Source: Vitrella brassicaformis CCMP3155 (taxonomy: Eukaryota; Protista; Chromerida). Taken from it: a stretch of DNA of 64,000 nucleotides. This document shows positions 1 through 64,000 of this stretch, piece by piece (the first letter of the stretch is position 1; every line of letters begins with the position of its first letter). Location of the stretch: assembly GCA_001179505.1 (NCBI GenBank), contig CDMY01000358.1:1-64000 (forward strand), read 5' to 3'. The notes under the pieces were generated by a model. The model was not told the origin of the DNA. It did not search any database and saw only the letters and a list, made by a program, of their open reading frames with translations. Both the position numbers and the translations under genes were made by a program.

Positions 1-308
1 ACCAACCGACCTTGTTATCATCGATGAGCCAGTTCTTGAGGAAGCTGCATGCCGAAAAAAAAAAGGGGGGGCCCAACTCCGCGGACGGGCGAGTCTTTTG
101 CAATTTGTGTTGTCTTGCCCAGGGGAGAGACAATGCGCATACATGCATTTGTGCGGCCTAGGGCCACATGATATGCATTGTCTGTTCACCAACCGACCTT
201 GTTATCATCGATGAGCCAGTTCTTGAGGAAGCTGCATGCCGACACACACACACACACACACACCACTCCGCGGACGGGCGAGTCTTTTGCAATTTGTGTT
301 GTCTTGCA
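1..308. repeat. Tandem duplication of the small exon CFLKNWLIDDNK plus its upstream intron (period about 188 bp)
   Basis: 1-55 matches 189-243 and about 74-118 matches about 264-307. A (CA)n tract in one copy is replaced by an A-run/G-run in the other. Confidence 0.85.
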
Positions 309-1295
309 TGACATGAGCATACCAGTGCGGCCCTCTGTGTGTGAAGTAGCGGCACTCGACGGTCTCGCGACACTTCTGTCGGCACTCCTCAACCGTCAGA
401 TTGCTGTCCCTCCAATCGTGAGATATCACACTCCTACACACACACACACACACACGGGCAGCCAGCGCCCAGTGAGATGAGAGGTGGCAGTGCTCGCCAC
501 ACCCTCCATCTCACCCACACAGCGTACCAGAGATGGTCGAGATTATATTGGTCGCAAGGCCGTCTCTCGTCGAGCGGGCGGCAGTCCCTCGCACCCTTCT
601 TCCCATGCGCAATGAGGTCGGCGCCCCGCTCATCCACCTCGCCAGTCTGCACAACCGCCGTTACGTTGGTGAAGAGGAAGCACTCGGCTTTCCTGCCCTC
701 ACACCAACAACAACGAACACACAGATTAACACTCACACACACACACGTGTTCCGTTCAATGCATTGATGAATGACATCCTGCGCGCTTCAGTGCACAACC
801 AAGGTGGATGTGATGTGCACTGTCCACAAACCCCCACACACACCAGTCGAAGCTCCAAGCCCTGCAGTCGTCCCTCTCGTCGCATTTCCGGGCGCAGCCG
901 TCTGTGATCCACACCCGCCGCTTGCTCTGCGGTTTGCCGTCCAGGTATGAGCCTCTTAAAGTGGACTGCCACCTCTGCAGTGCACACACAGACAGAACAG
1001 ACAGGCACATCAATCACATCACATCACAGTGCACAGGTACAGACAGGTGTGTCATTTCATTTGTGCCTGTGATGGTTGGCTGACTCACCCAGCATTCACT
1101 GTCGAGTTGGTGGAGGGTAGTGGCCTGCTCCACAAAGCCACCGCTGGGAGGCTGAGCAGCATCAACAACACGCCTCACAAGCAAAATGGTGATGCAGCCG
1201 AGGAGCCGCTGCAGGCGAGGGAGATGCCGTCTGCTTGATCCGATTGATCTGCCGCAGTTGATGAGAGAGCTGCTGGGCAGGCAAACGCTCAGCAT
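1..1295 (-). CDS. PAN/apple-domain extracellular protein, multi-exon, 3' end off the window edge
   Basis: Minus-strand exons read ...DGCARKCDERDDCRAWSFD..., ...KAECFLFTNVT... and ...NLTVEECRQKCRETVECRYFTHRGPH|CFLKNW.... These have the C-x3-C-x5-C-x2-F/W...C-x-L-K spacing of PAN/apple modules. A hydrophobic segment (RLLGCITILLVRRVVDA) lies near the N-terminus. The start ATG is uncertain. Confidence 0.72.
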
Positions 1296-1575
1296 CTGCA
1301 GTGGCGTCCACGGTGTATGTTTGAGAAGCACAGAGCGGTCATAGAGCCGGCATAGATCTTGCCAGGTGCCAGCCGTGGGGTTTAGGGTTCCACGGATATG
1401 GGCCAGTTTGCGACGTAGGGTTGAGCTCGCAGAGGAAAGGAGCAAGCGGGGGAAAGAGCCAGCATCCGACGTCCCTCTATCGGTAACACATTTGCTCAGA
1501 GTGATCTATGTGTGAGCAAGAACCAACCCTTGAACCGACCGACTCACCACCACCACTGCGGAGACCCAGTTTGCC

Positions 1576-4500
1576 ATGATGGAGCCGCCGCGCCAAATGG
1601 CGTCCCGCGACAGCACATCACGCTTCACCCTCCCCACCACAGACCCACTGTCCAAGGATGCTCTTCACCGCCGCCACGGCGCACCGGCGAGTGCCACGTC
1701 AGGTGGCAAGGGAGCCGCTGACGATGGCACAGGTGGTGCGGGCAGGGGAGAGGCGCTGATTAAGGGCGGCAAGGGAGCCAAGGAGGAGAGTGGGGCGGAA
1801 TCTGACAACTCGCATGTAAGTCAAGTCCTTCACCGAGTCAGACTGACAACAAACAGACACCGGCGTGATGGATGTGGTCGTGTGTGTGTGCGTGTGTGTG
1901 TATGTGCGTGTGTGTGGCCTGTCAGGTCTGCGACTTCTCGTCGGAGAGCTGTCCCCAACCAGATCGGAAATTCTGTAAGTTCTCTGTTGCCACACATACG
2001 GCGCCCTCGCCATGGCATGGATCATCCATCGGCCGTGTCTCTCTCGTCTTGTGCTGGTGTGTCTCTCTCCTAGGCTACCGTGATCTTGTGTTTCTGGCCG
2101 CGTATACGTTGGGATACGTTCTGTTGGTGGGCTTGGCCTCTGTGAGAGTGACGCGAGGCACAAGCACCACAAGTGCCGCGACGTCGACTCTCCCGGCTGT
2201 GCTGCGGGATGGGGTGACGATGTTTGACGTCAAAGTGTTTGGGGTGGCGTCACTCATGCTCGCCATCCTGCTGGCTACCGAGGTGCGCACCGCTCGGACA
2301 CAGTACAACCACATGTTGCCATGGCAGACCGTCGCATACATACCGAATGTGTGGGTGTGGGTGTGGTGTGTGGTGTGTGCAGTTCTTCCCGTTGTTCTTT
2401 AGTGGCATTACGGTTCGCCGTCACCCGAAGGACCCGAAGCTGCGGTATCTGCGTGAGCTCAGCAGCGTGGGGTTTGTGCTGAAGCTCATCATGACCATCT
2501 CATACATACTCATGACCGTGCAAAGTGAGAGAGACCACACTCAGAGAGACCGACACTCCTGCCCTCCACTCACCTGTGTCCCTTGTGTGTGGTGTGGCGT
2601 TCTATCCATCTCTGTCTGTATCAGCGTACAACCACTTCCACTGGATGAGCCAGCCCTTCCCGAAGCCCAGCGCATCGGCCCCGCCCACTCCCGTGGCAGA
2701 CAAGGCCACATCGCTCATCATCCCCTCATCGGATTACTTCCACGTCAAGCGCAATGCCACTGGTGCACGCATGGCCAACGCCACGAGTGCCGCCGGTGGG
2801 GTGGTGGGGGGACTGGCGGTGGACTTCCGGATGGACATGCGGGGCAATGTCGACAGCACTGGTGAGTGAGGGATGCGATAGTGTCGGCAGATGGATGGAT
2901 GGATGGATCGATGAATGATGGGACGGTCACGGCTCTTCCTGTGTCTGTATGTGTCACCGGTGCTCAGGCCGTTTGTCGTACGTCCTTCGTGGGATGCGCT
3001 GGGCGGTCGAGGGGCTTGTGCTGACATACTTCCATGGTAGGGGTGTAACCCACCACACACACACACACACACGGACATCTCTCGCCCCCGACCCACCACC
3101 ACGACCGTCCTGCTGCCTCTTCTCCTGCATGCCTGCCTGCAGGCACATTTTCGTTCGACTCAAGCCCAAAGCGCCGCACAGCCGTCCCCTCCTCCCTCCT
3201 CTCCCTGCGCCTGGCCCTGAGCTTCTCCCTCCCTCTGGCCATCCACTACGGCACCCGGCTGCCATTCGCCGCATGGGGGGTGTCCTGGCAGCTCGGCGCG
3301 CTCGTGTTCGCCCTCATGTATGGTGCGCTGTACCTGATCCTGGCTCTCAAGACGCGGGAAAGACGGGAAAAGGCGGCAGGGAGAGAGGAGGGCGACACAG
3401 TGGACCAGCTGTGCAACCGAGTGCTCGTGTGGACGCCCACAGCCAGCCTCACTCTGCAGACGGTCGTTGCGACCGTGTGCCGCCTGCCGCTGGTGCTGCC
3501 CATCTCCCCCCTCGTATCCATCCACTCGGAGCAGCTCATGTGCACGGCTATCGACGTGGGCGGCCGGCTGCTCGAATCGGTGTGTCTGCACATCCTCCGC
3601 ACCAACCAGACAGACACCCTCTACGACGAGATTGCCTCCAATGCGATGGCTATCGCCCGCTCCCGGTCGTCGGTGGGCGGCAGCAGCCACGGGCACCGCA
3701 ACCGCAACCGCGCGTCGTCCCTCTCGTCCATGCGGACCAACACGGCCTCGGTGAGTGCGTCTAGCGTCGCGCGCCACCGCAAGTACTCGACCCCCACCCC
3801 TCCCTCCTTCATCCCCTCACGCACCGCCCCCGCACCACCAGCCATCGAGACGGCGGTACCGCTCGCGGCTCCCCTCCCGGCACTTCGCCGACCTGCTGCT
3901 GCGACCAGGGACAGCATGAAGGAGGAGGGCCGTGAAACGCCGATGGGCGGGGTGGGGCTGCTGCTCGACTCGGACAAGGAGAGCGATAGGTCGGGTGGGG
4001 TGGACAACCAGCAGCAGCAGCAGCCGCCGCCGCCGGCGGCACAGCAGCAGCTGGAGAGTAGCAATGGGTTGGTGCAGATCGGCCAGGCGTTGGCCGATCC
4101 CGGCGACCTGCGGACATTTGACTTCTCTGCCGCCAAGAACACGTGGAGCGACGAGAAGTTCCAGACCGCCCAGGCGCAGCTGCAGGAGCTGTGGATACAG
4201 AAGGAGAAACTCGAGGAACGGGTGAGTGCGTCAGGGAGGGAGGGAGTGACACACAGTGGTCAACACAGATAAATACATCCATGGATTGGATAAATGTGTC
4301 TTTGTTGCCTCTGTGCCGTGCCTGCATCATGTCGCGTTGCAGGCTCAGCGTCTGGCTGCTCGCCGGGAGGAGCTGGCTGCTGAGGCCGAGGAGCAGCATC
4401 TGGCGGCCGCTCTGGCAGCATCCGCCGCGCAGCAGTCCAGCCCCCGTGCATACACTTCGCCCCCGATCAGATACCCTCCCCCCATCCCCGAGGACGCCCC

Positions 4501-5913
4501 ACACGTGGTGGTCGAGGGCGATGCCTTCCAGCTCGACTCGTCGTCGGCCAGCAGCTCCAGTGGCACATCGCGCCTGCACCCCCACAATACGGTCAGCGTG
4601 CTGCGCCGCGAGCGGGAGGTCGAGACCACCCGCGTGATGCCCTTTCCATCTCGCCCACAGCCGCGGTCGACCCACCGGCAGCGGCTGGCGTGGCAGGCGC
4701 GCTACGGGCACTTCAGCAAGAAGGGGCCGATGCCGTCGATGCAGGGGGTGGGCGGGGTGCCGGTGTGGATGATGCAGAGCGGGGTGGACCGCTGGCGCAG
4801 ACCGCCCGGCAAAGATAGAGACCCCGTCGCCAACTTCGTCCAGAAACGTCAGTCGGGGAGGGAGGGAGGGAACGATGAGCTCTCTGCATCATGTGTATGT
4901 GTGTGTGTGTGTGTGGTCTTGTGCAGGTTTGATACAGTTGCAGTCGGTGCGTCTGCTGATGGTGTCGGCCGAGATCGTCGGTGCCCTTCCCAAGGCCCCC
5001 ACAGCTCAGGAGCAGCAGCAGGAGGTGCGCAAGCAGATGTGCGACTTCCACGTCTGCCAGCAGAAGCTCCAGAGCTTCCTCGCCGGCCGCAAACGCCGCC
5101 CCAGATTCATCATGACCTCGTACTCGGTGCATCCGCCCACGGACCACTACAGTGTCACGGCGCACCACGAGCGAGACGTCGATAGCGACAGCAACGTCAC
5201 GGAGATCAACGTCGTGGCGGGGGCGGGCCGGGAGGAGACCATCATGGCCTGCATGGTGCCGATGGTGGTGCCTCAGGGGGCCGCTGAGGGGTCTGGGTGC
5301 CTGGTGGACAAGAAGCGCAAGGGCGGGCGGGGCAAGAGCAAGCGCAAGACCTTGATGAGTGCGGCTGCTACTGCCGACTCGTCGTCCTACACGCCGTCGC
5401 CTGCATTCTTCACGACGGCCGGCCAGGACACCCACGAGACGAGCTCCCCGATCCCCACCGACCACGAGACGTGCGAGCAGGATCACCATGACGGCCGCCA
5501 CATGCACCACACGCACGTGCACATACCGCACCACACCCACCTACACCACGGCCACCACCACCACAGCACCGAGGGCAACCAGGACGACCGCGCCGCCGCC
5601 ACCAACCAGGGCACCGGCAGCAGCGATGACAACGATAGCGGGGAGGGAGGGTCGAGCGGGTCTGGCTGTGGATCTAGTGGCAGCCAGACCCACACTAACA
5701 CCTCCAGCGACTCGGCCAAGATGGGCGTCACATCAGGTACGTCAGTTAGAGACAATCGAGACAGACAGCATCGACCAGAAAGAGGGGAATTCATGGCTTC
5801 ACGTGTGTGTCATATATATGGTTGTGTGTGCAGGCCGTGAGGGCGGTTGTGAGTCCAACGATAGCGATAGCCAGCGGGATGAGCGCCAGGAGGGCAAGGG
5901 AGGGGGCGAGTGA
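1576..5913 (+). CDS. Large multi-pass membrane protein of unknown function with coiled-coil and His-rich C-terminal region
   Basis: About 10 GT-AG exons. Several hydrophobic segments (DLVFLAAYTLGYVLLVGLASV; VFGVASLMLAILLA; VGFVLKLIMTISYILM; WQLGALVFALMYGALYLILAL) are followed by a low-complexity/coiled-coil tail and HHDGRHMHHTHVHIPHHTHLHHGHHHH. Confidence 0.65.
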
Positions 5914-7557
5914 CCGATCCCTCCTTCCTTCCGCTAGCTACCTGCCTGACACATCTCGCTGGCTCGCTGCTTTGTGTGTTTTTCCTTCTCGAGCACTTTT
6001 GCTTTTGCCCTTCTGACTGCGTGCGCATGAATGCGTTTTCTCTCCATGACGGCGCTGTGTCTTGCCTGACCTGTCGGCAAGACACAGCGCCTTTTTTAAC
6101 CCAAGCCCTTTGATGGGCCGGCGGGCTTGCCCACAGGGGGCAAGCCCAGACAGACAGACAGACAGACAGACAGGAAGGGTTAGGTGAGGCAGCTGGCTGG
6201 CTGGCTGGCTTTGCCCCTTCCTGATCGATGCGCTTTAAAGGTGTGTCTACCCCTCCCTCTTATGTATGTGTCAATCAACGGGGGCCACGCTACCTGGGGA
6301 TGCGATGCACGCGACAGCTCCTGGGGTCGTGGGTGGATGGATGGATGGACTGTCTGGCTGCTGGGGGATGGATGATCTCTGACCGACTGTAAATTAAGGT
6401 GCTGTCTCGTCTTGTTCGCCACTGAAATGCTTGTGTGTCCAAGCGATTCAGTGGTCTGACTCACTCGGACGTGTGTGTATGTCATGTCTCACCCTAAGCT
6501 CCCGAACGAGTACGCTGCAAACCGTTCGGGGGTGGCAGGCAGAGACACGGCAGACAGACATGCGCCAGCAACACAACAGCAACCAAGACAGACGCATTAT
6601 CCGGGTACTGACTTGCCATGTCGCTCGCCTCGCCTATTTTTAGTCCGCTGCGCGTGCGTCTGCCGGGGGCCCCAGACATGTCTGTCTTGCTGGGTGGGTG
6701 GATGGATGGATGGAGCATGTCGTCATGAATGAGTTTTTCCCCGTAAGTTGTGCGTTGCGCGGCTGGTTGGTCGGATGGCAGAGTCTATATGATATACCCA
6801 GTCAGTATGCACGAGTGCGGACGGGGAACTAACCTGCGTCCCTGCAGGTCTCTTTGCCTGCCTGCCTGTCTATCGTGTCGGTCGTGGCATGAAGATGGAC
6901 GTTGCATGATGTCGTGTGGTGTGCTGTGTTGAACGTTTGAGTGAGAGTGAGAGTGAGAGTGTGTGTGTGTGTGTGTCGGTCTCTTTGTCACACAGCCACT
7001 CCCGGGGGCCGTGCTGGTTATGTGTTTGCTGGCGGGGTGGACCTGGTTTACCTGCAGTCAGTCGGTCAGTCAGTCAATCAGTTATGGGGTATCGTACACG
7101 ATATGACATGACGTGACCGACGTGTGCAGCCAGCCAGCCCTCCCACGCCAGCGAAGCAACCAGCGCGGGACGTTTTTCATTCGTGATGATTGTGAGTCCT
7201 CTGTGGAGCGGCCATCTGCCTAGTGCTTACGAGTGGGTGAGGTGTTGCGTGTGTGTTTGTGCGTGTGTGTAGGGGGTGGGGTCAGGTGAGCTGATGCGGA
7301 TGGATGGACGGATTGCTCGTGCCTGGGCAAGTTTCTCGTCTGACAGACACTACTAGCGAGGTCTGTGCATCCATTCAGTGAAAGGAACGTCTGTGGAGAA
7401 TCACAATTCGATCTGCAGCCGAGCGTTGTATTTACCTTTGGCTGGCTGTTTTCCAAGTCCGCGCGCAAAAAGATGGAGGTTACACGTGAGGTGACTCCCG
7501 CCGTCGGTTTCCAGGACCGCTTCCCGTTGACGATGGCCGAGCAGCCGGCCAACCTGC

Positions 7558-9528
7558 TTGCCCTCATCGCCGCCAGCCCCCTCCCCGCTCTCAATCATCT
7601 CTCTCGAGGAACTGCAACAGCTCATGAACCAACACAAATCCAACGCCAGCCTCCAGCAACACCTCATCCACGTCCTTCACAAAGTCATCGACACGGTCCC
7701 TGCACTCTCCACGGCCCAGACGAAGGCAATCTCCTCGTTCATTGGCTGTTGTTTGAAGACGATGGCCAAACAGGACAACGGTGCGGCGGATTTGGTGCCT
7801 CTGTGCGATCTGCTCAAGAAGCTGACAAACGACAATGCCGCCCAGTTCTGCGAGTTCATCAATGGTGGGCACAGATGGGCCATGGTCTGGTCTGGTCCCT
7901 GCATTTATTGATTGATTGATGTCTGTGGTTGTGGATCGATGGGTCGCTGTGTTGTGCTGCAGAGACGCTACAGGCCGCTCTCGACCGCCGCGCTCTCAAG
8001 TTCGCCATCGGGGTGGTGCGCTATCTGCTGCGTAAGCTCACCATGCACACAACCATCCGTCCATCCATTCTCTCTCTGTGTGTGTGTGTGTGTGTGTGGA
8101 CGATGGGTCAGTTCACCTGCCCTACGCAGCGCTGCTAGGCGACCTGCTCGACGAGAGTGACGACGACAACCTACTGCTGCCAGTGCTCCGTGCGTCCCTC
8201 AAGCACCGTGACCTGTCCACCCTCACCCACGCCCTCCAAGCCACACTCCACTGCGTCATGCTCTGCCGCAGCTCCCACCGCACCCTGCTCCCACTCGTGC
8301 ACAACTTCCTCCTCAGCACTTGCCGGGCGTCGCTCACACCGCAGGCCACAGACTTCCAAGGCACGCAAGGCTTCAGAAACGATACAACCAAGGCATGGCA
8401 TTCAATGGGGTGCATGTGTTTGTGTGTGCGTGATCTAGAGTTGGTGACGTGGGGGCTGTGGCAGGCGTTGTGTGTGTTTCCTCGTGAGGGCTTCGACATT
8501 CCCTCTGGTGGCATGGAGGGAGACAAGGACAGGCACTTCCCAAACGACCTCCCAGAGACAGCTCTCCGTAAGGCCTGCAGGGTGGGGCGACACACACCAC
8601 ACAGCAAGTGCAATCTCATGTTGCCTGTCTATCCGTGAATGTGCAGTCGATTGCAAGTGGTGGTCTGCTCGCATCGAGCGCATGGCCGTCATCCATCTGT
8701 GTCGCTTCATCTGCGAGTTCTGGGACGATGCCGCCGACGGACACTCTCCCCTGCACGCACACTACGACCTCGAGGGTGGGTGGGTGGGTGGAGAATGCAT
8801 CATCCATGAGGAAGGAGAAAAGAACGAATCATCCTTGCATGACTGTAAGTGTGTTTGTGGTGTGGCTGCGCAGAGCTGTTGAGCATACTGCTGAAAGTGT
8901 TGGCTCGCAACTCGGCTCTTCTTTCCAGGTGCGTGCCTCGTCTCCAATTAAGAGGAGCCATCTCATCTGCTATGTAAGCTGTCTCTGGCTGTGTCGGTCG
9001 ATACCATGCGTTGTTGCAGTCTGCAGAAGGCTCGTGTGCCGGCCAGGGAGAAGAAACTCGCACAGGCAAATATCGAAGGCATCAACGCACTCTTCAAAAC
9101 CGGCGTAAGAGGCTGTGTGGCTCACACAGGCATCCAGTCCCATGTCCCTCTCTCTTGCTGCGGGCAGGCTGAGCAGGGCCGCAGCAAGGATCTCGCCAAC
9201 GCTGTCATGTATCATGTTGTGGACGCCTGCCGCTCTGTCATCAGCCCCTCACTCATCAACGACGGCACTCTCGGTCAGTCAGTCAGTCAGTCGGGAAATT
9301 GGAGGGGGGGGCTGCCCAGGGCTTATAGTGTGTGTATGTGTGTGTTGGTGTGGACAATGATCAGACATCCGCCGTGTGCAGGTCAAGGACAGCATCAGCC
9401 CTATCCTGCCGCTCTTGTCCGACGATCTCAAGGCCCTGTTGGCGGACTGCATCGTCAACAATGGCCAGGAGGCGCTCGGTGTGTCGCTCTCCAAGAGACA
9501 CGTCAAGGAGCTGCTGGATGCCGACTGA
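7558..9528 (+). CDS. Hypothetical alpha-helical (ARM/HEAT-like) protein, multi-exon, start uncertain
   Basis: Leu-rich helical exons such as LQQHLIHVLHKVIDTVPAL, LAALLGDLLDE-like LPYAALLGDLLDE, and VKDSISPILPLLSDDLKALLADCIVNNGQEALGVSLSKRHVKELLDAD-stop, separated by GT-AG microsatellite introns. Confidence 0.55.
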
Positions 9529-9800
9529 CTGACTGACTCAATCACTGGCTGCGTGTGTGTGGTACCATCCATCCATTCCTTGACGCTATCTATCGCAAAG
9601 AGAGACTCGTCGTGTCCAGATCGACCACAAGGCACGTACATACCCGTACAATGAATGTGTGGTTGCGTGAGTCGAGTCGAGTCAAGACATGCACGCCACA
9701 TGAATGAATGGATGGATGTATCATGGCCATGAACCCAAGAGCCAAAATCCACACGTCACCATCCATCCATCAATCGTGTACAAAGTTGTCTGCACTCAAG

Positions 9801-11558
9801 TCACCCCCCTTGCTGTTCTGACCCCCCCTCCCCCTCCCCCTCTCCCAGCAGCTGCAGCCGACGCAGCAGCTTGAACAATATGACAGACGCCTTGAGCTGC
9901 GCACCGCTTTTCATCCACAGCTTCAGCTTCACCGTGGCGTCTCCATCCTGTCGCCCACCACCATTGCAAGCATTCGTCGTCTGCCTTCCCTCCGCCGCCC
10001 CCTCCAATGGCCCAGCTCGAGATGGAGATGGAGACAGGCGACATGCTCTGAAAATCGGTAAGTGCTGCGGGTCACAGAGGCCCTCCCCATGTTTGGAGCC
10101 GCCGGGCTTGTTCTTCTTCTGCCGACCCGAGGCACTCTTGTTCATGGCTGCCTGGTCGTCAGGGGGGATGGAATGGGACAGGACACTAATTGCGGCCATG
10201 TCTTCGTACAGCAGCAGTCCCTCGTGGGCCGGCAGGGTTGCCTCGAAGGTGAGACAGAAGGGGTGGCTTCTCAACGGAGGCGCCGAGCCACCGTCCTCCG
10301 ACGACGGCAGTCCCTCATCAGCCGACGTCCCTGTCAAGTCCAGGTGGTAATTGAGGGACTTGATAGGGCCGAAGTCGAAGAGACATCGGGTGAGGCACAC
10401 CTGCGGCACGCGGAGAGTTCCGAGTGTCTTTCGGCCGCACTCCTCAGGCTGGTTCGCATTGCTTGTCTTGAGGTCAAGCGGCGGGACTCTAAAGTTCGCA
10501 CCTCCACTTTTAGCACCACCATTTGCCGTCGTCTTGTCATCAACTTTGGATTCTCCCTCTCCCTTGATGGAGTCGATCACACCGCTCAGGTCAAGATGGC
10601 ATGGGTGCAGGATGACCTCCACGGCAGTGAGCGTGACTTTGAAGAGCGACGGCGACGTCACGTCGCCCCAGGACGTCTCCAGCACAGCGACGACATTCAC
10701 AAGCTGGATACCAGAGAGAAACCGATTTGCCACGACCTCAGGGGGGCCACCGAGCAACGACCGCGGAGACGCTTGGGTGTCTGCCGCAGAGGGAAGACAT
10801 GGTTTGCAAAGGGGGATGCATGAGTCATCTGTACGCCTTACGTGTACCTGCTGATATCACAGCTGGTCCGGGGCAAGCCGTGGGTGGGGCCCGCTTGAAG
10901 GCCTTGGCTACCTGCTTGTCCTGCAGAGAGGCATGCAGGACAGGACAGACAGCACAAAAGGGGAGGAAAGAGACAGTGACTGCGGATGGACACTGTAGAC
11001 AGAAGTGGGCCTGTCTTGTCTTCCTACGTACTTCAAGTAGGCATTGAATGAGCTTGGCCTCATAGGCCTCAAACGACGCCCTGTTGGTGAAGGCCTGTAC
11101 GACCAAGAAAGGAGACGAAGAAAAAACAACGAGGAGGAATGAGGATTGACGGCATCACCCCGGGCCGCCTGGCTGCCTGCCTCCCGTGTGCACGGCATGT
11201 CCGCCCACCTCCTTTGGCCCTCTTGGCGTGCGCGGCGTCTGTGCGGGTGAGGAAAGGAAGATGGGCGAGTCTGCTCCTCCGCTCCTGCACGTGCATGTCG
11301 CTCCACACCCATACAGGACGATGCCCATGAGCCGCTGCATGAAGGGAAGCGGAGCCGCCTGTTGTGGCTCCACGGGCAGCTGTCGCACTGTCGGTCCACG
11401 AGGCTGCACGTGGCCTGCATCCGTCGTGACTCTGAGAGAGGGGAACGGAAGAAGGATGCACTCAGAGCAGTTGCCACGGAGTGAGCCATCGTGCCCTCAC
11501 AAGGCTTACAGAACGATCTCATGGTCGTCGAATGTGAAAGCTGCTTCCGACGCGAACA
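9801..11558 (-). CDS. Hypothetical protein, multi-exon
   Basis: Terminal exon of about 950 bp is open (9801-10757). Upstream exons include MFASEAAFTFDDHEIVL, ECILLPFPSLRVTTD... and AFTNRASFEAYEAKLIQCLLE. No family was recognised. Confidence 0.55.
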
Positions 11559-11981
11559 TCGCTGAAGACTGGGGGCCTTCTTGGCCGGCGAGGCTGCCCC
11601 TGACGCCTCTCACAGCTTACGCAGCTCACAAGTCTGATCTCCCGTACGTATCTGTCCACACCAACACGAAAGGCGCCACATGAAGGTCTGTCTGATCTCG
11701 CCCGCACTCCGGAAAAAAGACACACATAGCATAGAGCCACTCAGCCAGGTCGACACACAACACACATCCGATTGACGCGCGGCCGAAGCGCTTCCGCTGA
11801 CTTGACTAACAAACAAACACACCTCCCGCACATACGAGGAAACAACACACACCACACCCACGGGACCACCGCGGCCGCAGACACACTGGCACACGTGAGG
11901 AAAAAACACACATCGAGTACGGACGGACGTATGGACACTAATAAATGCATATTCACCACCACGAGAGATCAGATCAGTCAT

Positions 11982-14527
11982 TTATGTCACACGGAGCACG
12001 AGCATCTCATCGGCCTTGTATGTGTCGTGTCCGGCCAGGAGGGCGGAGTTGTTGTATCCCCGCACCCCGCTATAGCCATCAGGCACGTCGGGGGCCTTGA
12101 TGAACTGCATCATCGAATCGAGACCAACGCTGCTCTGCAGACACACAGACAGACAGACAGACAGACAGACGGACAGGCAGGCAGGCAGCAGCAGCACACA
12201 TGAGAGACGGCGTGCAGTGGATCTGTCCATTTATCTCCCCTTAATTGCGTGGAGTCAGTCATGTGTACGTACATCGGTATCGTTGTCCGGCGTCCATCCG
12301 ATGCTGAGGTACTGCATGTAGGATATGACCAGGTGCGCGACGCCCCACCAAAGGGGCGCCCTAGCTGACCCACGACGTGACACAGACACGCCCTGCATGT
12401 TCACTGCACACACACACCAAAAAGCAGACACATCACATACATGACACACAGACAGACAGAAGGTCGTGTGAAGGTGCGCTCTCTATACCCACCGTCTCCG
12501 ATCGGCATTCTTGTGGGCGCATCGAAGTGGCCTTCGAGTGAGAAGAAGCACATCGGACAATCGAAGGCGATGTAGTCCTGTTCGACAGGATGCTCAGCAG
12601 GCAGCCGCAAACCGCAGTCCAGGAAGCAGCCGAAAGTGTAGCGGTCTTTCCATATCACCAACACCAGACCACCTACGTCAACACGTGAATGTACGTATCG
12701 CACTGCTGGGAGTCTACAATTAATCAATTCGCCACTTACACGTACCTGCGCCGTCGACGACTTTGTCGACAAAGTCGTCGTAAGACCAGGCTTCACTAGT
12801 GCCGCTGCAGTGCACGGCACACAAACGGATGTCTGTTGTTCGATGCTTGTACGCACGTACGTGTAGAGGAGCTGCAGCGACGTGCCTTGGCCAATCCAGT
12901 CCGTCAGCACAGCCTCCTGCTCAGCTGTCAGCATGGGTGTGGGGGACGCCTGCACATACACACGCAGAGCGGACGGATCGCGAAGCCGAGGCTTCAATTG
13001 AGGAATTGATGATGGCTGTTCGATGCAGGTAGGTAGGTATGCAAGCATCGGTTGCTCGCCTACTCACTGGTGTTGGTGGTGGCTGTGTGGTGACTGACGG
13101 ATCTGCATGGATACGCAAGATAATAAGCAAGACAAGACATATGATGTGCATTCTTTATTGCGCTCCCTGTACGATCGGATGGATGGCCACCCATGCACCT
13201 TAATTACCTTTCTCGACGCACTGAGGCACGCCTTTCTCAGCTCCCTCCTCGCGATGCACCTGCATATATGACACGGGCATGTGTGTAGGCAGGCGAATAG
13301 GCTTTTCACAGACACCCATAGAGTCGCACTGACTGTCGGCATGGGTGCATACCTGACAGTCATGATCCTGGGGGCATTCGTGGTCCAAACACAGACTCTC
13401 ACATCGCCCAAACGAGGTGCCGTCGTGATTTACGCAGGTTTCATTCCACAGACAATACGGGGACAGGTCGTTGCAATAAAGGCCTACACACACACACGCA
13501 CAAACGCAGATCCATCCCATCCACCCATGCCTCAACCTGTCTGTCGGGCGTCGGGCGTGAGGCGTGTGTTCACTACACTACGTGTGGATGTATGGCCATC
13601 CGACCTGGATCACAATCTCCTCCGTCGAACTCACACGCATAACTGTAGCACTCCAAGTCACACTCCTCGTCCTTCCAGTACCCCCTCTCACGACACACGC
13701 CATGACACGTCGACGGCATCTCAGCACCTGCAGGCATAACAAGACAGACAGGCCCGACACGGAGAACACTCATTCTTGCTGGCACCGATCGGCCCGCCAG
13801 CTAGGCACCTTACCTTTCTCGACGCACTTAGGCACGCCCTTCTCAGCTCCTTCCTCGCGATGCACCTGCATATATGACACGGGCATGAACGAATGAATGA
13901 ATGAATAGATTGCTTCTCACATATACACATACACACAAAGGCTGATTGGTTGTCTGTCGGTGTGCGTACATGACACTCGTGGTTTGGCTGTGAGCATTCA
14001 GTGCCCAGACATAGGCTCTCACATCGACCGTTGACACACGTTTCGTTCCACAGGCAGTAGGGGGACACATCATTACAAGAAGCCCCCTGCAGTGCACGCA
14101 CACACACCCCACGTATGGCGTGTGTTCACTACGTGTGAATGGACCATCATGGATGAAGTGAATGTGTCAAACTAGAAAAGCGAACGCATCATCGAGCGTC
14201 ATACCTGTGCAGTCTCCTCCGTCGAAGCCACACGCATAGTTGTTACACTCAAAGTCACAGAGGCCATCCTTCCAGTAGTTCTCCTCACGACACACACCGT
14301 CACACGTCGACGGCATCTCTGCAACAAGCAAAGCAAAGCACAACACTTGAGCCAGCCTGCTTTGTGATGTATCTTCCGGCTAGCTTGCCATCTGCCGATT
14401 CTTCGCCTTGCCTTCGCCTGACAGTGTGCCTGAGTGATCGGCTGGCCTTTCTCCTTCCCTCGGTGTACATGCTGAGCAACGCAGCCTCCATCAACAAGAA
14501 ACACGACCAGGTGGTGCCAGATCTCAT
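11982..14527 (-). CDS. Fusion protein: 2x (LNR/Notch repeat + EGF/follistatin-N-like Cys module), PT linker and C-terminal TLDc-like domain
   Basis: LNR repeats: CDGVCREENYWKDGLCDFECNNYACGFDGGDC and CHGVCRERGYWKDEECDLECYSYACEFDGGDC. Cys module: CNDLSPYCLWNETCV...RCESLCLDHECPQDHDCQVHREEGAEKGVPQCVEK. Phase-compatible splicing continues into DPSVTTQPPPTP|ASPTPMLTAEQEAVLTDWIG...LLY|TGTSEAWSYDDFVDKV...GGLVLVIWKDRYTFGCFL...FFSLEGHF...LAGHDTYKADEMLVLRVT-stop, which carries TLDc hallmarks. One join in module 1 is out of phase. Confidence 0.72.
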
Positions 14528-15276
14528 GCCTATCACACTTGACTGCGCCGACTACACCCAAAACGGGGAATAGACAGCGAGATCCTAGTGTGCCGGCGCT
14601 CCCTCGGCCCCATGAGCTTAGCTCGCGAACTGCGTCCCCAGTTTCCCTTCACTCCCGCCCCGAGTCCCCCAGCAGGATGCGAAGACCTATGGTATCGGCG
14701 CTGGGCATTTGCTGAAAACATCCATCCACTGGCAGGGACTCCGAGTTGCCTGCAGGCGGCACTGCACAGGCCAACAGGTCGGGTGTGCCCAACACCTGCA
14801 GCTTTATGCAATGGGAGGATAGGATGTCTTGTCTGTTGGTGACACCCACCCATTTGCACTGCCATGCATCCACCTTATATATATTGGGGTCTGTCTGTGC
14901 ACATTTGTTCGTTGTGTGTCGTGTCAGGATGGAGCACGTGGGCATCTCTTTCCCTGCTCTCTGTTTGGTCATTGCGCAGCTGCTGTGCTTTGTGCATGCG
15001 ACCGCCACGGGCATCTCATCGCAGTTGGCGAGATGGCGACGACCCCAACTGCAAGGTGTTGCGTGTGGAGGCGTTCACTCTGGTGGTGCCGCACCCGGCC
15101 GAGACGAGCGGCACCGACCTCCCTTACACATGGGTCGACACCGCACTCGGCAAGGACGAATAGCTCATATTCGATGGGGAGAGCCACCCCCCGGCACTCA
15201 AGCTGAGGTCGGCCGGAGTGAACAAAAGAAAGCACCTCACTGAGCACAAAGTGTGCATGTCCTGCCTGCCCTGCAG

Positions 15277-16061
15277 GGGTGACAAGCATTCGGGTCAGGT
15301 CATGTGGCTGACGTTCAACCATGGCTCCTACTTCATCACCCCCAAGATAGCCGCCGGTCGCCTGTGCCCCCTCCTGCTCGAAGACCCGCAGGCCTCCTTC
15401 TCTCTCTCCTTTCACATCGCCATCGACAAACCCCCCCAGCCGGGCGATATGTACACCCTTTTCCAACACGAGAGCGGCGTCCGCTTCGGCTTCATGACCG
15501 CCTATGACCACGACGGCGACCCCGACCCCGATCAGGTGTTCATCGGCTTTTTGCCGGCCGAGGGCATCCACAAACACACACCCAGAAGGTACAAGCAGCC
15601 GGCCGAGAATGCGACGAAGGGAATTGACACAGAGGCTCTTGAAGAGGAGGACAAAAAGAGGGCGGCCAAGGAGAGTGAGTCTGGGGCCGCAGAAGGAGAG
15701 GTGTCGCTGCTGCAGCAGCTGTGGCACCAGGAACCGACCCCCACCGACGACAGCAACAACAACAACAAGACGGACGCTGAGAAGGCTGCAGAGGAAGAGC
15801 AAGCCACTGTCGAGGCCGAGGAGATCATCAAGCTGCCGCCGACGGGCTACCAGCGGCCCGAGAGCATGATCCCCATCTGCTGGCGGCAGGCAGAGGGCAA
15901 CATCTACACACTGGCCGTGTCGGGGGGCACCTTCAGGCTCTACCGAATGGGTTTCCCTCTGATGGACCCCGCTCCCCTGCCGTACCTCACTGCCGACCTG
16001 CTGTCCCGGGCCGCCCCCATCACACTGGGGTGCGACATGCACGGCAGAAACTGCTTCAAGG
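15277..16061 (+). other. LamG/concanavalin-like domain exon within the giant gene
   Basis: Beta-rich segment SFSLSFHIAID...YTLFQHE...YTLAVSGGTFRLYRMG...ITLGCDMHGRNCFKG|SMRMF, resembling the LamG C-terminal IG...FxGxIxEV pattern, with an acidic low-complexity insert. Confidence 0.55.
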
Positions 16062-16389
16062 GTCGGTGGGTCACGCGAGAAGAAATCGGATTCGAATCCC
16101 CTCCCTGATCGCATTCATGTTTGTGGTGGGAAGTTTGGTGGCCTGGCCGCTGTGGGGTGTGTGTGTGGTTACTTCAGGCAGCATGCGGATGTTTCATTAC
16201 AGCAACATCGGCAACACTACAGCAGAATCAAATGAAGATGCCGTCGTCAACTTCTTCGATCTGCTCGGTCGGTCGGCGCTGCCCTGTGTGGCACCACAAG
16301 GAAGCAGGACAACGGCAGGCGTATACAGAACACAGACATTTGGTGTGTGTGTGTGTGTGCGTGAATGCACTGCAGCCTTGTCTCATCGT

Positions 16390-16469
16390 TGCGGCAATGG
16401 TCAAGTGGACAACGGTGTGGAGGAGTGTGACGTACAGGCGGACCCTGACGGGTGCTCGTGCAGCTGCAG
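16390..16469 (+). other. Myxococcus-type cysteine-rich repeat
   Basis: CGNGQVDNGVEECDVQADPDGCSCSC matches the CGxGx(4-5)xEECD motif. Confidence 0.65.
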
Positions 16470-18413
16470 AAGTGTGTAGCAATGCATCCACACACACACA
16501 CACACACACACATCTGATCTGTCCATTTGCTGTCCTCCCGTCCTGTGTGTGCAGTGAAGTGCCCCCCCTACTTTGGCCTGTTGCAGCAGCAAAATGTCGA
16601 GAAGCGGTGGCTGGCCTCCCTGCCAGACATCGTTGGGGCGCCCATCTCTGAAAAGTACCTGCACCGCGGCTTCGACCACAACAACAGGGTGTCACTGTAC
16701 TGCAAGAACGAGCGGACCCTGAACATCCAGGGCACACCAGGGCCCGACATAGTGACCTACCACGGCGACCTCCCCAATGGGATGGACATGGTCCTGTGCG
16801 GCCACCAGCGCTCGGGCAACTGGACCCCACCCACCATGGACTGCTGGCGTAAGCAAGCAGAAATTGATGTGATGGCTGCAAGTCACTCGTCTGTCTTGAT
16901 GCATCTCTACGTGTGTGGCTGTCTCATTCACTCATTCGGCAGAGGATTGCGATCCGACACAGGAGTCATGGTGGAATGACACCAATGTTGCGGGCGGCAG
17001 CAAGCTGCATCTGGTGGTGCCCCCGCGGCCCACGCGCATCCGGTCTGGCGAAATCATTCGGATGGAGTGCGCCCCCCACAACCCGGTTCCCAAGGGCATG
17101 GACACGTACGAGGTGCTCTTCTGCAACGACGGATTCATCGACCCACTCGGCCTGCCTTGCAAAAGTAAGTCAAGTCAGTGTATAACACACAGAAGACACA
17201 AAGCGACACACACAAGTACACTGCCGGCCGACCGATACGTTGTCTGTCTGCCACATAGGCACGTGCCCGCGAGACATCCTGATGCCGCCCTTCTACAAGC
17301 GTCCAGTGCTCGAGCGCAAGTATGTGGTTGAGGGTGAGGGCTACCAGGACCGGGCCAGGCGCATTGTGACGTGCAAGGACGGCTACGCTGCCGCCAAGGG
17401 CTCGCCATTCGAGAAGGGCGTGCAGGAGAGCGAGTGCATCGACGCAACTGGCAGAAGCTCCTGCTCGAATGCAGAGGTACCTCGACACCGCGGGGACGGA
17501 CCCCTGTACGTATGTGATGTGCGTGCAGGTATGTGTCCGCCGTTCCACATTCCCAGCGCGATAGCCCACCGGTATGTGACGGAGCCCCCGATGGGCCAGG
17601 AGGACCGGCGCTCGGGGGCCACCGTCACAGTCAGCTGTCTGGAGCCATTCAAGGTGCCCGAGGGGCAGTGGGAGCCCCAGACCGTCAGATGCACATGCTA
17701 CGGCACACCAGAGGAATGCGAAGACAATGACGAGCTCTGGCAGTGGTCAGGTCAGTCAGTGGATGACATGACATGACGGAACGAATCTACGTCTGTGTTG
17801 TGTGTCTCCACTCCATGTGTTGGTGTGGTCATGCCATGCCATCTTACAGACTTTTTGCTCGAGTGTGCGGGGAAGTGCCCGCCCTACAAGCCCGCCGAGG
17901 CGGGCTACCAAGTGCAGTACTTCAACGTGCCCGAGAACGTGTACGAGGTGACGAGCGTTGACTTCAACGAGCAGATAGGCCTGTCGTGTGACGTCTCCAA
18001 GGGGTACGGGCCGCACGTCAAGGCCGACAGGCAGGCAGGCAGAGATGCTCAAGTGCCTCGGAGACAAGTACACCATCAAGGGACTCGTCTGCTACAGTCA
18101 GACACACACACACCGCTACACACACCGCTACACACACCGGCCACTCACGTCACGTTTGGTGTATGTATCTGGTCTGGCAGGGCTGTGTTACCACCCGCCG
18201 GACATTCCTCCCGAGGGTTTCACAGTAGAGGTTCAGGGCGACCTGCAGGCGCCCTATCGGCACGGCAGCGAGCGGATCCTCACGTGCACCCAGGGGTACT
18301 CCGTGGAGGACGAGTCCAACATGCCCGCCAAAGACACTCTCCTCTGCAGCAACGGCATGTGGACAGAACGACAGCTCTCATGCAGAGGTAGGGACTCGGG
18401 GGGGGGGGGGGGG

Positions 18414-18713
18414 NNNNNNNNNNNNNNNNNNNNNNNNNNNNNNNNNNNNNNNNNNNNNNNNNNNNNNNNNNNNNNNNNNNNNNNNNNNNNNNNNNNNNNN
18501 NNNNNNNNNNNNNNNNNNNNNNNNNNNNNNNNNNNNNNNNNNNNNNNNNNNNNNNNNNNNNNNNNNNNNNNNNNNNNNNNNNNNNNNNNNNNNNNNNNNN
18601 NNNNNNNNNNNNNNNNNNNNNNNNNNNNNNNNNNNNNNNNNNNNNNNNNNNNNNNNNNNNNNNNNNNNNNNNNNNNNNNNNNNNNNNNNNNNNNNNNNNN
18701 NNNNNNNNNNNNN
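18414..18713. other. Assembly gap (300 N) within an intron of the sushi-Hint gene
   Basis: N run preceded by a long G tract; the flanking exons are phase-compatible. Confidence 0.99.
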
Positions 18714-21700
18714 GGGATGCAAGTGCTCCCTCGCCACACATGCCGCTGTCTTGTTCTGTTCTCTATCCATCAGCTGACTGCCCGGCGCCCGAGAGGGTCC
18801 CTCCGGCGTTCAAGACGATGCCGATGAGTCAGGATGAGTTGGCGGCCAAGCCCAAGCACAAGCACGGCGACGAGATCCGCGTGGTGTGCATCCAGGACGG
18901 CGAGGAGCAGGTGCTCAAATGCCAAGACGGCAAGTGATCCGAGCTGGCACTGCAGTGCCAAGGTCGGGGCGGTCAGTCGGCACGCAACACAAACAGGTGT
19001 GTGTCTCTGTGTCTTTCCGTTGACAGCAAACTGTCCGGTGTTGGCGCTTTCCCTGCCGCCCACACACAAGGGTGAGGCCCCTTTGACTGTGGAGGACGTC
19101 TACCGCGCCGAGCCGGACATCGCCTTGTCGTCGGAGATGAAGCACGCCAGCACAGTGGCCATCCGGTGCAACAGGGAGATGCACTTCCACACCGTCAGTG
19201 GCGGCAAGGAGGACACACTCACTTGCAACGACGGCAAATGGTCGCTACAAATGCTCGTCTGCGGCAGTAAGCCAGCCAGACAGCCAGCCAGCCAGCCGGG
19301 CAGGGGAGACAAGACAAGACAAGACACACAGAACAGACGGCATCACATGAACCCTGTTGGCTGCATCCATCCATCCATCAATCCATTTATCCATCAGGGG
19401 ACTGCCGCGAGCTGCCTTCGTACCTGATGAACGAGGCCTACATCATCACGTCGATCTCGGTGCGCGCCGCCACTCTCGACCCACACCACTTCCCAGAGAT
19501 CCGCAAGCTGCCCAGTGAGTCCGCCGAGCTCACAGTCACAGACGCCACCGAGCTGTCGGCCCTCATCAACGCGGGCAGCCACCCGCACGGCACCAAGGTC
19601 AATGTCAAGTGCAATGTGGAGCATGGCTATGTCCCCGGCAAGGGGTCCATTGAGGAGAGGGGGAGGGAGGAGACCTTCATGTGTGACAGGGGCATCTACT
19701 CGGACCTGCCCATCAGATGCCACAGTAAGTCCGGTGGTTAGAAACACGGACAGACACATCATGACGTGATTGGATCTTTGTGGTGTGCCCGTGACTCCGC
19801 TCCCAGGTCCGTGTGGCAAGCTGCCGCCCTTCACGCCGCACCCTGAGCTCTATCGGCTGCGCCCCATCCCGAACGGCACAGTGGATGACCCACGCAACAC
19901 GTGGCACGGCGCACAGATCGAGGTCAAGTGTGACAAGGCCCAGGGCGCCGTCGGCATATCCGAGGGATTCGACGGCGCTGTCACCGTCTGCACCAACGGC
20001 ACGTGGACGCCATTCCCACCACTTGTCAAATGCGAAAGTCAGCAGGGGAGCCACTGAGCGAAGGAGTTGAGTTACATAGACAGGAAGGATGTGTGTGTGT
20101 GTGTGTGTGTGTGTCGACGATCCATCCCATCCAGTTCCCTGCAAGACGTATGTGCCGCCCGAGGGCATGGTGGTGGTGAGCAAGCCCACCCCGAAGGCGC
20201 CAGTCCCGCACGGTACGCAGATAGTGGTCCGTTGTCTGACGGAGAAGGGCTACTACAACAACACGGGCAGCGGCGAGCAGAGCACGGTCATGTGCAGCAA
20301 CGGAGAATACACCACCAGCGGACTCTTCTGCCACCGTACGTAATGCATTCAATGCCAGCTCCCCCAACACACACACCCGACCCACACGTCTTCCTTCTCC
20401 TTTCTCAGGTCAGTGCAAGGATCTGCAGACGGTGTTGGATCCGGTCCGCTACAACTACAGGATCGTCGAGTCGCTCGATGACATCGACAACCAGACGGCA
20501 TGCTCGGGACACTCTGTGGACGTCTTCAGGCAGGCGGAGACCCGCGAGGCTCAGCTCGCTCTCAGCGCATACCCCAGACATGGATCCTGCGTCAAATTCG
20601 GGTGCGTCCACACCACCACCATACGAACGAATATATGTCACTCTTGTGTGTGTGTGTGTGCGTGTGTGCATTGCAGGTGCCGCACGTCGTTTAGTCCAGA
20701 CGTGGCCCCCCATTTCTGGCGTCGCATGTCGTGTGGGCGGCCGTCGAAGGGCCCCGATGGCTGGAAGACAGACAACTTCGGCACGCCCGACTGCGACGCC
20801 CTCAGGTGTGTCGACGGATACTGGACACCGCCAGCCTTCCAGTGTGTCGGTACGCTACCCAACCAAACCAACCACAGACACACAAAGGATGGGAAGAGCC
20901 TGCCGATGAGAGGTGTGTATGTGTCTGTCTGCAGCGACGTGCAGCGATCCGTTTGAGCATCGGCAGCCGCCCCACGGTGTGGTGCTGGTCAATGTTCGCG
21001 AGACCAAGGAGACCTACAGCAATGGAGACACCATCAAAGTCACTTGCCAAGGTGACCCAGCCAGGGAGGGACGGAGGGAGGGAGGGACACGCACCTCAAA
21101 CATACACACACACACCCATAGCTCTCTACCTGTACGTTTGTGTGTGGCATTGGCCTGCCTGCCTGCCACTTGGGGGTATGGTGTGCAGTGGCTGACAATC
21201 CCTTCGAGAGCTTCACGGCCATATCCCCGGACCCGCCAGGCAAAGTCCAGACACTCACCTGCACCGACGGCGCATTCCCACACGTCTCCATCCAGTGCAG
21301 AAGTATGTATGTCACCGCACAGACACACACAGAGACTCACTCATACACGCACTCGTGTACATCTATCTGGTTGTTCATTCAGAGCGCTGTTTGCCTTACC
21401 ATTCGCCCTACGGGCAGGAGGGCCATGTGATCAGCCACACCAAGGCGCACGTCCCCCCGACGGTTAATGTGGACCAGATCGGCCTCGAGTACATCGACAA
21501 CCCCCGCAAGATGCAGTCGGCCCTCGACGGCGTCATCGAGCACTTCAGCCACGGCAGCAGGAGGTACATCACCTGTGCAGCCGAATGGAGCGACCCCGAC
21601 TGGCACGCCAGCACTGGCGACGTGGTGGCCTGCCAAGACGGAAAGTGGACCAGACAAGAAATCAAATGCAGAAGTCAGTAAGCCGACCGACCGAACCGAC

Positions 21701-24700
21701 ACAGAAGAAAACATTACCCAAATCCCTCTTTCTGTTGGCTGGCATTCCGTTCATTCATTCAGGGCAGTGCAAGTCGACGGCATTCTACCCCCTGGACTCC
21801 ACATATTACAGGGTGACCTACCTCGGCCACGAGCACGTTGACGAGTCATATCACCGGACCATCCCCTCGACGAGCGAGGCCGAGGCGCCCCTCTACCCCC
21901 CCACCCCCCGGGCAGCCCTTTCGTACGCAAGTCGGGCGACAATTATGACGACGGCGATATGATCAAAGTCGAGTGCATCAACAGCGACTACCCCACGGAG
22001 CGTCCGCAGATGCAGGCCGATGGACAGCTTGATTTGCCCTTCTGCGACAAGGACAACAAGTACTGTGTCGTTCGCTGCAACGACGGCGTCTGGACGCAAC
22101 TGCGCGTGTCGTGCCATGGTCAGTCTGACCACAGACAGACAGAGAAAGATAGATACAGACAGCACATATTGATGACCCCGCTGCGGTGCGGTGTGTATGT
22201 CAGCTCGTTGCCCTGCATTTGTGCCCCCCCAACGCGAGAGGATGGTGTGCGAGCCGGCCATGTTCTGCAAAAAGGAACAAAACCTCACCGACGTCAGTCA
22301 GCATACAGGCCAGGCCGAAGCCGCAAGCCTATCCCATTTGGTTGCTGTGCGTTTCTCTCACTCACCGACAGGACGAGAAGGTGAACCGCTACTACGCGAT
22401 GTCGACCAGGGAGACGGGCGATCGGATCTACCGGCATGGTTCGGCGCTGCGTCTGCGGTGCAAGGAGGAGTACGAGCCGCACCCCTTCCCTCAGGAGGAA
22501 GAAATCAAGTGCAGGGACGGCAGGTGGTCCATACCCACCCTTCAATGCTTCAGTCAGCCAGCAACCTTCACACCCCCTCACACCCCCAGATACAGACAGA
22601 TCTCGGTCTGTCTCTTTCACACCCTTTTGTGTGTCATCCAGCGCCCTGCCGTGAAGAGTTCAATCTGCAGAAGGCGCGCATCAATGAGGACACGCGGCGG
22701 TACGAGGCACAGGAGGCCTCAGACAACCCCATCACCGAGACACAGGAGCTGGCCGAGCTGCGGGCCATCGACAAAGGGCCGCCGAGGGAGCTCAAGGACG
22801 TCAAGTCGTCTCTCTTTGCGGACGAGTACGAGCCGCCCAAGGGCAGCAAGGCGGTGCCTCTGTACCTGCACGGGTTCCGCTATGTGATCCGGTGCAACAC
22901 TGACATGGACGTGACGTCAATCGTCAAACAGCCCTTCGACTTCGCCACCTGCTGGGACGGACAGTGGACGGATACCTCAATCTACTGCAAAAATACACAC
23001 ACATACACACGCCCACCAACGTGTGTGTCCACACAGGCCATCTCCCGATCTTTGTATGCGCCTCTCTCTCATCTCAGAGAGCTGCGGTGATCCGGTCAAG
23101 ATGCTGATCCCGACTCTTGAGAAGCCCCATGCGTATGTGATAGAGGCGAGCGGCACCACACACGGCAGCGTCGCCCACGTCACTTGTGCTGAGGGCTTCT
23201 CGCCCGGCGCGGGATATGAGCCGGAGAGGATCGAATGCAACGACGGCCCATGGTGGCCGCCCGCCCTCAGATGCGACCGTCGGCAAACATGCTACACATA
23301 GATAGAGAAGGAAACACATATACAGAGAGAGAGGCGATCGATGCACATCGATGTCGTCCGTCGTGTGCGCATGTATGTGTGTCGTGTCAGCGCACTGCCC
23401 GCCGTATTACGAGTTTCTGAAGGAGAACGATCCCTTGGCGCTTGACGACTCGCGCTACGTGGTGGAGGGATACCATGGGGTGGACATCGTCGGCTCAGCA
23501 TTCAACATCACCTGCCACATATTCACCTCACCCGTACTCAACCAAGCGACCAGTGAATGCACTGGTCCTGAGTGAATGCATGTTGGATGTTGTGTGGTTC
23601 AGGGTCAGCTGGACCCCCTCCCCTCTGGTGTGCCAGGCCCCAAGGCCCGTCAGGAGATCCGCTGTGCGGGCGGCAGGTGGACCGCCAGGGAGCTCAACTG
23701 CTACCGTACGTCACGATCAACCAGCCATGCACACACACAGAGACAGAGAGAGACACACGCCGACAACGCGCCCGCCGGCTCCACAGACAGTGCTGTCTGT
23801 CAATGGCTGGATATTTGTATGTCCGTCAGGCAGCTGCCCCGAGTATGCGCCCGAGAATGAGGTCGAGACGGACGTCATGTTCGGCCCCGCCCACATTGTG
23901 CTCGACGCGGGGGTCGGCCGCGTGCACATTCCCAGCATGGCCGACAGCCTCTTCGCCTCGGTCCAGCACGGAGCCAAAAGGACCCTCAAGTGCTGTGTGG
24001 CGGGCGAGAAGGTGCTGCAGGGGGACGACCCCAATAGGCCAACCACCGAATGCACGTGAGTAAACAATGTTGGGGGGAAAGGAGGGCTGTGTGGGTGAGT
24101 GTTCTGTGGACATGTGCATATGATTCGTGGTCTTCAGGTGGAACTGGGCGACGATCGACAATGAGGGCCCGAAGGAGGCCGTGTCTCAGTGCTCTGACGG
24201 CACATGGACCAAGCCTGACATCGAATGCAGACGTATACACACACAGACTCCATATGTATATATCTCTCTACCTGTCTGTCTGTCTGTCTGTCTGTGTATG
24301 CAATTGAATTATGCATGCTGCATGCATAGCCATGTGCACCCCTCTGGGCGACGAGTACCAGTTTTTCGAGGGGTCTGAGGCCTACAACACGAGCAAGGGC
24401 GCTACGGCAGGCAAGGTCGAGAGCGGGCTCATCTACCCGGGATACTCGGCTCATGTTCGGTGCAAGGAGGGGTACCTGCCTGAGCCACAGCAGGGCAAGT
24501 GGAACAGCAGGCCGGCCGCAAAGGTCACCTGCTCGGGGGGCTTCTTCACCAACATGCCGTTCGTCTGCTACAGTAAGTGAGCATGGCACCGTGACCACAG
24601 ACAACGAGACAGACACAGGTATGTATCAACATCCCCCCGGGGGCCTCCCCTCCTGTGTGCTTTTATCTATCTATCTACACAACAACAGAGGAGTGTCCCT

Positions 24701-25182
24701 TCCCGACGTCCATCGAGGGCGACTCCCACACCCGCTTCAACCTCGACGCAGTGGCCCGCCAGAACGAGGACGCCACGAGTGCGGCTGACCTCAGATCTCT
24801 GTGGCACAAGAACCCGTGGCTGAGACGGCACGGCAGCGTGTTTTATGCCTTCTGCTGGTCGGGCAGCCGCGCAGAGCCCCTGAAGGCCCAGCTCACGGGC
24901 AAGCAGGACATGGGCAACCGATACGTGAGGGACAAGTACAAGTGGTTCTGGAGTAGGGGACACCACACCGACCCTGTGGCAGAGAGGACCTATGCTGGGG
25001 ACACGGCCTTCGACCACAAGCGGTTCCAGTGCCTGTACGGCAAATGGGTGCCGCGAACACCGCCCTACATGAAGTGTGTCGAGTCCTACTACCAGTGGCG
25101 CAGGCCCGAGCCGCGGAAGCCGCCCCCTCCTCCCCCCCCACCGCCCAAGAAGCCGCCCTCCAGGCCACCCCCACCAAAGGCA

Positions 25183-25836
25183 TGTGTGGCGTCCTTTATG
25201 CCGGTGGTGCGGCTGAGTGAGGACGGAGGCCGGGCGGAGACGGTGCCCGTGTCGATGTTGCAAGTGGGGGATCGCGTCATGACTGCAGGGGGGACTGGAA
25301 GACGGCGGCCGGCCTTCACTGAGGTGTATTATCGGCGTAGCTATGCCGAGGAGCTGACCAGGGCCACTGCACTCATGTTTGAACCAGGCCACCGGCGGCT
25401 GGTGCTATCACCATCCCACAGGCTGCCTGTGTGTCGGCCGCCGCCAAACAGAGGTGTCTGTCCTTCACAGCGGCATCATCAGATTATCGGGGATACAGCG
25501 AACGGGTCTCATGTTGCTATGCCATCGGCTGATAATGATGATGACTATGACGGTGGCTGTGGGGACGAGACGCGGTGGCGCTCTATTGCGGCACGTGAGG
25601 TCCGAGCGGGTGACTATGTTCTCTTGGTGGGGGGAGGGGGGGGATATCAAAGTGGGGACGATGGCCTGCTGATAAGGGCGCAAGTGGCCGAGGCACACAC
25701 TGAATGGCAGGTGAACGAGCAAGAGGGATGGATGGATGGATGGACGGATCGGCCATGTGCTCAGGATGTGGGATATGAGCTGGTCTACACGTTGAGTGGT
25801 CTGTTTGTGGCGGGTGGGGCGGTCATCACCGACAGT
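25183..25836 (+). other. Hedgehog-type Hint (autoprocessing) domain
   Basis: KA|CVASFMPVVRLSEDGGRAETVPVSMLQVGDRVMT...FTEVYY...LVLSPSHRLPV...IAAREVRAGDYVLL...GYELVYTLSGLFVAGGAVIT. This aligns block by block with Hh Hint (CF...LxxGDRV, SEV, LTxxH, AxxVxxGD, GxYAPLTxxGxxxVxGxxAS). A 54-nt in-frame intron lies at 25711-25764. Confidence 0.85.
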
Positions 25837-26768
25837 GACGACCCGTTCGACGAGTACATGCCCTGGACACTCATCACCAACATAGATGCAAGGTCTGACA
25901 AAAGGCCAGGCACGGCCACTGTGGAAGGATGGGATGGGCGTCTTAGCTATGGCCATACCGTATGTGTGCTTCTGGGTGTGTGTGTGTACAGGGTTATTTA
26001 TTTGCTGTGGGGCAGGCAGGGGGTGGAATCTCCACTATTCCGCAGTTTCTATGAGTAAGCGCGTATCCAAACACGCTAAGACACACACACACACACACAC
26101 ACGTACACACGTAGAGCAGCGGCGTGAATGTGTCTCCGTCTGTCTGTCTGTCCGTCTGCCCGTGAATGTGATGTGACAGAGCGTCGAGCGCCTTGGAAGA
26201 CAATATGCAGGCGACCGTTCAGTCGCTGCTGGCCTCCCTCTCCCCCTTCCTCCCCGTGTGTGTGGTCCGGTGGCTGCTCGTTTTGTGTCTTGCCGCATAT
26301 GTGTTTGCTTTACTGGCCCTGGTTGCTGTGCCGTGTGTCGTTGTGGCTAGATATAGGACGCTGAGGTGGTCACTAGCCATGTGCATTGGTGCAAGGGGGG
26401 AAGAAGGCGGGAGAAGATCACCATGCCTCTCCGGCGTTGATGCACACTGATCTCTTTCTCTCTCCCTCTCTGCCTGTCTGTCTGTCTGTGTGCCTGCCTG
26501 CCGGATATGTTCCCGGCTGTGTGTGTGTGCTGTCGGTCCATCGCACGTGGATATCGATCGCAAGTGAACTCGTGTGTGTGTGTGTGTTTGTGTGTGTGGA
26601 GGCACAGCCTAGCTGCTTGACATTCCGGATCCACGGGATGATTCAGCCAACGGCCGTGTGCTGTGCTGTGCTGTGGGTGTGTTTCACCAGGTCAGTCATT
26701 GATAGACATTCAATCAATGCATCCATCCATCCATCACACACACACACACAAATGTGCATACCACACCC

Positions 26769-28764
26769 TCACACACCAATGCCATTGTTCTGGGAGCTGG
26801 CAGGCGGCTCACTGTCGGCCACAATGGGCGGCAGGAACTCGCTGGGAGAGGTCCACGGGGGGTCTGACGAGCTCTTGGTTGTGTTATGCAGCCCTCCAGC
26901 CGCCTTGGGCGAGCCACTGTTGCTGCTGCGGACCTTGTAGACGCCGTCTCGCCCGCTGCGGTCCTTGGTGGCGCCCATGGGCACCCCTGACGCACGGTGG
27001 GGGAACATCTTCTCGTACAAGTGCACCTGCATACACGCATCGATGGTATGACACAGAGGGGTGCGTGGGTGTCTGTCTGTCTGTGTCTCGGCCACCCATC
27101 ATATTCACCAGGACTGTTTCCGATGAGAGGAGGAGTTCGATTGCCTTACGGCGGTCAGCCGTGGTGAAGCTGTCCAAAGGGATGGACCCCGCCTCTGCTC
27201 TCATCGCATCCATGAATCAATCACCCAACACATGCCAACACGAGACAGACACATTGTGCGTGTGGTGTGCATTGTGACGTTGTCTATGACGTGACTGACA
27301 CCTCCGCACCTTCAGGTCTGGGCGACTTGTCCGTGTCTGCGGCAGCCCCCTCTTTGCTGGTGGAGCTGTCGATGGACTTCTGCAGCAGCTGCGTGTGGTA
27401 CTGACGGGCCCTGTGTCTGCGGCGGGATATCTCGCGACGCACCTCATCGATGCACTTGAGGAAAAATTCCTCCAACTCTGAACGTTCTCCGTACGCGTGA
27501 GACGCAGATGTACGCAGAGTCCTGCAGTGCAGCCCAGCCACACACATGTTACGTTCGTACATATCCCAATCACGAATCGAATCGCATGCCGCGCCGCGCC
27601 GCGAGACGACCCCCCCCCCTGAGCTGACCTGATGGTTTTCTTTTGTTTCTCCACTTGTGCCTTGAGTTTGTTGATCTGCTCCACGTACCGCCCCTCCAGC
27701 TCCTCACCCGCCGCACCCATGCCCATGCCCATGCCCATGCCGATCCCGTCCTCGCCAACATAGGTCGCCCCGCGCCCCTCATCGATCGTCTCGTGCACTA
27801 CCGGGCCCACCAGTTTGGTGGACATCGAAGGGGCGGAAGCTCCGCGGTCTTGAGTGTCTTCTCGTGGGCGTGTGGACACAGCAGGGAGAGACGCTGGCGG
27901 CTGGTGAGTGTCCGCACCGCCCGTCAATGCCGGTGCAGGTGGGCTGGTCTGGCTCAGGACAAGTGCGTGGTATGCGTTGTTCTGGGCCCTCTCGACGGCG
28001 GCCTTGAGGACTTTGTTTTGCCTCTTGGATCCCTTGATTTGGTCCTCCAGGAAGCGTCGGTCCTCCTCGAGTGCCTCAGCCTTGGCCTTCCACTTGTCGA
28101 CGTCACGCTTGTAGCTCTTGCACAGCTCATCCAGACGCAACGCCTCAGTCATGAACCACCTGCAATGCAACCGACAGACAAGGAGGACTCGTGGGATCCA
28201 TCCATCCATCCATCCATCTGTGCTGTCTTGTCGGCCGGTGTGACTCACTCACTCTAGTTCTTTTTCGAGTGACTTGATGCGCGTGTCTCGTCTGGTCTTG
28301 GCCTCCTCGATGTCGGCCTTCTGCTTGAGCGCCTTGAACTCCTTCTGAACCGAATACATGTGGGTCTTGTACGCCAGGAAAAAGTCATTCTCGTGGTCCT
28401 CCAGCAACTTCTCCACCCTGCAATGCATCCAGCCAAACAACCAGACACAAGCAACCAACCAATCAACTCATACAAACACAAGCAAGGCATGCGCATGCAT
28501 GAATGGATGGCCTCGGTGCCAACGGTGGTACATATTGCTCTCCCTGCCTGACCTGTCATCGAGTGTCCTGACGAGTTCGTTCAGGTCGCCATAGAGGTCA
28601 AGAATCTTGGTGCCGCCCTTGACGCTGTCGAGGATGGAACGGCGCCTCGTGGCGGGGTCATCCTCGGGCCGCAGGTTGACGGCCGTGAGGAACTTGAACC
28701 CGCCCTCCTGACTTGCACCCGGCTGGACGCCAGATGGGTCCTCTACTCCAACATCACTCGACAT
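26769..28764 (-). CDS. Coiled-coil protein resembling ciliary/basal-body BBOF1/CFAP-type proteins
   Basis: Exons read [29 protein letters not shown]...KSLEKELE|[14 protein letters not shown]...[21 protein letters not shown]...[20 protein letters not shown]...[17 protein letters not shown]. Heptad pattern; the family assignment is from memory only. Confidence 0.65.
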
Positions 28765-29047
28765 GGCTGACGAGTTCCCAAATGACGTGGGGCGGTACAA
28801 GGGCCGCCTGTTCGCTTGGTGTAGAATGAAATTTGATGCCGGGTTCGGAGGAAGAAGGGGGGAAAGGACTGTCACTAAGACGGCAAGCTCGCGCCCCCTC
28901 TCCCCCCCGAGCTCGCGCATGCAGACAAAGCCGGCAATGGATAGAGAAGGGCAAAAAGGGCGGCAGCGGAAGACACTTGTCATCCAAAGGAGAAAAGGAC
29001 GTTCTTCCGTCTGCCGCTGCTGATCTATCAAGGTCCGGTCCTCTTCA

Positions 29048-30165
29048 ATGAAGGGGAAGCAGCAGCGGAGCTCTCATCATGACCAATGTCGTCCTCCAAT
29101 GCTTCTTGCCGCCGTGTTGGTGATCCTGCTGCTTGCTGTCGCCTTGCCGTTGACGTGTGTGGCAGCCCTTCAGGCAGTGAAGGTCCCGCAGCAAACAAGG
29201 CATCAACGCCAAGGCCGGCAACCATCACACGGAGCTTTTCAACCTGCCCCTCTTGCTCTCCCCCGTCGTCGGTCTCTCGCCCAGCGAGGCCGACTGACGA
29301 AGTCCTCCGCTACGGTCGGCAGCAAGGCGCTCTCATCCAAGGCCTTCGAGCAGCCAACCAGGAGCTCGCCCCCCGGCCGCGTCCGTGTCGAAGAGGTGCC
29401 CTTCCAGTAAGCTAGTGGCTCATTTGCACGGTAAATCTCGCTCGATTCATTCATTCCCGGTGCTTGTGTGTTCGCAGGGATTTGAAGGCGCTGAGCCTCT
29501 TCTACGTGATGTCCAACTGGGGTGCTCAGGGCCGGCTGCGTGAGCTGCAGGTGGCCGAGCTGGACAAGTACGTCTACAACGGTCTCATCGAGCTGATCGG
29601 ACCCAACAGGATCGTTCAGGACGGTGTGGTCCTCGCCGCCAAAGATCCCCGCACTAACGCTCTCCTTGGGTGCGTCAACATGGAGCTCATGAAAGCGAAG
29701 AAGGGCACCAGGCTGCGCAGCGAAATCGACAGTGGGAAACTATCAGCAGCCGCTGCCACTGCCACTGCTGCCAAGGATGGGTCCTCCTCTGGAGCTAGTC
29801 AAGCGCCAAACGTGGCAGTGATAAGTGGTCTTGTGGTTGCCCCGCAGGCGAGGCGGCAGGGCATAGGGCAGAAGCTCTGCCGCGAGTGTGAGAAGGTTGC
29901 GGCCAGATGGGGCTTGACGTCGGTGTATTTGTTCGTCGACCAAGTGAACACGCCGGCCATTCAGCTGTACGAGCGGCTGGGGTACCGGTCTCTGTTTGTC
30001 GAGAAGCAGCCCAGGAAGGAGCCGTCGCGTTTCGGCGGCACGCAGCAGGTGGAGAGGGCGGCCGTGTGCATGACGAGAGATCTGGACGACAAGACCTTGT
30101 TGATGGCCAAGCTGCCTGGCGTGATAGCTGAGCCAATGGAGTGGCTCACTAGCGCCCTCAGCTAG
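29048..30165 (+). CDS. GNAT-family N-acetyltransferase with signal plus transit peptide (probably plastid-targeted)
   Basis: Acetyl-CoA motif VISGLVVAPQARRQGIGQKL and LFVDQVNTPAIQLYERLGY. N-terminal MLLAAVLVILLLAVALPLTCVAA is followed by an R/S-rich stretch containing 'AFQPAP'. One intron joins PF-Q|DLKAL. Confidence 0.85.
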
Positions 30166-30183
30166 CGATCGATGGGAGAGGGG

Positions 30184-30483
30184 NNNNNNNNNNNNNNNNN
30201 NNNNNNNNNNNNNNNNNNNNNNNNNNNNNNNNNNNNNNNNNNNNNNNNNNNNNNNNNNNNNNNNNNNNNNNNNNNNNNNNNNNNNNNNNNNNNNNNNNNN
30301 NNNNNNNNNNNNNNNNNNNNNNNNNNNNNNNNNNNNNNNNNNNNNNNNNNNNNNNNNNNNNNNNNNNNNNNNNNNNNNNNNNNNNNNNNNNNNNNNNNNN
30401 NNNNNNNNNNNNNNNNNNNNNNNNNNNNNNNNNNNNNNNNNNNNNNNNNNNNNNNNNNNNNNNNNNNNNNNNNNNNNNNNNNN
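30184..30483. other. Assembly gap (300 N)
   Basis: N run after a G-rich sequence. Confidence 0.99.
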
Positions 30484-31414
30484 ACCAACACACCTACAAT
30501 GCGATGTACTCTGTCTCTCAACCGAACAGACAAAACAAAGCCCTATATATATCCGATGTGCAATTACTAACTAAATCGGCCGCGAGGCTGGAGCGAGTTG
30601 GCATGCCTGCCTTCCTGTCACAGGGCCTCGCTTCTCCTGTCGTGGAAGCCAACTGACGACATGACGTTGAGGCACTCAAGGACGCTTCGCATGCACTCAG
30701 TGACTGTGTAGCTTTGTGTCTCATTATGACTTTGGTCTGGGTCCGTCATTGATTAATTGTGTGCCTTTGCTCGCCAATGTATCGTTGCAGCGAGACAAGA
30801 GGCGTTTGTACGCAATGCACAAATGGAAGCGCTCAATTTGATGTGGTACATATGTGGTCGCGGCGGGCCAGCCAAGCGCCTGCCGTCTGCCTGTTTATAC
30901 CCTCCGACCGCCTCCTGTACGTTGAGGTCCGTCTTCATGAACGATGGGAGAGGGAGGGAGACCAAGGACGGGCTGGCTTGGTGGTGGTGTGTGAATGAAT
31001 GAAGCCGCCGACCGAATGCAATACAGAAAGACTGTTCCCCTGCTGGCTGCGTTGTGTTTGTGATGTGGACCGATCGATTGGACAATGCAGACATGGCATG
31101 GATCAACCACGGGTTAGACAAGGGCGCTTGACTTGAAAGACACGCAAAAGGGTCCACACGCACACACAGTGTCACACACACACACACATGCACACACACA
31201 CACGACATGCAGCAGTCTCTGTCTGCGCACCACGGCACATACATGCTCGCACATGGAAGCACGTCGATTGATATGGACTACGTCTGTCGGGCTGTCTGTC
31301 GGGTTGTCTATCGGTGGTGGTGTGTCTGTCAGTGGGGCAGTCAGTCAGTCTGGTGGTCTCTACGCTCGGTATCTACTCGCTGTCTACGCTGGCTGTCTGC
31401 TTGTCGCTGTCTGT

Positions 31415-32374
31415 CTACTCGGCGAGGCCCGGGATGCCCCCCAGCTCTGCCCACCTCTCCTCCATCTCCTCCAGCCCTTCCTGGATGTCCTGTTGGCGGA
31501 TGACGGCCTCGTAGTAGTGCTTCACTGCCTCTCAAGCGCCCACTGCTGCTCCCATTCCCGGTGCTCCTCCTCAGCGCGGAGCTGGGCAGCGTCGCCGGCA
31601 AACCGCAGGGGCTCCACCTGCTGCAGCTGTTTGCCGCCGTCCAGCGCGACGGCGAGCTTTTGACGGCGGCGTTGCTCCTCGACGTTGATGAGGATGTAAA
31701 GGCTGCCGAGGACCTGCAGCGCACCACACAGCAGACAGACAGACAGACGGACGGACAGAGGGCGAGACACGGAGACATGAGAAGTGCGTGCTGGTCTATG
31801 TGAGCTGAACACGTGCTCTGCTCACCGCTCCGGCTCCCGCTAGAAGAAACCACCAAATGGCACCTCCTGCCGTCTCCGGCTTGCGGAGGTGGGGGGAAGC
31901 TGTCGCCATGGCTGCTCCTTGGGTGGTGGTCCGCGCCTGTCGCTTGCGGAGGTGGGGGGAAGCCGTCGCCATGGCTGCTCCTTGGGTGGCCATCCGCGCC
32001 TCTTTGTTCTGAGCGAGACAGATATTGACCAGAGGCATGAGCGCGTGTCTGTGTCTGTTCGTCTTCTCTTATCCCTGTGTCGACGATGCTCCTTGGGTGG
32101 CCATCCGCGCCTCTTTGTTCTGAGCGAGACAGATATTGACCAGAGGCATGAGCGCGTGTCTGTGTCTGTTCGTCTTCTCTTCTCCCTGTGTCGACGATGC
32201 TCCTTGGGTCCGCGTCGGTTGCGGTGCCACCTCTTCTACCTCGCTGGCGTTGTCGTGCTTGGTCTCGGACTCGCTCGCCACTACCCCCCCGCCGGTGTTG
32301 TTCTGGTCGGTCTTGGTCTACTCCGCTCTCGCCGGCGCCAGCAGCAACAGGATGATGAAGGCGATGGTCTTCAT
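31415..32374 (-). pseudogene. Disabled secreted repeat protein
   Basis: MKTIAFIILLLLAPARAE is followed by in-frame TAG (32318-32320) and in-frame TAA in the second 111-nt repeat (32069-32071; the first copy has GAA). A 2-nt slip near 31530 separates ...EWEQQWAL from EAVKHYYEAVIRQQDIQEGLEEMEERWAELGGIPGLAE-stop. Confidence 0.6.
31879..32207. repeat. Tandem repeats: 63-nt unit x2 and 111-nt unit x2+, sharing a GCTCCTTGGGT core
   Basis: 63-nt units start near 31879 and 31942. 111-nt units start at 31976, 32087 and (partial) 32198. Both periods are multiples of 3. Confidence 0.85.
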
Positions 32375-32802
32375 GGTCCGCGGTGCTGTGTGCTTTTCGC
32401 TCTCTCGTCTGTTTGGCATACGCTGCTCTTTCGGTTACCTGGGAAACAGCGCAAGGAGAAAGAAACAGGGAAACCATTTTGATCTCTGTCTCCGTCTCGT
32501 CGTAAATTCTCGACAGTCTTTTTATTTTGTCGCGAGCGCGGCTATGTTATCGGCAGGCGCACACGAGCAGGTATGCATTAATTCATGAAGGACCACACAC
32601 TTGCACAATTAACTAAGGAAAAACCACACGTCAATTAAGGCGTGTCGTCCACTGCGTGTGGGGAGGAGTGCTTGACTGTACAGACATTCTCTTCCCATCA
32701 AGCATGTATGCATTCGTGCATCTCAGTCTGTCCATGCATGTGTATGTCTCCCTCCCTCCCTCCCCTGCACCCTTGAATGAATGCCTGGTTGTATCTACCT
32801 AG

Positions 32803-35800
32803 CTACTTCTTCCTCTGCTTGAATATCCAGTGTTTGCTCTCCTCGTGTTTCTCCTTCTTGGCTGCTGGCGCCTTCTGCTTACCCTTCTCGAAGTACACCA
32901 CACCCGGATCAGCACCTGCACGCATCAACCAACCAATGAACCAACCAACCAATTAATGCGACGGCCAATACGACGAACCGACATACATCACACACGTGTG
33001 CGTGGGAGTGGTACACACCTGAGAGTATGGAGAGGTTGGCCTTTCGCACACTGACACCCGCTGGCTTCGCCCCAGCCGCCGGCACATCACTGAGACGGAC
33101 ACACACACACACACACACGCCCACACCGTCGGTCGATGTCGTGTCTGGTGGATTTATGCATTCTTACGTTCCGCCGAGCATGACATCGTCATCTTCGATG
33201 TCGTCGAGTGTGTCGTCGCTGGCGAGTATCTGCGCCAGTATGTCGAACTGCGTCTTGGGGTTGTCGAACATCAAATCCTCGCCAGCCATGTGGCTCTCGA
33301 AATTGTTCCACGTTATCACCTTGTACGCATACCCCTACACACATATCAACACACCGAGAGAGAGTGAGAGGGGAACGGTGTGTGTGGCTGTGTGCCGATC
33401 GATGATCGGGACATCCTGACCTGGTCGATGATGAACTGCTGCCTCTTGTCGGCGAAGTACATCTCTTGTGTGTCTTTGCTGACGAGAGAGTAGAAGAAGG
33501 CGTTGAACTCCTCCCCCTCGCTCTTGGGCTTCGGCCGCAAGATGCGGCCCAAACGCTGCGCCTCCTGACGCCTGCACACCAACACACATGGCCGGCCATC
33601 GAATGTGAATAACCAGGTTGGCTGTCTGTGTGCCTGTCTGACGTACCTTGACCCCGAGTTGAATGATATTTGTATGATGACTGTTGCACACGGGATATCG
33701 ATGGCATTGTCGCCCACCTTGGACAGAAAGATCGTGCTGAACTGGGACTCATTCTGATATGACACACACACAGCCACATCAGTAAGGCACACATAAACAA
33801 ACGATACATACATAGACGAGCGCGTGTTGTGTGTGGCTTGCCTGGAATCTGTTGAGAATGAGTAGCCGTTCGTTCATGGGAACGTCGCCGCAGATGAAAG
33901 GCTTCTTGAGGACCTGGGATGCGTACTGGAGTGCGAACAGGTTGTCGGAGAAGACGATGCACTTGTCGCCCCGCGACTCGTGGAACTTGAGCAGGTACTC
34001 ACACAGACGCAGCTTGTTGGGGTTGCACACCCACAGCTTCCGACGCTTCGCCGCAGACGCCTGCAAATCAGGGCAGGGCAGACAAATGGAAAGACGGATG
34101 AGATGAACACACACGTACCGTACGTACATGCATACGTGCCGCCTACAGTGAGGTATTCTCTGAAGTATTCCTTGGCCATGGGGCACCACACCTCAATGCA
34201 CTGAACCTTGGCCAGAAAACCCTGCACACAACACAACACACACGCGAGCCAGCCATGCCAGCCAGCATTGCCATCCGTATTTGTCTGATCGGACTTACGG
34301 CTTCCTGTAGTTCCAGCCAGTTGGCTTCGTACAGTTTGGGCCCGATGAGCCACTGCAGGTCGTGGATGAGGTCGTCCTCACGCACCAATGTGGCCGTCAA
34401 ACCAACCTTGCAGTGAGACTTGACAATCGAACACACCTAAACAAGCAATCCGCATTCGTACACATAAGATGAAGGAAGGAACGCTTGGTTGGGTGCGGTG
34501 CCCACCGTCCTGAACGACTTCGCTGGAGCGAATTGCACTTCGTCGAGTATCTGTAGGCCCCATTCGCGGTTTTTGATCTGCAGCATCACACGGGACGACA
34601 CCTCAGACCTGACAACGCATGGCACGTTCACAGACAGCAGCAAACCAGGAGGGATGAGGGAGGGCCGCTGTGCCATTCATTGCTTGTGCGTGTATCGGTA
34701 GGTACCTCTTGCCCCTGAAGGACATCATGGTGTATGTCGATATCAACACGCCGCCGTCCTCAGGCAAGTCCTGCACACAGACAGACACCAGCAAGTGAAA
34801 GGGGCTCCTCATGTGACACTGTGTAGTGGTGATGTTTGTCCTCTGACCTGTTTGTTCTCGGCGGTGAGGGTGCGGATCTTCTCTGGCGGGATGGTCGTGA
34901 ACTGCTCAAACTGACGCTTCCACTGATCCACAGCGACTGAATCAGCCCACAGCGACCAACACACCATGAGGCACACGAGTGTGTCGATAGTCTGCCTGTC
35001 TATCTGTCTGTCTGTGTGGCTGACCTGCCGTGGATGTGAGGACGACAGTCGACTTCCTCATGGTGCATGCAGCGGTGATGCCCACGAGCGTCTTGCCGGC
35101 GCCACACGGCAGCACTATGATGCCGGAACGAGCACGGCCGTTGCCGAACATCTTCCGCAAAGCCCGCTCCTGCACACACACACACACACACACCAATGAA
35201 TACATACAGATGCAGACACGTCAGTAGCGGAGGTCGGACCTGATAGTATCTGATTTGCGTTGACGGCCTCAGCGCCATCGCGATGTCGGGATTCTTCTTG
35301 TCGTGCCTGACAAACACAGACACGCAGCGCAGAACCTCTCCCATCCACTCACTGCTCATCCACCGCCCTCCCGTTTGTTTCCCCTTGGCACTTGAAGTCA
35401 TATTCCTCGATGAGTGGCCTCTGCAGGCTCTTGAGGGCGGCTTCCTTGACCTCCCCAATGCAGTCGGCCTTGACCTCGAAACTGTACATCTTCTGACGCA
35501 CGCCACCTGGGGCGCCCTCGCCGCTGCCTGACGGCACGGGCGGGGGCGGCATCGCCTGCGCGTCAGCCGCTGCTGCCGCTGATGGGGAGGGGTTGGGGGG
35601 CTTGGGTGGGGAGGGGGCCGGCTGGCTCCACGACGCCTGGTCGCCGCCCGATGACGTCAACTTGAAACCTACTCACACAGCCACGAAAGGAACGGCGCAT
35701 GAGAGTCTCTCAGGTGGTCAGGTGGCATCGCTTCCTCGGCCGCATACCAAGTTGCGTTGGGTCGAGGACGGGCGCGTCTGTCTCGATGAGGCCGCCGGTC

Positions 35801-37217
35801 CCGCCGCCCGTCCGCATCTGAGAGCTGGACGAACCGCTCACAGCCCTAAGGAACCAGCCAACACGCAGATGCCGTGCTGCTTCTGTCCTTCCGTCGCAAT
35901 GAACTCTTTGTCTTTTTACGTCGATTGCCCTGAGGGCTGCGCAGCAGCTGAGGCCTGCTGTTGCTGCTGTCCTGCGGCTAGCCCGCCCCCCAGGCCGCCG
36001 ACCCCACCCGTGGCACCACCAGCCGACTGTGTGGGCAGCCTCTGAACGTACAACAGACATTAGCATGCAGATTCGTGTGCTGTCAGCCACCTTGTGCAGT
36101 CTCTGCACCGGTGCTTGCGTCTTGCGTGCTCTGGCGATTGTCTCGTCCTTGAGGAAGAGCTCAAGCAACGCCTTGTCGTTTGCTTCGATGAAGTAGCCGT
36201 TGTCGCGGAGTACCAGCCGCACCTTGCCGAATGCCTCGCCATACTGCATGACTATGCTCCGCAGCTCCTTGGGCACCTCGTGCTTGCAAAACTTCTCAAG
36301 GGTCGACAGAATCTGCTCTGTGGGGGGAGGGAGGGAGGGAGGGGACCGACCCACAAACCAAGAGGCGAGTGCAGTTAGATAGCGTGTAATTGGCCGGCTC
36401 GCTGACCTGCGCTGATTCCGACAGAGACAGCCGCGTACAGCGAGAAGACGGTGAGCTGGAACTCGTGGATGTCCTCTGGCCGACTGATGGGCTCAGCCAC
36501 CGCCACAAGGAAATCAGACGCCTGTCGGTGGCAGCGCACAACCAAGCACAAAACACAACATCATTCACCAGTGGGTGGTCAGAATGGCTAGCCTGTCGTG
36601 TGCTGCTGCCTCTGTCTGTCTGTCTGTCTGTCTGTCTGTGTACCTACCTCTTTTTTGAGTGCCGAGAAGAACTCCATGTAGATGTGTCCCTCGGGCGTGA
36701 CCCAGAGCGGCCGGTTGATGTGGTCGACCTTGAGCGAGGACGTCTGCGGGATGAAGTTTCTCATGTCGTCCAGCCCGCCCTGGTTCTCGTACATGGTCGA
36801 GTCGGCCGCGAAGGGCAGCCCCCTCTCCCCCTGACGCACCGACTTGCCCGTGATGTTGATAAGCTTGTTGCCCACATCCTTGTCCCTCTTGCCCTTCCTG
36901 CTGCGCTTGCTGGACTTGCGCTCGCCCTCATACTCCTCGTCGTCGTCATCCATGTACTCGTCATCGTCGTCGAGCTCATCGCCATCGACGCGGCTGCCGC
37001 GGCCAGCGGGCGTCGCATCGTCGTCTTGGTCGCGGTGATGGTGCTTCTTCCGGCGCTTCTCTGACCTCTCGGACTTGTCGGATCTGTGCTTCTTCTTCTT
37101 GTGCTTCCTGTGCTTGCGCTTCTTCTCACCAGACGCACCGGTGGCATCGATGTCCATGGGTGGTGCAGCGGGGGGCACTGCCTGCCCGACGGCCGGAGGA
37201 GCCTCGGCTGTCGTCAT
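32803..37217 (-). CDS. ERCC3: TFIIH 3'-5' DNA helicase XPB
   Basis: [17 protein letters not shown]; [32 protein letters not shown]; [19 protein letters not shown] (Walker A); [11 protein letters not shown]; [11 protein letters not shown] (RED motif); [11 protein letters not shown]; [18 protein letters not shown]. Confidence 0.97.
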
Positions 37218-37236
37218 GCTCCCAACGCTGCCTCTG

Positions 37237-37249
37237 AGCTAAGCTCGCA
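37237..37249 (-). promoter_or_regulatory. Candidate core-promoter motif TGCGAGCTTAGCT upstream of XPB
   Basis: Lies 20 nt upstream of the ATG; the identical 13-mer occurs at 42027-42039. Confidence 0.45.
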
Positions 37250-37505
37250 AACACGAGCTCGCAAGAGATTGAATGCATTCCGGGATGGGCGAGCAGCCGT
37301 GAATGCCATTACCAGCACAAGAGGAACGCCACTGAACTGGTGCGCTTTCCCCCTTGTTTTGTGAGTGTTTACAGGGAACTGGCCTTCCAGAGAGGCAGGA
37401 ATAGGAAAAGGAATACACAGACCGAACGAAGCGCTTATATCGAACGAAGTGCTTCGAGAGACAAGGTCAGCATTCCCGTTGGCCATTTCCTTTCCTTGCG
37501 TCACC

Positions 37506-37770
37506 ATGGGCTACATCTCCAAATTGTACGAGAACGGCAGCTGGTCCCCCACATGCAGCACCACGGCTGGTTCTGGCTGGTTCTGGCTCCCCCACCTCCT
37601 CTCTCGACAGCTACAGCTCCTACGAGGCGCAGCGCAACTGGGAGCTCCACCAGCAGCAGCTGGCGCAGCAGCGCCGCCAGGAAGAGGAGCATCAGCGTCG
37701 TCTTCGCGAGGAGGCCGAGCGGCAGCGCCAGATGCGTGAGAGGCACTACACCCGCTGCATCGGAGGCTAG
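37506..37770 (+). pseudogene. Small intronless ORF (about 84 aa, Q/E/R-rich helix) frameshifted by a 10-nt tandem duplication
   Basis: Removing one copy of GCTGGTTCTG (37566-37585) gives one ORF: MGYISKLYENGSWSPTCSTTAGSGSPTSSLDSYSSYEAQRNWELHQQQLAQQRRQEEEHQRRLREEAERQRQMRERHYTRCIGG-stop. Confidence 0.45.
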
Positions 37771-38025
37771 CTCAACACGGGCGGGGCGATCATCCACCAT
37801 ACATGCCGACCGGGGAGAGGAGACGACACAAGCAAAAGAGACAAATGGGAAGATCAGATCGGTTGGGGTGTGTGTTTCTGGCTACGTGAGTATGGCTACA
37901 TGAGTATGCGATCATGGGGTGAGTGATGAAGGATGAAGGTGTGTATGTTTCCGGGCTGGTTTGATGGGATGGACCGATTTTTCATGACACACAGCAGTGC
38001 AGTGGGATGGGGGGGGGGGGGGGGG

Positions 38026-38325
38026 NNNNNNNNNNNNNNNNNNNNNNNNNNNNNNNNNNNNNNNNNNNNNNNNNNNNNNNNNNNNNNNNNNNNNNNNNNN
38101 NNNNNNNNNNNNNNNNNNNNNNNNNNNNNNNNNNNNNNNNNNNNNNNNNNNNNNNNNNNNNNNNNNNNNNNNNNNNNNNNNNNNNNNNNNNNNNNNNNNN
38201 NNNNNNNNNNNNNNNNNNNNNNNNNNNNNNNNNNNNNNNNNNNNNNNNNNNNNNNNNNNNNNNNNNNNNNNNNNNNNNNNNNNNNNNNNNNNNNNNNNNN
38301 NNNNNNNNNNNNNNNNNNNNNNNNN
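38026..38325. other. Assembly gap (300 N)
   Basis: N run flanked by G homopolymers. Confidence 0.99.
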
Positions 38326-40295
38326 GGGGGGGAAGACATACATGGGCTCTGTGCATTGTTGCTTTCTCGAGGGTGTGCTCCCCTCTTGTTGGTATGGGGG
38401 CCGAGATGTGTGTCGAGACGTCTTTCTTGTGTGACTGACACCTTCGCTTCTCTGTTTGCTTGATTCCTTGTCCGTGTGTGCGTATTCATTGGTGGATGAG
38501 TGGACCAACGAACGAACGAACGAATGAATCAAGGGATGGATCACTGAATGCAGTGGAATGGAATGGAAGAGTGAGTATAATCGATTGCATTGCATTGCAT
38601 TGCTGGACACACGTACGGGACGGTACAGCCGTATGTACACACACGCAGGCAGACACACAGATAGATGATGACAAGCGCGCCACTCCATAGACAGATAGGC
38701 TGTCCCCCAAGGCAGGCTAGACCACACCACACCACATCACACCACACAGAGTCCATCACCACGCATCTTTGACACACACGTGGCAAAGCTATGTCTGTCC
38801 TGCCTGTCTGTCTGGGGCAGCTCGCCAGATGGTTGCAACGGTCTATGTCGGTTGGTCTGTCTGTGGGGCAGCCAACCAGGCTGGCTACCCCACAGCACAC
38901 CCACGCAGACACTCACACGTCGATGTAGAGAAAGATATAGATATACATCCCCCACTCTCACACATCGTCGCCACGGCCAACGAAGAAACGGCGGAAGGGG
39001 ATGGCCGATCTCAGCGCCATGCGACGGCCACCGCACCACCCCTCAGGTCATCCACCACCCGTGCCGCTGCAGCTCTGCCTCCAGAACGGCGATGAGGCCA
39101 ATGCGGCATTGCTTTGCCGCTATCAGGATGACGAAGCCGCCGATCCGAGTGCGGTTGGGCACCAGCTGCCAGAGAGCGTTGCGGAGCTGGCTGTCACCAC
39201 GACACCCTCCAGGCCGCGCACGCCGCCGCCAAGCAGAGAAGAGATGCCGTCCCGGATGCTCACGGCAACGGCAGGGATGTCCTCCAAACCATCGGGTGGT
39301 ACTGAGTGAACACACACAGATACACGGCAGCAAGCAATGCACACACACGAGGCATCCATCAATCGGCCGGCAGGCCACTGCACTCACTGCATACCTTTGA
39401 GGCACACGTCTATCTTGCGAATCTCTGCAGCCGTCAAACACACTCGGGCTGAGGGCTGAACACCTCCGGATCGCTGCAGCTGCCGACGGCGACCAGAGAC
39501 ACACCCCCTTCTGTCGGTCGATAGGCCGCCGAAGCGTACCGCCCTCACGTCGTGGGCATCTTGTCCGGAAGACGACCAGTGCAGTGCATCGCCGGAGGCT
39601 GCCCGTGGTGTGGCCAGCTGATCAGCCCATTCCCATCTGCCGGCACGTCGAGCACCTGGGCGACGGACTCACACTCACACTCGAACCGGCACCAGCAGAA
39701 CCACCAAGACACACCTGACACACGGCACACAACACAGCACAACAGATGGATGTACAGTACACGTAACCAGAAAGGATGAGTGTTGTGTGGACATTGTATG
39801 ATCGTACAGCCCTCTCTCAATGCATTGCGTGGGTGGAGTGACGGATGGACAAGGATTCACCATTCAACCAACTGAGAAGGACGGAATCCTCCTGAGGCCG
39901 CAAACAAGACTGCCGATCCGGACGACACGACAGCGTAGCAATGAATCCGTGGATCAATGAATACGTCCACTGGTTATCAAACCATCACACAAGTGGTTCC
40001 TCGCATTCACAGTCAGTCAGTCAGTCAAGAAATGTCTCTCTCCTCTCCACTCAACACACGTGCTGCCTGTCTGTCTGTCACGCACATGTCCGTCCGTAAT
40101 TCACCCACCACACATATCATATCGACACAGAAGGACACGATTCGTAGACCAAACCACTGCATGCCATGGCATGCAGTGAGTGCACCGGCCGGCATGCGCG
40201 TACCGTCTTAGCTGTCCAATGCAATGGTGGGTGGTCAATGCAATCAATGGTGGGTGGTCCGACCCGACTCGACCCCACTCACACGCGTGTACGAC

Positions 40296-42019
40296 TCAAA
40301 TGCCCCCGGGGGGAAGTACTTTGAACACGGCCTTGGCCTGCATACACACACATACCGACACACCAGTTGTGTTACACACGGCTGGCTGCACGCCCACACC
40401 GTACGTACCCCATCCCATCCACCCCACCCACCCGTAGTGCGTCAAGCGGGACGAATCCGTAGTTGTGGCTGTCGATGCTCTCATTCATATTGTCTCCAAG
40501 CAGAAACACACAGCCATTGGGGACGACCTCAGGGCCAAAGCTATACATTGGTGGTGACGACGACATCATCTTGTACCGCCCCCGCACATCCACACCGTTC
40601 ACAAGCACCCCATCCGGCGAAATCGCAACGGTGTCGCCCTGTCCAAACAAACAGGCAGGCAGGCAGGACACAAACACACATTTCACGCATGTCTATCTGC
40701 GTCCATGCCTCTCCCCCCACGCAGGTGTGTGCATGAGAGCCCATGAGGGTCACCTCCTTAGCGATGATGCGTCTGAATGCGATGGCCCTGCCGCCCGCCA
40801 GCCGCCAGATCTCGTCGTCTCTGCTCGGGTCGCCAGTGGCAGCAATCTGACGCTTCACATATTGCTGACACGGACACAAGAAACACAAAACAGATAGTTC
40901 ATGTCTTTTGGCACTTGTTGGTTGTACACGCACGCACCTTTACGAAATCTGGTTGTGACATCTCAACCACGTCCCCGACTTGGAAGGCGTCCCTGGAATA
41001 ACCGCAACCAAAGTTTACCACCAAGCCTCTTGGTGTGATTGCTGGCTCTCTGCCTTACTGTTTGATGAGCTTGTTGACCACGACCAGGGACTGCGATTCA
41101 AGGACCGGCTGCATGCTCTGGGATGCGTTGATAACCGTGTCAAAAACAAAGAAGCGCAGCAGTAGGATGGGCAGGACGACTATGCCGATGGCCAGGGCGT
41201 CCCACTTGCCGCTCGTCAGCTCCTTCAGTGCCTTTGCCACACCAGTCGGCTCGCTCTGCACATACACACATACAGAAGAGACAGGCAGGCAGGCAGGCAG
41301 GCCGCCACTCAGACGGACTACATATGTCTGCAGTGCATGTCAGGGAACCCTGGGTGGGTACCTACCTGTTGTTGCATCCTGCGCGCCTCCTCTTCTTGCT
41401 TCCTTCTCCTGACGAACTCGGCGATCATGCTGTCGCTGGGAGCCGAAGACAGGTCGTCGTTGTCTAACCCGGGGATAACAACCACCTTGTCCCCATTCAC
41501 ACCACCCTGATAGACCCACCAGCACACGGCCACACGGCACGACACGATCAATCATCAGCTTGTGCAGTGTGTCGTGATGGCACCCATCCCACCCACCCAC
41601 CCACCCACCTGTTTCTTGGCTTCCCGCGGTATCACCATCAGCTCTCCGCCAGGCTGCCGGGATGCTCTGTCAGTGGGCTGAGCTGGCGCCTGGGCTCGCT
41701 CCTCAAGGCCCTCAATCACCCGCAAGCCCAGCTCTTTCATCTGGTCACGTGCCGCAGTGTTGTCATCGAACCGCCCACTCTGGATCTGCTGAATGAGACT
41801 CTCGCTCCTGACCTCGTCACCCTCATCCTTCGGAGCCGATGCCTTGCCATCCGCCTGCATGTGCAGAGATCTGTGAAGCCTTCGCCGCCTGACATGCAGC
41901 GGCTGCCAATGGTGATGCCACAATGATGGAGCAGGGCCGACAAATGCTGACGAGATGAGGGCGGCGTGCACTGCAATCCCCATGGTGAACAAAGAAGAGA
42001 TCAGGACGCTTCGCTGCAT
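40296..42019 (-). CDS. Signal peptidase I (S26; thylakoid processing peptidase-like) with bipartite plastid presequence
   Basis: Transmembrane segment then NASQSMQPVL (box B Ser), VGDVVEMSQP (box C), AFRRIIAKE|GDTV (box D) and VFLLGDNMNESIDSHNYGFVP (box E). N-terminus MQRSVLISSLFTMGIAVHAALISSAFVGPAP...RRRRLHRS. Confidence 0.85.
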
Positions 42020-42026
42020 TCTTGTA

Positions 42027-42039
42027 AGCTAAGCTCGCA
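42027..42039 (-). promoter_or_regulatory. Candidate core-promoter motif TGCGAGCTTAGCT in the 89-bp bidirectional SPase/RPL26 interval
   Basis: Lies 8 nt upstream of the SPase ATG; identical to the motif at 37237-37249. Confidence 0.45.
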
Positions 42040-42108
42040 GAACGTTCCGTGAAACCGCTCGTCCCTCGAAAGCTCGCACCTCAAGATCTGCCGTCGTTTG
42101 GAAGAACG

Positions 42109-43120
42109 ATGAAGTTCTCGACGACTGTGAGCTCAGACCGGCGAAAATCGCGTAAGGCTCACTTCCAGGCCTCCTCGTCGGAGCGCCGGAAGATCATGTC
42201 GGCGCCGCTCAGCAAGGACCTCCGCACCAAATACAACGTACGTACACACAAGACACACAAGGGGGGAGGGGTGGCAGGCGTCGTGTCACTGACGGGAGAG
42301 ATCTGTCCTCGCCTATATCGGTATGTACTGGCACTTGTGTTGTGTGGGTGCAGGTGCGGAGTCTGCCCATCCGTAAGGATGACGAGGTCATGATAGTGCG
42401 AGGCCACTGCCACGACCGTGAGGGCAAGGTCACCCAGGTGTACCGCAAGAAGTGGGTCATCCACGTCGAGCGAGTCACACGCGACAAGGCCAACGGTACA
42501 GACAGACAGACACCCAAACAGCCCATCCCCCCCCCCCCCCCCCNNNNNNNNNNNNNNNNNNNNNNNNNNNNNNNNNNNNNNNNNNNNNNNNNNNNNNNNN
42601 NNNNNNNNNNNNNNNNNNNNNNNNNNNNNNNNNNNNNNNNNNNNNNNNNNNNNNNNNNNNNNNNNNNNNNNNNNNNNNNNNNNNNNNNNNNNNNNNNNNN
42701 NNNNNNNNNNNNNNNNNNNNNNNNNNNNNNNNNNNNNNNNNNNNNNNNNNNNNNNNNNNNNNNNNNNNNNNNNNNNNNNNNNNNNNNNNNNNNNNNNNNN
42801 NNNNNNNNNNNNNNNNNNNNNNNNNNNNNNNNNNNNNNNNNNNCCCCCCCCCCCCCCCCCCCCCCCCACACACACACACGCGGCGTCGGTTCGGTTGGCT
42901 CACTGGGTGTCCTGTCTGTCTGTCTGTCTGTCTGTCTGTGTCGGCACGTGTGCGTGACCGACCAGGTTCGAGTGTGCCGATCGGTATTCACCCTTCAAAG
43001 GTGGTCATCACGAAGCTGAAGCTGGACAAGGACCGCAAGGCGCTGCTGGACCGCAAGAACCGGGAGACCAGGAAGGGCGGCAAATACGACAGGGACGTGC
43101 ACATGTCCAGAGTCGATTGA
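42109..43120 (+). CDS. RPL26: 60S ribosomal protein L26 (uL24)
   Basis: [44 protein letters not shown]|[16 protein letters not shown]...[17 protein letters not shown]|[30 protein letters not shown]. Three exons; a gap lies in intron 2. Confidence 0.98.
42544..42843. other. Assembly gap (300 N) in RPL26 intron 2
   Basis: N run flanked by C homopolymers. Confidence 0.99.
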
Positions 43121-43731
43121 GGAGACAGACAAGACACACAGGGTGGCACAACGGTGCTTGCCTGGTTCTGTGTCGTGCGTTCTGCTCGTGGGCCGGGCCG
43201 CAGCCTTTGTGGCTGGCTGTCTGCTGATGGATGGGAGTGAGTGATGCGCTGAATGACTGGATGCGTGTAAGACATGGATGCGCCTTGTGTGTTGACTGAC
43301 GATGGACAGACAAATTTCCCCCTTTAACAGCTAGCATGCCATACATGTCAGTCACGACCCGCCCAGAGAGTGAGATAGTGAGGGAGGGCTGCTCGACCAG
43401 GCTGCTCCACAGGTAAGCCTACCGCTCCTGTCTATCCTATCCATCCATGTCAAAAGATAGATGATTCATCCATGTACAAATCGGATCGGATGCAGTCAAC
43501 CATGAGTTCGCCCATCAGCCACGTCCATCCGAATGCATGCCCTTATCTACACATCCACGAATTCCATCCAAGTGTCTGCCTGCCTGCCTGCCTGTCTGCA
43601 CACCCCTCATCTAGCCCCTCGCCAACCCCCGTCAGTCAGCCAGCCAGCCAGCCAGCCAGCGGCAGTATGTATGGCTACTATCTATCTACGAGTCCAGATC
43701 AGATTGCCACCCGCTGCCTGTCCCTCCCCCG

Positions 43732-44335
43732 TCACCCGTCAATGTGCATGTCGTCCCCCTCCTCCTCTTTGATCTCCACCTTGGGCTGCTTGGCGGACCG
43801 GTCCTCCTCCTCTAGGGGCTCGCTCTTCACATCCTGATTATTGATGGATGCCAACCAACACCACACAACGAACGACCCGTGTGGACAGGCGTGTCTCTCT
43901 TGTAGACGTGCTCAGAGAGATACATACATACATATGCATACTCTTTTGACGCCCTGCTGCAGCACGGGTCTGGCAGCCGTCAGGCTCTCAGGCGGCAGCT
44001 GCAGTGCACCACACGACACACACCAATCCATGCATGAGAAGTGGGTGGGTGGGTGTGCCTCCCTCCTCCCTCCTGTAGCCAGGTGTCTGCATGTAAGTTG
44101 TGTGGGGCGTCCGTACGTATTTGTGGACGTCCTCTATCATGTGTGTGGCCTCAGCCTTGAAGTCGATGGGGTCTGCGTTCTGTATGTAGCCCTTGGGACG
44201 CACTTCGCCTTGGTACAACTCGGGCTTGCAACGAAGAACCACCGTGTACTCCTGATGGATGGATGGATTGATATATCGACACACAAACGAGTGACGGGAC
44301 ACGACATACCACGATTGAAGATGCGAGTGCGTGTC

Positions 44336-44368
<33 letters not shown>

Positions 44369-47125
44369 GTGTATACCTCATAGGTGGCAGTTCCGAGTGC
44401 GCCAATGTGTTTGTCTATGTCCTCTGTCCTGCCCTCCTCCTCCAGCTTCTTGTACGTACTAGCCTCCATGCACAACAACTTCTCACCTTAATCAATCAAT
44501 AGACCGATGGATGGATGGACATACCGACACGCATACATACATACATACAAGACACCCCACCCGGGGGCAGTTTGATGTGTATGTAAGTCAGTATGGATGG
44601 CTGGCAGGCATGTGCCACCTACGTACGTACCGATTTCGTGTGTGATGGTGACGAGGCCGCTGTGGGTGGTGTCGTTGATGGACGCAGGGAAAATGAACCT
44701 GCACGTCACATACCATGCACGCCAAACAAGGGAGGGACGAGCTCTCTCTGGCGATTTGAATGAATGTGTCAAAGAAGGTGAGGTACTGTCTTACTTGGGT
44801 TCGGGGAGGACGGCCTTGTCACATGTGATGCAGCGATAGGCGGAGTTCTCCTCAACGCACTTCTTGCGACACGCAGGGCACGCCTGAAGGAAGGCACGCA
44901 CCAAACATACACCATAACACACACACACACAGGTGCATCCACCCGTCCCACACATGTGTGTCTCTCGTCGGTCTGTCTGTCTGTCTGTCTGCCCGTCCCT
45001 TAGGTCCGTCGTGCGTACCGTAGCGTACCATGTATGTGAGTGGTATCTGGTTGGACCCGCCCTCCTTCTTTTGCATCTCACGCCGGACCACAGCCAGACG
45101 GGCAAACGCGCGGTAATACGATAACTGCAGTAACCATGAAGGATGAATGGCGGGAGGGTGGGCGGGGGGGATGGATGGTTGTTAATGTGATGGAGCACAC
45201 ATGCAGAGGTCTGTCTGTCTGTCCTGCCTTGGTTCTCTCTCTCCAGGTGTAGGCAGGTACGTACCTGATCTACCTCCCAGGTGTCCTCCTCCTCCATTAT
45301 CTGCCGCAGCGTCTGCAACCACACACACACACACAGCACAGCACAGTACCAGCTGTGTGTACAGTGAGATGGTTAGCTTGCATGCTCACGGCGTCTTTGA
45401 TTTCCCTTCGTCTGCCCGTCCCGCCCTCCCCGCCCCCCGGACCAACCATCATGCCCGCATAACGGGCACTGCTACCGTGCTGAACACGCCATGACATGAC
45501 ACACACGCAGGGGGACAGGCACACACAGACAGACACCACACAATACATTACACACTAAAAGTTGGATTTGGCAGGCAGTCCCTAGTTGGCGTTGGTGGGC
45601 TGCCTGCCTGCCTGCCTGGCTGGCTGGCTGACTGACCTGTGTGTACCATTCCCTGAGTTGTTTGGCCTTTGGGTCATCGCAGCCCTCGTACACCACACGA
45701 CTGCTGCGCGTCGAACTACCGGACAACATACCTGCACACACACACACACGTATCCACCCAGGTGATTCGCCGGGATGTCTTTGTGGGGGGGTCGGTCGAT
45801 ATGGGTGCATTGCATTGCATTGCATGTAAGTGTGTGGGTGGGTGTGTGTGTGTGTGGGTGTCCTTCCTTCGTGGTGTGTGTGACCTTGGTATTCCTTCAT
45901 GAGTACGTCTTTGAAGGCCACGACAGGGTTGTTCTTGAGCTTCTCCTCCGACACCTCAGCCTACATGTAATCGTGGAAGCCAAGCCAACACACTTCCCAT
46001 ATATCCACACATGCACAGTGTACGTACGTATGTATATCCCTTCTCCTCCCCTCCCCAGGGTGGGTGTGCGGGTGTGTGTGTGTGTGTGTCGGGGGGCTGG
46101 AAGGGTTCCTCCCTCCCTCCCTCTAGGCCTACCTCTTTGCCGATCAGTGCGAGGTCGATTTGGTGTTCGCTGTCGTCGACGAGTGTGAGTGCACGTTTGG
46201 CGAGGGATATGGTCTTGTTATCGCGTGTGAATGTGATGGTCTCGGGCGGGCGGAAGGTCTTGACGACGGCTATCAGGTCCACGGGGAACGGACCGTTGTG
46301 CTTCTTGGCCTTGGCCCTGATCTCACGCAAATCCATAAACGAAAACCTGCACACAACACACACACCCATAAATGAGGACACACGGAGGCAAACATGCACG
46401 CGTATATGGGGAATGGGGGGGGATGCAAGGGTGCGGTGCGGGCGGCATCGTGCCCATCCATATGTGTGTGTGTGTGTGGCTCTAGGCCTAGAGGCAGGGT
46501 GGCTGGCTGGCTGACCGTGGTGCGGTAGAGATTCTCCTGTCATCGGTGCAGTGCTGGATGCTGGCGGCGCCGTCGAAGTGGATCTCATAGGCGTGCTGGG
46601 TCCTGTTGTAGCGCGAATTCGCTATCCGCACCGTGCCCTGGCTGAACGTGTACACCTGCACCGCATCCAGCATTGAGAGAGAGAACCACCTTTGACACAC
46701 GTAAGTACCCTCACCCCTTGCCACACCATCCCCCATCCATCCATCGACTCAGGTCTCCACCTCACCTCTCCCTCTACGATTTTGTCATGCCACTGCTCGG
46801 CAGCAGTGCCCCAGAACTGAGCCCTGATCTCGTCATCCTGCACACAACACATATAAGCACACACCGCACCGTATGCATATATCGCCTCTCCGGCGTTCTC
46901 TCAATCTACAGACGTCATGGATCCATCCATCCATCCATCCATGCGTACATCTTTGTCGATGAGTGTGACGCTGAAGACGGCGCCTTCGCCGACGGCGGGG
47001 GGTTTGCGTTTGAATCGGTTGAGCTCCGACTTCTGCGTCACGCGGGCCTTGATGGTCCACCGGGCGAAGTGGGTGCTCAACTCACGCACGGGGAAGTACT
47101 CAGTCGGATCCGCATCACCCGACAT
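43732..47125 (-). CDS. RPA1: Replication protein A large subunit (RPA70), apparently short form lacking the N-terminal 70N domain
   Basis: DBD-A: FPVRELSTHFARWTIKARVTQKS...FSVTLID...EIRAQFW...VYTFSQGTVRIAN. DBD-B: PVDLIAVV...KRALTLVDDS. DBD-C has a C4 zinc finger (ACPACRKKC...YRCITCDK). The 3' end is approximate. Confidence 0.9.
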
Positions 47126-47417
47126 CCCTCGCGGATGTCGCCTGAGCCCTCTGCGCGTGTGTTTGGTTCCATACAAACTCCAACTCCCAGAACCCTGGGC
47201 GTAAATTGACACGCACGATTCGTCAACTCAGTCTCATCCTACATCTACACCAAGCCACCCAGCTAGCTACATCACACACATGCCTCCTCCCTCGCCCGCT
47301 ACTAGCCCACCCAAGGCATTGCGAGCTGCACTACCCGACCGCCCGCCTCAGTCAGGTCACCTCACTCACTCCATGCTTCACTCATGACTTGAGTCGGTCG
47401 GCCAGCCAGCCAGTGGG

Positions 47418-50400
47418 TCAGTCGAGGACCACACAGTCGGGCTGCTCCTTGTCCTTGGCTGGTGGTGCATCCCTCTGTGCTGCACCGAGGGCAGAGCCCT
47501 TGAAGCCACAGCGCTCGGCAGCGGGTTTCGGGGGCTCCGGAGGCACACCGCTGCCGTCATCCAACTCTGATCGATCACACAGAACACCACACGCACATTC
47601 ACAGGGGGGTCGATGGACGGATGACGCATGGATCGGATGGATGGATGGATGACGGATGGATGGATGGGTGCATGATATGATGCGTGTAGCCCGGCCTGCC
47701 TGCCTGCCTGCCTGCCTGTGTGGGTGGGTGGGTGGGTGGCTCTGCTGCCACCTGACCTGAGAAGTCCAATATGTAGTTGGGTAGGTTGTCGTCGCTGCCG
47801 AGTGGGTGGTCGGTGGACACCTCGTACTGGAAGGTCGAGTGCTCCGTCGCACCCAGGTGATGCAGCGTGTAGGAGGCCGTGGTAGGCGTCATCTTCACCA
47901 GGCCCTTGGGCGTCGTCAGCCACAGACGAAACTTGTAGAAACCCGCATCCGCTGGGCAAGCAAGGAAGGGAGGGAGGGAGGGATATAAAAGAAAGAGCGA
48001 GGCGCACACACACATACGGATGACAGACAGACAGACAGACAGACAGCCAGACAGACAGACAGATATAGAGAGATAGACACACAGATAGGGAGCCTGTCTG
48101 CCTGCCTGTCTGTCTGTCTGTCTGGCCGTGAGCAGCGGGTGTGTGCGTTTGGTGTGTGTCCTGTCTGTCCGTCCCCGCGATGCACTGCACTGCATATGTA
48201 TGGCTTACTCATGACGGCGTCGAAGACCTTGGACCATGCGTCCTGGAAGGAGTCGGTGCTGGCGACATTGATGGTCTTGTTGGCCCCGCCCGCACGGGTG
48301 CGTGGGCCGGCCCTCGGGGCCGCACCCTCAGTGTGTTTGTTGTGGATGGCCAAGTCACGCGAGTCGAAGTTGCGGCTCTCCTCGGCTATCTCGTCCGCCT
48401 TCTCCTTCAAACAACTCGCACACGGCTCCTCGGTCCACAGCAAACCGATGCTCAACACAGACCTGAACACACACACACACACACGCACACACACACGCAC
48501 ACGCACACGCACACGCACACACACACATATACCTTGACAAACAATGTCACATCTTCCCTCCCTCCCTCTCTCTCCCGCTGTCCGTCCGTCCGTCCGTCCG
48601 TCCGTCCCTTGCACGCAACGCCACGGCCACTTGTCTGGCCCCGCCCATCTACCTACCTTTTGGGATTGTCTGTAGTGTCTTGAAGTGAGCCAATGTCGTG
48701 GAACCTCCGGCCACCGTGGGTGGTGCCGCCCCCGACCACCTCGCCATCCAGCTGCTGCTGGCCACCGCCCTCACGTGGCTGCCAGATGAGCTGGAAGCCC
48801 GGCCAGGTGTCCTTGTCGCAGTCCGGGGCCTTGGGGAACAGGTCGCTGCTCATGAGGTAGTCGAACTCCTCCTCTGTCGCTATCATGTATCGCCGGCTCA
48901 CCGTCTGTGGCAGCACGAACTGGTGCCGCGAGACGCCCTTGTCGCCCTTGACAGGGGCGACGTGGCCATTGGCGCCCGCCTTGGTGCTGCTGCTCGACTG
49001 TCGCTTCTCGACGTCGTTGAGGAGGTGTGTGGGGTCGTAGCAGGGCCTGGGGTGGGTGCACTTGCACAGCAATGGAGTGGGGTCGAGGGGGTCGGGGGTG
49101 ACGGCCACCTCCTGCTTCTCGGCGCGTATGTACTCGATGTACTGGGTGAACCACTTGCCGTCGAGCAGGAAGTACTTGCCCTGGACGGGGACCTTGGGGT
49201 GGCCGCGGGGCACCTTGCCGTAGTGGTGGATGTCCTGCTGGTCGGGCACGTCGACGGGAATGGCCCCACTGCTGAGGTACAACAGCTCCGCCGTCAGCTC
49301 CTCCACCGTCTTCTTCCACTCGGCCCTCTCGCTGTGCTCGGTCTGGAGCCGGTCCTTGCACTCGGGGCAGGGCTCGTTGGTGGCCCACAGCGGCTCCCCT
49401 CCGTGGCTGGTGCAGTACTCGATCACAGGCGCCTTGGCCACGCCCAGCAGCTTCTCGAGCACCTCCCTCTGCTTGCCGTTGTTGGCAATCAGACGGTGGA
49501 TGTAGTCGACCCTCACCTCAGCCTTGGTGGCGCCCTTGGCCTGCTTCACACCGGGGCCCTTGAGCGTAGGCAGCAGCCGACCGTGCTCGCAGATGATGTT
49601 CTCGTGCAAGATCTTGTCCTTGCTCTTCATCGGACCTGCCGCTGGGGGTGGTGCTCCTCCCGCCTTGCCACCCGCTGCAGCACCACCGCCCTCGTCGCCT
49701 GCGGTGGCACCCCTGCCACCCTCACCGCCATCCCCGTTTGCCTGCTCGGCCTCAGGACCACCACCCTCACCACCACCAGCACCACCGTCCGCCGGCTGAT
49801 CGTCCGTGTCGAGTTCGATGGGGTCGTCGTTGGACGCCCCGTCAGCTTCAGCAGCGCCGCCGTCTGGCTTGTCTCCTCCTCCTTTGTCGTTTGCCGCCAC
49901 TGGGTCGTCTCCCAAGCCACTCTGCATGGGCTGGTCGTCGTCCTCGACGTCGATGACCATCTCATCGGCCGCGCCGCCCTCGTTGTCGGCTTTCTTGGCC
50001 TTGTCTGTGTGGTCAAGGTTGGCTGTGGTAGCGGCGTCCTTGAGCTGGTCGGGCCGTGGCTGCTCCTGCTCCTTTCGCAGGGCGGCCACGAGCTTGCGTG
50101 CCTCGTCGTGGAGCTGCTGGTGGGAGAATGTGGGTTTGGGTGGGTCCTTGGTCTTGGCGTTCTTGTTGCCCCTGACGTCTGTCTTGACGCCGACCTTCTG
50201 GGCCCACTCGTTGACGGGCTTCTTGTTGATCCACACGTTGCGGCTGTCGGCGGCTGTCCTCTTGGTGGTGGCGGCATTCTTCCTCACGTCCATGGCAATG
50301 AGGTAGAAGAGCTCCCGCTCCTCACGGATGAGCTGCGCCAACCGCCACAGGCCCCACGTGCAGGGCAGGCACATGGCAGCCTTGGCCGACACGCCCTCTA

Positions 50401-53400
50401 TCGCCTTGGGACGCACCAGCGGGGGCTCACCGTTGAAGATGATGGACAGGACTGACTTGGGCAGCAGCTTGGTGCGACCGTCAGACACGCTCAGGGGGTC
50501 GATGCCGCCCTCCCAGCTGCCGAAGCCATTCAGCTGCCGAGACATACTCCTCTTCCAATCCTGAATGAAAGCCGACAGAGGAGGGGGGAGNNNNNNNNNN
50601 NNNNNNNNNNNNNNNNNNNNNNNNNNNNNNNNNNNNNNNNNNNNNNNNNNNNNNNNNNNNNNNNNNNNNNNNNNNNNNNNNNNNNNNNNNNNNNNNNNNN
50701 NNNNNNNNNNNNNNNNNNNNNNNNNNNNNNNNNNNNNNNNNNNNNNNNNNNNNNNNNNNNNNNNNNNNNNNNNNNNNNNNNNNNNNNNNNNNNNNNNNNN
50801 NNNNNNNNNNNNNNNNNNNNNNNNNNNNNNNNNNNNNNNNNNNNNNNNNNNNNNNNNNNNNNNNNNNNNNNNNNNNNNNNNNNNNNNNNNGAGGGTGGAG
50901 GCGGCACACACATACAGCCATGGAAGTGAGTGAATGAGTGATGCCCGTCTGTCTGTCTGTCTGTCTGTCTGCGCCTCCCTCACTGTGCCGTGCAGTGCAG
51001 TGCAGTGCCTGTGTGTGGTGGTGACTGTGCTGTGTCTGTCGTTATGCCTGTGTGTTTGACCCACCTGGAATTGGCTGAGCTCCGACTCATCGACGGCCCG
51101 ACTGCCGGATATGCCTCCCCTGGGCGCCGCAGCCTCCGCCCTGCCCCACGGGCGCTGGCCGACCCCATTGACGCCCTCGTGTGTGTGGTGTTGGTTGGTG
51201 GTGGTGGTGTCATCGCCGTCCTTGAGGGGCGCGTTGAGGCTGGCCATGACGGGGTGATGGTGGCACAAGATGGTCGTGTAGTCGATGGCCTTGGGACGCA
51301 CACACGTCAGGTCGTCATGATCCATCGACACACACTCCACCTCAGGATGGTCACCCACATCGCCGTTCAGCACCGCCGCACCGGCGGGGCCGCATCCCTC
51401 GCCCTCTAGCGCACTCTGGCCACCCATGGCCCCTCCTGGCTGCTCACCACCACCACTACCACCAGCGGCAGCGGCAGCGGCAGACTCGGACACATCCATT
51501 GGGCGAGGGGCGGGGGATGCCGCTAGATCCGCACCGTTGGCAGGGTGGTCGTTGGGTGGTGGTTGGGGCGGTATTGGTTGTTGGTTGTGGGTGGTGGGTT
51601 TGCGGAGGGAGAGTGCCTTGTGTCGTCCGATGGCATCCTCGCCGTTGCACCAGTCTTGGAACCACGTGAAGGGCACCCATGTCCTGTCGTCAAGCATCTC
51701 GGAGATGAAGTCCTCCCTCTTCTTGACCAGGGCCGGCCGCCTGACGTCGGGGTCCTCCAGCCGCAAGGTGACATCCTTGTCGCGCAGCTTGCGGCCCAGG
51801 CTGCCAATGGCCTTGTCAATGGCCTCGTCCACACTGTTCACCTCACTCTTGCGGTGCTCGACAAATGCCTCCGCCTTGACCTTCTGACGGTTGTACTCCT
51901 CCTGTGAGTAGACAACACACACAGCAGACAGGCAGACAGCCAAATGAGAGGACGAAGGTGCAATGCAAACGGTGCCTCCCTCCCTCCCTGCCTGCCTGCC
52001 TGCCCGCCTGCCTCCCTCCGACATGCATGTATGTATGTATGTATGTATGTGGGTTGTCGGATACATACAGATGTACACACACACCTATACGTACGGTACG
52101 TATACACATCCAATAAATACCTGGTCCCTGACGAGTATGCCGTTCTTTTCCTGGACGACCTCCTGCACCTCTGGCGGCAGCTCAGCCTTGTCCATCGGCT
52201 GCCAGTCGCGACGCTTATACAGGATGAGATAGGCCTTCTGGCTCGAGTTGAAGCGCCGCTTGGCCGCAGTGGGATGGTCGTCGGACACGACGTCCTTGCG
52301 CTGTTTGTTGCGTGGCGGGTTGCGCCGCGGCCGGGGCCCGCCTGGTGGACCACCACCACCACCACCGTCACCTCCACCTCCCTCGACGGGTGGGGCCTCC
52401 TCGTCCATCGGTAAGGGGTCCGACGGCTGGTCAGGGTCAGAGGCGATCGGCCCGGGCGGCCCATCATCGCCGTCCACACCTCCTGGCTGGTGGTCCACGT
52501 CTCCATCACCACCACCATCAGCAGCAGCGGCAGCGGCAGCGGCAGCGGCAGGTTCGGTGTCAGGGAGGGTGACGTTCTGTGCGACCTCCTCGTTGGATCG
52601 GAAGCAAAGCTTCTTCTCCTTGACGGTTGTGTCGTCATACTCGACCCACTTCCAGGGACCAGTGTACTTGACTGGCCGGTCCAGCGGGGCGTCCTCGCTG
52701 GCCATCTCGTCGTCTCCTCCCCCCGCCTTGTCCTTCTCGGCCTTCGCCCTGCCCTTCTTGCCTCGCCCGTTGCCGGCGGGGGGTGGGGGGGGGGGTGGAG
52801 GCGGTGGGAGGGCAGCCTCTTGCTCCTTCTTGTCCACCTCAGCCTGCTTGCGCTTCTTCTGACGGTCGCTCTGGCGCATGCCGGGCATGGCCTCCTGCAG
52901 GCCCTCTCCAGGATCGGGCGCATCGGGCTTGACATGCTCATCGATGCCATTGACCTGTTGGTCGAGGCCGTCTGCACCATCCCCCTCGACGACATCCATG
53001 TCGTCTGGCTCCTCCTTGGCCGCCACCGCATCAACGTCCATCTTGACGCCAGCTTCGTGACGATCTGCCCCCTCGGCTGGCGGGTGGGTGGGCTGCCCGT
53101 CAGCCATGTCATCATCATGGGGCTGGGTGCCACCCTTGTGGCCTCCGTCGGCCCCTCCTCTGCCTCCCTTGGGCGGGGCACCACCCTTGAGGCCCTGTCC
53201 AGGCATGACCGCACGTGCGGGCTGCGGTGCCTCGTCCACCTCGGCCTCGAGGTCGATGACCGGTGGCTGCCGAGGGGGCCGGTGTGGCGAAGAGGGCGAG
53301 AAGAAGTCTTGAATGGTGGGTTGGCCGGGGGAGCGCTCGTCGGAGTCCCTGGCCTTCTTCTTCTTGCCCGCCCCCCGCCCCCCGGCCCCACCACCCCCCT

Positions 53401-56280
53401 TGGCACGCCCCTTGGCGGCTCCCTTCCGCTTGGCCTTGGCCTTGGCCTTGCGACCTCTCTGCCCCCCCGCAGGTCGGTAGTCGGGGTCGTCATGGCCCTC
53501 GCTGTCATCATCGTCCAGACGGATGCAGCCGTCACCACCCTCAGCCGCTCGCACCCCCTGCCGCTTGCGGCCGCGGCGAGGAGCGGGAGCGCCGTCGAGG
53601 TCGAGCGGTGCGTTGTCCTTGACCTTGCGTCGCTTGGGGCCCTTGGCACCGTCGGGGTGGTCATCGGCGTCATCGTCGGCATCAGCGTCGGCATCATGAT
53701 CATCATCTCCCTCAGGGTCGTAGTCCTCCTCGTCAACATCTATGTCGATGCCGCCGCCCCGTTTGTTGCCGCCCTTGTTGCCGCCCTTGGCACCCCGCCT
53801 GTTGTCGCCGGGTGGGAGGTTGTCACGTGGGGCGTCCGGGTCGTCTGGCTCGCTGGCAGCGGCCTTGTCCTTGTCGTAGTGGAGGTCCTTGAGGATGGCG
53901 GTGTAGTGTCCATGCTGTGCCGACTGGCCATGGTGCTCGAGTACGCCAATGAGGTCGTACTCGTACATGCGGTCGTCGGTGACGGGGACAGTCACCGGCG
54001 GGCCGCTGACCTCCCCGTCGGCGAGGACGACGGTGCCGTTGTAGGGCATGACGGCCCGCACGACGCCCAGCTTGTTGACGTAGGGCTTGACGTTGATGTA
54101 CTCGGGGTACTCGACGGAGGTGTTGACCTTCTTGCGCTGCAGCGTCTGGGGGTCGTAGGCGTACCGCTCCAGACAGACGTGCAGGTACGGCGGCAACACC
54201 GTCAGCTGGTTGTACCGGTCGGCGTCCTGCTTGCCCTCGCAGCTACCGCACTCGTACTGGTTGTCACCCTCCAACGCCTCCTTGTCGAAGATGCGATTCA
54301 AACCCACCTCCACCTGGAACGGGGAAGACTTGGCCGCCGCCCCACCACCACCACCCGCCTTGCCCTCACCAGCAGCAGCTGCAGCAGGGGCCTCCTTGGC
54401 CGCCGCCTTGTTGGCCTTCATACGCTTCAAACGGCCGGTGCGATTGGCCATGCCGTTAGCCAGCTGCTGCGCGTCGAGGTCATCGGCGGCCATGACAGCG
54501 GCCTCGCCACCCTCGTGCTGGCCGCCCTTGGCCCCACACTCACCCCCGCCGCCCCCCTGCGGTCTTTCCCCATCCGTGGGCTGTTGTTGGCCACCCTTGT
54601 CGCCACCCTGCTTCCTGGCATTGGCTCGCTTGTCTTGTGCGGGTACGGAGACGCGTAGCTCCGAGAAGTCCTCCTCTCGGTGTGAGCTGGTCTTGCATCC
54701 GCGGCAGGTCGTGACGCGCTGCATGGTGCCCTTGAAGAGGTCCGGGACGATGTTGCGGTGGCGGGCCTTGCGGAGATCCTCCTCCAGATGGGTCAACAGC
54801 AGAGTCGCAAACTCGGTCGCGTCCTCCTGGTTCCCCGTCTCGATCTTGAGCGCCTCAGCCACCTCACTCGGGTCAGTACTCGACGCGTGACCTGGGACGT
54901 ACAGACCACGGCAACACACACACACACACACACACGTATGTATAGGCGACACACGATCTGCGATCCGTCTGTTTGTTTTGTTGCCTGCGATGCGCAGCGC
55001 ACGTACCGTCCTGGAGCAGCCCAAACAAATTCTGGAGTGGTATGAGCACATCTCGCTGCTTGTCAACGTCCGTCCATGTCGTTCGGTCCCGAGGCACACG
55101 CAGCAACCGGACGGAGAAATCGGTATTCTGACACGACACACATACGCACACTCGTATGCACCAACAGCCCCGGAGGGCATCAATCGGATGTATGTATGTA
55201 TGTATGTATGCGTGTGAGGGGCATCCCACCCTCCCACCCACCCACCATATGCAGGTATTGCAGGAACGAGTTCATGTAGCAGGTGGCGCCAAGATTGCGC
55301 AGACCAACATACCTGCACACAACCACACAGACAGACACACAGTGGCTGGCTGGCTGGCTGCATGGCCCCGAGCCACCCACCCACATAGATACAGCCGACA
55401 CCGGCCACCCACCACAGCCACCCACCAGTGGGTGCCCTCCCTGCCCACCCCACCTTCGCTCCGTCGTACCTACCTGCATCTTCGGATGGAGTTGGTAGGA
55501 TCATTGCCGACGAGCTCCTTCAGGATGCCATTCTTCTTCCACAACTTGCCCTTCTTGTCGTAACGCAGGCTCAGCGGATTCTGGCTGTCCTTCCGAGCCT
55601 TGCTCGTCGACGGCAACTCACTGCCACACACACGCACACATCAACAAACCCGTCAGTGCGCATCCCGTGCACCTCCCTCGCCGTCTGTAGCCACCTGTTG
55701 AGGTTGTACGCGTCGATGACGGCTGACGTCGTCGCCAACTCACGAGCCATCGGCGGCGCCGGGACGTGCACACTCAAACAAAGGCGCTACGGGATGTCAG
55801 CATGTCGCATAGAGGCGTTTCAACACAGATCTCTGTCATTCACTATCCGCAAGGGATGATCGATCTCCACTTTTTGGTGCTTCCGCGAAACCAGTTCGGT
55901 GTTCCAGTGTGTTAAGTCATTGATTGATTGGATGACAACAAGGACGGCAAAACGGGACATACATACATGAACACGAGTGCACAGGGGTCGATGCAGAGTA
56001 GATAGATGAGATGCTCCCTCAGGAAAAAACCAACCATATGAATGGGTCTGACTCAACACTCACGCACACGCGCACGGACCATTTCTGTCTGGTGGAGGCA
56101 TTTCGTCCCCCCATCCATCCATCCATCCATCCACCCACACAGTCCGTCGACGAACCAGCCATGCACCGAGCCGAACCACCAACACGACGGTACGGACGTC
56201 CCCTACCCAACCAACGCATGACAGACAACTGACTGACCTGTACGTATGTATGTATGTATGTGCGCATCTCCTCACCTCAT
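47418..56280 (-). CDS. USP48: Ubiquitin-specific protease of the USP48/UBP26 type (USP catalytic domain, DUSP repeats, Ubl)
   Basis: Cys box VGLRNLGATCYMNSFLQ; QEDATEF; His box GVLEHHGQSAQHGHYTA; WVEYDD; AYLILY; DUSP-like WVPFTWFQDW, IICEHGRL and KYFLLDGKW; C-terminal ERCGFKGSAL similar to the USP48 E-GFKGT-L tail. The start exon is uncertain and a gap at 50591-50890 falls in an intron. Confidence 0.85.
50591..50890. other. Assembly gap (300 N) in a USP48 intron
   Basis: N run flanked by G-rich sequence. Confidence 0.99.
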
Positions 56281-56296
56281 CGTTGTCTATATGTAT

Positions 56297-57281
56297 CTAG
56301 TCGGATGTCTGTTCTTCTCTACCCCGCGCCTCACTATCGGAAATCCCTGTGCTGCCCCCTTTCTCCTGTCCACCCTCTCCTCCCTCGTCCCCGTCCTTTT
56401 CCCCCTTGTCTGGGTCCTGAGACCCTGCCGTAGCCGACCTTAGCGCCAAAGGCAGGGGACACAGCAGCCACAACAGGAACAGCGCAGCCAAAGCTACTGC
56501 TTTGTTCGTCACCCCTCTCCGCCCTTGCCGCTTGTCCCGGCCTCTCAAGACGGCTATCCACACCGCAGCCAAGCCAGTCCACGCAGCGTGAATGACGGCA
56601 GAGGTCGCCGAGGACGTCAGCCGCACTGCCAGCGACGAGCAACTTACGGGGGAACGGGTGCTGCTCGAGGGGGACGGGGACGACGACGGGCAAGAACGGT
56701 TTAACGCACGGCCCTCGTACGTCTGATTGAATGAACCGACAGACCAACAACAACACACGCACAGACGCAGGCAGGGACCACACACCAACACACGCACAGT
56801 GAGAGTACGGGTGGGTGCGGCGCACTAGCCCCCCCGTTCTTTCTGTCTGTATCCGTGTATGCATATGGTTGGTCCTACGTACGTACCTGGTCTGTGCAAG
56901 TCGAGTTGTCCCTGTCTGTCTGTCTGTCTGTCTGTGTGTGTGTATGTATGTGTGTGTGTGTATGTATGTGGTTTGGGTGCGGCTGTGCGTCCCTTAGTTT
57001 GTACGTACCTGGACGAGAAAGGTGACGGTTCGGCTTTGGCCGATGGCCTGTCGGGCATTGAAGAGCCAGCTCTTTCTTGCGTTTGCTTCGGCGGGCTGTT
57101 CATGGGCGCTGGTGGTGGCCGTGCTGCTAGTAGCTTTGTCGCGATGTCGGGTGAAGAGGGCGAGTGTGTGTCCCCCCCTTTGCCGCGTGTCCCAGTACCC
57201 CTCTCTGCCCTCTCTTTGTCTCCATGACGGCAGCTCCTCGATGCTCAGCTCCTTGTGCTCGTCGATGGGCGGGAGGGCCAT
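56297..57281 (-). CDS. Hypothetical two-exon protein with two hydrophobic segments (or 5' exons of USP48)
   Basis: [10 protein letters not shown]...FLVQ|TYEGRAL...[13 protein letters not shown]...[19 protein letters not shown].... The stop lies only 17 nt from the putative USP48 ATG. Confidence 0.4.
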
Positions 57282-57993
57282 ATGTATTGCCGGGGATAGA
57301 TAGATAGAACCGTGGGTGGGATGGGCTGCCCGCTCGATGAGCTGTCCTCTCCTCTCCTTCCCCTCCTCGCTTCTTTACCACTCTCACTCACAACCAAAAA
57401 CAAACAACACCATACACCCTCCCATTTCGTCCCGAAATGCGCGCTCAAAGGCTCGCCAACCACCGTGGCATGAAAAGATTGTGGGTTGTGTGTTGTTTGT
57501 GTGTGGGTGTTGAAGCACGAGAGTTGCTCAAGCTGAACAGGAAGGTGAGGGATCATCCGGTCCATCCACAGACAGATCACGACAGACATGGCATCTGTCA
57601 GCATGTCTGGTCGCATTCATCCAGACCGGCACGACACATGCGAATGAGCCTCTTTGCTCCATCGAGTATCGGATCTGCATCTGATCTACCTTGTCGCCGC
57701 GTCTGCATGTCTTGTGTGTGCAGCTCACCAGCTTCGTTGTGTCTGGGCTGAGGACCTCTGGTGGGCCTCTGCGGATACGCCGCCACTTCAAAAGTAGACC
57801 AGGTATGCCAGCCAGCCAGTGCACATGACGAATCGACCGACCGTCGGACAGCGAGCACGACACTCCACTCGCTCACAGCGAGTGGCCCGCCACATGCACA
57901 TGACATGACGTACTCGCGTGTGGGTGTGTGGTGTGTGGGTGTGTGGTGTGGTGTGCAGGTGCGAGTGTGTCAGGGCGACCCCCTGTCGCAGAT

Positions 57994-60900
57994 ATGTCGA
58001 GGAGCCTGCTCGACTACGGCTTCACTGCCCAATCGAAAGGTACATACATCCACAGCCACCCGTCCGAGTGTTTGGTTTCCCGACCACCAATTGCTGGTGT
58101 GTCGTGTGGTGTCGTGTGGTGCACCCATATGCACTCAGGTGGTGGCGCGTCGTCGTCGCAGCAAGCTGGCGACGCAGATGGACAAGACAAGGCGTCCAAG
58201 AAAGGTAAATCAAGAAGTGGTGCATACATACATGTAACACGACACCACCCCCTGCCGCTCATGCAAGGCGTTCGTTACGTCAGGTGTGGCGAAGGGTAGC
58301 AGTGCAGCGGCGGCGGCAGCGGCGCCACCCAAAGGCAAGAAGCGCGCCAAGCCTCAAGGTCGAAAATGCTGGGAGGGAGGGAGGGAGGCAGGCAGGCAGG
58401 GAGGGAAACACATAACAAACACCCACTCGCCCAGTGCAGGAAGGACAGGCAGACTGCCTGTCTGTCTGTCTGTCTGTCTGTCTGTCACAAGTAGAGCGCT
58501 GGATGGATGCAACTGTCTGTCTGTGCAATGTGTTTGGTGTGTTGTTTGTGTTGATGCCCATCCCATCCCATCCCTCAGTGTCTGAGGAGGATGAAGCCGA
58601 CGTGACCCCCGAGCACAAGGGCAAGGACGACCAGGACATGGACCAGTCAGATGACATGCAGGTGGGGAGGGAGCCAAGTCGATACACACAGACATACTGA
58701 GCGGGGGAAGTTGTGCACCTCGCATGGCGGGACCTGATGGATGCCGTCCTCTTTATCCTCCCCATGTGTGTCCCGTGCGTGTGTATCAATCAGGATGAAG
58801 GCGAGGATGGTGACATGTTGGCTGGATCGGGTGGTGTGGCATGTGTGGTGGCATCCATTGTCTATCTGCATCCATCGATTGCATATGCGTGTTTGGTCAG
58901 ATGAGGTCGAGGACGACTCGGAACGCGAGGGCGACAACGAAGGTGGGTGGCGGGGCAGGGCTGTGATGGATGGATGCATGGATAGATGGATGGAACAGCC
59001 GACTGTCGTGTGGGTGTGGGTGTGTGTGTGTGTGTGTGCAGAGGTTGAGGATGCGTCTGAGGAGGACAAGGAGGAGCAAGCAGCCAAACGCATCAAAGGT
59101 AGGCAGGCAGGCAGGCAAGGGAGGGGGAGACAGATATATATCTATCTGTCTTGTCTGTCTCCCATCCATCCATCCATCCATACATACATACAGAATCCAT
59201 CCATCCATCCATCCATCCATATGTATGTATGTATGTATGTATACCCTTGTCTGTCCCCCACCGCACGTGCGGTGTGTGCGTCCCTTGATTGCTTATTAGT
59301 GTCAGGAGATTCGAAGCAGGGCAAGGCGGTGCTGAAGAAGGCCAAGGCTTCGGCCAAGAAGAAGGGCACCAAGAAGGCAGCGGGTGGCAGCGGGGCGCAG
59401 TCAGTCTTCGCCATCAACGTCACCAAGACACTCGACAAGGACCAGGACGCTGCTGACGCAAAGGACATCCAATCTCCCAAATTCGACCCCTCGCACTTCA
59501 ATGTCGACGACTACAAGCACAAAAAGGACGGAAAGGGACTCAAGTAAGGAAACCCACCCACTGGCCAGCGGGGAAGGAAGAGGTGGAAGGAAGTGGAGAG
59601 AGGTGGCAGTGAGCGACGGACGCACAGATGGACAGGCAGACAGACACACGCACAGACAGAGAGACAGAGAGACAGAGAGACAGCACCTCGACGGCGAGTA
59701 GAATGGGAAGGAGAAGAGGCCACAAGAGAAGGGCTCTCGGTCACCTTGGGTTTGGCCACGTTGTATAAATCAATGTGTGTAGGTATTGTCTGATAGCCGA
59801 AGCCTTCGACAAGATTGACGCGCTGAAAGGCAGCGGTTCGTCATCCAAGAAGATGTCAAACGCCATACTCACAAACCTATTCAGGTGAATGTCATCAAAC
59901 AAATCAAATCGGGTCGGAACCCTTCGATCGACATAAATGTAGAGTAGACAGCCAGAAATATAGGGAGGGAGGGAGGGAGGGAGGGCTCACAAGCTCCGCC
60001 TCTGCCAGCACGAAGCATTGAGTGTATGACTCAAATCGGCCGTGTGGTTCTTCTTTGTATGTGATTGTCAGGATCTTCATAGTGCACTGCCCCGGAGAGC
60101 TCAACGATGCTGTGTACCTCTGCATGAACAAGTACACACCACCCACTGAATGAATGCACCATCCACCCACCGCTTGTATCCGCCTGAGCCCGCCAATTGT
60201 CTCTCTGTGTGTGCCATCCATCCATCTACTCACCCCAATGATTGAATCAAGAGTTGCCCCGGACTACGAGGTACGCACGTGCATTGCATGCGTCCTGCCG
60301 AGCTGCCACCCTCCCTCCCGTATGGCTGCCACATCTGTGTGTCAATATATTGTGTGTATCAGGGGATCGAGCTGGGTGTTGGTGACTCACTCATCATCAA
60401 GGCTATATCGGAAATGAGCGGGCGGACAGAAGCACACATCAAGAAAGGTATGCCACCACTCGACACGCGCTCTATCCATTGATTGACACACGAGAGCTCT
60501 TGTGTGGGCCCAAACGTCTGGGCATCCCTTTCTGCCTGCCTGCCTGCCTGTGCCGTGTGTCCAGACGCAGAAGCGCTAGCTGATTTGGGTCAGCTGGCAG
60601 TCACGTCCCGCCAGACGCAGCGCATGCTCTTTCAGCCCGAACCCCTCGCCGTCCGCAAAGTGCTCGAGAGCTTCCGGGCCATCGCCAAAATCAGCGGAAA
60701 CGATGCCCAAAAGCGAAAGAAGGACAAGGTAGGTAGGGCAGCTGAGCTGGGTGGGTGGGCCTCCTGAAGCCACATACACGTGGTTGTCACACATGTGTGT
60801 TTGCGTCTGTGTGTACATGTGGGTGTCAGGTCAAAGGTTTGCTGGTAGCTTCGAAGGGCAGCGAAGCCAAGTATATCGTCCGCCACCTTCAAGGCAGGCT

Positions 60901-63643
60901 CCGGATTGGCGTTCAAGCCGCATCCATCTTCTCGGTATGTCTGACATCAACCAAACCCACACGACACAACACAACACAGTCACTCACAACGCAGTGGGTG
61001 CGTATGTCGTCTGTCTGTTACTTATGCGCACATCCATCTATCCGTCCGTCCGTCCGTCCATGTGTGTATTGCAGTGTCTCGGCCAGGCCTTCGCCCTGAC
61101 ATGCCCAGCTGTGTCAGACGAGGACGCTGTGGGCGATGTCCGACGCAAGAGCCGCACGGACACCAAGGTGAGAGAGACGTTGTGTCTGTCTGCGTGTAGC
61201 GCGGCCATTCATTCCGTGGTCGATGTCTGTGTCTATCGCCCACAGGAGCTGAACCAGCGGCTGACGGCCTATGACGATGCGGTCCGAGCAGCAGCGTGCG
61301 AGTGCCCAAACATAGACATCATCGTCGATCACCTGATCCAAGGTATGTACGTACGTACGTACGTACGCAGGCGTTGACAAATTCTCAACACACACTCTGT
61401 GCGTGGATCTACCGGGCTGCACAACAGGGACGGACGCGAGCGAGCTGCCCGACAAGTGCCAAGTCCAGCCAGGCCTCCCCGTCAAACCAATGCTGGCCAA
61501 ACCCACGAAAGGTGCAAGCGCACTTGTGCCACTGGCCTCCGGTAACTCACACTCGATAGGTAACGATTGCTCCTGCCTGTCTCAGGCATATCTGAGGTGC
61601 TGGATCGTTTCTCGGAGTGCAATTTCACGTGCGAATACAAGTACGACGGAGAGCGGCTGCAGGTGCATGTGGTTGACAGAGGAAATGACCTACCGGATAT
61701 CAGGTGCAAGTGACAGCTTTCGTTGACAAAGGCGCCGGCGGAAAGGCTTCTTTCTTTCGACAGGTTCTTCTCTCGGAGCTCGGAGGACCTCACCACCAAG
61801 TACCCGGATGTAAGCACTCGTGCTGCCGTGAAGCCCCATCAACCCTCTATGCACATTCCACCTCCTGCGTGCAGGTCGAGTCCGCTGTTCGCGAACTGCT
61901 GAAAGAGGTACGGATGGGTACGGATGGTGCGAGAGGTCGCATACAGCGGCAGTCTCGCAGTCTCTCATCTGTGGCTGCATCCCGCAGGAGACGAAGTGTT
62001 GCATACTGGACTGCGAGGTGACATGTCGGACACATGCGAAAGGCTGGAATGAGGGACGGCGACACGAGAGTTTGCATGCCCCGTGTGTATAAGGTTACCG
62101 CGTTTGATGTCGAATCGAAGACCATCCTGCCATTTCAGCATCTCGCCACCCGCAAGCGCAAGGATGTGAATGAAGAGGTGAGGTCAGGGTGTGAATCAGG
62201 ACGTAGATGGCTGTCTCCTCATCTCCCATCTACCCCCCACAGAACATCACAGTCAAGACCAAGATTCACCCATTTGACTGTATCTACTACAACGGGCAAT
62301 CTCTGGTCCGGCATCAATTCAAAGAAAGGTGAGGACACAAGAGGGGTGGTGCTCAGCCTTGCGGTGGCTGCGTGTCGTGCAGGCGCGAGTGCATGTGGAA
62401 GTGTCTCACTGAAGACCCTAACAGAGCGGAATACGCAAAGTAAACAAGGGCCTTGAACACCGAGGCCCACTCGGTAGTGATGTGCATGTGTCCACTTTTG
62501 GGTGTGCATCCTGTCATCAGGTTCAAAGACCTTGATTCAATGGAGGATGTTCAAGCCTTCCTCGACGAAGCAGTCCGAAGTGAGCCGCGTCTCTGCACTC
62601 TCTTCCTTCGTGCCCGGACGGCGTGGCCTCTATGAATTGTGTCTTCGCCTGTACTCCCAGACCACTGTGAAGGATTGATGGTGAAGTCACTGGATGATCA
62701 TGCGACATATGAGCCCTCAAAGCGATCCCTCAATTGGCTGAAGATCAAAAAAGACTACATAGAGGTGGGTTGAACGATACTTCACGTTACCACATGGTGG
62801 TTCTCTCTCCATCGGCCTTTTCCCTGATCCAGGGGATGACGGACTCGATCGACGTTATCCCTATTGGGGCCTTCCACGGGAAAGGCAAACGACAGGTACG
62901 TTATTCATCGGGCCATCCCGACCTTCTGGGTATCCCCTGCCATCTTTCTCGCAGGGAGTGTTTGGAGCCTACCTTCTCGGTAACCCGCAGACTGCCGATG
63001 TCGAACAGCATCAATGTGTCTCTATGTGTGTGGTTCAGCCGTGTACGATGCACAAGGCGATCAATACGAGACCATATGCAAAGCAGGGACTGGCTTCTCT
63101 GACGAGGCCCTCGAGAAGCATTCGCAAACGCTGAAAGAGCACATCGTCGACCAGAAACCCACATACTACAAGGTCAGCCAATCAATAGACGCATCTGTGC
63201 ATTATGTGCCTTGTCCAAATTGGATTCAGGTGACGGACAAGCAGCCGTGCGACGTGTGGTTCAAACCTGTGGAGGTAACCGCACCCGACGACTACAATGC
63301 AAATGTAGCATGCGACAGTTGAATGCGGCAGGTATGGGAGATCAAAGGAGCCGATATGACCCTCTCGACGGCCCACACAGCTGCCTCGGAACTGAGAAGC
63401 GACTCAAAGGTGAATGAACGAGCAAACATCTCGTCCAGTTCATACCGCCTATGACAGGGGATTGGGCTCCGGTTTCCTCGCTTTCTCCGAATCCGAGACG
63501 ACAAGAATCCGGATGACGCAACAACTTCCGAACAGGTGAGGCAGAAGCTTCTGCACCATTACGGACAACCAATTCTTCCGCTTCTTCCGTTAAAGATCCT
63601 CGAACTTTACGACGCCCAGTTCACCAAGAAGAAGAAAGAGTGA
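57994..63643 (+). CDS. LIG1: DNA ligase I
   Basis: [15 protein letters not shown]; [13 protein letters not shown]; PMLAKPTKG; [11 protein letters not shown] (motif I KxDG); CILDCEV; EGLMVK; [10 protein letters not shown]; [10 protein letters not shown]; [13 protein letters not shown]. About 25 exons, all joins apparently intact. Confidence 0.97.
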
Positions 63644-63667
63644 TCATAATTGTAGTGTTGTGGGGCC

Positions 63668-63709
63668 AGTGTAAGTAGCATGTCGAGGAGTGTAAGTAGC
63701 ATGCCGAGG
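63668..63709. repeat. 21-bp direct repeat x2
   Basis: AGTGTAAGTAGCATGTCGAGG / AGTGTAAGTAGCATGCCGAGG, downstream of the LIG1 stop. Confidence 0.8.
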
Positions 63710-63826
63710 TGTAGAAACTTCACACTGATTCTGTACTGTATAATCTTACTGTATACTCCTATGTACAATCACTGGAACGAGGGTCTCGTCAGTTAGGAAA
63801 GACACGAATGGAATGAATGGAAAGTC

Positions 63827-64000
63827 TCAACAGACGTGAATGGAAAGTGGGACTGTTTGGTCCAATCCGACATATGTATCAGACAAAACATAGATGGTCA
63901 GCTGGAATTGCGTTTGGCTTGCGCCTTCATCCGCTTCGGGTGCTGAAAACTTGAACACCGCAGAAGATGTCTTGCCTCGCAGACTCACCCGCTTGAGACC
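63827..64000 (-). CDS. C-terminal Sec63 domain of an ASCC3/Slh1-like (Ski2/Brr2 family) helicase; 3' end only, missing from the ORF track
   Basis: GLKRVSLRGKTSSAVFKFSAPEADEGASQTQFQLTIYVLSDTYVGLDQTVPLSIHVC-stop matches the LKR...TLYxxSDxYxGLDQ terminal motif. GLDQ favours ASCC3 over Brr2, which has GCDQ. Confidence 0.75.
   Translation of the reverse strand, partial: GLKRVSLRGKTSSAVFKFSAPEADEGASQTQFQLTIYVLSDTYVGLDQTVPLSIHVC

What the first reader, a model, noticed from the sequence alone, without database searches (positions are those of the whole stretch)
14929..26450. Giant sushi/CCP-array surface protein fused to a Hedgehog-type Hint autoprocessing domain
Seen: a signal peptide, a LamG-like domain, a CGNG...EECD repeat, about 20 insert-bearing sushi-like modules, a poly-Pro stalk ([24 protein letters not shown]), then C-initiated Hint blocks. 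These are followed by an SRR-like amphipathic segment (MPWTLITNIDAR|VIYLLWG...SPLFRSFYE) and a hydrophobic helix (VVRWLLVLCLAAYVFALLALVAVPCVVV). Established: Hog-type Hint domains cleave at their N-terminal Cys, and in Hedgehog they attach a sterol to the released N-fragment; Hog proteins are known in some protists. Inference: this architecture would be a very large adhesive ectodomain that releases itself, possibly lipid-modified, from a membrane anchor, i.e. a Hedgehog-like shedding system in a unicellular alveolate. I do not recognise this domain combination.
Basis: partly seen in the sequence, partly recalled or inferred. Interest (0 to 1): 0.88.

Follow-up and report, generated by a model that had tools for sequence, protein, structure and literature searches.

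The report
Broken giant sushi–Hedgehog-type self-cleaving gene
This stretch of the coral-associated alga Vitrella brassicaformis holds one copy of a gene family that joins a giant secreted sushi-repeat protein to a Hedgehog-type self-cleaving domain and a membrane anchor, but this copy carries about seven disabling mutations and is most likely a transcribed pseudogene.

Summary
On the + strand, 14929-26450, lies a gene of about 34 exons (Vitrella brassicaformis CCMP3155, contig CDMY01000358.1). In order it encodes a signal peptide, a ConA/LamG-like domain, a small Cys-rich motif, 22 sushi/CCP modules, a poly-Pro linker, a Cys-initiated Hint domain, a conserved helical tail and one transmembrane helix.

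- **Sushi:** a profile of the modules hits only CCP proteins in the PDB (factor H, E 2.6e-12).
- **Hint:** the AlphaFold model matches the Hedgehog autoprocessing domain best (1AT0/6TYY, Z about 16, 142 of 146 residues), with the Cys in register with Hedgehog Cys258.
- **Gap:** the assembly gap 18414-18713 lies inside an intron, because an RNA contig splices across it.
- **Lesions:** the copy is broken by two premature stops, four frame breaks and a GT>AT splice donor. Five of the seven lie in the stretch where DNA contigs from two runs match the window exactly. RNA carries the TGA and retains the AT-donor intron. The annotation therefore splits the locus into four genes.

Paralogues annotated as single long models (CEM24571.1, CEM37770.1 and one of 2743 aa) show the same architecture uninterrupted. 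No relatives outside Vitrella were found. Self-cleavage is inferred, and sterol transfer is doubtful. The scan had already noted other copies of this family on other pieces of the same genome.

The parts
14929..15018 (+). Start codon and signal peptide (frame 0), followed by a frame break at about 15019-15025
   Evidence: Translation. It is one of only two segments with Kyte-Doolittle >1.9 in the spliced model. The downstream domain continues in frame 1, and no usable intron explains the shift. This break was not checked with reads.
15026..16267 (+). ConA/LamG-like domain. Exons 15026-15160, 15164-15207, 15277-16061, 16178-16267, with an acidic low-complexity insert at about 15560-15850.
   Evidence: Colinear with the N-termini of paralogues P0005 and P0009. 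ESM-feature hits are all Laminin_G_3 at 0.95. The AF2 model is poor (pLDDT 46), but all Foldseek hits are ConA-like jelly rolls. No Pfam hit.
15161..15163 (+). In-frame TAG inside the LamG-like domain (..GKDE*LIFDG..)
   Evidence: Paralogues read through this stretch (..GTEGVIFDG..). Annotated gene model 1 ends here. Not checked with reads.
16376..16471 (+). Small Cys-rich exon (CGNG..EECD..CSCSC)
   Evidence: Conserved in P0005 (CGDGEV..EECD). No Pfam hit for the window exon. The analogous stretch of P0002 gives DUF4215 below cut-off (E 8e-5).
16555..18387 (+). CCP/sushi modules 1-6. Exons 16555-16848, 16943-17164, 17259-17476, 17529-17750, 17850-18096, 18181-18387.
   Evidence: Phase-1 donors sit right after the last Cys plus one residue. 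Exon lengths are multiples of 3. Pfam Sushi hits. Module profile against the PDB.
17444..17445 (+). One-base frame break inside module 3, between ..ECID (frame 1) and NWQKLLLECR (frame 0)
   Evidence: The paralogue reads C-T-D-G-A-W there. DNA contigs of runs X1 and X3 match the window with no differences.
18029..18041 (+). Frame break inside module 5, within a (CAGG)n run
   Evidence: frame 1 to frame 2. The X1 contig covers 17400-18413 with 0 gaps.
18388..18773 (+). Intron that contains the assembly gap 18414-18713. The gap follows a poly-G run.
   Evidence: RNA contig (X11, record 8) joins 18197-18387 directly to 18774-18960, GT..AG. DNA contigs of X1 and X3 also stop at the gap edges.
18774..24572 (+). 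CCP/sushi modules 7-21, on 21 exons. Modules 12, 13, 16, 19 and 20 are each split by one extra intron.
   Evidence: RNA-confirmed junctions: 18962>19027, 19724>19807, 20037>20135, 20335>20409, 21302>21383, 21673>21763. Other junctions come from the annotated model P0001, paralogue colinearity and frame logic.
18935..18937 (+). TGA at the conserved Trp of module 7 (C-Q-D-G-K-*-S-E-L-A-L-Q-C)
   Evidence: Present in the DNA contigs and in the spliced RNA contig with no differences.
21880..21900 (+). Frame break inside module 15, in a poly-C tract (frame 2 to frame 1). Annotated models 3 and 4 split here.
   Evidence: The X1 contig covers 21126-22497 with 0 gaps.
22993..22994 (+). AT where the phase-1 GT donor of module 17 should be. 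The intron is 22993-23077.
   Evidence: DNA contigs are identical. RNA contig 22934-23224 runs unspliced through this intron. The annotated model P0001 avoids it with an artificial splice that drops the last strand of the module.
24689..25110 (+). CCP-like module 22, large and insert-bearing
   Evidence: It lies in the same exon as the linker and the Hint start. Conserved in P0003, P0005 and P0009.
25111..25182 (+). Poly-Pro linker ending ..PPPPKA
   Evidence: Absent from paralogue P0003, so it is a linker and not a conserved element.
25183..25845 (+). Hint module. Cys 25183-25185, internal 54-nt intron 25711-25764, SPSH motif, ends ..VITDSDDP.
   Evidence: AF2 model from an alignment of 5 paralogues. 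Foldseek on the PDB: top hit 1AT0, E 7e-6, TM 0.76. VIA-align: Z 16.1/15.9 to 6TYY/1AT0, 142 of 146 residues, rmsd 2.5, model 18..217 to Hedgehog 260..403. AFDB neighbours are Hedgehog/Hog proteins. Pfam Hint_2 reaches only E 0.023.
25846..26270 (+). Conserved helical tail after Hint, ARR/SRR-like. Exon parts 25846-25892, 25992-26054 and 26180-26270; introns 25893-25991 and 26055-26179.
   Evidence: The most conserved block of the family (D.P.D.Y.PW...N.D.R..Y.L.G). Predicted helices 230-254 with pLDDT 83-87. AFDB Hog hits align out to residue about 252. Splice phases fit.
26271..26348 (+). Transmembrane helix, followed by a 33-residue basic tail and the TGA stop at 26448-26450
   Evidence: Highest hydropathy of the whole model (KD 2.97). 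The exon is homologous to the tail of P0002 (..MQATV..TM..CRY). It is missing from the annotated model P0001, which stops at 26058.

Best explanation
The locus is one gene-sized unit (14929-26450, + strand, about 34 exons, about 2730 codons). It belongs to a Vitrella family of giant type I surface proteins. The domain order is: signal peptide, ConA/LamG-like domain, small Cys-rich motif, 22 sushi/CCP modules, Pro-rich linker, Hog-type domain (Hint fold plus conserved helical tail), one transmembrane helix, short cytoplasmic tail.

In the paralogues annotated as uninterrupted, the likely mechanism is Hedgehog-like. In the secretory pathway the first Cys of the Hint module attacks the preceding peptide bond (N-to-S acyl shift, helped by the conserved S-x-x-H histidine). 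The thioester is then resolved by water or another nucleophile. This cuts the CCP ectodomain from the membrane-anchored Hint remnant. These steps are inferred, not shown.

This particular copy cannot do that. It carries two premature stops, four frame breaks and a GT>AT donor. Five of the seven lie in the stretch where independently assembled read contigs match the window, and the TGA stop and AT donor are also seen in RNA. It is therefore most likely a still-transcribed, recently decayed pseudogene, and the annotation cuts it into four gene models.
For: - Organism and annotation split.
- Exon model with no internal stops inside each block, and only two hydrophobic segments (signal peptide and TM).
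- CCP identity.
- Hint fold, best match Hedgehog HhC, Cys in register with Cys258. AFDB neighbours are Hog/Hedgehog proteins. The only PDB sequence hits of the family profile are 1AT0/6TYY, in register at GDRVLS and T-P-A-H/S-P-S-H.
- Tail and TM homology with P0002.
- Same architecture in single long annotated models: P0005 (2679 aa), P0009 (2743 aa), P0002 (2886 aa).
- Lesions. DNA contigs of runs X1 and X3 are identical to the window over 17400-23399. RNA run X11 is spliced at the predicted junctions, crosses the gap, carries the TGA and retains the AT-donor intron.
Against: - The two 5' lesions (about 15020 and TAG 15161) were not checked with reads.
- X1 and X3 may be the data the assembly was built from. 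They exclude consensus errors but not strain-specific or systematic errors.
- RNA coverage is thin (word depth about 5).
- No single RNA contig covers the whole gene, so one transcript from 14929 to 26450 is not shown.
- Pfam Hint models stay below threshold.
- The AF2 model has mean pLDDT 65, and the Cys itself lies in a low-confidence stretch.
- Cleavage activity is untested. The Hedgehog Asp46 equivalent is not acidic in this copy, and the motif-J Cys is Asp.
Confidence: 0.7

Rival explanations
1. The gene is intact and functional in the organism, and the stops and frameshifts are sequencing or assembly errors in a draft genome. Two of the frame breaks sit in a poly-C tract and a CAGG microsatellite.
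For: Two of the four frame breaks lie in low-complexity tracts. The contig has several gaps. Cys, Trp and splice-phase patterns are otherwise very well preserved. The locus is transcribed and spliced.
Against: Logan contigs of two run sets (word depth about 50 and about 11) reproduce the window with no substitutions or indels across five of the lesions. A separate RNA data set carries the TGA and the AT donor, and leaves that intron unspliced. The TGA, the TAG and the AT donor are base substitutions, not homopolymer slips.
Confidence: 0.12
2. The locus really is four separate genes, as annotated (133, 571, 917 and 989 aa). The Hint-bearing product starts at the Met at 22010.
For: The public annotation. 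Paralogue P0003 is also annotated as starting at the homologous Met.
Against: - All four pieces are colinear, in order, with the single 2679-aa paralogue P0005.
- The model boundaries fall exactly at the lesions (TAG 15161; poly-C shift about 21890), inside CCP modules.
- A product starting at 22010 would lack a signal peptide, although it is made of disulfide-rich extracellular modules.
- The P0003 locus is split by its own in-frame TAG in the same module. That explains the shared start Met as simply the next ATG downstream.
Confidence: 0.05
3. The family's Hint domain is catalytically inert, a structural or binding module. The proteins would stay uncleaved, membrane-anchored adhesins.
For: Pfam Hint scores are below threshold. 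The Asp46 position is not conserved (Arg, Gln or Glu among paralogues). The motif-J Cys is Asp. One subgroup carries 40-100-residue hydrophobic inserts right after the Cys.
Against: The two residues needed for the first step, the N-terminal Cys and the His of S-x-x-H, are kept in all six paralogues despite only 36-45% identity. The Cys is in structural register with Hedgehog Cys258. [quoted passage not shown]
Confidence: 0.2
4. The recurrent in-frame stops and frameshifts in several family members are decoded, by readthrough or programmed frameshifting, rather than being decay.
For: This copy has TAG and TGA stops plus four frame breaks. The P0003 locus has an in-frame TAG. An earlier scan note reports a frameshifted copy elsewhere in the genome. 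The transcripts are still spliced.
Against: The lesions are of unlike kinds, at non-homologous sites, and show no shared sequence context. The gene's own terminator is TGA. The dead donor leads to intron retention. Birth-and-death decay of a large paralogous family is the simpler reading.
Confidence: 0.03

Closest known systems
Hedgehog C-terminal autoprocessing (Hog = Hint + SRR) domain, Drosophila Hh-C (PDB 1AT0, 6TYY)
   Same: Same fold (Z about 16, 142 of 146 residues, rmsd 2.5). N-terminal Cys in the same register. A T/S-x-x-H motif. It follows a secreted N-terminal 'cargo' and is itself followed by a helical extension.
   Different: The cargo is a roughly 2400-residue LamG-like plus CCP array, not the about 20-kDa Hedge domain. 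There is no conserved acid at the Asp46 position, and Asp replaces Cys143. The tail sequence is unlike the SRR motifs K and L and is followed by a transmembrane helix. Sequence similarity is too weak for the Pfam thresholds.
Protist and fungal Hog proteins (Burglin 2008, PMC2362128: dinoflagellates, Cryptosporidium, red algae, mosses, Guillardia, Glomus GIN1)
   Same: Non-metazoan, secreted proteins that end in a Hog domain with lineage-specific N-terminal regions. According to that paper, the motif-J Cys is often Ser, Thr or Asp. Guillardia and Glomeromycota Hog models are among the nearest AFDB structural neighbours.
   Different: The N-terminal regions described there are short, often of the order of 100 residues, and have no recognised domains. 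'Sushi' does not occur in that paper, and no transmembrane anchor after the Hog domain is described there. No sequence-level relatives of this family outside Vitrella were found.
Complement-control-protein (sushi/CCP) arrays, e.g. factor H and factor XIII B chain
   Same: Four-Cys, one-Trp modules in long tandem arrays. The profile hits are specific to CCP proteins. Modules sit on symmetric phase 1-1 exons. From my own knowledge, animal CCP modules are typically organised this way.
   Different: Many modules here carry 10-60-residue inserts between Cys1 and Cys2 (66-116 residues per module). They sit in an alga, fused to a Hog domain.
Chromerid and apicomplexan extracellular domain repertoire (Woo et al. 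2015, PMC4501334)
   Same: That paper notes HINT domains shared by chromerids, Cryptosporidium and Gregarina, and notes expansions of SUSHI-containing proteins.
   Different: Its supplementary table lists HINT examples only from Chromera and lists Sushi examples separately. The sushi-plus-Hint fusion in Vitrella is not described in the text or supplements I could read. The figure itself could not be seen.
Inteins and bacterial intein-like (BIL) domains
   Same: Same Hint fold (Z 13-15).
   Different: There is no C-terminal His-Asn followed by a Cys/Ser/Thr splice junction; the module ends ..VITDSDDP. It lies at the end of a secreted protein rather than inside a host protein. Hedgehog ranks above every intein in both structure searches.

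Membership tests
Hog-type (Hedgehog C-terminal) autoprocessing domain | Hint fold | tested here: met
   Foldseek on the PDB: top hit 1AT0, E 7e-6, TM 0.76. VIA-align: Z 16.1/15.9, 142 of 146 residues aligned.
Hog-type (Hedgehog C-terminal) autoprocessing domain | Nucleophilic Cys as first residue of the Hint module | tested here: met
   Cys at 25183-25185. Model residue 18 aligns to Hedgehog 260, so model Cys16 corresponds to Cys258. A Cys followed by Ile/Val is present in all six paralogues.
Hog-type (Hedgehog C-terminal) autoprocessing domain | Block B T-x-x-H (Thr69/His72) | tested here: met
   L-S-P-S/T/N-H-R-L-P. The Ser, Pro and His are invariant in the five aligned paralogues. It aligns to T-P-A-H of 1AT0. 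Thr is replaced by Ser.
Hog-type (Hedgehog C-terminal) autoprocessing domain | Asp46 general base used for sterol transfer | tested here: inconclusive
   The profile alignment to 1AT0 puts Arg (this copy), Gln/Arg (P0003/P0002) or Glu (P0005/P0004; the same motif in P0009) at that position. That alignment is not significant (E 0.34), so the residue match may be off by a position.
Hog-type (Hedgehog C-terminal) autoprocessing domain | Motif J Cys (Cys143, S-C-Y-A) | tested here: not met
   By structural register it is replaced by an invariant Asp (T-D-S-D). Burglin 2008 reports the same kind of replacement in moss and red-algal Hog domains.
Hog-type (Hedgehog C-terminal) autoprocessing domain | C-terminal adduct/sterol-recognition extension after the Hint module | tested here: met
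   A conserved tail of about 45 residues, predicted helical with pLDDT 83-87. AFDB Hog/Hedgehog hits align through residue about 252. Which ligand it recognises, if any, cannot be tested here.
Hog-type (Hedgehog C-terminal) autoprocessing domain | Pfam Hint (PF01079) or Hint_2 (PF13403) score above the gathering cut-off | tested here: not met
   Hint_2: 15.5 bits against 28.4 (window), 14.0 (P0001). Hint: 15.6 against 29.7 (P0003).
Hog-type (Hedgehog C-terminal) autoprocessing domain | Autocatalytic cleavage at X|Cys | not testable with these tools
   Needs biochemistry on an intact paralogue.
Intein | C-terminal Asn plus a downstream Cys/Ser/Thr for splicing, embedded in a host protein | tested here: not met
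   The module ends ..VITDSDDPFDEY with no His-Asn junction. It lies at the C-terminal end of a secreted protein.
Sushi/CCP (PF00084) | Module of about 60 residues with four Cys and a conserved Trp, recognised by the family profile | tested here: met
   Invariant C..C..C.G.W..C pattern. Pfam Sushi at 25.3, 22.1 and 22.0 bits against a cut-off of 20.7. The module profile hits only CCP proteins in the PDB, factor H at E 2.6e-12.
Laminin G / ConA-like lectin fold | Beta-jelly-roll fold or a family profile match | tested here: inconclusive
   No Pfam hit and no PDB sequence hit. ESM-feature neighbours are all Laminin_G_3. The AF2 model is poor (pLDDT 46) and its fold hits, all ConA-like, have TM below 0.4.
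DUF4215 Cys-rich repeat | Pfam PF13948 match | tested here: not met
   No hit for 16378-16470. The paralogue P0002 stretch scores 23.3 bits against a cut-off of 27.
Functional protein-coding gene | Uninterrupted reading frame with usable splice sites | tested here: not met
   TAG 15161, TGA 18935, frame breaks at about 15020, 17444, 18035 and 21889, and an AT donor at 22993. The five lesions within 17400-23399 are confirmed in read contigs.

The most novel reading that the evidence does not exclude
The intact paralogues are membrane-anchored Hog proteins that cut themselves at X|Cys and release, perhaps with a covalent lipid or other adduct, a 2400-residue CCP/LamG adhesive ectodomain. That would be a Hedgehog-style release mechanism used for a giant adhesin in a free-living relative of Apicomplexa. 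Broken but still transcribed copies such as this one would then reflect fast birth-and-death turnover of the surface family.
Probability: 0.25. Interest if true: 0.75.

Novelty: new variant of a known kind. Interest (0 to 1): 0.45.

Why it matters
Hog domains are known outside animals, but what they release, and why, is almost unknown. Here the cargo is identifiable: a giant LamG-like plus CCP array. The Hog domain is tied to the membrane by its own transmembrane helix, which gives a concrete, testable model of self-shedding of an adhesin in the closest photosynthetic relatives of apicomplexan parasites. It also bears on the origin of 'animal-like' adhesion domains in this lineage, because the CCP modules sit on phase 1-1 exons. 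For genome annotation, the result shows that four adjacent Vitrella gene models are fragments of one decayed gene, and that at least one paralogue locus is split in the same way.

Tried and rejected
- **Pfam on raw ORF pieces and on the paralogues:** Sushi passes only for a few modules. Hint is below threshold. Nothing is found for the LamG-like part or the CGNG motif.
- **Search for relatives outside Vitrella:** I ran phmmer of the Hint region against 1.84 billion representatives, a word-indexed search with P0005 residues 2330-2679, and one with the family profile A1. They returned only Vitrella paralogues plus three spurious repeat proteins.
- **LamG profile against PDB sequences:** only noise, WD40 proteins at E above 0.2.
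- **Two suspected lesions turned out to be ordinary introns:** the 'TGA' at about 23570 lies in intron 23534-23602, and the odd stretch 20602-20676 is also an intron. My first reading of frame 2 after 18935 was wrong. The module continues in frame 1 through the TGA.
- **Shared start Met of P0001 and P0003:** I considered that it marks a real internal start or a conserved recoding site. I rejected this because the P0003 locus has its own TAG about 70 nt upstream in the same exon.
- **TM exon downstream of P0005 and P0003:** none found. The TM anchor is therefore shown only for this copy and for P0002.
- **Runs that gave nothing:** a second sequencing-run run failed. Run X13 gave only microsatellite matches.

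Full report
**Where and what.** The window is the first 64 kb of contig CDMY01000358.1 of Vitrella brassicaformis CCMP3155. Window and record coordinates coincide. The public annotation places four consecutive + strand models on the finding's interval:
- 14612-15163 (133 aa)
- 15302-17564 (571 aa)
- 17591-21962 (917 aa)
- 22010-26058 (989 aa; CEM05444.1, named 'Sushi domain-containing protein' by UniRef; P0001 here).

**Gene structure.**
- Stop-to-stop translation shows Cys-rich modules hopping between frames.
- The donors of almost all modules lie one base after the codon that follows the last Cys, so they are phase 1.
- Matching acceptors give exons whose lengths are multiples of three.
- I combined these rules with the annotated model P0001, colinearity with the 2679-aa paralogue P0005 and RNA junctions. 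The result is a model of about 34 exons, 33 placed introns (52-386 nt, median 89) and about 2730 codons.
- Once the sequence is cut at six breaks, each block is free of internal stops.
- The model has only two strongly hydrophobic segments: the N-terminal signal peptide, and a helix at 26271-26348.

**The assembly gap.** The gap 18414-18713 begins 26 nt after the phase-1 donor at 18388 and follows a poly-G run. DNA contigs of runs X1 and X3 also end at the two gap edges, so the gap is not closed. However, a spliced contig of RNA run X11 joins 18197-18387 directly to 18774-18960 (GT..AG) and runs on into the next exon at 19027. The gap is therefore intronic. The flanking exons are consecutive and in phase, and no module is hidden in it.

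**Sushi/CCP modules.** I count 22.
- Nine clean modules align with invariant Cys1-4 and the G-x-W motif.
- The profile of that alignment hits only CCP proteins among 177,635 PDB sequences: factor H at E 2.6e-12, factor XIII B chain at 3.8e-10, then CFHR proteins, C1s, viral complement-control proteins, MCP and CR2.
- Pfam Sushi passes its gathering cut-off for 17186-17773, 18183-18386 and 23080-23277.
- Modules are 66-116 residues long because of inserts between Cys1 and Cys2.

**N-terminal parts.**
- The LamG-like call is plausible but not proven. Pfam and PDB sequence searches find nothing. Protein-language-model neighbours of the paralogue's equivalent region are uniformly Laminin_G_3 at 0.95. 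A poor AF2 model (pLDDT 46) retrieves only ConA-like jelly rolls, at TM below 0.4.
- The CGNG..EECD exon is conserved in P0005 but gives no Pfam hit. A paralogue stretch is sub-threshold for DUF4215.

**The Hint domain.**
- Cys 25183-25185 follows the poly-Pro linker in the same exon as the last CCP module, so fusion of at least one CCP module to the Hint domain needs no splicing evidence.
- Sequence support alone is weak. Hint_2 reaches E 0.023. The family profile finds only 1AT0 and 6TYY in the PDB, at E about 0.35, although in register at G-D-R-V-L-S and at T-P-A-H against S-P-S-H.
- Structure is decisive. An AF2 model built on five paralogues (mean pLDDT 65, core strands 76-89) has the Hedgehog autoprocessing domain as its best PDB match in Foldseek (1AT0, E 7e-6, TM 0.76).
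- VIA-align agrees: Z 16.1 and 15.9, with 142 of 146 residues aligned at 2.5 A. Inteins and BIL domains follow at Z 13-15.
- The register (model 18..217 to Hedgehog 260..403) puts the family's Cys on Hedgehog Cys258. It puts an invariant Asp (T-D-S-D) on Hedgehog Cys400, the motif-J Cys.
- In AFDB the nearest clusters after the paralogue are protist 'Hint domain-containing' proteins, animal Hedgehogs and Glomeromycota AIG1-Hog proteins. Many alignments run to residue about 252 of the model, that is, through the helical tail.
- There is no intein-type C-terminal junction.
- I therefore file the domain as Hog-type with two departures. The acid at the Asp46 position is not conserved (Arg here, by a non-significant alignment). 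The motif-J Cys is Asp, a replacement Burglin 2008 reports for moss and red-algal Hogs.

**Tail and anchor.**
- The block after the Hint module (D.P.D.Y.PW...N.D.R..Y.L.G..V....F) is the best conserved part of the family and is predicted helical.
- The annotated model ends at a TAA at 26056. However, a GTAAGC donor at 26055 (phase 2) and an acceptor at 26179 join in frame to an exon that encodes ..EDNMQATVQSLL.., the TM helix and a basic tail.
- This exon is homologous to the C-terminus of paralogue P0002, which has the same MQATV motif, a TM helix and a C-R-Y motif.
- No such exon was seen downstream of P0005 or P0003. The anchor is therefore shown for one subgroup only.

**Lesions.** There are seven.
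1. A frame break between the signal peptide (frame 0) and the LamG-like domain (frame 1) at about 15020.
2. A TAG at 15161, where the paralogues read through.
3. A one-base break at 17444-17445 inside the C-x-D-G-x-W motif of module 3.
4. A break within (CAGG)n at about 18035.
5. A TGA at 18935, exactly at the conserved Trp of module 7.
6. A break in a poly-C tract at about 21889.
7. AT in place of the GT donor at 22993.

Logan contigs of runs X1 and X3 match the window over 17400-23399 with no substitutions or indels. The spliced RNA contig carries the TGA. An RNA contig runs unspliced through the AT-donor intron. Lesions 1 and 2 lie outside the one stretch I could lay and remain unverified. 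Two other suspected lesions proved to be normal introns. The annotation's gene boundaries coincide with lesions 2 and 6 and lie close to lesion 3.

**The family.**
- Exhaustive phmmer and two word-indexed searches found only Vitrella proteins: CEM24571.1 (P0005, 2679 aa; signal peptide, LamG-like domain, CGDG motif, CCP array, Hog), a 2743-aa protein (P0009), CEM37770.1 (P0002, 2886 aa; F5/8-type C domains at the N-terminus, CCP array, Hog, TM), CEM37761.1 (P0003) and CEM10019.1 (P0004, 400 aa; named 'Hint domain-containing').
- The P0003 locus is itself split by an in-frame TAG in the module homologous to the one holding lesion 6 here. That explains why both annotated fragments start at the same conserved Met.
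- Earlier notes of this scan describe other copies on other pieces of this genome, one followed up as frameshifted. I did not test those.

**Mechanism and status.**
- Shown here: the fold, the catalytic-residue register, the topology and the lesions.
- Inferred: in intact members, an N-to-S acyl shift at X|Cys and resolution of the thioester free the ectodomain from the TM-anchored Hog remnant. I consider sterol transfer unlikely (about 0.15), given the non-acidic Asp46 position.
- This copy most likely makes no full-length protein. Translation from the first ATG would stop after about 77 codons.

**Literature.** Burglin 2008 (PMC2362128) describes Hog proteins in alveolates and other protists, with short, unrecognised N-terminal regions. 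Woo et al. 2015 (PMC4501334) mention HINT domains and Sushi expansions in chromerids, but list HINT examples only from Chromera. No paper in the searchable library holds all of hedgehog, hint, sushi and autoprocessing. The family is thus a new variant of a known kind, already auto-annotated but undescribed. The locus itself is a decayed member.

Noticed in passing
L003:9640-10120 (contig CDMY01000954.1, locus of paralogue CEM37761.1): This paralogue is also annotated as two genes (1569 aa plus 1025 aa). An in-frame TAG at L003:9932-9934 interrupts the CCP module homologous to window 21763-22118, and the second model starts at the next conserved Met. At least two family members are therefore broken.
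   Followed up: partly
window 24600-26450 (run search): Marine sediment and microbial mat metagenome runs from 2023-2025 hold 5-32% of the sampled 31-mers of this stretch. Near-identical Vitrella-like DNA therefore seems to occur in environmental samples.
   Followed up: no
window 16555-24572: Almost every CCP module sits on its own symmetric phase 1-1 exon, with the donor one base after Cys4 plus one residue. From my own knowledge this is the exon organisation typical of animal CCP genes. It is relevant to how these 'animal-like' modules spread in the alveolate lineage.
   Followed up: partly
P0005 about 2375-2450; P0004 about 45-190; P0009 C-terminal region: One subgroup of paralogues carries a 40-100-residue insert, with a hydrophobic helix-like stretch, between the catalytic Cys (C-I-D-P/A..) and the first conserved Hint strand. 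No TM exon was seen downstream of P0005. The insert could be an alternative membrane anchor.
   Followed up: no
window 18026-18045, 19264-19307, 20076-20121, 20631-20673, 21053-21126: Introns, and one exon, carry (CAGG)n, (CCAG)n, (AC)n and (GGGA)n microsatellites that recur throughout the genome. They cause spurious joints and depth spikes when reads are laid (word depth up to 1360 at 19200-19399).
   Followed up: no
window 18414-18713, 30184-30483, 38026-38325, 42544-42843, 50591-50890: There are five 300-N assembly gaps in the 64-kb window. The one studied follows a poly-G run, and independent Logan contigs break there too.
   Followed up: partly
window 17477-17528 and 25711-25764: Two very short introns (52 and 54 nt) mark the lower end of intron size in this gene. 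The second lies inside the Hint domain and is in frame, so its retention would add 18 residues.
   Followed up: no
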